A stretch of DNA of 64,000 nt, counting the filler, from Hyphochytrium catenoides (taxonomy: Eukaryota > Protista > Hyphochytriomycota): NCBI GenBank assembly GCA_900088475.1. It is 14 parts of 14 records of this genome, joined end to end, with 100 filler letters (N's around TTAATTAATTAA, not from the genome) between each part and the next. Parts side by side here need not be neighbours in the genome. Positions count along the whole stretch, not along the records: positions 9,295 to 21,125 come from FLMG01002347.1; 13 more parts are not named here. One strand, written 5' to 3'. The notes under the pieces were generated by a model that had not been told where the DNA came from, did no database searches, and was given only the letters and a program-made list of their open reading frames with translations. A program made the position numbers and the translations under genes. Shown in pieces: positions 1 to 64,000 of this stretch; within the stretch, counting starts at the first letter, position 1; each line of letters begins with the position of its first letter.

Positions 1-111
1 CTTTGGGCCAAGAGCCACGAATTCTGCTATCTGAGCTTCCAGTTTGAACTTGCCTCCTGGAGTGATGTCATTCCTGTCCTTGGTAAAGAACTGGTCTCTT
101 AGAGGGTCACT

Positions 112-257
112 GAACTCGAGTTGGGTTTCTCGGCTGATGTTGCATCACTGGTGAGGAGCTCCGACTTGGTTGGGGACGATGCGGTACTCGCCAGAGTAGT
201 CATTAAGACACCGCGCTGGAGTTGTCGTTCGTCCCGTCCCTGTTAAACAGCTATTAT
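112..257. repeat. 146-bp direct repeat, copy 1 (copy 2 at 1979-2124)
   Basis: gaactcgagttgggtttctcgg...tgttaaacagctattat occurs at 112-257 and 1979-2124; one mismatch seen (ccgacttgg vs ccgaattgg). Confidence 0.95.
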
Positions 258-647
258 TGTTCTGTCGGACTAAGCTATAGTGTGAAGTACCTTACCCCGA
301 CAGGCGACCTGTTGGTGGAAGTTAGTGCCACAGCCGGTACCAGTGTCGGACGAGGTGATGCATTGAAATGGCTTACCCCAATGAGTTTTGCCTGTTGACT
401 CTAGAAGGCGTGGTAGTACGTTCTCCCAATGTCGGGCTAAGTTTTTCCCATGAGAGAATCGCGATTTTTTACATAAAAAGATTTCAAAAATGAAAAAACA
501 ACATTCTCAACGTTGAGATCGTTTACCTCAATATTGGGCGAACTTACTCCCTTGGCCGTTGGCTTTACTTCCGGCAACTAGTGGTGGAATACAGTAGCCC
601 AATGTTGGTGTAAATTTATACCATGGATATCAAGGTAGGCTAGTTCC

Positions 648-1567
648 TCAGACAAGGGCCAAACTTACATTAATATTACTACCCTTTATTCTGACAAATG
701 TGCCTTCCTTCAGTGCTGGCTGTATAGGATTCGTTTTCTTGTTGATATTAACAAGTATACGATAGACAGACCCAATGACTGCTAGCCCACGGTAGCCATC
801 CCAAGGCGCGAAATGAACGACAGCTGGGATCTGGCGGATTGTACTATGGAGTGCCTCGGTGTTGTAAATGTCGAGTAAGCCATCCATGGCGTCAAAATTC
901 CAGCCCGAAGCTTGTAACTTTCTCTTGAAAGTCAGGTGAAAGCGCTCAATACTGCCTAAGCTCTGATAGCCGTAGGTTGTCTGCTGATGCACGTTGTACT
1001 TACCAAGGACTCTACTAACAAAGTCGTTGACAAATTCGCCGCCGTTATCGCTCAACAGCTGCAAGGGCTGAAATCTGTAGCTACCAGAAGGCGTTTTGTA
1101 GACATTAGGATAGTCTTCCCAGAAGCGATGGTTGTGGTAGAAGTCTCTGCCATAGCGCTGAACAAAGTACTCTATGGTAGAGAGCGGTACCTTGTCGCTT
1201 TGACTGAATAAATACCTTAAGATGGCTGCTACTGTGATAGCTTCTTTGTTGTCGACTAGAAAGGAGTATGCGTATTTTGAGAAGACCTCAATCAAGTTAA
1301 AGAGGTAGAAGTCATACCTACGAGAAGGGTATTGAGGAGATGGAATATAGACGCCTATGAGGCGCTTCGTGCGAACTGCTAGCTTCTGGAGTTGCTGCCT
1401 CTTGCCGCGGACACCTCTGTCGGCAGCATTGTAAGGTCCATTTGCCACTTCCGAAATGGGCCGACAGTGACGGTAGTAATCGATTTCTTCTTGGCGCCAG
1501 TAGGTTTCTGTTTAGGTCTCTTCAGGGGCCGGGGATCAGTTGGCCTCAGCGGTGGTGGATGCTGCAT
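648..1567 (-). pseudogene. rve (DDE) integrase of Polinton/Maverick/virophage type, frameshifted
   Basis: ORF 1379-1567 gives GPFRKWQMDL (first D). ORF 648-1448 gives YLFNLIEVFSKYAYS...LSDNGGEF...SIERFHLTFK...YN...HSTIRQIP...LKEGTFVRI, with 33 residues between the second D and the E. The two parts are in different frames. Confidence 0.85.
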
Positions 1568-1978
1568 TCTTCTGATAACGTATATGGAAGTCTGACATCT
1601 TCTTTTGGCGGTTTATTATCTTTGCAGAGTTGTGTATTGTCTGTGTGCGTCAGTACAGCTTTGGTACCGTTTTACTACCTGTACTGTTCTAAAGTTAACG
1701 AAAATAGTAATGGACGACGCTACGGGCAAACGATAGTCGTCTTCGGGTAAAATCGATAGCTATTCGGAGTAAAGAGCAATAGGTAACATCAGGTAAATAA
1801 GTAGGAGCGTTATGCGTATCTAGGTACATTTGTCGAGCTTCTATTACTTTTACTCGGAATTGAAACTGTTTTGCGGTCCCTCAGAATCGTCACTACAAAG
1901 AACAGGTAACAACCTGTATACCAAAAAAAAGATTGGTCTTCTTCGTGAAAGCTATCCTCTTTATTCTCTAGAGCGGAA

Positions 1979-2124
1979 GAACTCGAGTTGGGTTTCTCGG
2001 CTGATGTTGCATCACTGGTGAGGAGCTCCGAATTGGTTGGGGACGATGCGGTACTCGCCAGAGTAGTCATTAAGACACCGCGCTGGAGTTGTCGTTCGTC
2101 CCGTCCCTGTTAAACAGCTATTAT
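1979..2124. repeat. 146-bp direct repeat, copy 2
   Basis: Near-identical to 112-257. Confidence 0.95.
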
Positions 2125-2239
2125 GAAACCAATATCGACAATGGTGCGGCCTTTTAAAGACTAACATACCCTTTCCTTATAAGAATAAGGTACAGTAGTA
2201 GTCAAATTCACCACTATTCATATTTGATCAGCACTCATA

Positions 2240-3112
2240 ATGTGGTTCATTTGTAGACGGTGCGGTCACAAAACTCAGATAAGATGCAACTTCGAAAAGC
2301 ATCTCAAAAGGAAGACCCCCTGCTCTGTCAGCAATGAGGAAATTCCCCCACAAGAGCTGCTCGCTGCACTCCCTCCCAAGAGTCAACCGCCACCACTGAA
2401 GGAGAAGGCCTTTGTCTGTAGGTACTGTCAGAGACAGACCAACGACTCCGGCAATCGTTCCAAGCACGAGAAGATATGTCCTCGCAGACATGAAGAGATC
2501 AAGATGACCAGGCAAGAGCTGGATAAGCTCATCCAGGCTAACAGAAAGGTATCCAGTAAGATAGTGCGTCGTAAGAGGTTAAGTTTAAAAGTGTTTGAGA
2601 CATACATTGCCCAAAGTGGGATCAAGCTCACGCCTTATGAGGACTTGATGTTTGGCAGCAAGCTTCATAAGGAGTTCGCCTACAACGTATCCCCAGACGA
2701 GCTGTTTGTCCATGGCTGGGAAGGTGTGCGGAAGGCTATGTGCAGGTACTACTCACTAAAGTTTGGCCAACCAGATGACATCCAAAGCAGATGTCTCATA
2801 ATGACCAAAGCACGAATCAACAAGAAGCAAATTCATGTCTATACAGCAAAGGGCTGGGAGCTGCGGGATATGAAGTCCGTCTTATGGGAAATCATCAAAG
2901 AAGCCTTGCCGGTGATCCTTGATACGGCGTCTATTCGGCCGCACATGATGACTCGATCCCAGCAAATATCGATGCAAGAGTTAGCGGATCAGTGTCAGGA
3001 TGACTTGGACAAATTCCAGAAACGCCGCGTCGGTAGGGAGATCTTCAACACTCTAGCACTGACCATCGTAGATCATTCCGAGGAACTGTTGAAGAGCTTA
3101 CTGGCGAGATAA
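2240..3112 (+). CDS. Intronless C2H2 zinc-finger protein resembling giant-virus (NCLDV, MIGE-like) zinc-finger family
   Basis: N-terminal CRRCGHKTQIRCNFEKHLKRKTPC and CRYCQRQTNDSGNRSKHEKIC fingers, then a coiled segment and C-terminal 'CLIMTKARINKKQIHVYTAKGWELRD'. The architecture is recalled from Mimiviridae/Mesomimiviridae proteins. Confidence 0.65.
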   Translation: MWFICRRCGHKTQIRCNFEKHLKRKTPCSVSNEEIPPQELLAALPPKSQPPPLKEKAFVCRYCQRQTNDSGNRSKHEKICPRRHEEIKMTRQELDKLIQANRKVSSKIVRRKRLSLKVFETYIAQSGIKLTPYEDLMFGSKLHKEFAYNVSPDELFVHGWEGVRKAMCRYYSLKFGQPDDIQSRCLIMTKARINKKQIHVYTAKGWELRDMKSVLWEIIKEALPVILDTASIRPHMMTRSQQISMQELADQCQDDLDKFQKRRVGREIFNTLALTIVDHSEELLKSLLAR

Positions 3113-4263
3113 TCCATAGCCACAAGGCAAAACTTAAAGGACACTTAAGGCACCGCGACTTGTAGAACAAAGCAGGTTACTTCTTCATCTCGATGAACAT
3201 ACCGAACATTTGATGACAACTTGAGGTTGTAGACTCAGGGATGGTGCTTTTATAACTTTATTATGTAACTCCTGTCAATAGATGCAAGACAAGGTTGTAG
3301 CGCAGGCAACCGAAAGTCAAGGAGCGCTTCGCTTCTTTTTTTTAGCAAGAAGATGCTTGTAGTCTATTCCTCTTATAGAAGCCCATGGCCGGTGATTGGT
3401 GACCTTACAAGTGGTTATCGAGCACCGTCACGCAATCTTATATGGGTCAACCCAGAGCCGGAGGACATACCCTGCCCGTTACGAGCATTTGGCATCTCCC
3501 CTTTTGTCTACCGATCTTTCTTTTTTCTTCATCTTCTAGAGATAATGTTGTTAGTAAGAGGTAACGTATACACATCATAATAGTCTCGGAATGGTGCATT
3601 GCCAGTCTCTTGCTTGTTATAGAGCACTGGTTCTATCGAGTATCGTCCGTTGGTCTCTTGATTCCCGACGCACCGCATTCCCGTCGCGAGTTAGGGTTAT
3701 TCGGGCTAGGCATGCTTTTTAAAGCGTCGTCCCTGTCCAATGTTGCAGGACAAGAGTTGTAGGACAAAGACAGATTGACAAGAACTCAAGATACAATGTT
3801 CTCCTGGGTCGGTCTCGATTTGGCTGTGCAATACAACGCCTCCGGGGAAGAGACTTCATACGGACAAATCGTGCCCCAGTAACATTCAGAAAGGCAAGCT
3901 CGATGCCTCACATTGGCCATTATTAACAGGGAGCACTACTCAGGAGACAAATGTGATCATCTGTCTCTTATATTAAACGTGGTGCGGAGTAAGCTTAATG
4001 CTGAATCGTGCCCAGCTTGGCCCCAGGTACTAACCCCCATTCATGTCAGTATTTCCTATAGACTGCAAAAAAAAAGGTGGCTGTGAGGAGAAGTGTATGG
4101 ACGTGATCTCAGCAGTAGAAAGGCTTGCTTACATACTGTCGCCGCACTTAAAACAGTAAAACAGTTCTAGTCATATCCTAATTTGTGTTTGTGTTACAGT
4201 TGTAAAATACGGAACGTTGCTACAACTTCTGGGCAAATCGAGACTGACTTCTAATTACAAAAA

Positions 4264-4392
4264 GCAGGCTCCAGCAAGCTCCATCAAGCTCCAGCAGGCT
4301 CCAGCAGGCTCCAGCAGGCTCCAGCAGGCTCCAGCAGACTCCAGCAAGCTCCAGCAACCCAGCAAGGTCCAAGCTCCAGCAAGCTCCAGCAA
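4264..4392. repeat. 10-bp minisatellite (CCAGCAGGCT)n, about 12 copies
   Basis: ccagcaggct/ccagcaagct tandem units read directly. Confidence 0.95.
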
Positions 4393-4544
4393 TGTTCAGC
4401 GGGCTTGAGGAAGGTCAGCTTGTGTGTTGTTGAAGTTCTACGACATTCACGTCTCCTGTCAAAAAAACTTAGTAGAAGTGGTCGGTTTCTTGATGATCGT
4501 GAATGGCGAATTCAACCACAGGGAGCTCTGTTCAGAAGTAGGTC

Positions 4545-5481
4545 TTATCCAAGTAGTAAAAAAGAATGAGCTAGTTTATCTAAGAGTACAAGGCTGAGAA
4601 AGCCGCGAGCTCTGACAAGCATCATGAGTACATCAACTGGCCGACAGATCACTCGTACCAGCGCGGCTCCGAGAACAAGCACAGCTCCAAGTAGCACTGA
4701 TTCCCCACTCTCGCCATAGATTGGAAGCTGCGATTCGCGCCAGAGCTGCTCGATCTGTGCAAGGTATTCCGGAATCCTGTTTTGGGAGCTCAAAGTATAC
4801 ATACAGTGCTCTATAAGAGCGATCCTTCGGCTCCAGAGCAGTGGTGGTGGGTCCAGTACATGGAGCTTTGAAGCAGCGCCTTCTCACGCTGACAACCGGG
4901 TCACCCTCAATTAAACCGCGAGATGAAAAAAACTTTGCAGCCTGGTGGTACCAGTTTTGCTTGTACCTAACAGTGGGTAACGTAGATCAATCGTCATATC
5001 GCGACTCTAGAAACAAGCACAGTCCCACTACCACCGCGTCTTCACAATTGTGGGGATGCGAATCGCGCCAGAGCTGGTCAATCTCTGAAACGTAGTGCGT
5101 AATACAATCTTCAGACGTCAGAATATACCAGCAGTGCTGAAGAATGGGCTCTCTTTGACTCCATGGTGTCTCGTCAGGCAAGATATTTGTCTGCACACAG
5201 AGGACCGGCGGCTTGGCGGTATGATTAACATTTCCCAAGTAGCTCATTACCAATTCTAGCAGCGGAGTCAAATCTTCAACACTCTGAGCGACAAACCCAT
5301 TTTCAAGCTCCAAATCTAGTATAACGCAGTGCTTCTTATTGATCCCAGCAGTAATAGATAACAACAGGCTATGCTGGTCCTTGCTTAAAGAGAGCACTGG
5401 CGATCCATCCTCTTCGTAGCTCATGAGCAGGTGGCTAGGTATAGTGAACCTCGGATAGGTTGACGTAGAGAGAGATGCCAT
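4545..5481 (-). pseudogene. Unknown gene or gene pair with an internally duplicated ~45-aa domain, disrupted
   Basis: WSQREPILQHCWYILTSEDCITHYVSEIDQLWRDS (4987-5481 ORF) aligns with WSRRIALIEHCMYTLSSQNRIPEYLAQIEQLWRES (4545-4802 frame extended upstream); a stop and a frameshift lie between them. Confidence 0.5.
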
Positions 5482-5896
5482 CGTTGTTATGAGCTAGGAT
5501 TCGACGGGTATTGAGGAATGCAAGGCTTTGCTTGAGGGATCAGGAGGGTTCGGGGTGGTGGTATATAAAGTAAGGAGGAAGCTTGTTCATTAGGCGCCCA
5601 AGCAGCAATGCAAGCTCTTTAGTAGGTCCGTCAGCTCTTAGTTCACACACCAATCAAAAGCAGGGGGAAGACGTATACACGAGCAGCCCAGGTCGGTGAA
5701 GCAGCAGTAGCAAGGCTAAAGCTATTCTGCGCGCTTTGTCAGAAGCGCTTCTGTGAAGTCTGCAGGCCGGTGCACAACTGCTCAGCGGAAGATCTTCCGC
5801 TTGCTCAAGAGAAAACACTCGTCGCTGAAGCGTTGAAGAGCTATCTTGGGTTAACTCTGCACTGCCTGGAGTCGCTGGAAGCTGGTCTCCGGGATA

Positions 5897-6918
5897 ATGT
5901 GGATTGGCAGGGACCATAGCAACTGCAAGTTTTTGGTGCGTATCTTTGGGTCAATCAACAGCGATGGAAGAACCACCTGCATGGATTGTAAGCCTCCGGA
6001 AGCGAAGCTACTTAGGTTAATCAGCAAAGGCCGTGCTGCGAAAATTAAAAGCTTCGTTTTGCGCAACGCCGGCGCCAGTGCGAACCCCTGTTCTCCAGAG
6101 CTGGGTGCTTCTCGGCCAGAGGTGGTTTCGGGTGTGTTGCGTCAAAGCGGGGCCATTCTTCTCTCGAAAGACGCAGTCTTCAACGAGATTCATGTCCTCA
6201 CCCCAGCTTACCAGGAAGACTTAATCAAGAAGTTTGAGCTGGACACTGATGGTGATTGTGCAAAGCTTCCATGACGATATGGAGCTCTGTCTTCGCCAGC
6301 AAGAGGCCTGGTTACATGCAATGGAATCCGCGGATAAGGGCTGAATCGCGAAGCTTGCTTCATGAACTAATCCAGAAATGGAGAACTGAAGAATGGGTCT
6401 CAGACGCCACGCTGGGCATTTTCGACAAATTTACCACGACACTCTTTTTCTTGGGGAAAGCTGGACAAGGCACGGCACCTCATGTTGATTGGAGTGAAGC
6501 AAGAAACACTGCCTTTCTTGTTGAGGGTACACGGTCTAAAGTGGACCCTACAAAGCCCCTGGCCCTGTGGGCTTTTGTGCATCCTAGTCGGGCGGCGGAC
6601 GCCTTCCGCTGGTGGCAAGACCATGGTGGTGATGAGACCCCAACAGTTGAAAAGCTTAGAGACTTAGTCAACGCGGTCGACTACAAAGGAGATACGCCCT
6701 TGGCAACAAGCGCCTTCCTTATTACGCAGGTTTGTGGAAGCACGATACATATTCCGCCAGGATGGGTCCACGCAGTCGTAAACCTTCCGCCATGCTTGAA
6801 AATAGCGTGGGACCTTGCAGAGCCTGCTCATTTTATGGAGTACATTGAAGTCTGGCGGCAGATTAAGAGCAAACATCTGGACAATCTGATGACTACATTG
6901 GGATTAGCGCTATTCTAG
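5897..6918 (+). CDS. JmjC-domain (2OG/Fe dioxygenase) protein, intronless, probably frameshift-split (5897-6274 + 6256-6918)
   Basis: GTAPHVDWS (HxD) and TIHIPPGWVHAVVNLPPCLKIAWD (distal His) are JmjC iron-binding motifs. Confidence 0.8.
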
Positions 6919-7045
6919 AACAGTATGTGGTCGAGATGGCTGGGTAAGAGGAATTAAGCTAGCACGAGAGGCAGATTGGGACTGATGGCGGAGCGTTTAG
7001 CCAACGATGAAGCGATAGCTATTGTTTTCACAGCTAGGTGCTACC

Positions 7046-8448
7046 TCAAGCCGCGCTCAGGAAAGGATGAGTATCTTCTGCCTTGATTTGGTGTCCTCTC
7101 TTGGTCATTAGGTCTTTGTTTTCACTACGGGGAGTTCCAAGGCCGCAGCAGTGACAGCACCAGCTCATTTTGTCCCACAACCAGCCCAAGAAGCTTGATA
7201 TAAGCTGGCTACCATTGCTCTTCTCATGCCGCTTCGCAAGCCGTGAGCGATGTAGAGTTCCATGTTCATCGAAGGACGAGAGGATAGTAAGATGAGTACC
7301 AATGACTCCTGCTGCCATGGAAGTGGTACAGTTCAAGACTGCCACCATGATCTGATACAAAGCTGCACGTTCCGGCGCATTGCCGCCCAAGATCTGGCCC
7401 GTCATCATCCCAGGGATGGAAACTAAGCCAATGACGCAGAGGCTGTTTAAATTTGGCATGATTGCAGTCTGCATGGCTTTGATAAACACTGGGCGACAAG
7501 CTTCCCATCTTGATGCCCCATGTGCGATATAGAGCTCCAGCTTTGCATACCCTTCGGCAATCTCAGTCACAGCCACATTCATGGAGAGGGTGACACTGTT
7601 CAACGTGTTTCCTAGGATCATCCCAGACAATGGAATGAGATATTGAGCCTCCCACCACGGCTTCACCTGGACGATGAGGAACATAGCATATAGCATAACA
7701 GAAGAGGCCGACATCGAGATGGCAGTGAAGATGTTGAGGAACATCCCAGGATACTCATATTTGGGCCGATGGTATGCCGTTTGGGCCGCCACTGTCATCA
7801 TAAAGAACGCGTATCCAAGTACCTGGTTCGATGAAGAGCGTTAGGAGGTCAGCAATTTATGGCTCCTGTGTCTTATAGCGAGCGCCATAGGGTTAGGGCT
7901 AGATTTATCCGTCTTCTCTACTCTTGTCTTTATCTCTCAATCCATTTTCAAGCAAGAAAGGTTATGATGACTGTTGCTGATGATCTGTCTTGACGTTGTC
8001 GTCACGTACCAAGAGAAAGGAGTCATTGTCGAAGATTGGCTTGAGGATGTAACCTAGGAAAAGGAGCTGGAGCGTACTACGGGTGAAGCCTTCGAGGAGC
8101 TTCACTTCGAGATTCAGGTGGAAGACAACGGAGAGACCAAAGTTCAGGAGTCCAATGCCATACACAGCCAACATCTGCCTTGATATACAAAGTGACGAAG
8201 CAGAGTTTCAGTGAGACGTCGCTGTAAGAGGAGGCACTTATTGCGAAGGAAGAGTATGAACGCAGCTCAGCCTCAAGAAGAAGAAGACCGTCGCCACCGA
8301 CCTGCCATATACCTAGAGGCACAGCGCCATGAAACCCTCCTTCAGAGCTTGAAACGTCTTCTTGCTGCTGCAAGATGGCAGCAGCAGTGGTACCATTATC
8401 AATCATAATAGTGCTGGTCTCCTTGACGACGGTGGTCAACTCTTCCAT
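7046..8448 (-). CDS. UPF0014 / FetB / STAR2-like ABC transporter permease; exons 8448-8302, 8174-8010, 7822-7046
   Basis: RSTLQLLFLGYILKPIF, QYLIPLSGMILGNTLN and GLVSIPGMMTGQILGG..P..AALYQI motifs; GT-AG introns join the exons in phase 0. Confidence 0.9.
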
Positions 8449-9194
8449 ATTCGCTCAACTCTATCTGATGTCTGTGCTGGCCTGTCCCGTTGCTGATGAT
8501 GAAGGGATGGACACTCCAAAAGTGGAGAAAGGAGTTAACCGGCACAGCACTCTGCTTCTTCAACCGCAGATCAGAGGAGGATGCCTGTGGCCCCGCCCCG
8601 CGGTCAGTGTATCCAAGGACGGTCGAAAGATCCGAACAAAGGAGTGAGTGAGGAGTGAGGAGGATGGTGGCCATAATGTGGGAAGGTTGAAATTCCTTTC
8701 CCTCTTCTACACATTGTTGGGGATTGTAAAGTAGAGTAAGGAGGTGGCAAGTAAGGTGACCACCATCTGCTATGGCTGCACTATGGATGGCTCTATTGCT
8801 CTCTCTCTACACGTTTCTCATATGGTTATAGTGAAGATTGTGTAGCGCTATAAGAACAGTGCAGTTTTTATGAAAGCACTGTTCTGCTATTGCTAGAGAA
8901 GCACTCTGCTTTGCTATGGAACATGATAAATAAATACAAGTAGCAGGCCCACTGTCGCTGTCCCGTAGGGCCCTTGGCCTTAATTAAAATGGTCGTTAGT
9001 AAAGGTGACTAGGAACTACTCTACTGTAAAGGGTGTTGTAGTTTTGAGGTATGTGAAAGAGTTGGGAATGGATCAAATTATCTGGAATCATGGCGTTTTA
9101 TTATAAATGAAGTCTTTTCTTCTTGTCGGCTATTGTCAACGAGACTAGGGTTGTATATCGGTTGGATTTACCGATAGCGGAAAGATCGGTAAAA

Positions 9195-9294
9195 NNNNNN
9201 NNNNNNNNNNNNNNNNNNNNNNNNNNNNNNNNNNNNNNTTAATTAATTAANNNNNNNNNNNNNNNNNNNNNNNNNNNNNNNNNNNNNNNNNNNN
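9195..9294. other. Artificial contig linker N44-TTAATTAATTAA-N44 (also 21126-21225, 43456-43555, 46222-46321, 47827-47926, 50543-50642, 53272-53371, 54907-55006, 56253-56352, 58199-58298, 59470-59569, 60693-60792, 62866-62965)
   Basis: Identical 100-bp spacer with stops in all six frames, occurring 13 times. Confidence 0.98.
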
Positions 9295-9675
9295 TTTGGC
9301 ACGCAAAGAACTGCCCGACACGCGGGAGAGGCGACATTTCTCTCCGCTCATATATATAGCGCATGGCGGTGCACCATGCACGGCGTCTGGCCTCTGCTCA
9401 TAGAAGAACGCATAGATCAACCTAACTTGATCTGCCACCTCCTCCCTCCTGAGGACCCTTTCCGTCATAACAGCAGCCGCACTTCTGGTAGATAATCCTT
9501 GGGCGTAAGATACACTTTCCCTGGCAAGTCGATGATTTTTGCTATCTGAATAGGGAGTGTTGCCAGCGGAAAAATCTCGAGGACCAACTTCAATTGAGGC
9601 TCCATAGTTTACCTCCCGTTGAGCTTGATACCTCACATGTGCCCTTATCGGAAGAGGCCTCTGAGTGTCAAACAT
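9295..9675 (-). CDS. Probable C-terminal tail segment of the YR-RecQ gene, truncated by the contig end
   Basis: Same strand, just downstream of the large ORF. AAAVMTERVLRREEVADQVRLIYAFFYEQR...PPCAIY aligns with GAAAREEVIRRNVTCRKLHLIQQFLFEERR...PPCAFC of ORF 42763. Confidence 0.55.
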
Positions 9676-9950
9676 GATACGTGTGCTTTGGTATAGACTT
9701 ACCGGGGGATTGGAAGGGGGTTGTCCTCTCTTATGAAGATCTGTTACCTCATCCTGTCAGAGATAGAAACCTTTAAGTATAGGGAGCTATTGGCTCTGCA
9801 GGTGCTAGTGCTAATTTGATACGAGTTATATAGCCCACCTGGTCTAGTTGTACAGCATGTCGTCGCTGTTTTGAACGGCATTCAGCCATCATTGCCTGTG
9901 CCTCTATTCGATGTTCGAAGAGTTCCTAATAGATTTCGTGAGGTAGTTGT

Positions 9951-9966
9951 CTAACCCTAACCCTAA
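9951..9966. repeat. Short interstitial telomere-type repeat (CCCTAA)~2.7
   Basis: ctaaccctaaccctaa. Confidence 0.6.
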
Positions 9967-10318
9967 TACCACCATTGTTTTTCAGACGCTGCTTAGTTGA
10001 GTCTTAAGGACTGACCTGAAAAGTAAGATTGTGCTCATTTGATCCTCGTAAGGTCCCTTCTTCCATTATATCTGCACGAGACCGCATAACCCCATCGGAA
10101 GGAGGACACTAAGGAGGTTGTGTATTGAAGAGAGTTTTTAGCACTTCCGTCACCAGGGTCATAGGGCAATATGAACGAACTTACGTTGTCACCCCCTGAT
10201 GTCCGCTCTTGCGAGCGTGCATTCATCCCATGTAGATTTTCGCCAGTATGTTGTGCTTCATGCGAGTAGATTCTACCTCGTCCATCCCTAACATTGGCCA
10301 CTAGTGAATTCAAGAGCT

Positions 10319-13300
10319 TCACAAAGCGAGTCCAGCGCTAGAAGTAGCCTTGCCTTTTCTCCATGACCATAAACTGGATTGAACAATAGTCACAAAGATG
10401 CACTCCGGGTGAGCAAAGCAGTTAACAGATATACCATCCAAGCGATCCTGGAGCTGCACACGGCGGCACCGGTCAGTGGTCAACCAGTCACAGAATTCTT
10501 CGAATATCTTAAAGCGCGATAGCTGGAGTTTGTCGTGTGACACAGCAATTTCCTCTAGTTGGGACCGTCGTTTGCTTAGCTCCTTGGCAATCAGATCGTG
10601 GCTAGAAATAATAACTGCGGTACTCAGTTTTCCGTCCCTTCCCGCTCTACCGCTCTCCTGAGCGTAGTCTAACAGCGAGTCTGAGTAGCCGAGGTGAATT
10701 ACTATCCTCACTCCCGCTATGTCGACACCCATACCCAAGGCTTTCGTTCCAGCCAGAAATTGTAGTTCGCCTTCCATCCAGCGCTTCAACTGCTTTGATT
10801 TGGTCTGCCGCTGCAGTTCTCTTTCTTCTGCAGAACTCGCTCGTGGAGAAGAATCCTCCCCGCCAGCAGGTGCAGATGAGTATGCCCGATTCTCCTCCAC
10901 AAACTTGACTTCCTCTGGGGTGATTGACGCATGATAAACAGATATTTTGATCCCCTTTGATGCACCCATTCGCCCCACTTGCTGGCAGACGGCCTTAGTA
11001 GGACAAAAGATAATGCCCCTCTCGCATCTGTTGAGCTTTCTGGACTCGGCAAGGACTCTATCAACAACTGGAGCTACAAGTAGATCCAATGGCTTTGGTG
11101 CGGGAGGTGCACCGGTCCAACCTAGATTATTATCCTCCCATATAACTTGATAAGACAGTTCTTTCCTTGAAGTCTGCCCACGGAAGACAGTGAGAGGGCT
11201 ACCAAGCCCTTGCGCAATCTCTGACTCCATACAAGCGGGCAATGTCGCTGTCAAGAGTAGGAAGGGAACCTGTACTTGCCTTAGGAGCATCAATTCACTT
11301 AAGCAAGGTCGAAAGTCAGCCCACATCCAAAGCAAATGAGCTTCTTCCAGAACAATTCTAGCCAGGTGGCCTCCTATTGCCAAGGTTTGGCAGTATCGAG
11401 CGAAGTGAGCTGAAGCAGCAACCTCCGCTGATACAAAGAGGAGGCCCACCTTTTCGTAGATGCCATCTCTCGTCCCCGGCGGAATGGTGGCGTAGTCTTT
11501 CGCAGTCAGACCCATAGCTGTCGCACGTCTTAGAAGGTCCTGCATGAGGGCGACAAGAGGTACTACGATTATGGTAAGCAGATTCCTTTCTTTGTGCTCC
11601 ACATGTACAGGCACAAAGTAGGTCATGGTCTTCCCTCCTCCTGTTGGTAGCACCGCAAGGATGTCAGCTTGACGTTTTAGGGCTGCAACACAAACCAAAC
11701 ATTGCTCTTGAGAGACGAATGAGGCATCTGGAGTTCCAAGTAGGTCTTGTAAAGCCATCAATGCCTCCGTCGTAAGCTTTTCCGAAAGAGGATCCGTAAG
11801 AATGGAGCTGTGTACAACTCCCTTACTTACACCGGACAACATGCGGTAAGCCTGGTTGCTGTCAAATCTAGCTTCCATCTGCGTAAGATATGCTCGCACG
11901 TCCGCTACAACGCTATCCAAGTAGGAAGTCGAGGGAGGGCTACCGCCACGGACGTCCGACTTATGCAAGGTGTGTATACTAGAAAGTCTGTTCCGTTGTC
12001 CCAAAGCCTGCGAATGATGAAGTACAGTGGATGGCCTTTGTGAAGTGTTTTCAAGATAAGCTTCCAACTTCTCAAATTGTAAAAAATTCCACCAAAGGGA
12101 AGAACAGAGGTGAAACCGAGCTAGGTCTTCTGAAGTAAGAGCGCGCAGGTCCATGGCGCTACGACCATATTTAATTGCCTCAGTCAGCTTTGTGTGACCG
12201 GCTTGCTCTGCGAACGGGAGAGACGGAAGGTTTGCAACCTTTGGATAGATATGGGCCTTCAGTAAAGCTACCGTGAGATGCCGATAGTCTGCTAGGGTTA
12301 GCCTTGTTTTGGTAGCTCTTCGAAACTCCCTCTGGAACACATATCTTACCTGTTGAGCAGGCATCACATGGGCACCACTTACAAACAAATACGTTAGGTA
12401 CAGGTTGGCGATACTCTTCTCTTTTTTTGGGTTGAGCTTCATGGCAAAGAGGACTTCCACAGGACGAATGATAGCCAGGTATGTCACCAGCATCATGGTG
12501 AGCTTCACAGGAAGAAATCTGGCTATGCATACGTCTCTGTGTACAAGACGAGTCACCTTATTATGCTCAACCAAGAGCATCATCCGATTACCCTGCAAGT
12601 AGTATAGTCCGCGATGTCCACCTGATAGATTTTCAGCTATACGTAAGGTCACGAGCTCGGTTCCTCTTGCCGGTTGACCACTAAGTAAATGTATCAGCAC
12701 CAGGAGTACGTCACGGAATCGGTCACAGCTCCCCATATATCCCTTCATCCAGGACCTGTTCCACATTCTCGTAGAAGTATCAGAGATAAACTGAACCTTA
12801 AATCGCTCATGGTTCATAAGAGCCATCCGAACGCTAGCCTTGGAAGGATCCGTAAGGAAAGAATATCCCCGCTGACGACACGTAAGGTCATCCCTCCAAG
12901 GTTGTTGCAAGAGCCGAGATGAATCAAGCTCTGAGACAGGAATCCCTAGCAGCAGCCTCTTCTCAAGTAAGTCCTTTGCTACTTTGAAGAGATAAGTTAC
13001 AGCAGCCCGTAACTTTTCAACTGAGATCTCCTTGCCATTGACACACAGCGTCATCAGCAAGTTATCTCCAGCCCATATAACTTGGGGGATCTTTTCTCTG
13101 CGCTTGGTGATGGCTGACGCTAGAAGCATGACATTCCGGATGGCCTGAAATGGTGTGTTTCTTCCATCCTTTATCCACTTAAGCAGGCCATAATACGCAG
13201 CGATAGATTGGGCGATGGTATCATCTTCCTCTGCCTCTGTCGTTCCGTCAGCCTGTGGCATCGCTACCACGGGAACGCCAACATTTAGGAGATCTTCTGC

Positions 13301-15805
13301 CCGTTGGGGTTCTGAACTGAAGTTCGGCCAATTAAGTTCAAGGACTACCGCGCTTCGAATAGCATACTGTAATGCTGCACATTTTGCAGTTATATCTGCT
13401 ACCTTGCCGTACTTGAGAGTTGAGTCTAGGTTGGAGTACATAATATAATTGATTACCGGAAACTGTTCCTCACGCCGCGGAGAACAAAGTGGCAGCTCTA
13501 CGAAGAATAGAGCAGTGAGCGTCTTGTGCAAAGCAAGAGACAGTTTTTTCTTCTCACTGGGACCTAGACTTGGCCAGCAACCGTCACTCCCGGCTGGTGT
13601 CATGTCAACGTTTCTCAACAGTTGAAGGAGGCTATGACACTCTTGGTTCAATTGATCTGAGAGCTGCACGTCCGAGAGTTCAGCCAGTTCTTGGTCTTCA
13701 TAGCAGCGCATGACGAAAGTGGTGAAACATGCAAGGGATAGGGCATAGCGACGCAGAGCGCCTCCTTGCACGGCTGTGAAGACAGATGGGTTGTGCCCCT
13801 CCGAACTTGGGTTTGCGATATGCTGTCGTGCTAGTAATGCGAGTGACGGGATGGCACTCTTGGCAGTGAAGAGGTATTCTTCACAGAGTACAACCAGGAG
13901 GGACAGCGGATCTGGCACTAGAGAGGGCCGGCAAGCTTCAGATATTCGACCAAAACCATTCCTGTCTATCTTTTCAAGCCATCCCAAAGTAGCTAGTAAG
14001 TTAGACATCAATCTTGTATCCTGTACTTCCTCAACCCTCAGTATGTCGCTATCCATATGCTCCAAGGTGTCTAACCACAGGCTAGCGATGGGACTGACGT
14101 CCCCTGTGTGAGGCCGTAGTAGAGAGTCCGCTGCCTCGCTCCCGTCTTCATCTATCGACCAAGGTATATGATGGGGCTCACATCGACATATGACTGGGAA
14201 GTATTTAGCATAGGGTCCTGACAACCCTAAGCGCTGCACCTTACTTTCCATGAAGGCAAACGGGAGTCCTATTGTCTGGCCGGCCTGATCCTGAAGGTTA
14301 CCAGAAGAAGTAAAGGGCTTTCCATGGCGGTGTCGTTGGTACTTGTGTTGTTTCAAGGAACTTTGCTCTCGACAGCAAAACGCCACATCCGACACACAAG
14401 CTGTACAGGAGTATCCGCTGAACACTGGCAAGCCTGTAAAGCACGGCACTGCTGCCTGCGGGGTGGAGGATTGGCTTGGGTCGGTACCTGATCGGACTCG
14501 AGTGAAAGCAGCCTCAATTGCTTCATTAGTCTCAGTCTTCTGTGGTAGTACATATAAGAGCTCCATTTCAGGCTGCCGCAAGAGGCTTTCCCGGACATCG
14601 TGATGACTGGTAAGATGTTGAGCCAGTTTATGCTGGTCGAAGAAAGCAATCCCACAATTCGTACAGCAAACGGCTCGTAAGGAGGGATTCCATATGAGTG
14701 TTAATCCCTGTATGACAAAAGTTCCAACGTGGGTTGTTGGCTGAGGTCTTTCTGCCCTTGATTCAATACGTGGCTCTTCAGCTTCTGTATCCATTTGCTG
14801 AGTGGAAGCCTGTTGTTCTTGCCCCTCCTTACTTTCGCAATCCTCTCTCCGGCATCGGCCATTCGGAGAGGGTACCGATCCTCCTGCACTGATAGCTGTG
14901 GGGCACATTGGCGATGAAGAATGTCGGAGTTGATCACACCGTCCTTGCTGAGCATGTCGCTGAAGACTGGCTGCGGACTGATAAGCCGAGGGACAGTGCA
15001 AGCAGTTGAACAGCAGAGATTGAGGATTCCGTCTCACTACAAGTGGGGACGACTGAGGATAGTTCACCGTTGTGCTCATTTGATGATTGTTTCTCACATG
15101 AGTCTTTCTCTCGCTATTGGAGGAGAATGACTCTCCGCAATGATCACACGTGATTTTTTCTCTAAAAGTCCTAGTGTCGTGAATGTTTTCATCTTGGTCT
15201 TCGGGATCTTTCTGCGAGGATGAAGAGAGATCCGATCGAGCATCAGCCCTACTGGCGCCATTGGGACCGTACTGGGATGTCCCTGAACGAGACACGGAAG
15301 GAGTGATAGCAGAAAGGGCAGGACAAGAAGGTGAACTGGCGGTAGAAGTACCGTGCGTTTGGGACTCTATGCTCTCTTCTTCTCGTCCTAAGTCCACTCC
15401 GACTCCGTGGCCACCTTCTTCTGCGTCGGGCTCAGCATTCATAAGAGGCTTTGCGCATTTTTTAGCATGGCGCTGTAGGCCTGAAGGAGTCTCATAAGAG
15501 CTGGTGCCACACCCTAAGCATGGAAAGCGTCCTGTATTAGCGTCCCTTATGACCCTTACTTCCTCGTCAGCACCCGAAAATCTAACAATCGCGGAGGGCT
15601 GATGACTGTTCCGGATATGGGTTTTCCTGGCGCTGTAAGTTGGAAACTGGGCCAAACATGAGTCACATTTATAGTATGCCGCTGTAGAAACACCAGTCGC
15701 AGCAGTTATTGTGCCAGTGGGGGCTGTCCCAGAAATAGATCCAACGGTAGCAAAGTCTGCAGCGGGTTGAGTATGCTGTAACTCTACTCTGTACTCCTCC
15801 GTCAT
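10319..15805 (-). CDS. Large intronless protein: C2H2 fingers + DUF3505/OrsD-like domain + tyrosine-recombinase-like domain + RecQ-family helicase (Tlh-like); ~1,828 aa from ATG 15805 (frame open from 16054)
   Basis: Two pairs of C2H2/C2HC fingers; WNPSLRAVCCTNC...GLPVFSGYSCTAC...HKYQRH; GQPARGTEL...HNK...YLAIIRP...YLF...DYRH...QAGH...KYG; RecQ motifs LPTGGGKT, VVPLVALMQD, VLEEAH..WADFRP, LTATLP, GIIFC, YHA, TKALGMGVD, YAQESGRAGRDG, CRR. Confidence 0.92.
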   Translation of the reverse strand: MTEEYRVELQHTQPAADFATVGSISGTAPTGTITAATGVSTAAYYKCDSCLAQFPTYSARKTHIRNSHQPSAIVRFSGADEEVRVIRDANTGRFPCLGCGTSSYETPSGLQRHAKKCAKPLMNAEPDAEEGGHGVGVDLGREEESIESQTHGTSTASSPSCPALSAITPSVSRSGTSQYGPNGASRADARSDLSSSSQKDPEDQDENIHDTRTFREKITCDHCGESFSSNSERKTHVRNNHQMSTTVNYPQSSPLVVRRNPQSLLFNCLHCPSAYQSAASLQRHAQQGRCDQLRHSSSPMCPTAISAGGSVPSPNGRCRREDCESKEGQEQQASTQQMDTEAEEPRIESRAERPQPTTHVGTFVIQGLTLIWNPSLRAVCCTNCGIAFFDQHKLAQHLTSHHDVRESLLRQPEMELLYVLPQKTETNEAIEAAFTRVRSGTDPSQSSTPQAAVPCFTGLPVFSGYSCTACVSDVAFCCREQSSLKQHKYQRHRHGKPFTSSGNLQDQAGQTIGLPFAFMESKVQRLGLSGPYAKYFPVICRCEPHHIPWSIDEDGSEAADSLLRPHTGDVSPIASLWLDTLEHMDSDILRVEEVQDTRLMSNLLATLGWLEKIDRNGFGRISEACRPSLVPDPLSLLVVLCEEYLFTAKSAIPSLALLARQHIANPSSEGHNPSVFTAVQGGALRRYALSLACFTTFVMRCYEDQELAELSDVQLSDQLNQECHSLLQLLRNVDMTPAGSDGCWPSLGPSEKKKLSLALHKTLTALFFVELPLCSPRREEQFPVINYIMYSNLDSTLKYGKVADITAKCAALQYAIRSAVVLELNWPNFSSEPQRAEDLLNVGVPVVAMPQADGTTEAEEDDTIAQSIAAYYGLLKWIKDGRNTPFQAIRNVMLLASAITKRREKIPQVIWAGDNLLMTLCVNGKEISVEKLRAAVTYLFKVAKDLLEKRLLLGIPVSELDSSRLLQQPWRDDLTCRQRGYSFLTDPSKASVRMALMNHERFKVQFISDTSTRMWNRSWMKGYMGSCDRFRDVLLVLIHLLSGQPARGTELVTLRIAENLSGGHRGLYYLQGNRMMLLVEHNKVTRLVHRDVCIARFLPVKLTMMLVTYLAIIRPVEVLFAMKLNPKKEKSIANLYLTYLFVSGAHVMPAQQVRYVFQREFRRATKTRLTLADYRHLTVALLKAHIYPKVANLPSLPFAEQAGHTKLTEAIKYGRSAMDLRALTSEDLARFHLCSSLWWNFLQFEKLEAYLENTSQRPSTVLHHSQALGQRNRLSSIHTLHKSDVRGGSPPSTSYLDSVVADVRAYLTQMEARFDSNQAYRMLSGVSKGVVHSSILTDPLSEKLTTEALMALQDLLGTPDASFVSQEQCLVCVAALKRQADILAVLPTGGGKTMTYFVPVHVEHKERNLLTIIVVPLVALMQDLLRRATAMGLTAKDYATIPPGTRDGIYEKVGLLFVSAEVAASAHFARYCQTLAIGGHLARIVLEEAHLLWMWADFRPCLSELMLLRQVQVPFLLLTATLPACMESEIAQGLGSPLTVFRGQTSRKELSYQVIWEDNNLGWTGAPPAPKPLDLLVAPVVDRVLAESRKLNRCERGIIFCPTKAVCQQVGRMGASKGIKISVYHASITPEEVKFVEENRAYSSAPAGGEDSSPRASSAEERELQRQTKSKQLKRWMEGELQFLAGTKALGMGVDIAGVRIVIHLGYSDSLLDYAQESGRAGRDGKLSTAVIISSHDLIAKELSKRRSQLEEIAVSHDKLQLSRFKIFEEFCDWLTTDRCRRVQLQDRLDGISVNCFAHPECIFVTIVQSSLWSWRKGKATSSAGLAL

Positions 15806-16285
15806 CCTTTCCAGCGAATTTGGGAGAGTGTGATGATGCCTGGAGACTCCGAAAGCAAAACAGCTGAATAGAGGAGGAGGATGATTGGGAACGCAAATGG
15901 AAGAGGAAGAACCTTCAGTGCAAAACTTATAGGTAGGAAAAATGAACAGCTGAGACAAAGAGAGTTGACTGACAGAGACACCAAGCACCGAATGGAGGAT
16001 GAAGAAACAAACGTAGTAGAGGAATGTCCCGCAGTAAAAAGCAGACTTACACACGGTGGTAGAGGCCCGGCCGGGTTCGCCGTTAGTGGTTCAGACACTG
16101 TGAAGAAAGTGTGCCGCGAACCTGCAGCAGAGGAAGAAAAGGGTAGCGCAGGAGAACTGCAGTAGAACGCAGAAAAGCCGACGCATTATGCTTTGAAGAA
16201 CCCTTGTGGTACGTGTACAAGTGGTGGGCTCTACTTGACACGAAGGCTGTTCCCCCCACCACCCGTAGTTTCCTTGGCTAATACG

Positions 16286-16407
16286 GGCAACTTCGGCTGG
16301 TGCGGCTTCCCCTGCTGCTGAGGCACGTCAGGTTCTGCTGCTGAGGCAACTTCTGCTGCTGCGGCTTCCCCTGCTGCTGAGGCACATCATGTTCTGCTGT
16401 TGAGGCA
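16286..16407. repeat. Two tandem ~59-bp units in the divergent intergenic region
   Basis: ggcaacttc(g/t)gctg(g/c)tgcggcttcccctgctgctgaggcac... starts at 16286 and again at 16345. Confidence 0.85.
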
Positions 16408-16790
16408 TTTGTAAGACCCTGTTGTCAAGCAGTCACTAATGACCGATTACTACTTGTAGAACTACAATATTGTTTTCAGAAACATCTCAAGTGCATGTAA
16501 GTTCTAGGAAGACAGATAAACAAGTCCTGAAAATTAAGTAAGTACAAGTCAAGATTGAGATAGAACTAGACAAGTCCTTCATCCTCACTCCTCCCGGTAC
16601 TTTCGCTGGATAAAATTCAGGTACAAGTACTCGCGGCACCCAACATCTGCTGTGACAATTCTGCTGGTGGTGCGGCCTGTCCTGCTGCTGCTGCGGCCAG
16701 CACGTTCCGCTGCTGAGGCAGTTGTTGCAGGAGAGCCAAACAAGAGGCAGGAGGTGGCGCGGGAGGAGAGAGAAGGTGCTGTAGTAGAGT

Positions 16791-18170
16791 ATGAGCACTG
16801 CTTCTGAACCCTACCTAAGCAAGACACCGAAAGAAGACAAAGCAGGAGCCAGTGCTGAACAGCTGAAGCGCAACCCTAGGATGACTCAGCAGCAGCAGCA
16901 GAGGAAGAAAAAGCGGCACCGCAAGCTGTGTGATGTGGAGGGTTGCACAAGAACAAGAAGATCAAAAGGAAGCAAATGCCAGCGGCATGCCAGGCAAGCT
17001 GGTATTGCATGCGTACAGTGTGAGGTTCCAGATTGCAACAAAAACGCCCGATCTAGAACGAAAAAGTGTGCGAAGCACGCAAGACTTCTGGATCGCGATT
17101 ATAGGCCACCAACTTGCAGACTTTCAGGATGCGGACGGTATCCTAGGAAGTTAGGGCGCTGTACGTTCCATCTTCGGCATCAAGATGATGATGAACAACA
17201 GCAGCATCCAGCGACTCAGGAACAAAGTCACTGTGAGCAGGAGCAACCACCGCGGCCTGCGGAGCCTCGATACGAGCATCCACCTCCAGAGCGGCGAGAA
17301 GAAAGGCCAAATCTTTTCGAGCAGGGTGAAGAAGAGCCTAGGTATCCCTCAGAGGCTCCGGCCGTGGTGGTGGGAGACGAAACCCACCAGTCTCTTCACG
17401 AGGAGCAGCGCTATCTTACTGCAAGAGATACCAAACATGATGTGGGCTGTAATACGAAGCTGACTGACAAAGAGCTGATCTCTGGCGGTGAGAGTATCCG
17501 GCCGCTAACAACTGAAGAGAGGGAATGGGTCAAGCATGCTATCTTCGACAAATCTTGGAGAAGGAACTACGAGGGCCGCACGCTGATAGCGGCAGGCTAT
17601 GCTGACTTGGATGGACTGAGCGTGTTCGTAAGATCCGAGGACCTAAAGGAGGTGAGCCGGGGGGATATTATCTCCGCAGAGGTGATCGACATGTGGATGC
17701 TCATGTTAGCTCAACGTTATCAGGACTGTAAATTTTACCGCGTACACAGGGCCCACGAGCTTCCATCTGAACTCCCTACATACATCCTAGGTCAGCGTCT
17801 CTTCATCCCCGTAGTCCTACAGTATACCAAGCCCCATCCCCACTTTGTACTGTACTACTTGGAGGATGAACAGCTATTTTTCCTCAACAGTAGTAGTAGC
17901 CTGGATAGCGAGGTTATCAAATGTGGAAGGGAGCTGTCTAGGAGGATTAAAAGAAGTGTGAGCCAAGGGGCAACAAGAGAACTGAAACCAATCAAGATGA
18001 AATGTTCGCCCCAAAGCAACAGCTATGATTGTGGTGTGCTAATCTGCCTCTTTGCCTATTACATAGCTAGCCGTATTGCCCCACCAGTGTTCTCACAACG
18101 ACACAGAGGAGATGAACACCTCATCAGAGATTGGTACTTGTATAAGATACTAAACTTCATGAATGTGTGA
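16791..18170 (+). CDS. Ulp1/SENP-like (peptidase C48) cysteine protease with three N-terminal Cys/His repeats
   Basis: CDVEGC..CQRH, CEVPDC..CAKH and CRLSGC..CTFH repeats plus a basic NLS-like RKKKRHRK. Protease: ISAEVIDMWM, LFIPV, PHF (His), FLNS (Asn at the Asp position), PQSNSYDCGVLIC (Gln/Cys). Confidence 0.88.
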   Translation: MSTASEPYLSKTPKEDKAGASAEQLKRNPRMTQQQQQRKKKRHRKLCDVEGCTRTRRSKGSKCQRHARQAGIACVQCEVPDCNKNARSRTKKCAKHARLLDRDYRPPTCRLSGCGRYPRKLGRCTFHLRHQDDDEQQQHPATQEQSHCEQEQPPRPAEPRYEHPPPERREERPNLFEQGEEEPRYPSEAPAVVVGDETHQSLHEEQRYLTARDTKHDVGCNTKLTDKELISGGESIRPLTTEEREWVKHAIFDKSWRRNYEGRTLIAAGYADLDGLSVFVRSEDLKEVSRGDIISAEVIDMWMLMLAQRYQDCKFYRVHRAHELPSELPTYILGQRLFIPVVLQYTKPHPHFVLYYLEDEQLFFLNSSSSLDSEVIKCGRELSRRIKRSVSQGATRELKPIKMKCSPQSNSYDCGVLICLFAYYIASRIAPPVFSQRHRGDEHLIRDWYLYKILNFMNV

Positions 18171-18595
18171 CTTTGTCAGTAGGACCCTCCACGAAGCTTG
18201 GTATCTTCAAAGGCTCATCATATTTCTTTGCACATCTTCCTTTCCTGCTACGACAATGGTTTGCGTCTGTTTCTCTTCCTATCATCCATATTCCATGTCG
18301 CAATATTCCTTTCTTGTTGGCGCTTCAGATTGCAAGGCACTAAACTGTATTTTTCTTAACAGCAAATTCTAGTTGCCTCTCTCGCTCTTTCTCCCTTCTC
18401 TCTCACAACCTCGTTCTTCATTTTTTTCCATTCGACATTCGACGATACCAACTAGTACTACTACTATCAGAAAGAGCAAGAGGAAGAAGGAGGAGAAGAA
18501 AGAAGAAGAAGAAGAAGGGAAAGAGGAAGAGCAAGTCTTAGTCTCTTAAACTCCTCACCCTATGCAACAGGAATAGGAGAAGGAGGAAGGGAAGG

Positions 18596-18768
18596 TAAAA
18601 ACACCAAGGGTTGGGGCCAGGATGAGGGCAGGCCATCATAACTCTCGACAAGCTAAAAACACCAAGGGTTGGGGCCAGGATGAGGGCAGGCCATCATAAC
18701 TCTCGACAAGCTAAAAACACCAACGGTTGGGGTTAGGATTAGGCAGGCCATCATAACTCCCGACAAGC
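18596..18768. repeat. Three tandem 58-bp units
   Basis: taaaaacaccaagggttggggccaggatgagggcaggccatcataactctcgacaagc at 18596 and 18654, with a diverged copy at 18712. Confidence 0.95.
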
Positions 18769-19757
18769 CAAGTAAGGGGGGAGTTCCAAACAACTACTGA
18801 AGAGGAATACGCTTCAGGACCCTAAGAGCATTTCTTCATGCATGTCCAACAAAACTCTGTAAAGAAGGCTTAGAACCATTGCCAGACGAGACCAATGACC
18901 ATGAACCAAGCCGAGAAGCATCAAGTGTAGAGCCATCGCATCGATGATTTACAAGCCGCTTCCACACAGTCAAGGACACGGGGCATAGCAACCCCCCCCC
19001 CCAAAAGACTCCATAATCTGCTGGTCGTTAGGGACACACGGTAAAATGACTGCATCCGGGCTTGTTGATGGTTCTATCTTTATCTGTAATAAAAAGTTGG
19101 GAGACATGAGCGTGGAGGTAAGTTTGCAGATTTCTTTATACGAAGCGAAAGAGAGCAGAGCAGGAACACAGAGGAACTTCCGTAAATAGAGGAAGAAGTA
19201 GGAGAACCATGTCAAAAAGAGGGAAACAGCTGAGATCTGCAGAGGAGTACGGAGATAGAGAGAGAGAAACCTTCGAGGCAAAATGATCGTTTCGGAAGGC
19301 TTTCTCCTAGGCCGGAGTCTCCGACTAGCGCAGTCTCTCCGTAATGCTCTTTTCTTTCTCCATCTTGTCTCAATCTCCACCAACCTTCTTTATTGTTATT
19401 CGTAAACTCTTTCGTGCCTCCCCTCTCGGTGAGAAATAAACGTGTGCTCCGGTCGGAGGAGTTGCATTGCTGGGAGGGTTGGAAAAGCGGTACTCTGGGG
19501 CAAACTGATGATGAGGGTAGTGTGCACGCTGTAGTTCTAGTGCTGATAGGAAGTGGGAAGAAACAAGTGAGCGAGAGAGAGCAAAGAGAGAGCAGAGGGA
19601 AAGAGACAGACAGACAGAGCGAGAAAGCACGAGAGAGGAAGAGAGAGATGGCCTTCAAGAAGAGAGAAAGCGGAAGAGAGACAGCAGCCACCACCAGTAC
19701 AATGTACGAGGTGCGTGGATTTTGATAGAGCCTGTTTTTTGACCCTGCGAGCTGACT

Positions 19758-20312
19758 GATTCCTTAGACAGAGTCCATCTCCTAAGCCTGTCATTTGTTT
19801 AGCAATCCCACACCATTGAAAGCCACATACAAAGTAAGAGATGCGGGATTCCGATTTAAGCCCTTGTATTGACGTTGCGAACTGGAGGATTCCTTAGACA
19901 GAGTCCATCTCCTAAGCCTGTCATTTGTTTAGCAATCCCACACCATTGAAAGCCACATACAAAGTAAAAGATGCGGGATTCCGATTTAAGCCCTTGTATT
20001 GACGTTGCAAACTGGAGGATTCCTTAGACAGAGTCCATCTCCTAAGCCTGTCATTTGTTTAGCAATCCCACACCATTGAAAGCCACATACAAAGTAAGAG
20101 GTGCGGGATTCCAGTTCAAGCCCTTGTATTGACCTTGCAATCTAGAGGATTCCTTAGACAGAGTCCATCTCCTAAGCCTGTCTCTTGTTTAGCAATCCCA
20201 CACCATTGAGAGCCACATTCAGAGTAAGAGGTGCGGGATTCCAATCTAAGCCCATGTATTGACCTTGCGACCCAGAGGATTCCTTAGACAGAGTCCGCCC
20301 CCTAAGCCTGTC
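19758..20312. repeat. 130-bp tandem array, ~4.3 copies
   Basis: gattccttagacagagtcc... restarts at 19758, 19888, 20018, 20148 and 20278. Confidence 0.97.
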
Positions 20313-20456
20313 TTTTGTCCTGCGATCCTGCATGGAATCCCCATACTTTCCAGGCTTTTGAGTCATTCCACCTTCCCTGGGTCGCATGGAATCCCGGGTC
20401 GCAGGCCTAATGACTGCGAAAGTGGGGTATTTACTGGTCATTCGTCTCTCGCATTA

Positions 20457-21125
20457 TTATAGGGTTGTTGGATCGTGCCGGGGGAGGCGCTCCTCCGCGG
20501 TGTGTTCAGAGCTTGTACTACTTATCTGGAAAGCTACAGGAGATCGAGGCTGCCTGATGCTTTGGCCACTAGTCAAGGTTGCAAGACCAGCCTGAATTTT
20601 GTCTCTCCGCTCTCTCCTATCAGCCTCGTCCACCAGTGTGGACATGAGGGACGCTGGAGTTTGAACAGTTCTATCAGGAACGCACTTCATCGCCAGGATA
20701 AAGCTGTCATAGCTCTTCGGCAAGCTGTTGAAGAGTCTCAAGACAAAGTCACCGGCTCCCACCGCATACGGTGTCTCATCTAGGTTGTTCCTTAGATCCA
20801 TCAAGTCTCCCAATTGTCTTTTGACAGATCCTCCTTCTGCTAACTTGGAGATTCAGGAATCTCATCTTCAAGACTTCTGGGTCGTCATTCCCGTTGTTCT
20901 GGTAGACTTCCTGTAAGGCCTGCCATGCTTTTCCAGGGGTGCTCATCCCTTTCACGTACACTCTCTGTGCCTTCTCAATGGTCATGTATATGTAGGCATA
21001 AGCTCATTCTGCAGCTTCCTCTGTCTTGGGATCATATGAGTAGGATTCTTTCTTGTCCAGCGGTATCAGCTTTAGACCTTCCAACAGTTCTCCTTCCGGA
21101 GGACGTGCTCCATCTCATATGCCCA
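20457..21125 (-). pseudogene. Ty1/Copia gag (UBN2-type) remnant, frameshifted
   Basis: TPGKAWQALQEVY...LKMRFLNL and VLRLFNSLPKSYDSFI...L.DEADRR in overlapping frames. Confidence 0.8.
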
Positions 21126-21225
21126 NNNNNNNNNNNNNNNNNNNNNNNNNNNNNNNNNNNNNNNNNNNNTTAATTAATTAANNNNNNNNNNNNNNNNNNN
21201 NNNNNNNNNNNNNNNNNNNNNNNNN

Positions 21226-21819
21226 ATGACAAAGAGTTCAGTGGATACATCGAGACTAGTCTCGAGATTCACGTATCCTCTACCAACAAGGGAGAAAAGA
21301 TTGTTTTGTTTCCTCTCCGGATGTGTTTTCGCTTCGGGTTTTGGTTGTTTTCTGGCCACTGCTGCTGCCAGTTGTTGCCGGTTCCTTTCTCGCGCGGATG
21401 AGTTCTCTCTTCTTACGGAAGTCCTTCGCAATGGAATGTCGGTTGTTGAAGGCTTCTTCGGCATCTTCGAGGGTTCTTTTGACTCAGTTTGGTCGATAGT
21501 TCGCATCATCGAAACAAATGCACCATGATGTAAGAAGGTTCTTCGTTCTTCCAGCGGTGATTGAGGAGGGGATGGGAGGGAAAAAGAAGACGTTTATTGA
21601 CTTTCTGAGAGCCCGCCACCACATCCTGACCGCCCACTGGCTAGGGTCCTGGGGTATGGCTGGTTACTCACCCCCTCATCCCTTACATTCTTGCCCTCCG
21701 TCTCTTTGTGTCAATGCCCCACACTCTCTCTTCGTTTCTTCTGTCTTGCACTCAACTCCACTTCCCTGCTCTCTCTATTTTGCGCACTCTCACCTATGTA
21801 CCCTTCGCCTTCCCTCTCT

Positions 21820-21859
<40 letters not shown>

Positions 21860-22300
21860 CGTCTTATCAAGTCAAGTGGTTGCATTGAGCAGTTACTCAT
21901 ACGACCGAAAGCTTCAATGAAAGCTTACGAAGATGCTCTATTGTTGCACTAAGGTATATAACTGTCCCTATTGGGGCTCTTTCTTTGCTTTCAAATAGGT
22001 TTCATCCTTCACCTTTTCAAAAGGTCTTGAAACTGCTTTATCGATTACCTCATATTACTACTAACCTGGGAGCCCTTCTAGAACTACCGCATACTCTGGA
22101 CTATTACTATGACTAGGAGTTGGTGCTACTGAGGGAGTATGACTGTCTTTCCGATGAGAATCGTCGTATGGCGGAGTTTGGGGCCCTTTAATGTACCATT
22201 GATAGGAGGAAGAAGCCTGATGGACTCCGCTGTGTGAGGAGGGAGTGGGTGTCAAGTTGAAGCGGCACAGAAATGTTGGGGCACTCTTTGACATGGTGGG
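21226..22300 (-). CDS. Possible spliced host gene fragment of unknown function
   Basis: Coding-like stretches at 22061-22294 and 21226-21509 separated by low-complexity intron-like DNA; no recognisable motif. Confidence 0.25.
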
Positions 22301-23095
22301 AGAGGAGGGGAGAGACAGAGAGAGAGACAGAGAGAGACAGAGAGAGAGGGAGAGAGAGGCAGAGAGAAACTAAATTAGAACGGAGAGAGATAGTTCGGGA
22401 GAGAGAGAGGAGGAAGACAGAGGGACGCGCTTGGAGAGACAGAGGAGAGTGAGAGAGAGAAGAGACTTCTGGAAAAAGGTGGCTTGGGGACAACAGAGAG
22501 AGAGTCGGACAAAGACAAAGGAAGTAGAAGAGAACCGCAAGGCTAATGTTTGAGTTCATTGATCATCTGCGTCACTTTTGTCTGGCGGCATACGAGGGAA
22601 CAGGAGAAGGGCCATACAGCCGTTAATAACACCTGATGAAAGGCCAAGCCGGCGAAGGATTGAGTAATATTCGAGGTCCAGTGGATGACGGGGCAGCGGC
22701 GAAGGTCTGAGTGGCTCCAAGAGTCAGGATAAGAACAGCACTCTCTAAACAGCTTCAAACTTCCTCTCCCCTTTTCTCCTCTCTCTCTCTNNNNNNNNNN
22801 NNNNNNNNNNNNNNNNNNNNNNNNNNNNNNNNNNNGGAGGACGGCAATAACCGAAAGGGCTGCAGTTGAACTCTCTCTCTCACATCTCCTCTCTTCTTTT
22901 CCCGGTGGCGATCTCGTTTCATAGCTACGGCGGAAGACTAAGAGGACCGAAGAGAGCTTTAGAGAATCAGAGTCTCTCGTTTACCTTCTGGACCTCAGCC
23001 CCGCAAACAGCCTTAGCAGAGCTACGACTGGAGCTTCAGTGCTAGGAACTGAAGATTGAAAACGCAGCAGAACCTTAGCAGAGACCTAGCTGCCG

Positions 23096-25849
23096 ATGGA
23101 GACTTCTGAGGCTGTGTGGCGGGTGCTGCCTTCCAGGTATGCCGGCAGGACTGAGAACCCGATTAGGAAGATTGTCGACAACATCAAGAAGCCCGAAAAT
23201 TCAGAGAAAGCCCTGATCCCTCTCTCTCTCGGTAGGCAGATGTTTCGACTTGAGAACCCTATCGTAGAACCTCTTTTATATTTCTCTGTCTTTCTTGCTC
23301 ACTTTCTCTGTCCTCTTTTACTCTCTTTTCCTGTCTTTGTCTCTGTCTCTGTCTCCCTTCTCACTCTCTCTCTTCTTCGGCAACAGCGCATTCTCTTCAG
23401 TTAGTTTCTCTTTACTCTCTCATGCCGCGTTGTAGGTCTTTCTACCGCCGTTCTCAAGCTTGTGTCTCTCTCTACCTCATCAATCGCGTAGGTGATCCCA
23501 CGGTCTTTCGCAACCTTCAGGCCCCGGAAGTGCTGGTGGAGGCGATTGTCAAGCATGTCCGGTACGGCCAGACATGGACAGTACGAGAGGAACGCCACCA
23601 GATGGCACTGTCTGTCTTCCTTCTCGCGCTTCTCGGTTGCTCTCTCTCTCAATCACACACATTGTGTGTGTCTCTCTCTGTCTCTCCGTCTCTCTCCCTC
23701 TCTCTTTGTCTCTCTTCCTCTTTCTTCTCTCCCCTCTTCCTCTCTCTCTCTCCTCCCTCAACTCCGACGTTCTCCTCTGTCTCTTCTTACCTTCTCTCTA
23801 CATCTCTCTTCTTGAACTCATGCTCTCTTTACGCTGCTTTTCCAGAAGCATATTCTTTATATTTACATCACAAGCGCACTTTCTTCTCCTGCTACCTGCT
23901 GGCCTCTTATTTTTTTCCCCCTCTCTCGACGTCTATACAGTTTCTGTCTCGTTCCTTCTTCTGTTTCTCACCCGCCTTTCATGTCTCTCTTCCACAGCTC
24001 TGGCAATGCGAACGGGTATGTCCATTCCTCGGGAACCCCTGACGCTCGAGAAGCTGTGGCTAAATGCTACGAGACGCCAACCTCTCCTCTCTCCGCTCAG
24101 GATGTGATCCTGACCTCCGGCTGCTCCGGCGCACTAGAGATCGCCATCTCTGGTCTGGCAGACGAAGGAGACAACATTCTCCTCCCTTCTCCAGGGTTTG
24201 CCCTGTATCAAGTCATCGCTCAGTCTCGGGGGATCTCCTGTCGCTTTTATGACTTACTGCCTGAAAAGAACTGGGAGGCGGATGTGGAGCACATGAGCTC
24301 TCTTATTGACGAGCGGACGCGGTTCATTCTGGTGAACAACCCCTCTAACCCTTGCGGAAGCGTGTACTCCCAGCAGCACCTCCGAGAGATTTTGCAGCTC
24401 GCCGAGGAGCGTAAGGTGCCCATAGTCGCGGTAAGCTCAGATGGAGAGACGGGAGGGACCTCGATCTTTCAGCCCTTTATCCTTCCTCTCGTTTCCTCTC
24501 TTGAGGTCTTTCAGCTCCTAACGCGGTCCGCTGACGCTCCACTTTCAGTGCTTGTCCATCTTCTCTCTTTCACTTTCTATCCATTTTTCGGGAGGCTCTA
24601 TTCTAAAGATGGAAGCTTGTACAAGTTCCGTTGTGAAAACTAATGGGCTCTCTAACCTTCGTTGCATTCCTGCTCTGCCTTCTTGTGAGCAGGATGAGAT
24701 ATATGGCACCATGACCTTCCATGGCAGTGTGTTCCACCCTCTTGCGTCCCTTACATCCTCCGTACCCGTCATCTCTGTCGGCGGGCTGGCCAAGCAGTAT
24801 CTGGTGCCTGGCTGGAGGCTAGGCTGGATTCTTATTCATGACAGGAATAATGTCCTTCAAGAGGTGAGAGGACCAAGTAGAAGGAGGAGACAAGAGTAAG
24901 AGCGGTGACAGAGGCGAGTCAATCTAGTGAGAGACCTCGATGGTTAAGGCGGTACAACGGGCATGCTTCTCTTCTAAAACCTACAGAGTTGAACCTTGAG
25001 TTATTTAAACAGTGCATTAGGATGTATCCTAATGTTCCTATTTTTCCTTCCCGGTCCCTCTCCTTGGTCTTGCGTAGGTGCGGAAGGGGCTTCTAAGCCT
25101 CACGCAGCTGGTACTAGGCCCCTGTTCCATCCTTCAGGCAGCGCTGCCTGATGTTCTAACGCCTGTCAAGGGCTCATCGGAGGAGCAGCAGCTGCGGGAT
25201 AACTATGAAAAGTACCTCCAGACGCTGGAGGAAAATGCCACCCTCACAGTGGACCGATTAGGAATTATACCTGGCCTCCGCGTCGTGGTGCCGCAGGGCA
25301 CCATGTACGCCATGGTAAGGACAGGGCGAGGCGTTAAGGCGCGTCAAAAAGCTTTTTTCCTTTCTTCTCTAACACTTACAACTCCATCTTTCTCGTTATA
25401 TCATCTCTCTGCCTCTAATCCTTTGCTGTGCTACTTTGTCTAGATTGAAATGAATCCTTCCTCTTTCGAGGACATCAAGAGCGACACAGAGTTCACACAG
25501 AAGCTGCTCGACGAGGAAAGCGTCTTTGTCCTCCCTGGACAGGTAAGTCTACGTTTGTGAAAGTTCTCTTCTCATTCTTGGCCCTTATTTGCCACTGCTA
25601 TTTATCTTCGCGGACGCGAGCTTGGTTGACTTCTGACTGTTTTCGCTTCTTAAACGTCCCCGCTATCCCCAGTGCTTCCGCATCAAGAACTACTTTAGGG
25701 TCGTGTACAGCGCACCAAAGGAAAGACTGGCTGAAGCGTACGATAGAATCGCAGCGTTTTGCTCACGACATGCAAGTAAGAAGGCGGCAGGAGTGCCCGG
25801 GACTGAGCTGAGGCGTACCTCGTCCTGCACGGATGAAGAAAGTGACTGA
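23096..25849 (+). CDS. TAT: Tyrosine aminotransferase (PLP class I/II); exons 23096-23231, 23492-23561, 23998-24430, 24693-24863, 25078-25314, 25444-25542, 25673-25849
   Basis: NPIRKIVD, IPLSLGDPT, DVILTSGCSGAL, NNPSNPCGSVYS, ADEIYG, GGLAKQYLVPGWRLGW (PLP Lys), PQGTMYAM, EESVFVLPGQCF; six GT-AG introns keep the frame. Confidence 0.95.
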
Positions 25850-26209
25850 ACAAGAGAGAAGGAAGTGTAACAAGCCGTATGACACTATAACATACTACAA
25901 GGGAGACAGAGAGCGACATATCCTCTCTGATCCGCTTAACGTATTTATTATTGACCTAAAAGAAAGAAAATTGTGGGCGCCATCTGCTTACTTCGCTTCC
26001 ACTTTGTTCTTTGCATAGAGAGGCGTGTGTGTCTCTGTCTGTCTCAGGTTTATGGACGACATCGGTTCAGTCTGGTCTGTCGTGCACTCTGGCCCTGAAC
26101 GGCGCTTTGTATGCGTGAGATTAAGTCTTGCAGTCGAAATAGCATTTAGTGGACGAATGGCCAGAGAAGCACTTCTTTCGTGACACAGAGGGATCATGAA
26201 AAAGGCGTA

Positions 26210-28843
26210 TCATGAGGAAGATGCCGTCTTTTCCCTCTTGGTTTGGCTTCGCCTCGCAGCGACCTCAGCCTGCTTTCTGCTCAGCTCTCCTTCTCGAGCC
26301 TTGTCTGGCCGGACCTGCCCTTGTAACACCGCTGCAATAGCAATCCATCCTGCGATGACGCAATAAACCAGCTTGGGACTGTATTTATCTCCAAAGGTAG
26401 TGCCGAGAACGACCAGAATGTTGAGAGGAAGCCGAAGGAGATTCATGATTGTGGTCAGCGCATCTGCGGGCAGATAGCGGCTTCGCAGGGTCCCCAGCGC
26501 GGGTTGGCAGATGCCAACGGTGACCTCAAAGACTAGGAAAGCCAAGAAGATAAACTGGAACTGCTGGGTGACCTGCAGTGAGCAAGGGAAAGAGAGAAGC
26601 ATAAAGCAAGGGTTAAGGTTCTGTCAAAGGAGAAAAGAGAATAGGAATCTCCTCGAGGCAGGTTAAAGAGGGTGCAGGGGTCCTGCATGACAATCGTGTG
26701 TGCTCTTCTTGAATGACTAGGCAACGGAAAGCGTCATTGGGCACCAGCACAGCAGAAGGAAGGAAATGAGATACCCGCAAGAGAAAGCGGAGCATATGTC
26801 TAGGCTTATCAATTCGAAGAGGAAACTAAGCCCACTACCTACCACTGGAACTAGCATAGCGATCACGCCGGTCCAGCAAGCCGCTGTGTTTATTCTCTCG
26901 GGCGCCACCTCTCTCTCGACCAGCAGTTCGAAGATAGTTCCTCCGAGGGTAATACATAGCATGAAGGAAGTGAAAACCAATCCTGTCGGCAGGATACCGT
27001 CCGGCACCACGCTCTGGAGCGTTGGAACCCACATGAACACTGCCTCAACAGAAGCGTTAGCTAACGAATCAAGCCAGAATAGGGAGACAGGACCAAGTAA
27101 GGGCCTTGAGAGCAGCCCTTTATCCGTTAACAATCTTATTTCACTATCATGATCATCAAGAGCAATTTGCAAGACATTGAGAGCTCAAGTGAGTAGATGC
27201 CGGCGAGGATGAGGGAAGAGTGATAGCTCAGAATCTTGAGAAGGGTTAGGGTTAGGGTTTGGCTTTAAAGGAACAAGTATACAGAATTTGGAGAAGGAAA
27301 CCAGAAGGGCCTGCGGACAGGAGCTTACCAAAAGTGTACATAGCGCCTTCAAAGAGAGACTGTACCAACCCTAAGCGCCACACAGCGCCGTCGTCTTTGA
27401 TCGCTTGAAGTCCACGCATAATAGAAATCACCGAACCCTCTATAGAGACCGAGGGGCAGCATGGGAAGAGTCAGGCCCAAGGACAAAGATATGCAGTCCA
27501 CAAGCCTGCTCCACAGGACAGTGGCCGACTGCGCAAGAGAGTAGAGTACTTACGGGCGTTATGACTCTTCGCTCCATAATTCTCTCGCCAGAAGCACACA
27601 AGAACGAGGGTCAACACTGTGAGGGCGATCGCCACTTGGAAGGGACCAATGTCTCCAAGGGCATCACTGGCTACCTGAGCAATCAATCCTGCCCCTACTG
27701 CACAAGCGCCATTCCCTATGGCTGCAAGAGAGAACGTATGCGCTAGAAGCTCCTCAGGGAAGCCTGAGAAGGAAAGAATTGGTTATGATGTCAGAAGAGA
27801 GCTTTTAGGTGAAGCCATCAGGGTTAGGGGTCACCATTTGGGCTTTGGAGGATGCAGGAAGCCCTGTAGCGCATAGAAGCGAATAGACAGAGGGAAAGGC
27901 CAAACCACTGGGAGCGGCAGGGACAAGAGAGGAAGTTGTCCTTACCTCTTCTCCTATGTTCCGTGACCATCCAGCTCTCAAAGGCTGAGAAGAGAAGAGA
28001 AGTGCTGATCCCGCCCATCACACGGCCCGCAAGCAGCAGGGTCATGTTGGGGAAATGCTCGAGTATGTTGAGCGCAATCTATTTCCCACGCAACCCGTAC
28101 ACCCAGCATAGGCAAAAAGAACAAGCACGGGTTGGAAGTAAGGGAGGAGAGAAGAACAAGGAGTTTGACCAAAGAGGCAGAAAAGTCGGGTCAGTTCTTG
28201 CTTTTAGACACCGACAGAAGCATATTGTTGCTCACCTCTAGCAGACAGAAGAGGATGCATCCTCGCTTGCGCCCAAATGAGTCGACAAGAGAGCCGATGA
28301 AGGTCCCGAAGACAGCAGAGGCGGCAAAACCAGTGATAAATAGATTGCCGATGTCTACCCCGTAGCTCTGGTACAAAGTGTACATGTTGGTCCCTTGTAG
28401 CCAGTCTAAGGCATTGAGGACAGGGATGTTGAGGAGATTCTTTGTGAGGATAATGCTAAGTCAAGCATGGCAGGGAGGGTGCCGATGGGAGAAAGATGAA
28501 GGGCTCTTAAGTTGCTAGAAGAGGAGAAGACAGGGCAAGCCGCAGCAAACATTGACTATCAAAAAGAAGTTCTTCCCTGACCTGCCAGCATGATAGTGAG
28601 GTAAACAGCCAGGAACATCGTCTGGAACTGCTTAAAGCCCTTGGGTGGGTGACGGAAGACATTGACCCTCCTCTTCGGGTCAGTCTTCGATTTAGGAGAC
28701 GGCGGCATGGGCCACAGAGCAGCGGCTGAAGAAGATCTCCAGAGGTGCAACGTAGCCAGAAGAAGGCCCAAGACACAAGCGGAACCTACAGCCCATAGGG
28801 GCCAGGGCTGGGCCGGCGCGCTGTTGTCCTCATCCATTGCCAT
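26210..28843 (-). CDS. MFSD5: Molybdate-anion transporter MOT2/MFSD5 (MFS_5), multi-exon
   Basis: Spliced motifs ADWLQGTNMYTLYQSYG, DSFGRKRGC, GRVMGGISTSLLFSAFESWMVTEH, SLFEGAMYTFVFMWVPTL, FEVTVG..P..GTLRSRYLP..TIMNLLRLPLN. Confidence 0.93.
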
Positions 28844-30416
28844 TATAAGGGCTAAGAGGTAGAGGCTGGAGAACGAAAGAAATGCCCTTGGAGGTTGAGA
28901 TATCCGCTATGGTATTTATAAGAATCCGAACCGCCGTGGCCAAGCGCTCTCGACTTGCAAGGGTGGCGAGAGGCGGGATAAAGATACCAGAGCTCTTGGT
29001 CCTTGAGGCCTAGTTATACCAGCGACCAGGGAACGACCAGGAGGATGAAACTGTCTCACTGAAGGCCGTCAATGGGAGCGGCTGGCTTTCTACATCCGCT
29101 CGTACCAGGACTACAGAGAGTGGCTGAATGATAGCCTAAAGGAAGAGACAAGCAGGGAGGCTAAGAAGAGAGGGACGATGACTGCGTGTTCTATACTCTG
29201 CGGACTCTCGTGTCTCTCTCCTGCTCTCTCGCCTTTCTTCCTCCTCCTCCTACTCTGCTCACAGGCGTGGCAGACCCTAGAAGCCCAGTTGTGCACTCCC
29301 TTGATGATGCTCAGGGAGAGGACAGAGAGGAAGGAGGAAGGCGAAGGAAGCCATGGCCGATGATGTTTCTGTGTGATGATCGGCGCTCTGTCGCTTCACT
29401 TCTGGTAGAGAGAGATATGAGAGGATGAAGAGACAGAGAGGGTGGCAAGGAGGTAATAGAAATGAGAAGGACTAAGATAGATACGAGGGGGAAGAGGAAG
29501 ACAGAGTTGGAGGTGAGGAGGAAGGAGCTAACATCAGATGGTGCCTGATAACAAGACTGTACCCGTTCATTTACAGCAAGAGGGAGTTCTGTACGTTGTC
29601 CGCTGTACCGGGGCTGTACAGAACATCAGGGTGGTAGTGGTAGAGCCGCTAACCCCTCGTTGGTGAATACTCCTCCTGCCCCTTTCAAACACCCCCCACG
29701 AACGAAGAACAGGGCCACCAACCGCCAGACGAAGGGACATCTGGAGGCTCTTTCTTTGAGAAGAAGAGAGAAGTCTTTCACCCAGACAACTCTTTGGCCC
29801 CCTCACCCCTCCCCTCTTCTCTCACACTTAATGATGTTTTTTATGACAACATCAGTCCCAGCCCCAGCGCATAGTCTCGCTCCTCGCTGCCTGCTGGTGG
29901 TCTACTTTATGGTCTCCTCCCTTCTTCCTTTCCTCATAAGTCGTAAGGAAGCTAGCGAGGAGGAGAAGAAAGAAGCTTGCTGCCGGGAGAACACAAGGAG
30001 CCGCGGTGGCTTCGTTAACACAAACCATATATACTGCTTCAGATCTAAAAAAGCAGCGCCTAGTAGAGGTCCGTCCTTCTATTTCTCTATCTCCTCGCTA
30101 GCTGTCTCTTCTCATTCCTTTTACTAGTTGTGCTGCCCATCATCACCCGGACCAGCTGGTAGCTGCGGTCTTTCTCCATCGTTTCTTGCCTTTCTTCGAC
30201 ACATCGCCATCATCATCCCTGCTGCTACTGCTAGGCATCGTCGGGCATAGTAGTACTCAGTAGAGTGAAGGAGACGACGACAGCACTATCATCATTCAAA
30301 GGAAGTACGCCTTTTATTATTAGCAATTGGAAGCCGTGAACAAAGTGACAACCACCGTAATAGAAAGAAGAGACAAGTCTCTCCTCCTTCTCTTCTAGCA
30401 GTTATTCCAACCAACA

Positions 30417-32845
30417 ATGCCCTTCTTCTCCATCCTCCTACGACAAAAGCGCACTCGTCTTCCTCAGGTCCATCAAGAGATCTACTGTTTGCTTTGCCCT
30501 CCCTCTTCTATTCCTATCATTGGCGTCCGTTACCGATGTACTACTATGAAGAATGGGGACGATGAGCAGTCGGTCAGTCTTGACCTCTGCGCACGGTGCT
30601 ACCGCTCTGAACAAGCGACGTTACTGCTTCAGACGACTCCCTTTCCTAAAATTGAGAAGATCGCTAATGGCACCCCGATGAATCTGCAGGACCTGGTGGC
30701 TACCTATTCTGGTCTGAGAGGGCAATGGCTGGCCCAGTCCCTGGAAAGATTTGATGAACTGAACGTGTTCGCCTTTGCAGTGGCACTTTTGACGTCCCCT
30801 ATCCTGTACCTTATCCTTATACTGGTGAGGATTGGTCAAGGTTGTATTAGGGTTTTACACAGGGGAGGCAAAGTACAACCTGTGATTGATCCTCCAACAT
30901 CTTGGTCCTCCTGGTTCACGGTCATCGGCTCCTGGCTTGTTGAGATTGAGGAGCTGCTCCCAGCTGGTATCATTTGGTCATGTTGGGTTCTGTCATCGTG
31001 TTGGCGCTGGGTCCCATACTGGTTCTTGATCTCTACGGCTCGCAGGCCAAGTTCTTGGTCTATGTCGTTTCAACATACTTCGTGGCAGCAGCATCAGATC
31101 TGGCGCTTGCTTGCTGCGGATTCATGGACCACGTGGACTTGACATTGGTCGAATCTATTCTAACAGCAGCTTTCGCCTTCCCATCGGGAGCGCTGAGTGT
31201 TTATCTTAAGAGACCTACACTACTGACTGCAGAAGACGTCCAAGCATATGTCATGCACAGCTCACCGGCGGACGGCAAGTTACTACTGCAGAAGAAGGAC
31301 TACTCGGAATCCTCATTAAAGGGCCCGCCGCAGGAGAGCACGCCTGCCGACATAATGCAACGTTTTAATGACCCCAGGGTAAGGTTTTGCGCTGAACTTC
31401 AAGTTAAAAGAATTCGAGACAAAATGCTCGCAATTGGCTGGGTGCTGTTCCTTTTCTCCACGTATTTGTCCCTTGGGTGGCCAGTGCTACCAGCGCAAGT
31501 AGCGCCGATTAAAAAGCAATTATTCTGGGAAGTGTTGCCGACTGCGCAGGATGATTTTGCGTTATGGTCGTCCGACGATGATGAGATTTGGGACGATAAT
31601 AGGATATTAATTGAGATCTGTACAAGTGCTACTGAAGGTGACCACGCTTGGACACCCCAGATCAACGTGACTGTTATGCCAACCCCGATCCACAACACAT
31701 ATGTGAGAGTGGATCTACGGTATAGTGACGCCGCATCTCGGAGGGATGTTTCCTCTTCGCTACCTTCACTATGGACCTTTGCAGGGCTGCAAAACGTATG
31801 GCCGAGAGAAGAGCGGCCTTCTGACGTTGATGGCGGCACAAGCGAGCTGCATTTCTATGGCACTCTTGTCAAGCATGTCCCTGTCATTCAACTTTGCGTC
31901 CGCGTGCCAGCTGAGTGGTGCCAGAACGGAGACCTTGAGAACCCGATATCGGTTACTATCTCTAAAGGCCGAGCTACTGATAGCATCCAAGACCTCGTCC
32001 TCTGGCAATGGTATTATACCCCTAACAACAAGGGAGATAAGATAATTTCGGGCCCGAGAGTATGGGTACTTTTAGGCGCACTTCTGCTTGTTCTGCCGCT
32101 AGTTGGTCGGAACTTGTTGACCTCTACCTATTTGGTCAACAAAGTTTTTGATATCCTTGTCCTGTGGGTTCAATTTGACCTCTTGACTCAGCCTGAAAAT
32201 GAGACAAGAGCATACGTATTTCATTCCTCAGGTGAGGATAATAGTAATAGGTTGGACCTCACTGACCCAGAAAACATCAGGTTGTGGATCCTATTGCGGC
32301 GGGCATTAAATCAAGCCATGGCGAGATTCTTGAACCCACTTAAGCCCTTGCTACTCCTTTCCCTTGGCCAATTTGTTTTATCGATGGGGCTAATGGCACT
32401 GTACAATCTGGTGTTGGGTGAGACCTGGAACCCAGGATACTTCCTTCAGATTTATATGGCAGTCACGTCACTGGCCCCGATGTTGGTGGCTTATCCGCTA
32501 TGGCTGATCTGGACCAGACAGAGTGGACATATTGGTCTTCTGTCTGAAGAGCTTTTGAAGATCCATCTCAACAACTCAAACTACAAGTCAGAGAAGAAGG
32601 ATACAGCAATCAATGGCGAGGATCGTCGCATCCAGGATGAAGTTGCAAGCCACATTCTTACTAGCCTAATCAACAAGCTCCAGCTAAGAGACGAACGAGT
32701 TAACCTATTTGGATTCGAGCTGTCTGATGGGTTCCTTAACACCTTGATAACGCTTGCATCGTCTGCAGCTTATACTTTGGTGTCTCATCGGGTCGAATAT
32801 AAGGACGAGGACCTAGAGTCTCCGCTTTTTGATTTCCTGAATTGA
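30417..32845 (+). CDS. ZZ-zinc-finger multi-pass membrane protein with PHTF-like C-terminus (~809 aa if the 1-nt frameshift near 30973 is repaired)
   Basis: HQEIYCLLC...IIGVRYRC...DLCARCY (degenerate ZZ); several hydrophobic helices; NIRLWILLRRAL and DERVNLFGFELSDGFLN. Adding one T in 'atcatttggtc' fuses the two ORFs. Confidence 0.7.
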
Positions 32846-33499
32846 CGCACCTAGGAAGCGGCGATAGGCAGAATACAACTAGCAGAAGCTGTGCTGACGG
32901 TGGCTATTATCGAGCAGCATGAAGAGATACTTGGGAAAATGCTTTGCTATTCTTACGGTCGTCGCTAGAGCTGTGGAAAACGTGTTGCCTCATTCCTTTC
33001 CTTCTCTTCCTCTCTTAGTGTATCTTCGCGTCTTTCGTACTAAAGCTTCTCCTGGACTGAGACTTGTAATTAGGATGTTGTTTTGTTTTGAGGATGCAAC
33101 CAAGGTGGGAGAGTCCTAGTTCTTCTTAATGAGGACAGCCGCAATGCTACGTGGCACCGTCTCTTCTTTGTGATTGACCATTGAACAGTAGCGGTTAGCC
33201 CCATCTATTTTGTCGCTGCATTCTATCCTGTTGATGGCCAGTAGTACAACCTGTACGTAAGGAGGGTAGAAAAATGAGGTGGCTCTTCCTTCCTCCTCCT
33301 TTGTCTCCTCTTCCAAGCCATCACCATTATCCACCATAACAATATAGTCGTCAGTGTTCCTAAGTGCAGTGACATGAGAAAGTAGGAAGGACTCGAAGGC
33401 TCAGCGTCGTGTCTCCGGCATGACTGGATATCTCTTCATTACTTGTTGAGCCTCCCTTTCCTTTGTGGCTGACCTGCCACTGAACGCGCTCAGGGTTAT

Positions 33500-36400
33500 G
33501 GTCAACCACCTCAGCTCGCTTCTGAATGCTGCGGCACTTAGTGCTGACGCCTCAGCGGACATCTAGGTTGGTCCTGCATAAAGGTAGGGTTAATCATCAA
33601 TGCTGGTACGTAATACTAGACTGGCTTAAGCCTGGAACCGATTATTTGGCACCTATTTTTCGGCAACTAGCTCTAAGCAGGAGGTTGAGGCTGGCAACTA
33701 GACTGACAGCCAAGCTGGCGCTGATTAAGGGTTATGGTCAATCACGAATGCTTAGCCTAGGACCAAGCTACCACGGTGAATCAGCTGCCACTGAGACTGA
33801 CACCTAGGTTGGCATCTGGGCAGGCAACTTTCCACTAATCTGGTAATGATCTTTGCTAAAAACTACGCCGGATACAGCTAGCCTGACAAGCAGACTAAAA
33901 CATAATACGCGCGGCCTAGGGTCGACATCAAGAGTAAGAACCAAGGGGTCTCCGAAGCCGGTACGAGAGGCACGTAGGCTGAGCCTAAGTCTAACATTTG
34001 GCGCACACCTACGGCGTTAGCACCAGCGGTGGCTCTACTGCCTGGTGGCAAATTACGCTGACAACTAAATAAAGCTGGTAATGAGGAGTATCACAGGTAG
34101 TTGGCCTCGCTCCACGTAATACTGGTATGAGGCTTGGCATCTAAAGCTGCGACATGCCGCTTAGTGTTAGGGTTTATACCAAAAGCAAGATAGCAGCTAA
34201 GTGTGGTCTTAAGGGTGGCACCTGGCTGGGCCGACACCGAGGCAAGTTGACGCGAATAAAAGCGAGGGACGATCAGCAATAATGCTGGTACATATGTTGG
34301 CCCAAATCCCGGACCTAAGAAGAGACTCGCACCTACAATATATAAACAGCTAGGCAGCCACCTGTCTGGCAGCGGGGCTGACACCAAGGCGGCCAATTAA
34401 GCTGCATCTGCGGCTGCCGGTGATCTGAGCTGCTGGACACATTGGGGTGGTATTTAGGCGGGCGGGCAACTACTGCTGGCACCATGCCATGCAATCAAGT
34501 GGCCCCTAGGCTAATACCTATTTATTCTGGTATCGAGATTGAGGCGTACGCTGCAAGTTCGGCTAATACGTACGAAGGCTGGCAGCAAGAATCAAAAACA
34601 ACTCCAAGGCCTACATAGGTTGACACCTACAATGGTCCTTTCCGGCCTAAGGCTGCCATCAAAGGCCGACAACTCTAAGCAGCTGGCACTTTATGGCTGG
34701 CACCTACCTACCCTCGCACGTCGTATGCTGTTATCGAAGTTGGTACCTATGCTGCACCACCTCCTCCGGCCACCATGACTGGCGCTAAGGAAGGGGCCTA
34801 TGACAACTAAGTAGACCAACACGCAACAGCTGGCACCTAACCTGGACGCGTAGACTAGCACTTAGATGGGCTTATTAGGGTTAGACTAGCACTAAGATGG
34901 GCTTGTACGGTGGCACATAAGTCCGAGGCAACGCTTGACACCTTTTCCGCGCCAAGGCTGGCACCTACTAGCTAGTCGCTGGTAGGCTGACGCCTACGGC
35001 AGCAACCAGGCTGACACCAAGGAGGACACCTAATAAGCTGTAGGCTGGCACCCAACACTGCCGTTTAACCTAACCCTAAGACGGCTATCTAGGATGTCAT
35101 TTGAGGTTGTCACCACCTAGAATACTAGTTTCTATGGCGGTACCTGGCCTGACGCCTACGCTGAGACATAAGCCACTAGTACCTCCGCTTGATACCTAGT
35201 CCAACACCTAAATCATTGGCACGATTACTATATTAAGGGTGGAGGGTAGGCTACCACTTATGTTGTTTGGCACTTATGTTGGCACTAATGCTGCCACATA
35301 ATCTGCCACCACCAAAGGTTGACAGCAAGCTGAAAGGCCACAACAATGCAGCACTCATTTGAGGATAAAACTTACGGCTAAACAGTGAGCGTTTATCCGC
35401 ACCTTTGCCTTACCTGTACACCAGCAATATTTTCTGCCTTGTCTCTCCCTTTGTCTGTCCCTAAAAAGACCACTGGTGCTCCTAGCCGGTGCCATGTGAC
35501 CTACTACAAATCTTTATAAATTTTAGTTAGCACGTGATTGTCCACATTACAACGCTTTTACTGCTGAGAGGCCGCCTTCTGCGTCTGGTCTTGCCCAAGC
35601 AGACCGCAGTTAAGATCAGCCCATACTAACGTGTCTAGTCTTGGTCCTTGAGCCTATACAACGTGTCCAGCCCTTGGTCCTTTAACCAACCAACACTGCT
35701 GCTTGAGAGCGACACTGCTGCTTTAAAAGAAGGAGGCGATACCGCCATTTCCTGGAAACCCAGGTTGCTAGAGAAACTGGAAGGACTGACATAGGCACGC
35801 GCGCTATTTACGCAGCACCATCGCGACAACTGTATGATTACGAAGGCCAACGTGCTTGTGAACAACTCTACTTCAACAACTACTTACTACTGGGGCACGG
35901 TACCGCCTGTACAAAGAGCGTCAGTGCTCATGCTGCTGGACTTGAATGCGTCCGACCGACGAAGCGGCGCTGACCCAGGCTTCTTGAGAAAGAATAAGAT
36001 ATTCATCTTCTTATTACGCACCCTGAATGCCCTGCGGATGACGGCGATGTTCCTGTTTGTCTCTTGTGATGTATGACAATCCCCCTATTGTCCCCAAAGG
36101 CTATTCCCTAGGCTAGATCTGATCCGGGCGGGCACCGAGACTGGAGACCTAGGCTCGCACCAAAGTGCTAACTATAGTTGGCACCAATGCGGGATCATCG
36201 AACAAAAGTTGCGTCAAAGCGGGCACTTATGCTGGTTCCGACACTGGCACCTAGACTGGTACTACCTGGCCTGCTGGCACCTAGTTTGAAACATGATGAC
36301 CCCTACCTTCACAATTACGCGGGCATGTAACGCTGTCACCAAGGCGGGTGTCAAGGCGGATCTCTAGCCACCAGCTAAGGCCGCATATATGTCGGTCCTA

Positions 36401-39000
36401 GGCTATCCATTTCCTTCGCAATTAAGCGGGCATGTAACGCTGGCACCAAGGCGGGCATCAAGGCTGACTTCTAGCCAGCTAAGGCTGCATGTAGTACGTC
36501 AAGTCGGTCCTAGGCTATCGTTTTAGGCTTAGGCTGACACAGCGGCTGCAACGTATGCTAGCACGTGCGGCTGCTACCTTAGCTGCTGGGCTGTGCCTAG
36601 GGCTTGCACAATACTGGGGCCAGGCTACCATATAGATGGCACTTAGGGCCGGCACCAGGATATGCACCGGAGCTGGCACCAAGCCGGGTACCAAGGCTGC
36701 TGCTACGCTGGCGTCTAGTTTTGCCGTAGTGCGGTCGTTAGTTTCCAGGCTGGCACTAAGTGGGGACGTAGACTGGCACCGTTACCTAGGCTGGTAATTG
36801 AGCTGGAAGTCTTAGTTAAGTGCTCGTTGAAAGATAATGTGCTCATCGTAGGAGATTGACGAGTGAATGAAATGATCAACTGACAAGTGCTCATAAAGCT
36901 CTTGACAGGAGTTCTTATAGCTAGACTACTAAATTTTCTAACTACGAGCTATCACCCCTGAGCTGCTTCCTATACCCTTGAGTCCTTAAATAAGAGTGCA
37001 ACACACGTAAGATGATAGAAGTAGGAAGAGAGAGAAGAAAGATTTTTGCAGAAGAAACATGAAAGAAGAAAGGCATTCGAGAGCTTCGGTCCTTGGACCA
37101 GCGAAGAAGTTCAGAGCGCCGTCAGACCTTCCATCTGCAAAGTCTAGAGCAGATAACCAGCACGGTCTAGTGCAGCGACAGTGCGCGACAGACTCTCAGT
37201 GCAGAGTTCGAACGTCAGCAGTATTAGACGGGCACCCTCCGCTTGCTATTGAAGCTGGCACTAGTCTGACTCAAGGCGAGCACACAGTAGGTTGGTATTT
37301 ATGCTAATAGAGAAGATTATTGGACAGGCTTTATCAGAACACCTGGCACTGGTGCATACCTGACCATATGACCAGTGTGAACTGGCAGGCGTATCGGACA
37401 CAGAACTCAACACTGAAAGGCAGATGCCAAGCGCGGGAGGGGTTATCCCGGCAACTGCAGTCAACGACTGAACCCTGTTCCCCTTCTTTTTCTCTCTACT
37501 GCCTTGAAAGTCTACCTACTCTTTCTCTTCACCCCTTATGCCTTCTTCGCTTCCTCTTTCTTTTCCCAATTGGACTGCCCTCGCGTTGACTGTTTCCGCG
37601 ACAGTCTTCTTCTGCGTATTTCCCTGCATCGGGGTGTGGTCAGTCAAGCTAACAGGACTAAGGGACCCCACGAAAGACCTTCGTTCTGTCGTGGGTTACA
37701 GTTCTTTCAGGGGTCGTTAACAACCTACTAAGGTGGCCTATTGGGGTGGCACTTTAGCTCGGTATGAAGAAGCTGGCGGCAGCTAGAAAGGCTCCTAGGA
37801 TGGCAGCTAGGTTATCAAGTTTAAGGCTGACGCCGTTCTTGGCTTCTAAGGCGGGTGAAGAAGGGTATCACTAAAGCTGGGACCTATGGTGGTGGCCCTT
37901 TGGCTACTAGCGCCTTGTAACTAGATGACTAAGCTGGCAATTACATCTGCCACTTAGGGTCGCAGCAACAGGAGGAGGGGCAGTAATATAGGATGGCGTT
38001 TAGCCAGGTAAATAAGGTTTGCATTGTGGGACGTAGACTGGCACGAAACTAGCAGATCATATTTTACCGTGAGTGACAAATCTGATGGCCACTCAGGCTG
38101 GCACCTACTACTAGGCTTTCACCTAACTGATGAAACAGAATATCATCTAGGCTGGTAGCAGGGCTCGCACTATGTTTACACCTAAGGCTGCTAGGATGGC
38201 CTCGGGAATAGCACCTTTTGGGTGGCACCTACGCGTAGCTCGGACTCCTTATCCCTGTCATTAGGCTGGAAACGAAGACTGACATATAAGCTGGCACCAT
38301 AGCTAATGAGTAGCGCTCGCGTGCAAGGTTACTGCACGTAGATACTCTGCCCATCGTCGGGCTTAATTATCTAAGGTAATGTATGTGTGGCTGCTAGGGC
38401 TGGCTCTAGACTGATCTCAATACTACCCATGCATAGAATCCATCAGCAAAGGTATTACGTAGGTTGGCACCCATGCGGGCACATACGCCGCCACCTACAG
38501 CCGGCGCATAATAAGGCTGGCACCAAGGCTGCTGGGACAAAGAATGACACCAACATGGGCAACTAGGTTGCCACTTGAAGTTGACGCCGGACTGGTACAA
38601 TATCTAGGTTGTTACCTAGGCCGGCTCTGGCACCTGTTCTGGTAGCTAGGGTGGCACCTATGGTTCCTCGCATCAAGACTGGCACCGCAGAGTTGGTATC
38701 TAGGCGGCGCCTAAGGTCTGCGTAAAGGTAATTCTCGAATCTGGTATCATGGCTGATAATGATCTGGTACCTACTAGGTTGGTGCCTCATCTGACGCCTC
38801 TGGTAGGCCAGAGGCTAGGGTAGTGGGACCTGTGACTTGCATCAGAGTGTGCTTGACAGAGCTAGCTAGATATATATATGCGGCTCCTAAGGCTGGAATC
38901 CAGCATCCTGCTAACTGGGGCCTAGGTGGCAGAGCGAAGCCGGCTCCTAGACTGGTATTGTCAGGCACCACTACTGGCACCTAGCTGGTACTTATGTTGA
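33500..39000. repeat. Highly degenerate ~12-bp-unit satellite (consensus ~AGGCTGGCACCT/A), with interruptions
   Basis: Dozens of same-strand variants of ggctggcacc, ggctgacacc and ggcacctag; local duplications at ~36308-36519 (2 x ~107 bp) and ~34851-34904; no long ORF. Confidence 0.75.
36825..37722 (+). mobile_element. Possible solo LTR interrupting the satellite
   Basis: Satellite motif is absent. Begins cgttgaaag and ends cgttaaca, like the LTR at 51937-52409; TATA-like ttaaataag inside; no target-site duplication found. Confidence 0.35.
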
Positions 39001-42000
39001 CACGCAGACCTACATGAAAGACTGGCTTGAGCGCTCCATCTGCGTCTCTCCTCATCTTGCCCTCTCCTGGTAATATAACCCTTCTTATGGTGTTCTCTCT
39101 TGCCTCAACAGCTGGGACAACTCTTTGTCTCCTCTTCGTTCCCAGCAAGATTTCTGTCCTATACTTAGCGTACTCTATCTCTTCCGCTTTTAGTGAGCCC
39201 TAGTCGCCGCTTAGATAGATTCATTAACTTCTATTTGTCACCACTTTCCTTGGCTCCCACCTTATCCTACCTCTCCCTTCCATCACCCTTCTTTCCTCTG
39301 TTCCCCCCCCCCTCTNNNNNNNNNNNNNNNNNNNNNCTCTCTCTCTCTCTCTTTCTCTTTCTCCCAATATACGTACCACCATATGATACTTGACATACGT
39401 CGTCTCCTTTCTTTCACCGATGTTCATTTGCCACTTCTTGCTCCGAGCATTTCCTCTCTTCCTTTCCGTCTCTCTCATGCTCTCACTCTGTCTTTGTCCT
39501 TCTAGGCAATCTCTCTTTCTAGTTTTTTATTTCGACACTCCCTAACAACGATTCTTCAAATTATGGACCTCTTCTCCCTCTGCGGTTCTGTAACCCGATT
39601 TAGGCACCCTTGTTCTCTATTCTGGCCTACTTTTTTACCCTTCCCCAGCTTAACTCCCAAGTGTACCTAACTTCAATATTCGCCTCTAACCCCATCGTTT
39701 CTCTTTGCAGCGACTTTCGATAGAGCACTTTTCTCGATTCTCTGTGCAGCGACTTCTGATACAGCCCTTCTCTCCTATGTACAGGTTCTCAGTGCTAGGT
39801 CCTAGCACTTCTTAATCTCCTTCACTTCTCAATTAGCCCAACTCTCAGTCTCATCTGCAATGTCCACCGTCGGTACTTAAGTTTAGTTTCTGACTAGCGT
39901 TACTCGGATGATCAAGAGTTGCGTGACAGAATGTCGTGGACAGATTCAGCGACTGAAGAACGACATCAGCATATAGAACGCTCTGAAAAGAGGAACCTTT
40001 TGCCTGCAGAAGACCAGAGGGGAAAGAAAGCGGTAGCGACTAGAAAATAAAGGACCAGGGAAAAATAGATTTCCGTGGTCAAGGGCACGGAGGGAGCAGC
40101 TCTTCCGGCGTTATGAGCTGTTACCATGCTGACGACGGCTTGATAGGTCTATTAAGTATTTCATGGTCGTACCTATTGTTCATCCCTGGTATTACTTTCC
40201 GCAGCATTTCCGAGTCTCTTCCTTTACTCCGCTTTCGGAGCAACAAAGGATGTGTTCTGAACACCTCTTCCTCCTTCAACTCATCATAGCTTTATATTGC
40301 AGCTCGTATAGGTATAGTGCCCTGCTTCTCATGCTATCCCCCAAATCTGCGTTCATCTGTTCTACCGAGAAAATTTGACTGGGGCTTATTAGGTTCTTAG
40401 GTCAAAGCCCTTGCATCCGAGGACAATGAGAGGAACGAAGGAGGAAAGGTTGGCAGAGACATCTTCGGCAGGAATCCTGCAAGAAGGTAATCGGGACGGC
40501 AGAAGGAGGTCTGTCCTCTCCAGCGGGCGTCGGACAAGGGAGAGCGAATAGAAATCCAACCTACCCTCTGCATTTTGCCTTTGCCATAAAAGCCCACCTT
40601 TTCTCTGTCGAGTGATGGAAGAAATTCTGATAATACCCTAATGACTGCAAAAAGTAGAAAGAGCGAGAGAGAGAAATAGAAAGAGGGTAAGAGATCGAAG
40701 ACAGAAAGCGAGTGAAGTGGATGAAGGACCAGAGGAAGAAATAAATGAAAGGAGAAGAATGGAAAGTGGTAGCAATGGAATGCAAGGCAGTCAAAGGAAA
40801 GAGTCACATAGCTATAAGGAGGAAGGGCAAAAATAGGGGGAGACGAGGGAGCACATAAGCTCCTCTCGCTTATGAAGAGGACGTCGGGTAGCGTTTCTTT
40901 CTGCTCTCGTCAGCGGCCCTAAAATTAGAGGACGTCTTCTCCATATTGGGGCGCGTCTTGCTCTTTTAACGATACCATGCAAGAGGTACAGTGGCTGTCT
41001 TTTCTCTGTTCTGTCTGTTCTTCTATCGCTCTCGCTCCTTGTTTCTGATAGGCTTCTTGATTAGGAAGAGGGAGTGCGGTAGTGTTTCTCTCTGCTCTCG
41101 TCAACTGTTTTAAGACAAGTAAGACAACAACTTCTCCTCATTTCATGTCTTGCTGAGGCACTTCCTGCCTTTCCAACGACAACGATAACAGTCAGGAGAT
41201 ACAGGGGATGTCCTCTCCTTCCCTTCTCTTTCTCTCTGTTCTTCGCTGTTCCTCTATTCTTCTCGCTCCTTCAGGTGATGTAGGTAGTAAGCAGTGAAAG
41301 AGTCAGGCGGACGGAATAACAAAATGAACACTCCAAGCCTGAGCTGAGGAAAGGGAATAGAAATACAGTTTCTAATGGGAAGAAGGAGAGATAAAGACGA
41401 AGAGCAAGAGAGACTGAGCATCAGAAGAGGGGTGGTACAGAGGACGACGTTCGTGAAAATGAGCAGACAGAAGCAGGAACAGGGAAGTAGGAATAACTGA
41501 CACAACGTAGACATTAGAGAAGAAGGAGAAGCTAATAGGATAGGAGCTAATGAGGAAACGGACGGATCAACAGAAACGGAGCATTTCGGAGGTTAGGAAC
41601 GATAATGGAAAAGCGGTTGCTTAGAGGAAAATACGACTGGATAAAACAAGCAGCAAAGTAGGCAAAGAGCACCAAGAAACATTGTACAGAGTAGGGGCAA
41701 AGTAGGCAAAGAGCACCAAGAAACTTTTTACAGAGTAGGGGCAGTAGGTACGTTGGTATTATGTAGGGGCGATTTAGTAGGGGGCATTTTAGGCTAAAAA
41801 GGACAATGGGAGAGGAATTGCTACCCAGAGGAGAGATACAGAGGAAGAGCAAGGAAGCGAAAGAGCATCCAAAAGAGTCTCTACAGAGGACGGAGTTCGT
41901 CAGATTGATAGTAAACCAGAGCGCGGAGTAGGAGCGAGAAGAAAGAAGTTCATGAGGACTGGAGTAGGGGTAAGAAGCGCACAGGACAGGAGCAAGAAAC

Positions 42001-42762
42001 TACGTACAAGGATATGACACAGGGAGCATTAGGGCTATGGCAGGGCGTCTATGGCAGCGACTTATGGCCGCAAGTTATAGCAGCAGGGTATGGCGGTGGG
42101 TTAATGACGGCAACAGGTGATAGCAGCGGTAAGATAGAGTAATAATTACCCTTCCCCTTTCACAGAGGAGACAATGGTACCATCATTCGCTATTTCTACA
42201 AGTCGTCTTTAACACGTGACCTGACTGTCCTGCCCTTTATCGGTTTACAACGAATGCTTTATTCAGGAGGAAAGGAGAGGCATACCACATCGTCAAGCCA
42301 AGGGCTCGACGAACTTAATGAGGTAATATCTGAAGCTCGGTGCTTGAGAATTAAACCGAAGCTGAGCTTAGGGAATCTTCTGTCGCCTGTTCTACCTCCA
42401 TCTAGCGTACGACGGCTACCGTCCCTCGTAACAACTCGCCATCCACCGGTGAAGCGGGGCGGGCATTTGGACCATCGTCCTCAGAATCTGTTCCGAGTGC
42501 TAGTAAGAGAGGGGATCAACAAGAAGAAGCGCAGGAAAGGATGGCAGCGTGTCGAGCAGCCTCCCGGATAGGTCGAGAGCTAGATGGGGCCGAAGGTGGC
42601 AATGTGAGTGTCGAAGTATCCTGATTTTACAGAACGACAGGCACCGTAACGATATCTCCTTGTCAAATTCTCTGCGTTGCCTTTTAGCGTTCCGTATCTC
42701 GCAAGGGCTATGCCCAGCAGCCCCAACAGCATTCTTCTCCAAGTGCTTTAGCGAGGGGGCAA

Positions 42763-43455
42763 ATGCTGGAGGATAACGAGGTCAATCATAGACTGCAGCG
42801 CGTCTTGCAATTATCCGGTCCATCAACTCGTAGGGCGCAGGATATTCGACCAGACGAGCATAATGTGAGTCTTAACCCACGACACACTATCAACATAGTA
42901 ACTTCCGTTCTAAAGATATGTATGACACAGGGAGGTAGGGTTAGACCACAGCATCACGGTCTCCCTCTCGGTGCCGCAGCAAGGGAGGAGGTGATACGAA
43001 GGAATGTCACTTGTCGTAAATTGCACCTCATCCAGCAGTTTCTGTTTGAAGAAAGGCGCTCAAGTTCATCAACAGATCCTCCTTGTGCCTTCTGCTTTGT
43101 CGCCGAGGCGAAGAAGGGAGAAAGAGGACTGCCTCGGAGAAGTGAGGCTCTGTATCATCCTCTTCAAAATTGCTGGTCGGGAGTGAGGCCTCAGAAGCTT
43201 TGCTACAAGTGCTTTGGTCAACCCCACTCACCTGCAAGAAAGTGCCAGGTTGCTGATTCAAAGGTGAGGGCCGTGACTGGTGAAGTCTGCTACTATTGCC
43301 TTATCCCCAAACGGTTCGGCGAGGAAGAATCGCACTCAGCAAACACCTTTGGGAAACCAACGTGCTCACTAAAGATTCTCGTGGAGTTAGCTTGGGCAGG
43401 CACTCGGTTGTTTGGATTTGAGGAGGTCCTACGCAATGTAGAACCTCAGTTGTTC
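42763..43455 (+). CDS. Cys/His-rich zinc-binding fragment, paralogous to the YR-RecQ C-terminal tail; truncated by the contig end
   Basis: CAFC...HPLQNC...CYKC..PH....C...CYYCLIP...H...C; aligns with the 9295-9675 ORF. Confidence 0.6.
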
Positions 43456-43555
43456 NNNNNNNNNNNNNNNNNNNNNNNNNNNNNNNNNNNNNNNNNNNNT
43501 TAATTAATTAANNNNNNNNNNNNNNNNNNNNNNNNNNNNNNNNNNNNNNNNNNNN

Positions 43556-46221
43556 GAGGTCCTCGATGGAGGACAGCTCCAGTGATGGCCCGGCAACATG
43601 CCCGTGATTCGAAGGGATCTGCATCGCCTTAGCCGCGGCGACTGCTCCGTCCTTACGATGCACCATTCGGATAATTTGCAGGCTTCTCCAAGCACTGTGC
43701 TAGGACGACTAGTATTGGCACTGCTGCCGAAAGGAGCATCTTTGCTTATGAACTTCAGGAACCGTATTTTTACATACTATGCTCTGACAGAGATGTCGCA
43801 GAAAGGTTATCCTGGCCATTTCAGGGTTCGCTCTGCACTTCAACCTTTGACCTTCGATAAGTTCTGTCACGCTGCTTCGGCTTGTGTGCTTAAGAGGCGG
43901 TATTACCCAGCAATAATATATCTCGTCCTCTATTGCCCAATCATCCCCCCTCCGTGAGGCATCATTATAAAGTGATGACCAGGAGCAGCGTCTTCAACTT
44001 GCTCACCGTCACGGTGCTGCTATCTTTGAAAGAAGTCCGGTGTCCTTGTATAATATTAGCACTCTCTTCTCGGATCAGCACCTAGATAGTAGATTCACGG
44101 AAGAAGAAGAAGAAGGGGAACAAAGTGACACAACGAAAAATAGACGATCTCATCGTAAGAAACTTCAATGACCTCTATCGATGGTTTATGCCTTCTTCCC
44201 TCATCAGCACCAGGTACCTACTTGAGAGATGATGGTCGTGGATGGACGGAGCGCCTCACCGTCCGGCACCAGCAGAGAGAGACACCCTACCTACTCCTAT
44301 CACGGCGGCGGCAGTAACGAGACAACAGCAAGCATCCTGGTGCATCTTCTTCCTTCTATCGTCTCAGTGGTTGGCGCGCCGCCGTCCTCATCGCAGGCCA
44401 CAGAGGCAGGCAAACAGCCAGGAACAGCTTCACGTCCCCAACCTCCTGTCCCCTCCTCCCCTNNNNNNNNNNNNNNNNNNNNNNNNNNNNNNNNNNNNNN
44501 NNNNNNNNNNNNTACATCAAGCGACAGACCTCTACATTGTTGTACTACAACAACGCACGAGAAAGGTCATATGATAACATCATTGGATCATTGGCTTGAC
44601 GCCTATGTCCGTGTGTTTGTCTGTCTGTCGCTTTATTATCGTTGTGTTCTGGGGATCAAATTATCTGGTTGCTACTGCGCCTCCTCCTCCGCCGTCGTCC
44701 TGGACCGCCGCGGCTGCTCTTCTTCTCATCCGCACCAGCAGCAGCGGCAGCACGGTCAAAGACTAACCGCACGGTTCCTCCTCCTGTTGTCGTTGCCTCA
44801 GCCTTAGAAGAAGAGAAGCCTGTGGTGGTGGTGGCTACATGATGCTGCGGTGGTGGTTGATAGAGGAGCTGCTGATTGCTGATGCAGCAGGGCCAGCGCA
44901 TGTGCTGATGATACGCCGGATCGACATGCATGTGCGCGCGATGGTGGTGGGATTGATGATGCTTGAGAGACAGCAGGAGAAAGTAGAGAGTATTATCCAT
45001 CGGCTCGGAGTGCGATGCCGGAAATTACACCGAACATTATTGTTCGTCTGCTGCTGCATTAGGTCTTTGATTGGAAGAAGAAGCGAAAAAAAAGACAACA
45101 TCAGATTGAAAACTGGTGGGCGCTGCTGGGTCTGCTGGTTGTTTCCACCTCGGGGACACCACGCGTTGCAGGCATTATTACTCCTAAAGTAAGTATCTAG
45201 AACAGCGTCGCAAACAGGATTCAACACCATCACAGTGATGACGAGACGGAGGAAGTACTGCTGCTGCTGATAGTGGAGAAGGAGGAGGAGGAGAACTAGG
45301 AGGAGAAGGCCAGAGTAGGAGGGAGCAGAGGGACGTTTATTACCTTCCTTATAATAAGTAGTATATAGTACGGACGTCAAACAATAGAAGAGACACCTAA
45401 AACACGACGCGGACCTTATCTGGTGAATTCTGAAGCAAGCAAGGCGACAGTAGCTCTGCGGCGCTAGTAAATCACGCCCAGAGATATCCGCTTTCCATAA
45501 AAAATAACCCTACTAGTGCCTGCCATCACCACCATCAATGATGAAGCCCCGCGATGCAGGCGAATGTACGGCTGGCGGAGATGTGGGCATCACTGTTACT
45601 ACTGTCGATAATCTAAGGCCATCGTTGGAACATCCTCCGCTCGCGGTATGAGTAGTAGTGGTCGTTAGGCTCATGCACAATGCTCTTGATCTGTTGTCAG
45701 GTCTCAACACTGTCGTTTTACTCCATCCGCCGCCCGTATCCTTGACTCCAGGTGACCAATGTCGTTACGGTGATGATGACGAGGAGGAGAGCAACGTTCT
45801 TCAAGCTGTTATCTTGTACCAATGACCCTAGCGTCGTAACCTGTACTGCTTACCGAGCGGAATGGAGGACTGATAGGTAACCATAGCGTCGGCTTTATTC
45901 TTCTTGACGCATCAGCCCTCTATGCCTACGTCATGTGATCCGGGTGACCAAAAGTCAGTCAACTAGACACGAGTTCGTCTTTAAGTTTGAGACTACGATA
46001 ATGGCAGAAGCGATAGCGACTGAAGTTGGTAGAGTAGTCGTTGTCGTCACACCAGATCGTATCGAAGATTGGGTGACTGCACCTACGCAGGAGGCAGCAG
46101 TTCCTTATTAGTACTGTTGGCGGAGATTCCTCTCCACCCAATCGCTCTGTCTCCCTTGTATTTCGTTGCCAGGGCTGCTGCTGCTGCAATATGGTACTGA
46201 CGACAACAGGAGCTACAGGCT
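43556..46221. repeat. ~2.6-kb repeat unit, copy A (entire contig)
   Basis: Collinear with 47927-50542; same first (gaggtcctcgatgg) and last (ggagctacaggct) bases; scattered substitutions and indels. Confidence 0.95.
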
Positions 46222-46769
46222 NNNNNNNNNNNNNNNNNNNNNNNNNNNNNNNNNNNNNNNNNNNNTTAATTAATTAANNNNNNNNNNNNNNNNNNNNNNN
46301 NNNNNNNNNNNNNNNNNNNNNCTCCCGGAGCAGTATGAGGCGCCAAGCTATCATCATCAACAGGCTAACGAGCGGGCCCAGTACCAGCAGCAGAGAGGAG
46401 GAACTCAGCAGTACTATCAGCAACATGAACATGGCGCAGATCCGCGATATGACCCACGCTATAAACCGGGAGAGGTCGTTGAGTTCTAGAGGTGTCTTGC
46501 TCTCGGTCCATCAGATATCCAGGGCAAGAAGAAAGTGCTTTGCTGTTTAAATAGTCACCTTGTAGCCTCGGAAACTACCAAAACCTGCCTACCTTGGCTG
46601 GCTCTCCTTTTCTTTCTCTCTCGGTCTCTCTTCCTCTGTCGCTACCTCTCTCCCTCTTCGCTCTTTACCCTTCCTTTTTCCGCACGGATACCATAGCCTA
46701 ACTTATAGATCGAAGTCAGTGAAATGTCGCCAGGTTGCCCCCCTACTCTCTTCCTCTCTCTCAGCTCAT

Positions 46770-47826
46770 CTATCGCTCATCTTCACCCTTTGGTGCCTTC
46801 TCGGTCTTCTGTGATTCAAACTCCTGGACAAGAGTGAGTAGGTGTTGAGCCGTGTCACAGGAGGGAACGAGGTGGAGAAGCTTCTTCGTGGCACTCCTGG
46901 CAGTGCCTAGGCGCTGTGAGAGCAGAGCTGCTTGCGCCTTCGTCATCAGAGCAGGAAAGTAGTAAGGTTTGCGTCTGAGTGTCTCGTTGCAGAGTTGGAT
47001 TGCTTTGGAGCTTTTGCCTGCATGATGGCGAGACTTGGTAAGATGCGAGTCGAGTAGCTGAGAAGACCATGAACTCGAAAAGAAAGATAGAACTGGCAAA
47101 CGACCTCAGGGCTGGCCGAGCCCAAGGACAGAGGTAAAGGAAAGACGTAATGATTCCGCCCGCTGGGACTATCTATGGTAAGAAAGTGCATACCGAACTC
47201 TACATCTCCAAGATGGGAGAACCAGTAGGCCATCTTGTCTATTTTTTTTTCCCTCTGCTTACCTTCGGCCTGCAGGAGCATGGCACGCTTATGGAGGACT
47301 TCAGTCCAGTCTGGATAGTGCCTCTGTAGCTTTCTAACAGCTTTCCTTGCGAACTTGAGGTCGCCTTCTATGATTGCTTCTGCTGCCAACTCCAAGTCCT
47401 CAGCCGCATCTTCACCCTTTTGCAAAGACCACAGCTCCTTCAGTCGCTCTTGCGCAGCTCGAGCCACCTACACATAGATAAAGTATTTCAATCAGAGATA
47501 AGTTAGGAAAAGAGCAAGTCTGAGGCCGCCACCAGGACAGAGCTGGGATGGAGAAAGCAACAATATAAACACGCATTTTAACATGACGTATCGACCTTGT
47601 AGATGCAAGCTCAACAAGGTCCTAACAGCAGCACTTTCGGATTGCAGGCCGTCGTACCACTGGGGACGTATGTCTCATCGCCTTGACAAGCTTCTCTTCG
47701 TCCTCCCACTGCTCCATTTTCATTTTCAAGAACGGATTCTCATCCTGCAGCAGAGCCATAGAGAGGCTAATCCGCCCACGGTAGTCATCCTCAACGTCAC
47801 TCTCCTCCTCTTCTTCTTCATCGCTG
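46770..47826 (-). CDS. TPR-repeat protein, 3' exons (partial)
   Basis: YPDWTEVLHKRAMLL and AIQLCNETLRRKPYYFPALMTKAQA helical TPR-like units, joined across GT-AG introns. Confidence 0.65.
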
Positions 47827-47926
47827 NNNNNNNNNNNNNNNNNNNNNNNNNNNNNNNNNNNNNNNNNNNNTTAATTAATTAANNNNNNNNNNNNNNNNNN
47901 NNNNNNNNNNNNNNNNNNNNNNNNNN

Positions 47927-50542
47927 GAGGTCCTCGATGGAGGACAGCTCCAGTGATGGCCCGGCAACATGGCCGTGATTCGAAGGGATCTGCGTCGCCT
48001 TGGCCGCGGCGACTGCTCCGTCCTTACGATGCACCATTTCGGATGATTTGCAGGCTTCTCCAAGCACTGTGCTAGGACGACTAGTATTGGCACTGCTGCC
48101 GAAAGGAGCATCTGTGCTTATGAACTTCAGGAACCGTATTTTTACATACTATGCTCTGACAGAGATGTCGCGGAAAGGTTATCCTGGCCATCTCAGGGTT
48201 CGCTCTGCACTTCAACCTTTGACCTTCGATAAGTTCTGTCACGCTGCTTCGGCTTGTGTGCTTTAAAGAGGCGGTATTATCCAGCAATAATATATCTCGT
48301 CCTCTATTGCCCAATCATCCCCCCTCCGTGAGGCATCATTACAAAGTGATGACCAGGAGCAGCGTTTTCAACTTGCTCACCGTCACGGCTGCTCCTATCT
48401 TTGAAAGAAGTCCGGGGTCCTTGTATATTAGCACTCTCTCGGATCAGCACCTGTAGATTCAGGGAAGAAGAAGAAAAAGAGGAACAAAGTGACACAACGA
48501 AAAAGAGACGATCTCATAGTAAGAAACTTCAATGACCTCTAACGATGGTTTATGCCTTCTTCTTCCCTCATCAGCACCAGGTACCTACTTGAGAGATGAT
48601 GGTCGTGGATGGATCGAGCGCCTCACCGTCCGGCACCAGAAGAGAGAGACACCCTACCTACTCCTATCACGGCGGCGGCAGTAACGAGACAACAGCAAGC
48701 ATCCTGGTGCATCTTCATCCTTCTATCGTCCCAGTGGTTGGCGCGCCGCCGTCCTCATCGCAGGCCACAGAGGCAGGCAAACAGCCAGCTTCAAGTCCGC
48801 CAACCTCCTGTCCCCTCCTCCCCTCCCGTCCGTTACTATCAACCCTCCCCCCCCCTTCCCCCCGGGTACATCAAGCGACAGACCTCTACATTGTTGTACT
48901 ACAACAACGCACGAGAAAGGTCATATGATAACATCATTGGCTTGACGCTTACTCCATATCAGTGTGTTTGTCTGTCTGTCGCTTTGTTATCATTGTGTCT
49001 GGGGGATCAAATTATCTGGTCGCTGGTGCGCCTCTGCCGTCGTCCTGGACCGCCGCGGCTGCTCTTCTTCTCGTCCGCACCAGCAGCAGCAGCAGCACGG
49101 TCAGAGACTAACCGCACAGTTCCTCCGTCCTCCTGTTGTCGTTGCCTCAGCCTTAGAAGAAGAGAAGCCTGTGGTGGTGGTGCCTACATGCTGCGGTGGT
49201 GGTTGATAGAAGAGCTGCTGATTGCTGATGCAGCAGGGCCAGCGCATGTTGTGCTGATGATGCGCCGGATCGACGACATGTGTGCGCGATGGTTGTGGGA
49301 TTGATGATGCTTGAGAGACAGCAGGAGAAAGTAGAAAGTCTTATACATGGGCTCGGAGTGTGATGCCGGACATAACACCGAAGATTGTTCTTCTGCTGCT
49401 TCATCAGGTCGTTAATTGGAAGAAGCGAAAAAAAGACAACATCAGATTGGAAACTGCTGGGGCGTTGCTGAATCTGCTGGTTGTTTCCACCTCGGGGACA
49501 CCACGCGTTGCAGGCATTACTCCTAAAGTAAGTTTCTAGAGCAGCGTCGCAAATAGAATTCAAAATCATCACAGTGATGACGAGACGGAGGAAGTACTGC
49601 TGCTGCTGATAGTGGAGGAGGAGGAGGAGGAGAACTAGCAGGAGAAGGCCAGAGGAGGAGGGAGCAGAGCGACGTATTACCTTCCTTGTTTATAGTACGG
49701 ACGTCCAAAAATAGAAGAGACACCTAAAAGACGACGCGGACCTTATCTGGTGATTTCTGAAGCAAGCAAGGCGACAGTAGCTCTAGTCTGCGGCGCAAGT
49801 AAATCCGCTTTCCATAAAAAATAACCCTACTAGTGCCTGCCATCGCCACCATCGATGATGAAGCCCCGCGATGCAGGCGAATGTAAGGCTGGCGGAGATG
49901 CGGACACATCACTGTTACTACTGTCGATACGCTAAGGCCATCGTTGAAACATCCTCCGCTCGCGGTATGAGTAGTAGTGGTCGTTAGGCTCATGCACAAT
50001 ACTCTTGAGTGCTTTTTGTTGTCAGGTCTCAACACTGTCGTTTTACTCCATCCGCCGCCAGTATCCTTGACTCCAAGAGACCAATGTCTTTACGGTGATG
50101 ATGACGAGGAGAGCAACGTTCTTCAAGCTGCTATCTTGTACCAATGACCCCAGCATCGTAACCTGTACTGCTTACCGAGCGGAATGGAGGACTGATAGGT
50201 AGCCATAGGGTTGGCTTTATTCTTCTTGACGCATCAGCCCTCTATGTTGTTGACGTCATGTTATCCGGGTGACCAAAGTCAGTCAACTAGACACGAGTTC
50301 GTCTTTAAGTTTGAGACTACGATAATGGCAGAAGCGATAGCGACTGAAGTTGGTAGAGTAGTCGTTGGCGTCACACCAGATCGTATCGAAGATAGGGTGA
50401 CTGCACCTACGCAGGAGGCAGCAGTTCCTTAGTACTGTTGGCGGAGATTCCTCTCCACCCAATCGCTCTGTCTCCCTTGTATTTCGTTGCCAGGGCGGCT
50501 GCTGCTGCAATATGGTACTGACGACAACAGGAGCTACAGGCT
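47927..50542. repeat. ~2.6-kb repeat unit, copy B (entire contig)
   Basis: See copy A. Confidence 0.95.
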
Positions 50543-50687
50543 NNNNNNNNNNNNNNNNNNNNNNNNNNNNNNNNNNNNNNNNNNNNTTAATTAATTAANN
50601 NNNNNNNNNNNNNNNNNNNNNNNNNNNNNNNNNNNNNNNNNNATACAGAAGCTTCAGGCATTGCCACCCATCTCTGTAAATTTCATC

Positions 50688-50899
50688 AAAAGCCCTTTCG
50701 CTTTATCTCTGACCCCTTTCTTATCACCAAGTACACAAAGAGCCAACCCAAAGAAAAGCCCAACCAGTGATTAGTGAAAAACCAAATAGTGAAATTTTGC
50801 TCACAAACACACAGACAGACACACAGACAACACGAAAATGTCCATTTGTGCTGGAGCCCCTGTGGGTTGAAATTGAGGCTCGCCCTTCGGGCTCGCAAT
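50688..50899. repeat. ~210-bp dispersed repeat ending in a TTCG hairpin, copy 1 (copy 2 at 52925-53139)
   Basis: ccctttcgcttt...cacagacagacac...gcccctgtggg...cccttcgggctcgcaat in both places. Confidence 0.9.
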
Positions 50900-51143
50900 G
50901 AACAGGGACATTTCGTTGGCTTCATATCTCGGCTTCTACTGGGAGTTGGGAGCTGAAACTTGGGTAGTTAAGCTTGCCAGCTTGTAGGCCACATAGCTGT
51001 GCCCTCAGACTGCAACAGAATTGAAATATTTTCTTGGGGTTGAAATTCTTAGGAGACCGACCAAATTGCAGGATATACCTTAGTAGAGAAACAGAAGAAA
51101 GTTCATATGGAGGAATCCAACCCAACCAGCCAGCACCCCAGCT

Positions 51144-51870
51144 GTGGCAGGTAGGGGAGCAACTTCCCATGCCGTGCGAGCTCTCAGCGTTGAGTCAGGA
51201 GGAAGAGCAGGAGTTATTACAAGTTCCGTGCCGCAATGGTGTTGGAGCACTACTACACCCCCTCATTGCGACTCGACCAGACATAGCCTACGCAGCACAG
51301 TCACTAAGTTAACATATGGCCAGCTTCCGGAATGTCCACTGGAAAGCGGTCAAGAGAATCTTTCATTACTTGAAGGGTACTAGCGGCTACGCACTATGTC
51401 TAGGCAGGGGAGTGACGGTCACAACCTCAAGCTCTTTGCCGATGCTGACTGGGCTAATGACACATCCAGTCGTAAGTCAGTCACTGAAATCTGTATGACT
51501 CTTGGCATCGGTGCTTTCGCTGCTTGGAAATGCAAAAAGCAAGACATTGTATCATCTTCGACAACAGAAGCTGAGTGCATCTCTCTGTGAACAGGATCCA
51601 AACATGCAGATAATATAACCTTTTTCTTGAGTGAAATCAATTACCCGCAGCACCATCACTATAGGCCAAATGCTAAGACCGAAGAAGTCCAAATTACGTC
51701 GATGTCAAACATTGTGTTATCCGCGACAAAGTCAACCGCAATGTCTTAAGGATTACTACTGTCCGTCAACGACATGACCGCTGATATCCTCACCAAGGCA
51801 CTACTGATTCCACTGTTCCAAGCCTTACTCCCTCAGCTAGGAATAGTACCCAACATACCCAGCATATGAT
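51144..51870 (+). pseudogene. Ty1/Copia reverse transcriptase C-terminus + RNase H remnant
   Basis: ATRPDIAYA, HWKAVKRIFHYLKGT, FADADWANDTSSRKS, WKCKKQDIVSSSTTEAE, DMTADILTKAL; stops and frameshifts present. Confidence 0.93.
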
Positions 51871-51936
51871 CATCCCTTCTCTCAAAATCGAACCCCTCAT
51901 TCTCTCTTACTTACAGACATTTGAAGTGCGGGGAGG

Positions 51937-52409
51937 TGTTGAAGTATGGACTATCTGAGTCTTACTTTATAGGACTAAGATGTACCCGACCAGTTGTCCA
52001 AGTTAAAGTCTAAACTCCATGTAGATGCAGAGATATGAAGGAAGAAGTGGACTCTAATGCTAACTATGGCTTATTACTAGGAGAGAACAGGTACTCTCTA
52101 TTTGGAAAACATCTCAATAGTATTCAGGATCCTAAATCCAATAGGGTCCCTCCATATAAAGACTACCCCTTCTAGCTTATAAACCGAGCAGGAACTCATA
52201 ACATAATTGTCTCCGAATCCCATACATTCATCAAAAACTACCCTGGATACACTGCCCCTGGTAGATTGAATCCAAAGTAGATTAGACAGCCAGGTGTTAC
52301 CCCTCGGGAGAACGCTCTCACTCTCCACCTATTGCCATTCAACCCTCTCGTATCCCACTGCTGCGAAGGCGCCTACAACAGGAAGACTCCATCTCCCGTG
52401 CGGTTAACA
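51937..52409 (+). mobile_element. Probable Copia 3' LTR
   Basis: Purine tract gcggggagg directly followed by TGTTGAAG; TATA-like cttataaa; ends ggttaACA; lies right after RNase H. Confidence 0.65.
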
Positions 52410-52924
52410 ACACTGAGACAACATCTGACCTGCAACTATCAGGAAGAAGTGGACTCTATGATGAAATTTAGCAGAGGTAGATGTTGATGACGTTAGAAGC
52501 TCTGTCTAACTGTACATATCAATAGCTTTAGGCTTCGCCTAGGGCTCGCCAGACGTTACTACTGCGTAATCCAGCCTTCGGCTGCATTATTAGTGGAAGA
52601 TGCTTGGACGACACACTACTGATTTGGTTGTACGAAGTAACACCACCACGGCAGGGGCTCTTCATCTCTTCCTACATGTAGAACCACCAGTATTTCCTAG
52701 ATAATAGGCACACTCTACTCGTTCACACATTCTCAACTCTCGAATTGCCGCAGGAGTTGCGTGACATGTCACCTCCACCCTCAGCTCCTACAGCTAAAGA
52801 TACTGGAAAGTCGATGATGCGTCTCAGGTAAAGTAAGGTTATAATACAAATTCGCCTGGACGCACGCGATGTGTCTCGGTTTGTGGTGATACGTCTCGCG
52901 TTACAAATTCGAGTTTTGTTCATA

Positions 52925-53139
52925 AAAACCCTTTCGCTTTCGCTCTGACCCCTTTATATCTCCAAAGTACACAACCCAAACCCAAAGAAAAAACCCAAAC
53001 AGTGATTAGTGAAAATCCAAATAGCTAGTGAAATTTTGATCACAAACACACAGACAGACACCCAGACAACACGAAAAAGTCCATTTGTGCTGAAGCCCCT
53101 GTGGGCTGAAATTGAGGCTCACCCTTCGGGCTCGCAATA
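52925..53139. repeat. ~210-bp dispersed repeat, copy 2
   Basis: Matches 50688-50899. Confidence 0.9.
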
Positions 53140-55736
53140 ACAGAGGGACTTCATGATAATTATCTGTGAATTAACTCAATGAATGTCTGTCTTGGTGCTC
53201 TGCTGATCAATCTGCGCCTCGTTTATTGTTGGAGTCTGAGGGCACAGCTATGTGGCCTACAAGCTGGCAAGNNNNNNNNNNNNNNNNNNNNNNNNNNNNN
53301 NNNNNNNNNNNNNNNTTAATTAATTAANNNNNNNNNNNNNNNNNNNNNNNNNNNNNNNNNNNNNNNNNNNNGTTCTATAGTCTGAGGAGGGTGATGATGG
53401 CTTCCTGGGTTTAGCACGCGATGATAGGAGTTAGGTAGTCAGCGCTCTTTCGGTGGCAGCAGTGCGTGGTGGTGCAATAAATAGAAGAACGACGGCTGCA
53501 GCTCGTCCAATCAAAGCATCACGCTTGGGACCTGGTGCACGGTTTGCTTCTCAACAGGTAGAACTACTTCTTAGGATGTCCCACACCCACTAGCAGGAAC
53601 CTTCCACCACCACTGTGGCCAATCTGCTTGCTGATGACAACAGTAGTAGCGTCCTACTAGTTCTAAAGCAGAACCGCACTGATGCTGGGTCACGATTGAA
53701 TGTAATAATGTCTGACATGTCTCGCTCGCCGTGGATAAAATTATGACTGGCCGCCGACCTACGGACAGGCAGGGAGGCAGTACCGACGACTGACAATGCA
53801 CAAAATTTTGAGGGTTCATTTTGCTAAGCATAATAAGCACCTTGAAGGTTCTTAGTCATTTCTTAGGGCAGCGAGTGGCAGACAGGAGAAGCGAGGGCAC
53901 TCACACCACCACTACATCCTGGATCTCTGTATAATCAGCTAATGATTATGGAAGGGAAGATCACTCGTCGTAGTAGAACAAGAGACGGAGTTGACATGAG
54001 GAGGCAGACAACGGATGAAGAAGAATGTGTTCCAAACTATGAGCCTGGTGAGGGCTCGGCACAAGCGCGCCCATCCGCAGTTGAGAGAAGAAGATGAACT
54101 TTCCTGTTCCCAACAATGGCCAGAACCAGCAACCGACAACCTGTACATCGGAAGAAGGAGACGGCCGAGCCAACTACCCTGGTGGTTGTTCTCCTATTGG
54201 TGCCCTTTCTTGATGATGTTTATTAGCCTGATCATTGCAGCGCGTAGCTAACCTTTCAGGTTAGGACACGCCTCCTTTCTTGGTACCCTAGGAAAGAGAT
54301 ACGTGGCTGAGGGTTGGGTCATAGTGCTAGTAGATCTACGGCGAGGGGTGAGGGCAAGTGTGGAGGAACGACGAGGAAGAAGGAGAACTAAAGTACTGGA
54401 TGAGTTGTTTGATGTCACACGGGCCGGTGCGGCGTAATAGATCAGTGATGATGGTAGCAACAGACACAGGTTTCTGCTGTTTCCATTGTCTCTTAGCCCC
54501 AGCGTCCTACTAAGGCCATGGACTAGTTATGATCTTCAAACTGCTAGCCTGAGATAGCGTTTCAACTGTCTTGCTGGCGTTCTTTATCTTGGAAGGAATA
54601 CTTCTTTGTATCTTCCCTCTCTTCTCTCTCTCCTTCTTCGTCGTCTTCCCTTCTCTCTCTCCTCTTTTCTCTCTCTCTTCCTCATGCCTCCCTTCCCAAT
54701 GAATAGCAGCACACATGAGAAGCCCTTATTAAATGGCCACCGCCCCTCCGTGTAGAGCGGTAGCCACCAACCAAGAGGGGTTTTCTTCACTGCTGCCCAG
54801 CTCATTCACTTTTTATCTTCCCACGAGGGCAGAAGCAACTTCGCACGGAACCCAGGCACTGTCTGCCAACAAGGCCCAGCTATAAAGGAGCTACGATGGC
54901 GTCTCTNNNNNNNNNNNNNNNNNNNNNNNNNNNNNNNNNNNNNNNNNNNNTTAATTAATTAANNNNNNNNNNNNNNNNNNNNNNNNNNNNNNNNNNNNNN
55001 NNNNNNTATAGATTGCCGCATGAAGAGAGAGCATGTGGGCCTAGAGAGCAAATGGGCTCATGTCGGGATCTCCCCACAGCTTTCATTATCCACGGTCTCA
55101 CATTCGCTGATACCGTCTCCTTTCTCTTGCCAATTAGATACAAAAAGCAGGAACTCCTTGATAGCATTCACGATGAGATCCTTGCCTCCATTCATTTAAA
55201 GGTAGAATTCTCTACTTTAGATATACCGCAGGCTGTTTTTAGCTTTAATGGAAAACCGGTGAGGAAGCCCTCAGTGATCCTGATGGTGCGCTTATCCTCA
55301 CCCCGACCCTAGCAGACTATACCATACCTAACTTATGCTGGACCCTTCTTTCCACCAGGTCTGTTAATTCAGTTCTCCGGCCCAATGGTCCGTTTACTCG
55401 CAGCAATATCTCTTGCCATTACTTTTATCGATGGCGTCTGCGTAAGCATGACGCCCGATCCTATAGTCTTCACTTACATGCAGCAGACCTCTTGTCAATA
55501 CACTTTTGTGACGCTTGCATAATCGTGAGGCCCCACCCTCTGTTACTAGTCTGTATATCGATTAGGGCTGCACAATGTGACTGATGTTATGGGTATGAAG
55601 CAATTAGGATATGCCCAGCAACCTTTGGCGAACGGCGAGGACGCAAGAATCTCAGAGTGATCATCAGATGTCACAAAAGTTAGTCAGAGCCGCAAAAGAG
55701 AAAGCGTGCAGGGATATATGAGGCAGAGGCGCCCAA

Positions 55737-55830
55737 TAACCCTAGACTCTCTCTGGAAAGTGAAAAGGGGTAGGGGTAGGGTTAGGTTACCCTAACCTCT
55801 AACCCTAGACTCTCTCTGGAAAGTGAAAAG
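55737..55830. repeat. 31-bp direct duplication enclosing opposed telomere-like repeats
   Basis: taaccctagactctctctggaaagtgaaaag at 55737 and 55800, flanking gggtaggggtagggttaggttaccctaacctc. Confidence 0.85.
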
Positions 55831-56525
55831 ACAGTTCCAAGTACTGCAATTAGACTGAGTGTAAGGCCTAGTTACATCCATAACTTGGCTTTCTCTACAA
55901 TCCTTATTATTAGGAAAGGGTAACCACCACCGAAGAGCAACAAGGAAGAAGAAGCACAGATCGCCTGGTGATGAGGGGCAGAGTTATTCTTGGCTTGTGA
56001 AGGTGATGGAGATTTGTGCAATAATCCTGTTGAACTATCATGCCTGCAATCCCTCCCTCTGTCTTCCCTTTGACTGGTTGAACTCAAAGCGTCAGTCAAC
56101 TTCACCACCCGCTCATATTACTAGGGTACAGCAATGGACAGATACCGGTAAGCCCCTTGAGACGCTTTAAACTTATCACTCATTACTACTTCAGAAAGGT
56201 AATGGACTTAAATGTTAACCGTGGGACCTGATTGGCCCACAACGGCAGCTTCNNNNNNNNNNNNNNNNNNNNNNNNNNNNNNNNNNNNNNNNNNNNTTAA
56301 TTAATTAANNNNNNNNNNNNNNNNNNNNNNNNNNNNNNNNNNNNNNNNNNNNAATGTCGCCACCTCCTGTCTCATTCCATGGTCTCTCTCACTGTCTACC
56401 TTTATCTCTAATAAGTCTCTCCCTCTTTATGGGCAAGGGCACGGGCCAAGTAGAGGATGCAACTGCCTCTCTCAGGTCTCTTGTAGGGTTCTCTGGCTTG
56501 CACATAAGTTATAATCACGCCGCTT

Positions 56526-56563
<38 letters not shown>

Positions 56564-59500
56564 TCTCTCTCTTCTCTCTCTCTCTTTCCTGCTCTCTCTC
56601 TCTTTCTCCTTCCCTCATCATCTCAGTCTCTTCCTCTCTCTCTCTCATTGCCTCCATCAGCCTGGCTTCACGTCCCTTGTGTCTGTCTCCAAAAATAACG
56701 TCTTACAGAAACATTCCGCTTAACGCGAAACAAAGAAATAACAAGGCAGTAACTCTATCAGCTTCGCGTCTCAACTTAGTGAAACATTTCACTTAACGAA
56801 TCTTTCTTTGGGAGTGCGCCAGTCAGATCTTGAACCATTGTAACGGACGTTGAGATCGATTGCTCTCTTCGTCGGTCCTCGACGACGATGATGATGGACA
56901 GCTTCTTCCCTCATTTTTCTTTCCTTTATCACCCTCCTGCTACTCCTCTCTCCTGCTATGAGGTTCCTTGGTTTTCCTTTTTCTACTTTGTCTCTCTCGT
57001 TTCAACTCCGATATCTACCTCCTCCTTCCTACTCTGTCTGCTGGTCATTCGTCCTGCATAAATAATCTTCTTCGTCCACTTTGGTTCGATAGGGCCTTCC
57101 ACCATGTGGATGTCTTCCATCATCTTCCTCTCTGCTTGACTCTCTCAACTTATTTTGCCGCTTAAAGGGCCCACGATTGTCTGATATTTAAGCTTCATAG
57201 CGTCAGTGGACCTGATTCCTCCACTGGGTTTCTCTTTGCTTGCCGGTTCGCTGACGACCAAAGGGCAGCTCGATTGACTGCAAGGGTACCCGCGACGGAA
57301 ACCTTTTGAAAAGGAGACTTGAAAGGTCTCTAAGCAAGATCAAGAATTGAAGCATGAAGAGCCTTGGGAGGATGTGCTGCTGCTTGTCAATGATTGTCTG
57401 TCAATCCGTTCATTACTTTATCATAGTCAACAAGGAAGAATCACGGCAAGATAATAAAAGAGAAGACCACTAGAAGTAAAATGCGCAGGTCCCATGAAGC
57501 GTCGTGCAAATAAGAACTACTACATCTTACATCAGAACCTGTCGGAATGGAATCTATGATTAGTCCGTGTTTATTACTATCTTCTAGGAAGGAACTATGG
57601 ACTGTCCGTCTCCACTGCCTGGACTCTTCCCATCCGAGCAAGGATAGACTCGTGTCTTGTGTCGCTTGGCTCTTCTTGCCGCTCGTTACCAGCTGCTGCC
57701 AGCCAGTCGTTCAGTTCTCTCATCAACAAGCTGCAGAAGAGCTGCTGGCTTCCAATGCTTGGATACCTGGCGGACTGACACTGAGATCTTCTCTTCTTGC
57801 TTGCTGCCTTCCCTCCTTCCTCTTTCAGGAAAGCGCAAGCTCCTCTGTCATCATCCTGCCACCCCACCACCACCCATCCCTGTGATACACTACGAATGGT
57901 TGTCTCAGATGCACGTCAGGTATGTACTGTACATGTCGATGGCCGTACCGTCAAAAGGTGTGTCAAACGATGTACTTTGAAAGATACGCTTCTATCGTCA
58001 AGGTGAAAGATATTATGACTATATATCTAACCTTGTAATATTTTGTATCTTTCGTCCTTGAACTGCTCGAAATCTATTGACTGGTGGTGGACAAAGTGCA
58101 CCATGTGAAGATCTCAAACCTCCGCTGTCGCTCGCTCGCCCGCCCTGCCGCAGCAGCCTCAGAACACAATCAAGAATTGCGAGATCGAGCGTCTCCGCNN
58201 NNNNNNNNNNNNNNNNNNNNNNNNNNNNNNNNNNNNNNNNNNTTAATTAATTAANNNNNNNNNNNNNNNNNNNNNNNNNNNNNNNNNNNNNNNNNNNNAT
58301 GCAGCCCCGCACCTGTGGACTTTTATTGTAGCTGCGGCGTAGGCTCTCTTCTGCCCCTTCTCCCTCTGCCTTGATTGATCAGCCTCCTCACTCTGTCTTT
58401 CCCGTTTAGAGTCTTTATGCATGTAGACAGCTCTATCTAGCAGGGACTGTTGCCGTCCCTTTCCCTACGCCTCCCTCATCTCTATCTACTCAAAGGGGAT
58501 ATCTATATGTACAGACGTACATACCTCTCTCTGCTCAGATATAAGCTGGTCTCATCGCTCTGTCTCTCTGTCCCTGTCACTCTGTATGGCGCTTTCCGTG
58601 GACTCTGTCACGTTGCTCTATCAATCCTTGAACCTTGCCCATTTTTCCCTCAACCTGACCGAATGTTCCCAGCGGATGGATTCCCAATAGGCAATGCTCT
58701 CATTAAGAATACCTTATGTTTTAGATGACATGTCATGTTTTTGGGGGATAATAACTCTGCCGAGCTTGTGGGATCTTCTTTCATCGGCATCTTCAGGTCT
58801 TCAAGTGGTGCCCCAGACTGCAGACAGGCTGCAGATGACCTTGAGCTTTCTTCCTCATCATCAGCCCACAAATGGCAGAGAGGGAGAGCCATAAGGTTGT
58901 GCCCTAGTAGAGTCATCGGGATGTACCTACCAATACCAAGAAAGCTGGAAATGCCTTACACGATAGGTTAAGAAAACTCCATTGACTGCTTGGTCTCGAT
59001 GATGTTGAATAAGAATTGAAGTCCTTGGGGAGAGGATAGTGTGTGTCTTCGTAGAGGATTGCTCGAGCTAGACAATAATAGGGAAGCAAGAAGAAAATAT
59101 TGTCTTCGGAGAGATCAAGGGTGATAGTATCCCGATGGCAAGACCAAAGACGCTTCTTAGATGCAATCATCAGCGTTATTTTCTTCCTCTGCCTTTCTTA
59201 GGAAGCTAATCGGTCGATGTTCGTTTACGCTTGGCAAAGTGATTTGGTGTGGGCTTTTTCACAGAGGACTGGCTTTTGTTCTCTAGTTGACGCTTAAGCT
59301 CTCCAAGTTTATAGCCCAATGGGTCTACGTACGGCGGTCCTACGCGCAGCAGCTGTCCTTATCATCAGTAACTACTAAGTAACAACTAAAGCGGCTTCCC
59401 TCCCCTTCTGGGAGCAGATTTCTCTTAAAGAGGCCGACTCACACATGTCTAGCTACTGTTTCGGCGGAGNNNNNNNNNNNNNNNNNNNNNNNNNNNNNNN

Positions 59501-59619
59501 NNNNNNNNNNNNNTTAATTAATTAANNNNNNNNNNNNNNNNNNNNNNNNNNNNNNNNNNNNNNNNNNNNGAAAGACACCATATTCGATGATAGCGAAGGC
59601 TGGTTTGGTTGGTCATTAA

Positions 59620-60664
59620 TTAGAGGCGCGGCAATACCTTTTCTAACGTGCTGGTGGCCACAACGGGTACTGCCGTGGCAAGCTCGTTCAGATACATACC
59701 AGCTTCTTTACCTCGCCGTCCGCCAATGATGTAGAAGTCCTCCAATGACCGAACTTGATCAACTGCGGAGTGTAGCACTCCGGGCAAATTGTCCCATTGG
59801 CTGAATAGGATGGCTTTTGGAAAGAGTAACCCTCGAGACTGGTAGAGAGTTAGGCTGAAGGCCAGCTTAAAGGGAAACTGGGTCCGCGAGGCCCTTCCGG
59901 TCTCAGGTCGATCATCCACGAATAGTTGTACCGGACGTAAGGTGATGATCCTGGACGCGGTCTTGCCAGGATCGTCCAATGCAACTTTGACGTAGGATGT
60001 GTCAGCTGCTATCTCACTGATTGTTCCAAATCTCCCAGGTCTCAAAAGCTCGCGGCCTACTTTGCAGCTTACCACAAGCACGATTCTGGCTCCCACCTTG
60101 ACCTTGACGCTAGCAGGTAAGTTGGTGCCATCAAGCAGATAAGACCAAGTCTGCGCATCACCTTTATCATACTCATCCTTTGCCTGGAGCAACGCAGTTG
60201 CTCCACTTGGCAGAAGCTCATCGAGGCATAGGCTGTTGATCTCATCAACGCCTATGTTTCTTCCATCTCCCCGCTGTGAGCTTTTTGTATGCGTGGTTAG
60301 CACTATTGGGGGAGGTTGATCGCGGTATCTTCTAAAGATCTCTCGCAGACACAATTTCAGAGCCTCCTTCCCCGAAAAATTTCCAATGACCCTGTCCTTA
60401 AGTACTCGTTTTGTAGCACTATCAAGCGGTTCGCCAGATCTGATACGGCTCGCAATCAGATCTAACGAGGAATCCTCGGTCTACATCCCACGGCCTAGTT
60501 AGATACAGTTCTTGTTCGTGTACATGGTAATAGGTCAGTCGACGTAAAGTGCGCACCGAAACTTCAGGCTCATCCATTACGAAGCGGTAACACCCTGGGC
60601 TCCAGTCCTTCAGCAGTAAGCGTAAGAGTCTCTCCTCCTTTCCTATTGAGGCATCAAAATGCAA
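59620..60664 (-). pseudogene. Degenerate PIF1-family helicase, C-terminal half
   Basis: VKVKVGARIVLV...GRFGTI...RTQFPFKLAFSLTLYQSRGL...PGVLHSAVDQVRSLEDFYI, against PIF1 consensus QFPL.LAWA.TIHKSQG...GQ.YVALSR; frameshift near 60480. Confidence 0.8.
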
Positions 60665-60968
60665 TAACTACTCATTGTAAGTGAGCAAAGGTNNNNNNNN
60701 NNNNNNNNNNNNNNNNNNNNNNNNNNNNNNNNNNNNTTAATTAATTAANNNNNNNNNNNNNNNNNNNNNNNNNNNNNNNNNNNNNNNNNNNNTGCCCTTG
60801 CAAGGCGAGGGAAGAATCAAAGCAATGCCTCTCTCAGCTCTTCGGTGCCTCTCTCCTATCTTTCTCTTCTGAACGTTTTTGCATCTCTGGCACTTACTGT
60901 TGGACTCTTTCTGTCCTTTTCTCTCTCTTCTCACTCTCTCTTTCATCGTTTCTCAGTTCGATAGTTAT

Positions 60969-62416
60969 TTAGATAAGAAATCGATCGTCCACCAGTGTCT
61001 TCTGACCCAGATTTCTATGCCCGAGCTGCCCTCTCAGTCCTTTAAGAGCCCAGTCAGTGACAAAAGTCACCAGGCAAGAGACAACAGTGTTATCCCACCA
61101 GTAGTCGCAAGCCGAGTACGTCTGCAGAGAGAGACAGACAGAAGAGTGAGAAAGAGAACAAGAGAGACAGAGAGAAAAAGTAGGGAGAAACAAGGAAAGA
61201 GAGACAGAGAGAAAAGAGCTAGAACAGAGAGACGGCGGTCACGGAAGAGAGAACTTATAGGAAACAGACGGTGAGGAAAGAGAGATGGTGAGACAGAGGA
61301 CTAAAGAGGAAGAGCCTCTGTGGCGTACCATCACATTAAAGAGCAGAAGATCTGTCTCAATGCCTAGAAAGAGCGTCTCTGCAAAGCGCTGATTGGACTC
61401 ATCTGCAAGAGAGAGAGAGAGATGATTTCGAGAGAGACAAGAGAAAAGCGAGTTAGACTAGAGACTCACCACGATATGAAAACAGTTGGAAGAGAGGTCA
61501 CGCTATAGGAGAGAAGAAGGAGAAAGAGTGAGAGTTTGAACATAGGGAGTAGGGGCCGAGATGGTGCCAGACACAGAGACAACCGAAGAGACAGAGGGAA
61601 ACAGAGAGAGAGAGGTAATGAAAGAAAGGAGAGGAACAACAGAAAGGGAGACGGGTTTGGAAGCAGAGGAAGTGACATCAATAAGAAAATGAAAGAGAGA
61701 CAGAGACAGAGAGAGACACAGAGAGCCCTACCAGGCATTAGGAGAGAGGTCCTGGAGCTTCCCATCTCTGGCGGGATCCTCAGCCATCGGTTGATGGGAG
61801 AGAACTCACTCCAGAGCTTCCAGCGATAATCTTCATCGTGCTGATCAATGAAGTTCTTCAGAAAGTTGCTGAGCTTCTTGCTTGCCTTCACCAGCCTCTG
61901 GCTCTGACTGTTAGCAGACGAAGCAAGGTGTAGAAGCTGAGAGAGAGAGAGCACAATATGTCAGAAGTGAGGTAGAACAATGAGAGAGAGTGAGAGAGAG
62001 TGAGAGAGAAAGAAGAAGAATGAGGGGAAAAAAACGTAGCTAAGAGGATAAAGAGAGAAAGGGGAACAAGAACCAGCTCAGCCTTAAGTTGCCATGGCGT
62101 CTCTCTTCCTTGCACTGCTGTTAGTCCTTTTATCTTCAAGCTAAACGTCTCTTTCTTCCCTCTTTATCTTTAAGAACTCTCTCTCTCTCTCTCTCTCTCC
62201 TCTCTCTCTTTCTTCACGCTGCACGCCTTATGTCCTGGGCTCTGTAACCCACTGACCTTCTTCTGTGCTAGCCTGTCCATAGAGGGCAGAGGCTGCACGA
62301 CTTGCTGCCGGTTGACCTGGTTCATATAGATTTTATCGTACTTTGACCGCCACGGCGCCGTCACCAACATCTCAAAGCATTGGGTCTCAGACGGAGCGCC
62401 TACAAAGTCAGCAAAG

Positions 62417-62447
<31 letters not shown>

Positions 62448-62809
62448 TTAGAGAGAAAGAGACAGGAAACGTGTGAGAAAGATAGAGAGGTGGCAGAGCG
62501 AGAGAAGCAAGAAGAACTTGAGAGACAAGACTATAAGACTGGGTAAGAGCGGAGGGCAGAGACACAAAGCAAGAGAAAGAACGGGAGAAAGAGAGAGAGA
62601 GAGGAAGAGGGTGGGGCAGAAGAGAGAGAACAAATAGAAGGGAGAGAGAAAGAGACTGTACCTTGCAGCCCTCTCCCTGCCATCAGCCCCGCCTCCTCCT
62701 GCTTGAGCTGCTCAGCGATGTCAAGCATTGTCCCGTCCGCGAACGGATAAGGTGACCGGCAATGAAGGTAATAGCCGTGATACTTCTCGTCCATGATAAG
62801 AGTGCTAAT
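60969..62809 (-). CDS. TMEM67: Meckelin (TMEM67/MKS3), last five exons (5'-truncated)
   Basis: Spliced ISTLIMDEKYHGYYLHCRSPYPFADGTM, LFLGIETDLLLFNVM and terminal GHRNLGQKTLVDDRFLI*, matching the meckelin C-terminus. Confidence 0.9.
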
Positions 62810-62967
62810 CTACACAGTGGGAGAAAGAGAGAGAGCAAGAGGGAAGAGAGAGAGAGGGGGGGGGGNNNNNNNNNNNNNNNNNNNNNNNNNNNNNNNNNNN
62901 NNNNNNNNNTTAATTAATTAANNNNNNNNNNNNNNNNNNNNNNNNNNNNNNNNNNNNNNNNNNNNAA

Positions 62968-64000
62968 AGGACTCAAAAGGTCCGAGAAGCACTACTAGAT
63001 GAGTGGTCTAATCCCACTCCAAGGCTCAAGCCTCACGCCAAGTTGACATTGCCTAATATTCGGCAGTTGAGGTCCCATAAAGGTGCTACTTTTCGACAAA
63101 AAGAAGGAATTGATCGTGACCATCAAGATGGATTTCCATCAAAAAGTAAAGGTCTAAGGCATTCACGGATGCCGAAGCTGACCAGAAAGACAGCCATTGG
63201 TGTGGAGTCTAAGAGGTATCGCCTCTTGCTGGACTTCTTCCAGCGTCATAAGGGTAGAGTTCCCAGAAAGGAATTGCGAGGGCGCTATAAGATGCTATTG
63301 CATCGCCGTGGGTCTCAGTACGAGTCATCAGTCACAGACACTGATGACGAGAATGGGAGTCAAAGTTCGTCAGTTGACTCCAGCCCTCATCCATTTACTT
63401 CTTCAGATGAAGAGGATGGTAGCGTCAATGAGTTCTATTCTGATTTTTCAGTACCTAGCGAAGAAATTAGTTCTTCGTCTCAAGATGAAAAGTCAGATGT
63501 GGACATAGGAGAGATGCCGCTAGGGCGCAAAAGCTCTAAGAGAAAAAGGGTTAGTCGCCAAAGGTTGGTCCAAAGTACGCGTAAGCGTGGGAGTAGACAA
63601 ACCTCCGAGGGAGAGTACCGTTGCCATAAAGCGGAGAGTTCATCCGCCTCCTCCGTCACATCGGAAGGAGAAAGTGATCGTGCTAGTTCAACTTCATCAA
63701 ACCCCCCATATCGCCTCTATTCTAAAGGAGGTCAACAAAGAACTGCACCTTCACAAATGATTGTGCAACAGCAGAGGGATTGCCCTCTTACTTTTGTGGG
63801 GTTTGTACGGCAAGAGGACCAACGAAACTTATCTGAGCACAGCACTACTGATCTCTCTCAATTTTTGGAGATGATCGATGTAGAAGCTACTTCACAAGGA
63901 TTGGGAGATGAAGAAGTTCGATGTCTGATAATCAGAGGACTTCGTAAAGATGCTCTTGAATGGTATACAGGAGTAGCTCGAGACCCTAAGAAAGTTGGTA
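62968..64000 (+). mobile_element. Open frame (344 codons, no start or stop inside the window) ending in a retrotransposon gag-like segment
   Basis: Frame is stop-free from 62968 to 64000 and absent from the ORF track. A Ser/Arg-rich linker leads to DLSQFLEMIDVEATSQGLGDEEVRCLIIRGLRKDALEWY, like Ty3/Gypsy capsid 'L.g.A..W'. Confidence 0.55.

Follow-up and report, generated by a model that had tools for sequence, protein, structure and literature searches.

A predicted tyrosine-recombinase fold in the TLH domain of a telomere-linked helicase gene from Hyphochytrium catenoides

We analyzed a piece of genomic DNA from Hyphochytrium catenoides (FLMG01002347.1) that occupies positions 9295-21125 of a 64,000-nucleotide stretch, hereafter the window; positions count along this whole stretch. 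The piece contains a gene of the telomere-linked helicase (TLH) family. Structure prediction shows its TLH domain with a tyrosine-recombinase (YR) fold and the full candidate catalytic set R-K-R-H-Y. The locus itself is one more TLH-family gene, and the notable result applies to the family as a whole: the TLH domain, whose role was unassigned before, shows a predicted YR fold with a near-invariant active site. In our view, the best explanation of the whole locus is a TLH gene with a YR fold and a proposed role in recombination of chromosome ends, present here as a truncated copy beside a lineage-specific Ulp1-like neighbor. We give this reading a probability of roughly 0.75.

Results

A 1828-aa helicase gene

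A minus-strand reading frame without internal stop extends over 10319-16054, and its first ATG, at 15805, gives a protein of 1828 aa (Table 1). Because this 5.5-kb frame is still open, the gene is not simply a decayed relic; the open frame argues that it is recent or still under selection. Neither protein described here is on record by exact look-up. A word-indexed protein search with the middle region of the helicase ORF returned one relative, and nothing was found in the prokaryote genome contigs that were scanned. No Rfam families or tRNAs are present in the piece.

Table 1. Features of the analyzed piece, with positions along the whole window
Feature	Positions	Strand	Evidence or remarks
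Telomere-type repeat CTAACCCTAACCCTAA, CCCTAA x2.7, 16 nt	9951..9966	+	352 nt beyond the ORF stop
TLH-family ORF, 1828 aa	10319..15805	-	zinc fingers, helical linker, predicted YR-fold TLH domain, RecQ helicase
Putative frameshift site	10380..10415	-	family motif Cx8CDxC split: NCFAHPE in the ORF frame, GVHLCDYCS in another
RecQ-type SF2 helicase core, aa ~1365-1790	10436..11713	-	includes the start of the zinc-binding CRR...C motif
Predicted tyrosine-recombinase-fold domain = TLH domain, aa ~870-1250	12056..13198	-	AF2 model, Foldseek, conserved residues
Catalytic candidate Y1213	12167-12169	-	conserved YR residue
Catalytic candidate H1204	12194-12196	-	conserved YR residue
Catalytic candidate R1175	12281-12283	-	conserved YR residue
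Catalytic candidate K1083	12557-12559	-	conserved YR residue
Catalytic candidate R1047	12665-12667	-	conserved YR residue
Six C2H2/C2HC zinc-finger motifs	14330..15667	-	motif pattern and Pfam
Divergent intergenic region, 985 nt	15806..16790	.	59-nt and 18-nt CTGCTG-rich tandem repeats at 16286-16407
459-aa ORF, three Cx4Cx10-11Cx2H zinc repeats and Ulp1/C48-like domain	16791..18170	+	Pfam, phmmer, language model
58-nt tandem repeat x3	18592..18768	.	G-rich GGGTTGGGG / GGGGTTAGG stretches
130-nt satellite x4.3	19758..20318	.	assembler depth raised, uneven in runs
Copia-type LTR retrotransposon gag remnant, frameshifted	20460..20985	-	copia gag relic

Six finger motifs of the form Cx2C...H..H/C lie at aa 47-68, 96-117 and 220-241 (nt 15602-15667, 15455-15520 and 15083-15148) and at aa 268-290, 381-402 and 467-492 (nt 14936-15004, 14600-14665 and 14330-14407). 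All six are close to the C2H2 patterns of TLH proteins, with some ending in Cys instead of His. Pfam recognizes zf-C2H2 at aa 219-241 and OrsD/DUF3505 at aa 370-492. Fingers 5 and 6 fall within the OrsD/DUF3505 match and fit the two N-terminal C2H2 patterns of TLH proteins. Farther along the protein, Pfam finds DEAD (aa 1372-1523) and Helicase_C (aa 1664-1725). The helicase is identified as RecQ-type by NCBIfam recQ_fam (3e-39) and by PDB chains of RECQL5, RecQ and BLM (1e-28 to 1e-20), with RECQL5 at 1.6e-28.

An earlier sequence-only reading of this DNA had described an intronless ORF of ~1,830 aa in which C2H2 fingers, a DUF3505-like zinc domain, a helical region, a YR-like domain, RecQ and a Cys-rich tail follow one another. 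The ORF and its RecQ part are borne out, as are the YR-like domain fused to RecQ and the order of parts, except for the tail, which is not intact (see below).

The TLH domain has a predicted tyrosine-recombinase fold

The AF2 model of the YR-like domain has a pLDDT of 85. In a Foldseek comparison with the PDB, the best 50 matches are all tyrosine recombinases. Against XerA, XerH and Cre, VIA gives Z values of up to 12.1, and across Xer, Cre, integrases and topo IB the values run from 12.1 to 8. The five candidate catalytic residues (Table 1) are near-invariant among 221 domain instances: R is found in 211 of 213, K in 212 of 212, R in 186 of 186, H in 180 of 183 and Y in 182 of 182. In the canonical HxxR box, conservation does not extend to the first His; the window protein reads DYRH.

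The relationship is visible by fold comparison only. A profile of the YR domain has no match among PDB sequences, and the window protein has no sequence-level match to tyrosine recombinases in Pfam or by PDB sequence profile. One family member matches Pfam Phage_integrase at 2.4e-4. Pfam DUF3435, the captain family, is absent from the window protein at E up to 0.1 and from 47 family members at E up to 1, and Pfam finds no reverse transcriptase in the window protein.

Membership in the telomere-linked helicase family

In the published description, a TLH protein joins a RecQ helicase to a TLH domain and two C2H2 motifs. These motifs are N-terminal, with patterns Cx2-3Cx8-14Hx3-5H and Cx2-5Cx11-16Hx4-5H, and the TLH domain, comprising about 250 or more residues directly upstream of the helicase, is known as a conserved motif without an assigned role that also occurs in the N-terminal part of S. 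cerevisiae Y'-Help1. Outside S. pombe, TLHs have been found in Magnaporthe, Fusarium, Ustilago, Metarhizium and the choanoflagellate Monosiga brevicollis.

We compared the domain model (aa 850-1290) with other predicted models. The best match is S. pombe Tlh1 (residues 648-1127; E 4.2e-17, TM 0.64) and the second is Tlh2 (E 1.1e-16), both being matches between predicted models and not sequence alignments. Next come eight copies of Y'-Help1 (1e-9 to 1e-6), and then XerC/D/S. AFDB clusters that match the domain are named 'DNA 3'-5' helicase', 'C2H2-type domain' and, in one case, 'Tyr recombinase domain-containing protein', which is an automatic label of one UniProt cluster representative. About 2090 cluster representatives match the YR/TLH domain at E<1e-3, and many of these are 1400-1800 aa long with helicase motifs. 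The family's consensus architecture agrees with that of the window protein, although the latter is only about 30% identical to its nearest relatives.

The window protein combines a RecQ-type helicase, an upstream TLH domain and two N-terminal C2H2 patterns. Judging from the predicted structural match and the common architecture, we place the 1828-aa ORF in the TLH family, together with Tlh1/2, the fungal TLHs and, more distantly, Y'-Help1. The sequence-only reading was correct in naming telomere-linked helicases as the nearest known proteins; Tlh1/2 match best (E 4e-17). It had also taken the fusion of RecQ to a YR as new. This fusion is instead the TLH architecture itself, because the YR-like domain is the TLH domain, common to the approximately 2090 representatives. 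In the literature that we searched, no papers connecting TLH or Y'-Help1 with tyrosine recombinases were found. In papers on Chlamydomonas and fungal transposons that name RecQ and YR or Crypton, these are treated as unrelated topics.

The 3' end and a telomere-type repeat

The ORF stops directly after the first Cys of the family motif Cx8CDxC. Because the CDYC of this motif continues in another frame, the sequence indicates a probable frameshift near 10406-10415, for which an assembly error may be responsible. Relatives have a long CxxC/H tail, of which the window copy shows no trace in any frame. A second, inverted tail fragment at 9624-9773 on the plus strand was considered, given weak tblastn 'CF.C.LPGDW' matches, and was rejected; the profile of the relatives' tails gave it no support.

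Beyond the ORF stop lies a CCCTAA block (Table 1). The block is oriented as at a left chromosome end, and therefore the gene reads toward it. The loci of relatives are on metagenome contigs, for which the protein scan was blank and a degenerate DNA pattern for GQPARGTEL was used. TTAGGG repeats end 5 of 70 of these loci; the gene reads toward the telomere in all 5, and is truncated by it in 3. The window gene has the same orientation relative to CCCTAA as relatives L049 and L103. The simplest reading of these sequences is that the gene was once truncated at a telomere, or lay beside one, and would now have an internal position or belong to a short end contig that was left unassembled. The helicase is located in a repeat-rich, subtelomere-like stretch, in which the 16-nt repeat is the sole hint of a link between this copy and a telomere.

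Proposed function of TLH proteins

The predicted YR fold and conserved active site in the TLH domain suggest a way in which chromosome-end genes might act. The zinc fingers would place the TLH protein on DNA, the YR domain would cut and rejoin a strand via a 3'-phosphotyrosine link, and the RecQ motor would unwind or branch-migrate the joint. The outcome would be that recombination between chromosome ends is promoted, through which a gene cassette could spread from end to end, or eroded ends could be rebuilt.

We tentatively propose that TLH proteins, and perhaps Y'-Help1, are active YR-helicases of selfish end cassettes, which would copy from end to end and rebuild ends when telomerase fails. 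It is likewise speculative that the YR would cut and join at or near the telomere or subtelomere while strand exchange would be powered by the helicase. Its truncated 3' end and the internal CCCTAA might conceivably make the window copy the footprint of such an end, and the Ulp1-like neighbor could be a lineage-specific accessory of the cassette.

Hundreds of diverged members keep the catalytic residues, and so the TLH domain appears to have been under long-term selection. The same conservation fits a different, and also rather doubtful, hypothesis in which TLH is a domesticated host gene for chromosome-end maintenance, e.g., a recombination backup to telomerase, whose YR has been kept without self-mobility. 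Y'-Help1 expression in telomerase-deficient cells, as reported in the literature, is consistent with such a role, as is the fact that the window copy appears single at a threshold of at least 90% identity. However, the TLH family is patchy, multi-copy and often truncated at telomeres, and forms with YR only or OrsD plus YR, lacking the helicase, also occur. Such a pattern is more readily expected of selfish DNA, or of DNA with rapid turnover, than of a gene with a core function in the host.

If the TLH domain is catalytic, it would provide an experimental handle on the spread of subtelomeric helicase cassettes among chromosome ends, and also on the role of these cassettes in telomerase-negative survivors. 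If the genome is non-fungal, this TLH-family gene lies outside the fungi, a situation for which Monosiga is a precedent.

The Ulp1-like neighbor

The gene that is divergent from the helicase, 985 nt away, is a 459-aa ORF without introns. Its zinc repeats are at 16929-17171 and its C-terminal Ulp1/C48-like domain is at about 17500-18167. Candidates for the Ulp1-like triad include the His in 'HPHF' at 17835 and the Cys box 'QSNSYDCG' around 18024, in which the Cys of YDCG is Cys414. In an alignment with SENP8, Asn N366 in 'LNSS' (17883-17894) aligns to the Asp of SENP8 'YDS', which we take to be the catalytic Asp. The protein thus has the Gln, the Cys and the candidate His, with Asn at the Asp position.

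The Pfam C48 model (PF02902) aligns to the Cys box alone and gives 14.3 bits (E 0.036), below its gathering cut-off of 20.7. The best PDB matches by phmmer are Ulp1, SENP8 and SENP2, at E 0.07-0.6. Among 100 neighbors in a protein language model, 76 are C48 (score 0.94), and fusions of C48 to hAT and Transposase_24 domains are found among them. A single-sequence AF2 model has a pLDDT of 37.7 and is unusable. Word-indexed protein searches with the whole protein or its C-terminal part found no sequence relatives.

Thus, for what had been described as an intronless, divergent, zinc-repeat Ulp1 protease, the arrangement, 985-nt spacing and repeats stand, while the C48 identity is weak, given the sub-threshold Pfam score, but convergent. 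As far as its sequence indicates, the gene is probably a lineage-specific neighbor encoding a C48-fold protein. Any cooperation between it and the helicase would be hypothetical.

Surrounding DNA and the question of a mobile element

Read-depth analysis covered 14501-20500 in three runs (X1, X2 and X3). Assembler depth is flat up to 19500, i.e., over the 5' part of the helicase, the spacer, the Ulp1-like gene and the flank, at about 430-460 in X1 and about 28-32 in X2. In the three runs, there are no other contigs at least 90% identical to the two genes, with 14501-16300 representing the helicase. At nt 17012-17154, X2 and X3 show twice the depth owing to a second variant, which hints that this segment has one more partial copy.

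This variant would fit an origin of the Ulp1-like ORF, as cargo or as a remnant, in another transposable element, one that inserted next to the TLH gene within a dump of repeats resembling a subtelomere. A copia gag relic, the 130-nt satellite and the 58-nt repeat are found within 3 kb, and C48 domains are common in DNA-transposon proteins. However, the DNA around the Ulp1-like ORF showed no transposase, TIRs or target-site duplication, and depth over most of this ORF equals that of the flank. We consider such an origin possible but unlikely.

The sequence-only reading had gone further, proposing that the helicase and the Ulp1-like gene form one autonomous element of a new class, which excises and integrates through its YR and counters SUMO-dependent silencing with its protease. 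Although both ORFs are long, intronless and head to head in a repeat-rich region, the YR active-site residues are intact, and C48 proteases are frequent transposon cargo (compare the hAT and Transposase_24 fusions above), this proposal is very improbable: no ORF with a C48 Cys box is present at any of 72 loci encoding relatives of the helicase and tblastn of the Ulp1-like protein against these loci gave no match, no terminal direct or inverted repeats bracket the gene pair as the expected shared ends, genes and flank have equal depth with no copy at least 90% identical, and the 3' end of the helicase is truncated. The head-to-head pair did not recur at these loci, and with no sequence relatives of the Ulp1-like gene detected, it is a single occurrence.

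Two 513-aa neighbors of relatives (at loci L002 and L003) were considered separately and set aside, as they show no relationship with one another or with the Ulp1-like protein.

Comparison with known systems

Compared with Ulp1 and SENP proteases, the Ulp1-like protein has a similar Cys box, an upstream His and spacing like that of SENP8. It differs in scoring below the Pfam cut-off, in having Asn for the catalytic Asp by the SENP8 alignment and in lacking detectable sequence relatives, and its N-terminal triple zinc repeat is unusual.

The YR encoded by Crypton, DIRS and Starship captains has an established or proposed role in integration and excision. In the window protein, by comparison, Pfam finds neither DUF3435 nor a reverse transcriptase, and repeated copies (at least 90% identical) or defined ends of the gene pair were not found. 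With XerA, XerH, Cre and lambda Int, the predicted domain agrees in the fold of the catalytic domain (Z 10-12, rmsd about 3 A over 160-170 residues) and in its pattern of R, K, R, H and Y nucleophile. However, the YR of the window protein is fused to zinc fingers and RecQ, and the first His of HxxR is not conserved.

Y'-Help1 is a subtelomeric, multi-copy gene. On the N-terminal side of the helicase, its product has a region that resembles the predicted YR-fold domain of the window protein (E 1e-9 to 1e-6, TM about 0.55); the match is structural, with identity of just 13-16%. To our knowledge, the Y'-Help1 helicase is not usually classed as RecQ.

The closest likeness is to the TLHs. The window copy differs from these in its extra N-terminal pair of finger modules, making six in all, in the lack of the Cys-rich tail and of any copy at least 90% identical, in having a telomere repeat of only 16 nt, and in the Ulp1-like gene upstream. 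The order of parts is alike, namely N-terminal C2H2, TLH domain and RecQ. The window protein has Pfam OrsD, DEAD and Helicase_C, as do subtelomeric Fusarium proteins, and its gene reads toward telomere-type repeats, like telomere-adjacent relatives.

A TLH-family helicase with a tyrosine-recombinase fold

The analysis covered positions 9295-21125, and the features found are collected in the table. The intronless ORF of about 1,830 aa described in the sequence-only reading is present, as are the C2H2 fingers, DUF3505-like domain and RecQ helicase claimed for it. A pattern scan of its product (the window protein) finds six Cx2C...H..H/C fingers, the final two of which lie within the OrsD match. 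The helicase is of RecQ type; human RECQL5 chains were its best matches in a PDB search (1.6e-28), followed by bacterial RecQ, BLM, RECQL1 and WRN, and the protein matches NCBIfam recQ_fam at 3e-39.

Features of the helicase gene, its divergent neighbour and their surroundings
Feature	Position	Strand	Details
TLH-family ORF	16054 to 10319 open, first ATG 15805	minus	1828 aa without internal stop
C2H2 finger	aa 219-241 of window protein	minus	Pfam
OrsD/DUF3505	aa 370-492 of window protein	minus	Pfam
DEAD	aa 1372-1523 of window protein	minus	Pfam
Helicase_C	aa 1664-1725 of window protein	minus	Pfam
Ulp1-like ORF	16791-18170	plus	459 aa, divergent, 985 nt from helicase ORF
58-nt tandem repeat	18592-18768		x3; right of Ulp1-like gene
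GA-rich tract			right of Ulp1-like gene
130-nt satellite			x4.3; right of Ulp1-like gene
copia-type gag remnant	20460-20985	minus	two ORF pieces split by frameshift; Retrotran_gag_2 3e-5 and 0.03

The claimed tyrosine recombinase (YR)-like domain also proved to be real. When aa 560-1360 served as the query for an exhaustive HMMER search, 2090 cluster representatives matched at E<1e-3, and the matches were confined to query positions ~315-690, i.e., protein aa ~875-1250. Many of the matched proteins span 1400-1800 aa and continue downstream into Walker A and DExH motifs. Across 47 aligned domains, R1047, E1050, K1083, R1175 and Y1213 (window-protein numbering) are invariant and H1204 is nearly so; R1047/K1083/R1175/H1204/Y1213 form the tyrosine-recombinase catalytic pattern. 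Counts over 221 domain instances are R 211/213, K 212/212, R 186/186, H 180/183 and Y 182/182. The metagenome loci had been fished with a motif containing the first Arg and the Glu, which makes these two partly preselected there; the other four positions are free of preselection.

An AlphaFold2 model was built from the domain alignment (mean pLDDT 85, pTM 0.80). A Foldseek search of the PDB with this model gave nothing but tyrosine recombinases among the 50 best matches (XerA, Cre, XerH, lambda Int, IntI and Tn1549 Int). VIA-align gave these enzymes Z scores of 12.1 to 8 over 160-170 residues at ~3 Å, ranked type IB topoisomerases and then TelK (5.4) below them, and placed unrelated folds sharply lower (Z<4). 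The relationship is invisible to sequence methods alone; Pfam has no match to a YR domain in the window protein, the domain profile matches no PDB sequence, and only one of the 47 family members matches Phage_integrase (2.4e-4). The window protein belongs to the TLH family, combines zinc fingers, a YR fold and RecQ, and keeps the YR catalytic set intact.

Correspondence to the TLH domain, and relatives

The domain model was also compared with the AlphaFold structures of reviewed UniProt entries. The best match was S. pombe Tlh1 (648-1127 of 1887; E 4.2e-17; TM 0.64), followed by Tlh2 (648-1120 of 1919; E 1.1e-16; TM 0.55), eight S. cerevisiae Y'-Help1 copies (E 1e-9 to 1e-6; TM ~0.5-0.57; the aligned span differs per copy) and, fourth, bacterial XerC/XerD/XerS (E 4e-4 or weaker; TM 0.24-0.34; the span differs per entry). 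On the predicted structures, the YR-like domain is the TLH domain. AlphaFold DB cluster representatives at ~1e-17 are entries named 'DNA 3'-5' helicase', 'C2H2-type domain-containing protein' and 'DEAD/DEAH box helicase'. One matched representative carries the automatic UniProt name 'Tyr recombinase domain-containing protein', which shows that databases occasionally detect the TLH-YR link. Our literature search found no paper linking the TLH domain, or the N-terminal part of Y'-Help1, with tyrosine recombinases; a publication beyond the literature searched is possible.

A consensus of 34 long relatives has its parts in the same order as the window protein, plus a C-terminal Cys-rich tail. Named close relatives belong to early-diverging and higher fungi (Zychaea, Lichtheimia, Cladochytrium and Macrolepiota), and most others are metagenome or Logan proteins. 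Two close relatives of ~1500 aa with YR and RecQ parts (P0004 and P0153) were deposited as MAG proteins of 'bacterium' and 'Gloeomargaritales cyanobacterium'; because the rest of the family is eukaryotic, these are probably wrongly binned eukaryotic contigs.

Individual contigs add further observations. Logan contig L002 (1-7754) closes in a long poly-T run and may for this reason be a polyadenylated transcript in reverse, which would mean that its relative P0009 (OrsD, YR and RecQ; 1815 aa) is a transcribed gene; another ORF, of 513 aa and with no assigned family, begins 4 nt past P0009. On the 43-kb contig L003 (567-5160 and 23577-24032), a TLH-like gene is broken into three adjacent ORFs, a second DEAD-helicase gene lies 9.5 kb downstream, and neighbours weakly match FAR1 DNA-binding and OTU-like cysteine-protease families. 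The 12-kb metagenome contig L005 (1-12025) carries a 1484-aa TLH-like ORF, weakly matching DNA-methyltransferase-like ORFs (N6_N4_Mtase/MTS) and an Illumina adapter at both ends, and could represent either an entire linear molecule or an artefact of the library.

Association with telomeres

A degenerate DNA pattern for GQPARGTEL recovered 104 metagenome stretches, 65 of which contain the domain. Five loci terminate in TTAGGG/CCCTAA arrays; the TLH gene is directed toward the telomere in all five and cut short by telomere repeats in three, with the caveat that some of these loci may represent the same element. The repeats abut a truncated TLH-domain ORF inside the domain in L049 (11-76) and L102 (12058-12123), and just past it in L103 (3-116). 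Such direct joins match what the erosion of an end and its later healing would produce. In Zychaea, two TLH copies lie at contig ends, directed outward.

The window gene is directed leftward, and a telomere-type block, CTAACCCTAACCCTAA, oriented as a left chromosome end, lies at 9951-9966, 352 nt past the ORF stop. The claimed Cys-rich tail is not intact, and the gene is damaged at its 3' end: the Cx8CDxC family motif is broken by a frameshift near 10406-10415, and no frame contains anything more that a profile built from the tails of relatives would match. We infer that the gene formerly lay against a telomere or lost its end at one.

To the right of the Ulp1-like gene, the 58-nt repeat units contain GGGTTGGGG, and the third has GGGGTTAGGATTAGG, which resembles a degenerate telomere sequence. 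Searches of the studied piece detected no RNA genes. The neighbourhood resembles subtelomeric DNA or another kind of repeat-rich DNA.

The Ulp1-like gene and the mobile-element hypothesis

The divergent neighbour was claimed to be a zinc-repeat Ulp1 protease. Its position is as described, a pattern scan finds three N-terminal Cx4Cx10-11Cx2H zinc repeats, and 76 of 100 neighbours in a protein-language-model search belong to C48 families (top score 0.94, 182 shared features). The Pfam C48 match is under the cut-off (E 0.036), with the Cys box alone aligned. The best PDB phmmer matches are Ulp1 (0.072), SENP8 (0.095) and SENP2 (0.56); the SENP8 alignment takes in the 'LLVYL...FFHYDS' strand as well as the 'QQNSYDCG' box, with Asn at the expected catalytic Asp position. 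A single-sequence model was unusable (pLDDT 37.7). The product is probably a C48-fold protein, of uncertain activity. Within its zinc-repeat part, 16947-17124 occurs in two versions, differing at 7-8 sites, in DNA runs X2 and X3, and their depths add up to roughly double the flanking value; run X1 has the non-window version alone. Differences between strains, or another partial copy at a different site, could account for this.

The sequence-only reading proposed the two genes as a candidate new class of mobile element. The pair is not bracketed by direct or inverted terminal repeats in the studied piece. Logan contigs of the three runs (two samples) were placed on 14501-20500 at an identity of at least 90%. 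Assembler word depth stays even from the 5' part of the helicase gene through the spacer and Ulp1-like gene into the flank as far as 19500 (X1 ~430-460 then 347; X2 ~28-32), contigs break at internal tandem repeats only, and no extra contigs at least 90% identical fall on either gene. Because word depth is a poor measure of copy number and diverged paralogues would escape, this result counts against recent multiple copies only. Recurrent pairing was likewise absent: in 72 loci encoding relatives there is neither a tblastn match to the Ulp1-like protein nor an ORF with the C48 Cys box, and none of ten proteins adjoining relatives matches C48 in Pfam. Protein searches detected no sequence relatives of the Ulp1-like protein, and the pair is therefore a single observation. 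Lacking terminal repeats and a recurring Ulp1 partner, and with flat depth, a new transposon class is unsupported.

Possible function and comparison with known proteins

The fingers of the window protein may bind DNA, Tyr1213 would make a transient or recombinogenic strand cleavage, and the RecQ part would unwind DNA or branch-migrate, presumably at chromosome ends. The beneficiary could be either the cassette, by spreading between ends, or the host, by end repair. The recombinase-like domain also circulates in helicase-free form: of 30 metagenome loci with sufficient space downstream, 10 (including L086, L051, L074 and L033) have no RecQ helicase after the YR/TLH domain. These forms are YR-only and OrsD+YR, and Atlas clusters of OrsD + YR-only proteins of ~900 aa were also found. 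Given the helicase-free forms and the frequent truncation at telomeres, we lean toward regarding TLH DNA as fast-turnover and possibly selfish.

The locus is an additional member of the already known TLH family, rather than the founder of a new class. TLH proteins (telomere-linked helicases), described as having two C2H2 motifs, a TLH domain and RecQ, have been reported from fungi and from Monosiga brevicollis, a choanoflagellate (bioRxiv 10.1101/2024.02.27.582403), and subtelomeric proteins with DUF3505, DEAD and Helicase_C are on record in Fusarium. The window protein agrees with both the published TLH description and these Fusarium proteins.

What the first reader, a model, noticed from the sequence alone, without database searches (positions are those of the whole stretch)
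12160..12700. Cryptic tyrosine-recombinase catalytic set inside the RecQ-like protein
Seen, in lambda-integrase order: GQPARGTELVTL (Arg, codon 12667-12665), HNK (Lys), RFLP...VTYLAIIRP, YLF, LADYRH (HxxR position, first His replaced), EQAGH (LGH box) and KYG (Tyr, codon 12169-12167, nine residues after the His). Known: R-K-HxxR-H/W-Y is the YR active site. Inference: the domain is catalytically plausible and would be missed by an annotation calling the gene simply 'RecQ helicase'.
Basis: partly seen in the sequence, partly recalled or inferred. Interest (0 to 1): 0.85.

Follow-up and report, generated by a model that had tools for sequence, protein, structure and literature searches.

The report
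Tyrosine-recombinase domain in telomere-linked helicase
The unexplained "TLH domain" in front of the RecQ helicase in this fungal-type telomere-linked helicase gene is a tyrosine-recombinase (DNA cutting and rejoining) domain with an almost complete, strongly conserved active site, which suggests these chromosome-end genes cut and rejoin DNA as well as unwind it.

Summary
One intact ORF (minus strand, 10319-15805, 1828 aa) encodes C2H2/OrsD zinc fingers, a roughly 370-aa domain with no Pfam or PDB sequence match, and a RecQ-type helicase.

This is the published architecture of telomere-linked helicases (TLH), whose "TLH domain" has had no assigned function.

- **Conservation:** the middle domain has over 2000 relatives. 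R1047, K1083, R1175, H1204 and Y1213 are all present in 145 of 149 diverged family members. The Tyr is present in 150 of 150.
- **Fold:** the AlphaFold model (pLDDT 90) matches only tyrosine recombinases and their kin. Xer scores Z 12, Cre 10.6, topoisomerase IB 9.4. Ranks 1-31 of an exhaustive PDB scan all belong to this superfamily.
- **Residue equivalence:** a profile-profile alignment to XerD places the five residues on XerD R148, K172, R247, H270 and Y279. It is dispensable in Cre and absent in topoisomerase IB.
- **Relatives:** the closest Swiss-Prot folds are S. pombe Tlh1/Tlh2 and S. cerevisiae Y'-Help1.

No paper I could search links TLH to recombinases, although at least one family member already carries an automatic UniProt name, "Tyr recombinase domain-containing protein". 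Catalysis and biological role remain untested.

The parts
10319..15805 (-). Whole gene: intact 1828-aa ORF counted from Met at 15805. The frame is open upstream to 16054 and the stop is at 10319-10321. It is a telomere-linked-helicase (TLH) family protein.
   Evidence: The architecture of C2H2, TLH domain and RecQ matches the published TLH description. The best Swiss-Prot fold match is S. pombe Tlh1.
15083..15670 (-). N-terminal C2H2 zinc fingers (residues 46-68 and 219-241).
   Evidence: Pfam zf-C2H2, E 1e-8 on the N-terminal piece.
14330..14698 (-). OrsD-like zinc-finger region (residues 370-492).
   Evidence: Pfam PF12013, 31 bits against a cut-off of 26.6. Several relatives carry the same family.
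13181..14008 (-). All-helical region upstream of the catalytic domain (about residues 600-875). It may correspond to a recombinase core-binding domain, but this is unresolved.
   Evidence: Second AlphaFold model, pLDDT mostly 75-95 and helical. Fold search gave no separate match for it.
12074..13180 (-). The 'TLH domain' (residues 876-1244): a tyrosine-recombinase-type catalytic domain with large insertions.
   Evidence: Family HMM envelope. AlphaFold pLDDT 90.3, pTM 0.89. Fold matches are all YR/topoisomerase IB. hhalign to XerD gives pairwise E 1.1e-3.
12656..12667 (-). Box I, A-R-G-T-E. Arg1047 (Arg I, 12665-12667) and Glu1050 (12656-12658, the position of Cre Glu176).
   Evidence: Arg 173/175 and Glu 172/175 in the family. 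Arg1047 aligns to XerD R148.
12611..12613 (-). Arg1065, an additional family-invariant arginine with no assigned role.
   Evidence: 174/175 in the family.
12557..12559 (-). Lys1083, the beta-hairpin catalytic lysine.
   Evidence: 174/175 in the family. Aligns to XerD K172. Lies in the strand-turn-strand segment of the model.
12281..12292 (-). A-D-Y-R. Arg1175 (Arg II, 12281-12283), with Ala1172 at the His II position.
   Evidence: Arg 155/155 in the family. The R-3 position varies among S, A, N, R and Q. Arg1175 aligns to XerD R247 and Ala1172 to XerD H244.
12167..12196 (-). G-H-x8-Y. His1204 (His III, 12194-12196) and Tyr1213 (the presumed nucleophile, 12167-12169).
   Evidence: His 149/151 and Tyr 150/150 in the family. 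They align to XerD H270 and Y279 with the same 9-residue spacing.
10631..11692 (-). RecQ-type superfamily-2 helicase core (residues 1372-1725). Walker A Lys1392, motif II EEAH at 1487-1490, motif VI QESGRAGRDG at 1716.
   Evidence: Pfam DEAD 53.9 bits and Helicase_C 53 bits.

Best explanation
The gene is a member of the telomere-linked helicase (TLH) family. This is the family of S. pombe Tlh1/2 and, at the fold level, S. cerevisiae Y'-Help1.

Its 'TLH domain', conserved but of unknown function in the literature, is a tyrosine-recombinase-type DNA breaking-and-rejoining domain of the XerC/D-Cre-integrase lineage. Its active site is Arg1047, Glu1050, Lys1083, Arg1175, His1204 and Tyr1213. It lacks only the dispensable His II.

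I infer that it is catalytically active. Tyr1213 would attack a DNA phosphodiester, form a covalent 3'-phosphotyrosine link and leave a 5'-OH. The strand would then be resealed or exchanged.

The RecQ helicase fused to it translocates 3'->5'. It would unwind or branch-migrate the DNA that the recombinase domain holds. The N-terminal zinc fingers would supply target binding.

The most likely biological outcome is recombination or strand transfer at subtelomeric DNA, which copies or moves TLH-containing blocks between chromosome ends.

**Shown here:** fold, homology, residue equivalence, conservation, the fixed order of recombinase domain then helicase, and telomere linkage of relatives.

**Inferred:** catalysis, substrate, coupling to the helicase and the biological role.
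For: - **Size of the family:** 2157 relatives at E<1e-3 in 1.84 billion representative proteins.
- **Conservation:** R, E, K, R and Y are invariant in a 71-sequence alignment. R-K-R-H-Y is present in 145 of 149 diverged domains. Metagenomic loci give the same picture. All named fungal members checked carry the pentad, apart from one partial Coemansia protein (P0304) that has Arg at the Lys position and does not reach the His and Tyr positions.
- **Fold:** AlphaFold pLDDT 90.3. Foldseek's top 50 PDB hits are all tyrosine recombinases. VIA-align gives Z 12.0 to Xer, 11.2 to XerH and 10.6 to Cre, then drops to 3.5 for unrelated folds. In an exhaustive scan of 48,161 chains, ranks 1-31 all belong to the YR/topoisomerase IB/protelomerase superfamily.
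- **Residue equivalence:** hhalign against an 80-sequence XerD profile gives pairwise E 1.1e-3. All five residues fall on XerD R148, K172, R247, H270 and Y279.
- **The missing His II:** it is not required for Cre activity and is absent in topoisomerase IB. Glu176 is specific to recombinases (PMC2943603).
- **Fusion to the helicase:** 61 of 66 family proteins of at least 1000 aa carry the helicase. The order is always recombinase domain then helicase, 80 of 80. The helicase motifs are intact.
- **TLH membership:** Tlh1 E 3e-16 and Y'-Help1 E 1e-8 by fold. The architecture matches the published one.
- **Telomere linkage of relatives:**
Against: - No biochemical evidence exists for any family member.
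- The window's domain gets no Pfam hit. Only 1 of 71 members touches PF00589, at E 2.4e-4.
- The hhalign probability is low (20%), although the pairwise E-value is 1e-3.
- His II is absent.
- A canonical N-terminal core-binding domain was not identified.
- I could not retrieve the Tlh1/2 and Y'-Help1 sequences, so whether those proteins carry the pentad is untested.
- This copy is not shown to lie at a telomere. It has only (CCCTAA)2, 355 nt downstream of the stop. No RNA run was listed for it.
- Its Walker B motif reads EEAH rather than DEAH.
Confidence: 0.7

Rival explanations
1. The domain works as a topoisomerase-IB-like swivel, not a recombinase. It nicks, lets the DNA rotate and reseals the same strand. 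This would relieve the torsional stress made by the fused RecQ helicase. It would be a single-polypeptide analogue of RecQ-Top3 pairs or reverse gyrase.
For: The active site lacks His II and always has His at position III, as in topoisomerase IB (PMC2943603). Topoisomerase IB structures match at Z 9.4, 9.1 and 8.1. The domain is always fused upstream of a helicase. Bacterial RecQ-topoisomerase IA fusions exist (P0302 and P0303).
Against: The best structural matches are Xer, Cre and integrases, not topoisomerases (Z 12 against 9.4). The recombinase-specific Glu at R+3 is conserved in 172 of 175 members, and topoisomerase IB has no equivalent. The box I and box II sequence motifs and the H-x8-Y spacing align to XerD.
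Confidence: 0.17
2. The domain is a catalytically inert recombinase fold kept only for DNA binding or protein scaffolding. Precedents are Ndc10, the Crypton-derived DUF3504 proteins and the phage repressors SroF and MrpR.
For: Such domesticated folds are known, and they appear among the structural matches: Ndc10 Z 6.5, QRICH1 Z 5.4, SroF Z 7.4, MrpR Z 5.8. No activity has been measured for any TLH protein.
Against: The nucleophile Tyr, both Arg, the Lys, the His and the organising Glu are kept in about 97-100% of members that share only 25-30% identity. That pattern is expected for catalysis, not for binding alone.
Confidence: 0.1
3. The motifs are a chance resemblance inside a helical linker of a RecQ helicase.
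For: Single residues spaced over 170 aa are easy to find in any long protein. The window's segment has no Pfam or PDB sequence hit.
Against: Fold, profile alignment and family-wide invariance all point the same way.
Confidence: 0.01

Closest known systems
Telomere-linked helicases (TLH): S. pombe Tlh1/Tlh2, Magnaporthe TLH1, Fusarium TLHs, Ustilago and Monosiga homologues
   Same: Same architecture of C2H2 fingers, 'TLH domain' and RecQ helicase. Tlh1 and Tlh2 are the best Swiss-Prot fold matches to the middle domain (E 3e-16, TM 0.71). A Mycena relative is named tlh1 by NCBI. Relatives lie near contig ends or telomere repeats.
   Different: The window protein is only about 20-30% identical to any relative found. 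This copy is not shown to be telomere-adjacent. It lacks the Cys-rich C-terminal tail of most relatives. The TLH literature treats the TLH domain as of unknown function.
S. cerevisiae Y' element helicase Y'-Help1 (YRF1 family)
   Same: The region in front of its helicase (about residues 347-734) has the same fold as the window's domain (E 1e-8, TM 0.64). It is also a subtelomeric, multi-copy helicase.
   Different: Identity is only about 15%. I could not test whether Y'-Help1 keeps the catalytic residues.
XerC/XerD, archaeal XerA, XerH, Cre and phage integrases (tyrosine recombinases, Pfam PF00589)
   Same: Catalytic-domain fold at Z 10-12. Arg I, Glu, Lys, Arg II, His III and Tyr are in equivalent positions, with the same His-to-Tyr spacing.
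   Different: His II is absent. The domain is about twice as long because of insertions. It gives no significant PF00589 score. It is fused to a helicase and zinc fingers in a protein of about 1800 aa. It is eukaryotic.
Eukaryotic recombinase-encoding mobile elements: Crypton, DIRS/Ngaro, Starship captains (DUF3435)
   Same: They use the same enzyme superfamily in fungi. They are multi-copy and associated with repeats.
   Different: There is no DUF3435 or DUF3504 Pfam match. None of those elements is described with a fused RecQ helicase. Neither the Crypton survey nor a 2026 paper on Crypton elements in fungi mentions a helicase or TLH. No element boundaries were defined here.
Helitron RepHel (an analogy of mechanism, not homology)
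   Same: A single polypeptide with zinc fingers, a tyrosine-based DNA-nicking domain and a helicase, encoded by a multi-copy element.
   Different: Helitrons use an HUH nuclease (5'-phosphotyrosine) with a 5'->3' Pif1 helicase. Here it is a recombinase/topoisomerase IB-type domain (3'-phosphotyrosine) with a 3'->5' RecQ helicase. That is the mirror-image polarity. This comparison is my inference.
Type IB topoisomerases
   Same: Shared fold (Z 8-9.4), and an R-K-R-H-Y pentad without His II.
   Different: The window's family keeps the recombinase-specific Glu and the XerD-like box motifs. Xer recombinases match better.

Membership tests
Tyrosine recombinase superfamily | Catalytic-domain fold | tested here: met
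   pLDDT 90 model. Z 12.0 to Xer (4a8e), 11.2 to XerH, 10.6 to Cre. Ranks 1-31 of 48,161 PDB chains all belong to this superfamily.
Tyrosine recombinase superfamily | Arg I in box I, with Glu/Asp three residues later | tested here: met
   R1047 is present in 173/175 and E1050 in 172/175. R1047 aligns to XerD R148.
Tyrosine recombinase superfamily | Catalytic Lys in the beta2-beta3 hairpin | tested here: met
   K1083 is present in 174/175. It aligns to XerD K172.
Tyrosine recombinase superfamily | His II of the HxxR motif | tested here: not met
   The position is Ala1172 in the window and varies among S, A, N, R and Q in the family. In recombinases His II is about 87% conserved and is dispensable in Cre (PMC2943603).
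Tyrosine recombinase superfamily | Arg II | tested here: met
   R1175 is present in 155/155. It aligns to XerD R247.
Tyrosine recombinase superfamily | His/Trp III and the Tyr nucleophile | tested here: met
   H1204 is present in 149/151 and Y1213 in 150/150. They align to XerD H270 and Y279 with the same 9-residue spacing.
Tyrosine recombinase superfamily | Match to Pfam Phage_integrase (PF00589) | tested here: not met
   No hit for the window's domain at E up to 10. One of 71 family members hits at E 2.4e-4.
Tyrosine recombinase superfamily | N-terminal core-binding domain that forms a clamp with the catalytic domain | tested here: inconclusive
   A confident helical region precedes the domain. 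Fold search gave no separate match for it.
Tyrosine recombinase superfamily | Covalent 3'-phosphotyrosine intermediate and strand exchange | not testable with these tools
   This needs biochemistry.
Telomere-linked helicase (TLH) family | C2H2 fingers, TLH domain and RecQ helicase, in that order | tested here: met
   The order of TLH domain then helicase holds in 80/80.
Telomere-linked helicase (TLH) family | Homology of the middle domain to that of Tlh1/Tlh2 | tested here: met
   Foldseek against Swiss-Prot models gives Tlh1 E 3.1e-16 and Tlh2 E 2.1e-15. The test was by fold only, because the sequences were not retrievable.
Telomere-linked helicase (TLH) family | Location next to telomere repeats, and several copies in the genome | tested here: inconclusive
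   Only (CCCTAA)2 at 9955-9966, with a chance expectation of 0.1. Contig depth doubles from 10999 upward and a diverged paralogous contig exists. The piece is only 11.8 kb.
RecQ helicase family | DEAD and Helicase_C domains, with Walker A, motif II and motif VI | tested here: met
   Pfam 53.9 and 53 bits. K1392, EEAH at 1487-1490 and QESGRAGRDG at 1716.
RecQ helicase family | RQC and HRDC domains | tested here: not met
   Pfam finds neither in the window protein.
Starship captain (DUF3435) and Crypton-derived DUF3504 | Match to the Pfam family model | tested here: not met
   No such hit for the window or for 71 family members.
Type IB topoisomerase | R-K-R-H-Y pentad with no Glu and no His II equivalent; the best fold match is to topoisomerases | tested here: not met
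   The pentad is present and His II is absent. However, the recombinase-specific Glu is conserved, and Xer and Cre score above topoisomerase IB.

The most novel reading that the evidence does not exclude
TLH genes, and by extension the yeast Y' elements, may not be host telomere helpers. They could be the core of an unrecognised class of self-mobilising DNA elements that colonise chromosome ends.

Such an element would be driven by one polypeptide joining a tyrosine recombinase (3'-phosphotyrosine) to a 3'->5' RecQ helicase. That makes it a mirror image of the Helitron RepHel protein.

On this reading, the amplification of Y'/TLH blocks in telomerase-deficient survivors would be catalysed at least partly by the element's own enzyme. 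It would not depend only on host homologous recombination.
Probability: 0.3. Interest if true: 0.9.

Novelty: new variant of a known kind. Interest (0 to 1): 0.8.

Why it matters
Telomere-linked helicases and yeast Y' elements have been known for decades. They amplify when telomerase fails. It has long been suggested that they descend from mobile DNA, but no DNA-cutting or DNA-joining activity has ever been assigned to them.

The TLH papers I could read describe the conserved "TLH domain" (the label dates to 2009) as having no known function. These include a 2024 preprint and a November 2025 Mobile DNA paper.

This work shows that the domain is a tyrosine-recombinase catalytic domain with a conserved active site. 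That gives a concrete, testable enzymatic hypothesis for how these elements spread between chromosome ends.

It also adds a large new eukaryotic recombinase family fused to a helicase. More than 2000 clusters at 50% identity were found, in Basidiomycota, Ascomycota including Saccharomycotina, and Ustilaginomycotina. Genome annotation currently labels these proteins 'helicase' or 'hypothetical protein'.

Tried and rejected
**Searches that found nothing or too little**
- Direct sequence searches of the domain against Pfam and PDB, with single sequence or family HMM, found nothing useful. One weak PF00589 hit appeared among 71 members.
- hhalign of the family profile against single XerD or Cre sequences was not significant. 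A three-sequence alignment of XerD, lambda Int and Cre was too poor to use.
- A homologue search with XerD returned only sequences about 90% identical, which are useless for a profile. An 80-species XerD set from genome contigs replaced it.
- The third homologue search, with a profile of TLH domain plus helicase, was swamped by ordinary RecQ helicases. It did not return S. pombe Tlh or yeast Y'-Help1 sequences, so their catalytic residues could not be checked.

**Context and expression**
- Telomere-repeat searches gave only (CCCTAA)2 in the window. None were found in the first 87 loci.
- No RNA run was listed, so expression is unknown.

**Structure**
- The larger structural model did not resolve a core-binding domain.

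**Readings rejected**
- DUF3435 or DUF3504 membership: no Pfam match.
- A protelomerase-like reading: TelK scores only Z 5.4-5.7.
- Chance motif.
Full report
**The observation**

The piece 9295-21125 holds one long minus-strand ORF, 10319-16054. Counted from the first Met at 15805, it encodes 1828 residues.

- GQPARGTELVTL, with Arg1047 at 12667-12665
- VEHNK, with Lys1083
- IARFLP, IIRP and YLF
- LADYRH, with Arg1175 and Ala at the His II position
- EQAGH, with His1204
- KYG, with Tyr1213 at 12169-12167, nine residues after the His

Pfam finds C2H2 fingers (residues 46-68 and 219-241), an OrsD-type zinc-finger region (370-492), and DEAD plus Helicase_C domains (1372-1523 and 1664-1725). It finds nothing between about 500 and 1370. 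A PDB sequence search of the middle region is empty.

**The middle domain is a large conserved family**

A phmmer search of residues 736-1285 against 1.84 billion cluster representatives gave 2157 hits at E<1e-3 and 742 at E<1e-10. All hits cover query positions of about 140-510, which are protein residues 875-1245.

An 11-sequence full-length alignment already had R1047, K1083, R1175, H1204 and Y1213 among its few invariant columns. In a 71-sequence domain alignment, R1047, E1050, K1083, R1175 and Y1213 are invariant, and H1204 is at least 90% conserved.

I built a family HMM and ran it over all proteins fetched. Counts at each position:

| Position | Present in family |
|---|---|
| Arg I | 173/175 |
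| Glu (R+3) | 172/175 |
| Lys | 174/175 |
| Arg II | 155/155 |
| His III | 149/151 |
| Tyr | 150/150 |

The full pentad R-K-R-H-Y is present in 145 of 149 domains. The His II position (R-3) varies among S, A, N, R and Q.

An independent sample came from a degenerate DNA pattern for GQPARGTEL in metagenome contigs. Of the 80 loci returned, 49 hold a true domain. They give Lys 49/49, Arg II 41/42, His 38/39 and Tyr 38/38.

Named members carry the same set. They are from Mycena, Suillus, Pseudogymnoascus, Blastobotrys, Tilletia, Arthromyces, Ceratobasidium, Flammula and Phlebia.

**The fold**

AlphaFold2 on the 71-sequence alignment gave pLDDT 90.3 and pTM 0.89.

- Foldseek against PDB returned tyrosine recombinases in all top 50 places: XerA, lambda Int, Cre, XerH and the Tn1549 integrase. 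Probabilities reach 0.99.
- VIA-align gave Z 12.0 to an archaeal Xer, 11.2 to XerH, 10.6 to Cre, 9.4 to a bacterial topoisomerase IB and 5.4 to TelK. The next, unrelated fold scores 3.5.
- A Foldseek-independent scan of 48,161 PDB chains put members of the recombinase/topoisomerase IB/protelomerase superfamily at ranks 1-31. These include Flp, the SSV1 integrase, Ndc10 and the Crypton-derived QRICH1.
- The protein-language-model atlas places the domain among unnamed Basidiomycota and Ascomycota clusters. XerC-type integrases are the nearest named structures.

**Residue equivalence**

I took E. coli XerD from the K-12 record and 79 XerD homologues from other species, and built a profile. hhalign of the TLH family profile against it gave a 133-column alignment with pairwise E 1.1e-3.

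| Window residue | XerD residue |
|---|---|
| R1047 | R148 |
| K1083 | K172 |
| A1172 | H244 |
| R1175 | R247 |
| H1204 | H270 |
| Y1213 | Y279 |

Gibb et al. report on the Cre active site (PMC2943603). Cre His289 (His II) is specific to recombinases, about 87% conserved and not required for recombination. Glu176 is also specific to recombinases and is absent from topoisomerase IB.

The TLH family therefore has a hybrid active site. It keeps the recombinase-type Glu but lacks His II, as topoisomerases do.

**What the gene is**

Against Swiss-Prot AlphaFold models, the best matches are:
- S. pombe Tlh1 (residues 649-1072, E 3e-16, TM 0.71) and Tlh2
- eight copies of S. cerevisiae Y'-Help1 (about residues 347-734, E 1e-8)
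- then bacterial XerC and XerD

A 2024 preprint on Fusarium TLH genes describes TLH proteins as C2H2 motifs, a roughly 250-aa 'TLH domain' upstream of the helicase, and RecQ motifs. The 'TLH domain' label comes from Rehmeyer 2009. The preprint gives the function as undetermined. That is exactly the window's architecture.

In the proteins fetched, 61 of 66 that are at least 1000 aa long and carry the domain also carry the helicase. The order is always domain then helicase, 80 of 80. The helicase motifs are intact. The one departure is Glu for Asp in Walker B, which 5 of 29 relatives share.

**Telomere linkage**

- The Mycena 'tlh1' gene lies 57 kb from the end of a 6.27-Mb contig.
- The Suillus gene lies 16-23 kb from a contig end.
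- The Blastobotrys member is ARAD1D00132p. The low locus number suggests the start of chromosome D (my reading of the locus tag).
- Two metagenomic loci end in true telomere arrays. L120 has (TTAGGG)13 about 7.5 kb downstream of a fragmented TLH gene. L131 has (CCCTAA)11 capping a truncated TLH domain. In both, the gene points to the telomere.

The window itself has only (CCCTAA)2 at 9955-9966. This lies 355 nt downstream of the stop codon, in the same relative orientation. It is expected by chance 0.1 times per window, so it is weak evidence.

Contigs of three DNA runs of the same organism confirm the sequence. They show depth doubling from 10999 upward, and a diverged paralogous contig. This hints at two or more copies. 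Contig depth is not a copy number.

**Mechanism**

The following are shown: fold, homology, catalytic-residue equivalence, strong purifying selection on those residues, and obligatory fusion to a RecQ helicase.

The following are inferred. Tyr1213 makes a 3'-phosphotyrosine intermediate. The 3'->5' helicase works on the strand or junction that the recombinase domain holds. The zinc fingers target the protein.

I rate an active cutting-and-rejoining enzyme at about 0.85. This splits into recombinase-like strand transfer (about 0.7) and a pure topoisomerase-like swivel (about 0.17). An inert binding module gets about 0.1.

The more daring reading is that TLH and Y' blocks are self-mobilising recombinase-helicase elements, a mirror image of Helitron RepHel. 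I put this at about 0.3.

**Novelty**

Six literature searches combined TLH, tlh1, YRF1 and subtelomeric helicase terms with tyrosine recombinase, Crypton, integrase and topoisomerase IB terms. None found a paper holding both kinds of term in a relevant way.

- The Crypton survey and a 2026 paper on fungal Cryptons mention no helicase or TLH.
- A November 2025 Mobile DNA paper still calls TLHs host helicases with a possible role in telomere maintenance.
- One UniProt entry in the family is automatically named 'Tyr recombinase domain-containing protein'. So the signal is detectable by existing profiles in some members and may be recorded in domain databases.

The searchable library omits most subscription journals. 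An existing description therefore cannot be excluded.

**Limits**

- I could not fetch the Tlh1/2 or Y'-Help1 sequences, so the pentad in those classic proteins is untested.
- The tools return no model coordinates, so 3D clustering rests on equivalence to solved recombinases.
- A core-binding domain was not resolved.
- No expression data were obtained.
- The organism is coded in the run tables and stays unidentified. Relatives indicate a fungus, probably a basidiomycete.

Noticed in passing
window 16791-18170 (+): A divergently oriented 459-aa ORF lies next to the TLH gene. Its N-terminus has repeated Cys-rich CxxC...H motifs (weak Zf_WRKY19 hit). Its C-terminus gives faint Ulp1/SUMO-protease (Peptidase_C48) signals: Pfam E 0.036, and atlas neighbours mostly C48 at score 0.80. 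Whether it belongs to the same element is unknown.
   Followed up: partly
window 9955-9966: A two-unit telomere-type repeat, (CCCTAA)2, lies 355 nt downstream of the TLH stop codon. Its orientation is the one a left-end telomere would have relative to the gene. Two metagenomic relatives that end in real telomere arrays (L120, L131) have the same gene-to-telomere orientation. Chance expectation is 0.1 per window.
   Followed up: partly
window 10999-16150 against 10200-10999: In contigs of three DNA runs of the same organism, the assembler's depth doubles from 10999 upward (19.6 to 36, and 217 to 432). An alternative sequence joins at 10999. This suggests a second copy that diverges inside the helicase's 3' part. 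A further diverged contig touches only 12236-12259 and 13127-13159.
   Followed up: partly
window 10319-10420 (C-terminus of the ORF): The protein stops shortly after the RecQ zinc-binding CRR...C motif. It lacks the CDxC motif and the long Cys/His-rich tail present in most relatives (consensus of A4). This copy may be C-terminally truncated or rearranged.
   Followed up: no
window 11344-11355 (residues 1487-1490): The helicase Walker B motif reads EEAH instead of DEAH. The same Asp-to-Glu change occurs in 5 of 29 aligned relatives.
   Followed up: partly
window 20460-20813 (-): A fragment of a Copia-type LTR-retrotransposon gag (Pfam Retrotran_gag_2, E 3e-5, below the curated cut-off). The neighbourhood is rich in repeats.
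   Followed up: partly
window 18592-18768 and 19758-20318: Two tandem arrays: a 58-bp unit x3.1 (94% matches) and a 130-bp unit x4.3 (93% matches). There is also an (AAG)13 microsatellite at 18478-18517.
   Followed up: no
window 16286-16407: A CTG-rich 59-bp unit repeated 2.1 times lies in the region upstream of the TLH start codon, between the two divergent ORFs.
   Followed up: no
L131 1-840 and L120 5987-14442: L131 has (CCCTAA)11 at the contig end, about 50 nt beyond a TLH domain that is cut off at HMM position 316. It looks like a chromosome break healed by telomere addition inside a TLH gene. L120 has a TLH gene broken into short ORFs about 7.5 kb from a (TTAGGG)13 contig end.
   Followed up: partly
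P0302, P0303: Proteins of about 1500 aa that combine RecQ helicase domains with a type IA topoisomerase (Pfam Topoisom_bac and Toprim). They are a helicase-topoisomerase fusion that parallels the arrangement proposed here.
   Followed up: no
P0014, P0163: Two family members are deposited as 'MAG: helicase-related protein' of a bacterium and of a Gloeomargaritales cyanobacterium. The family is otherwise fungal, so these are probably eukaryotic contigs binned into bacterial MAGs.
   Followed up: no
L086 1-484 and 2974-4939: The contig holding relative P0010 carries a second OrsD-containing gene of 1532 aa at its edge. It also carries fungal NACHT/HeLo (NLR-type) genes nearby.
   Followed up: no
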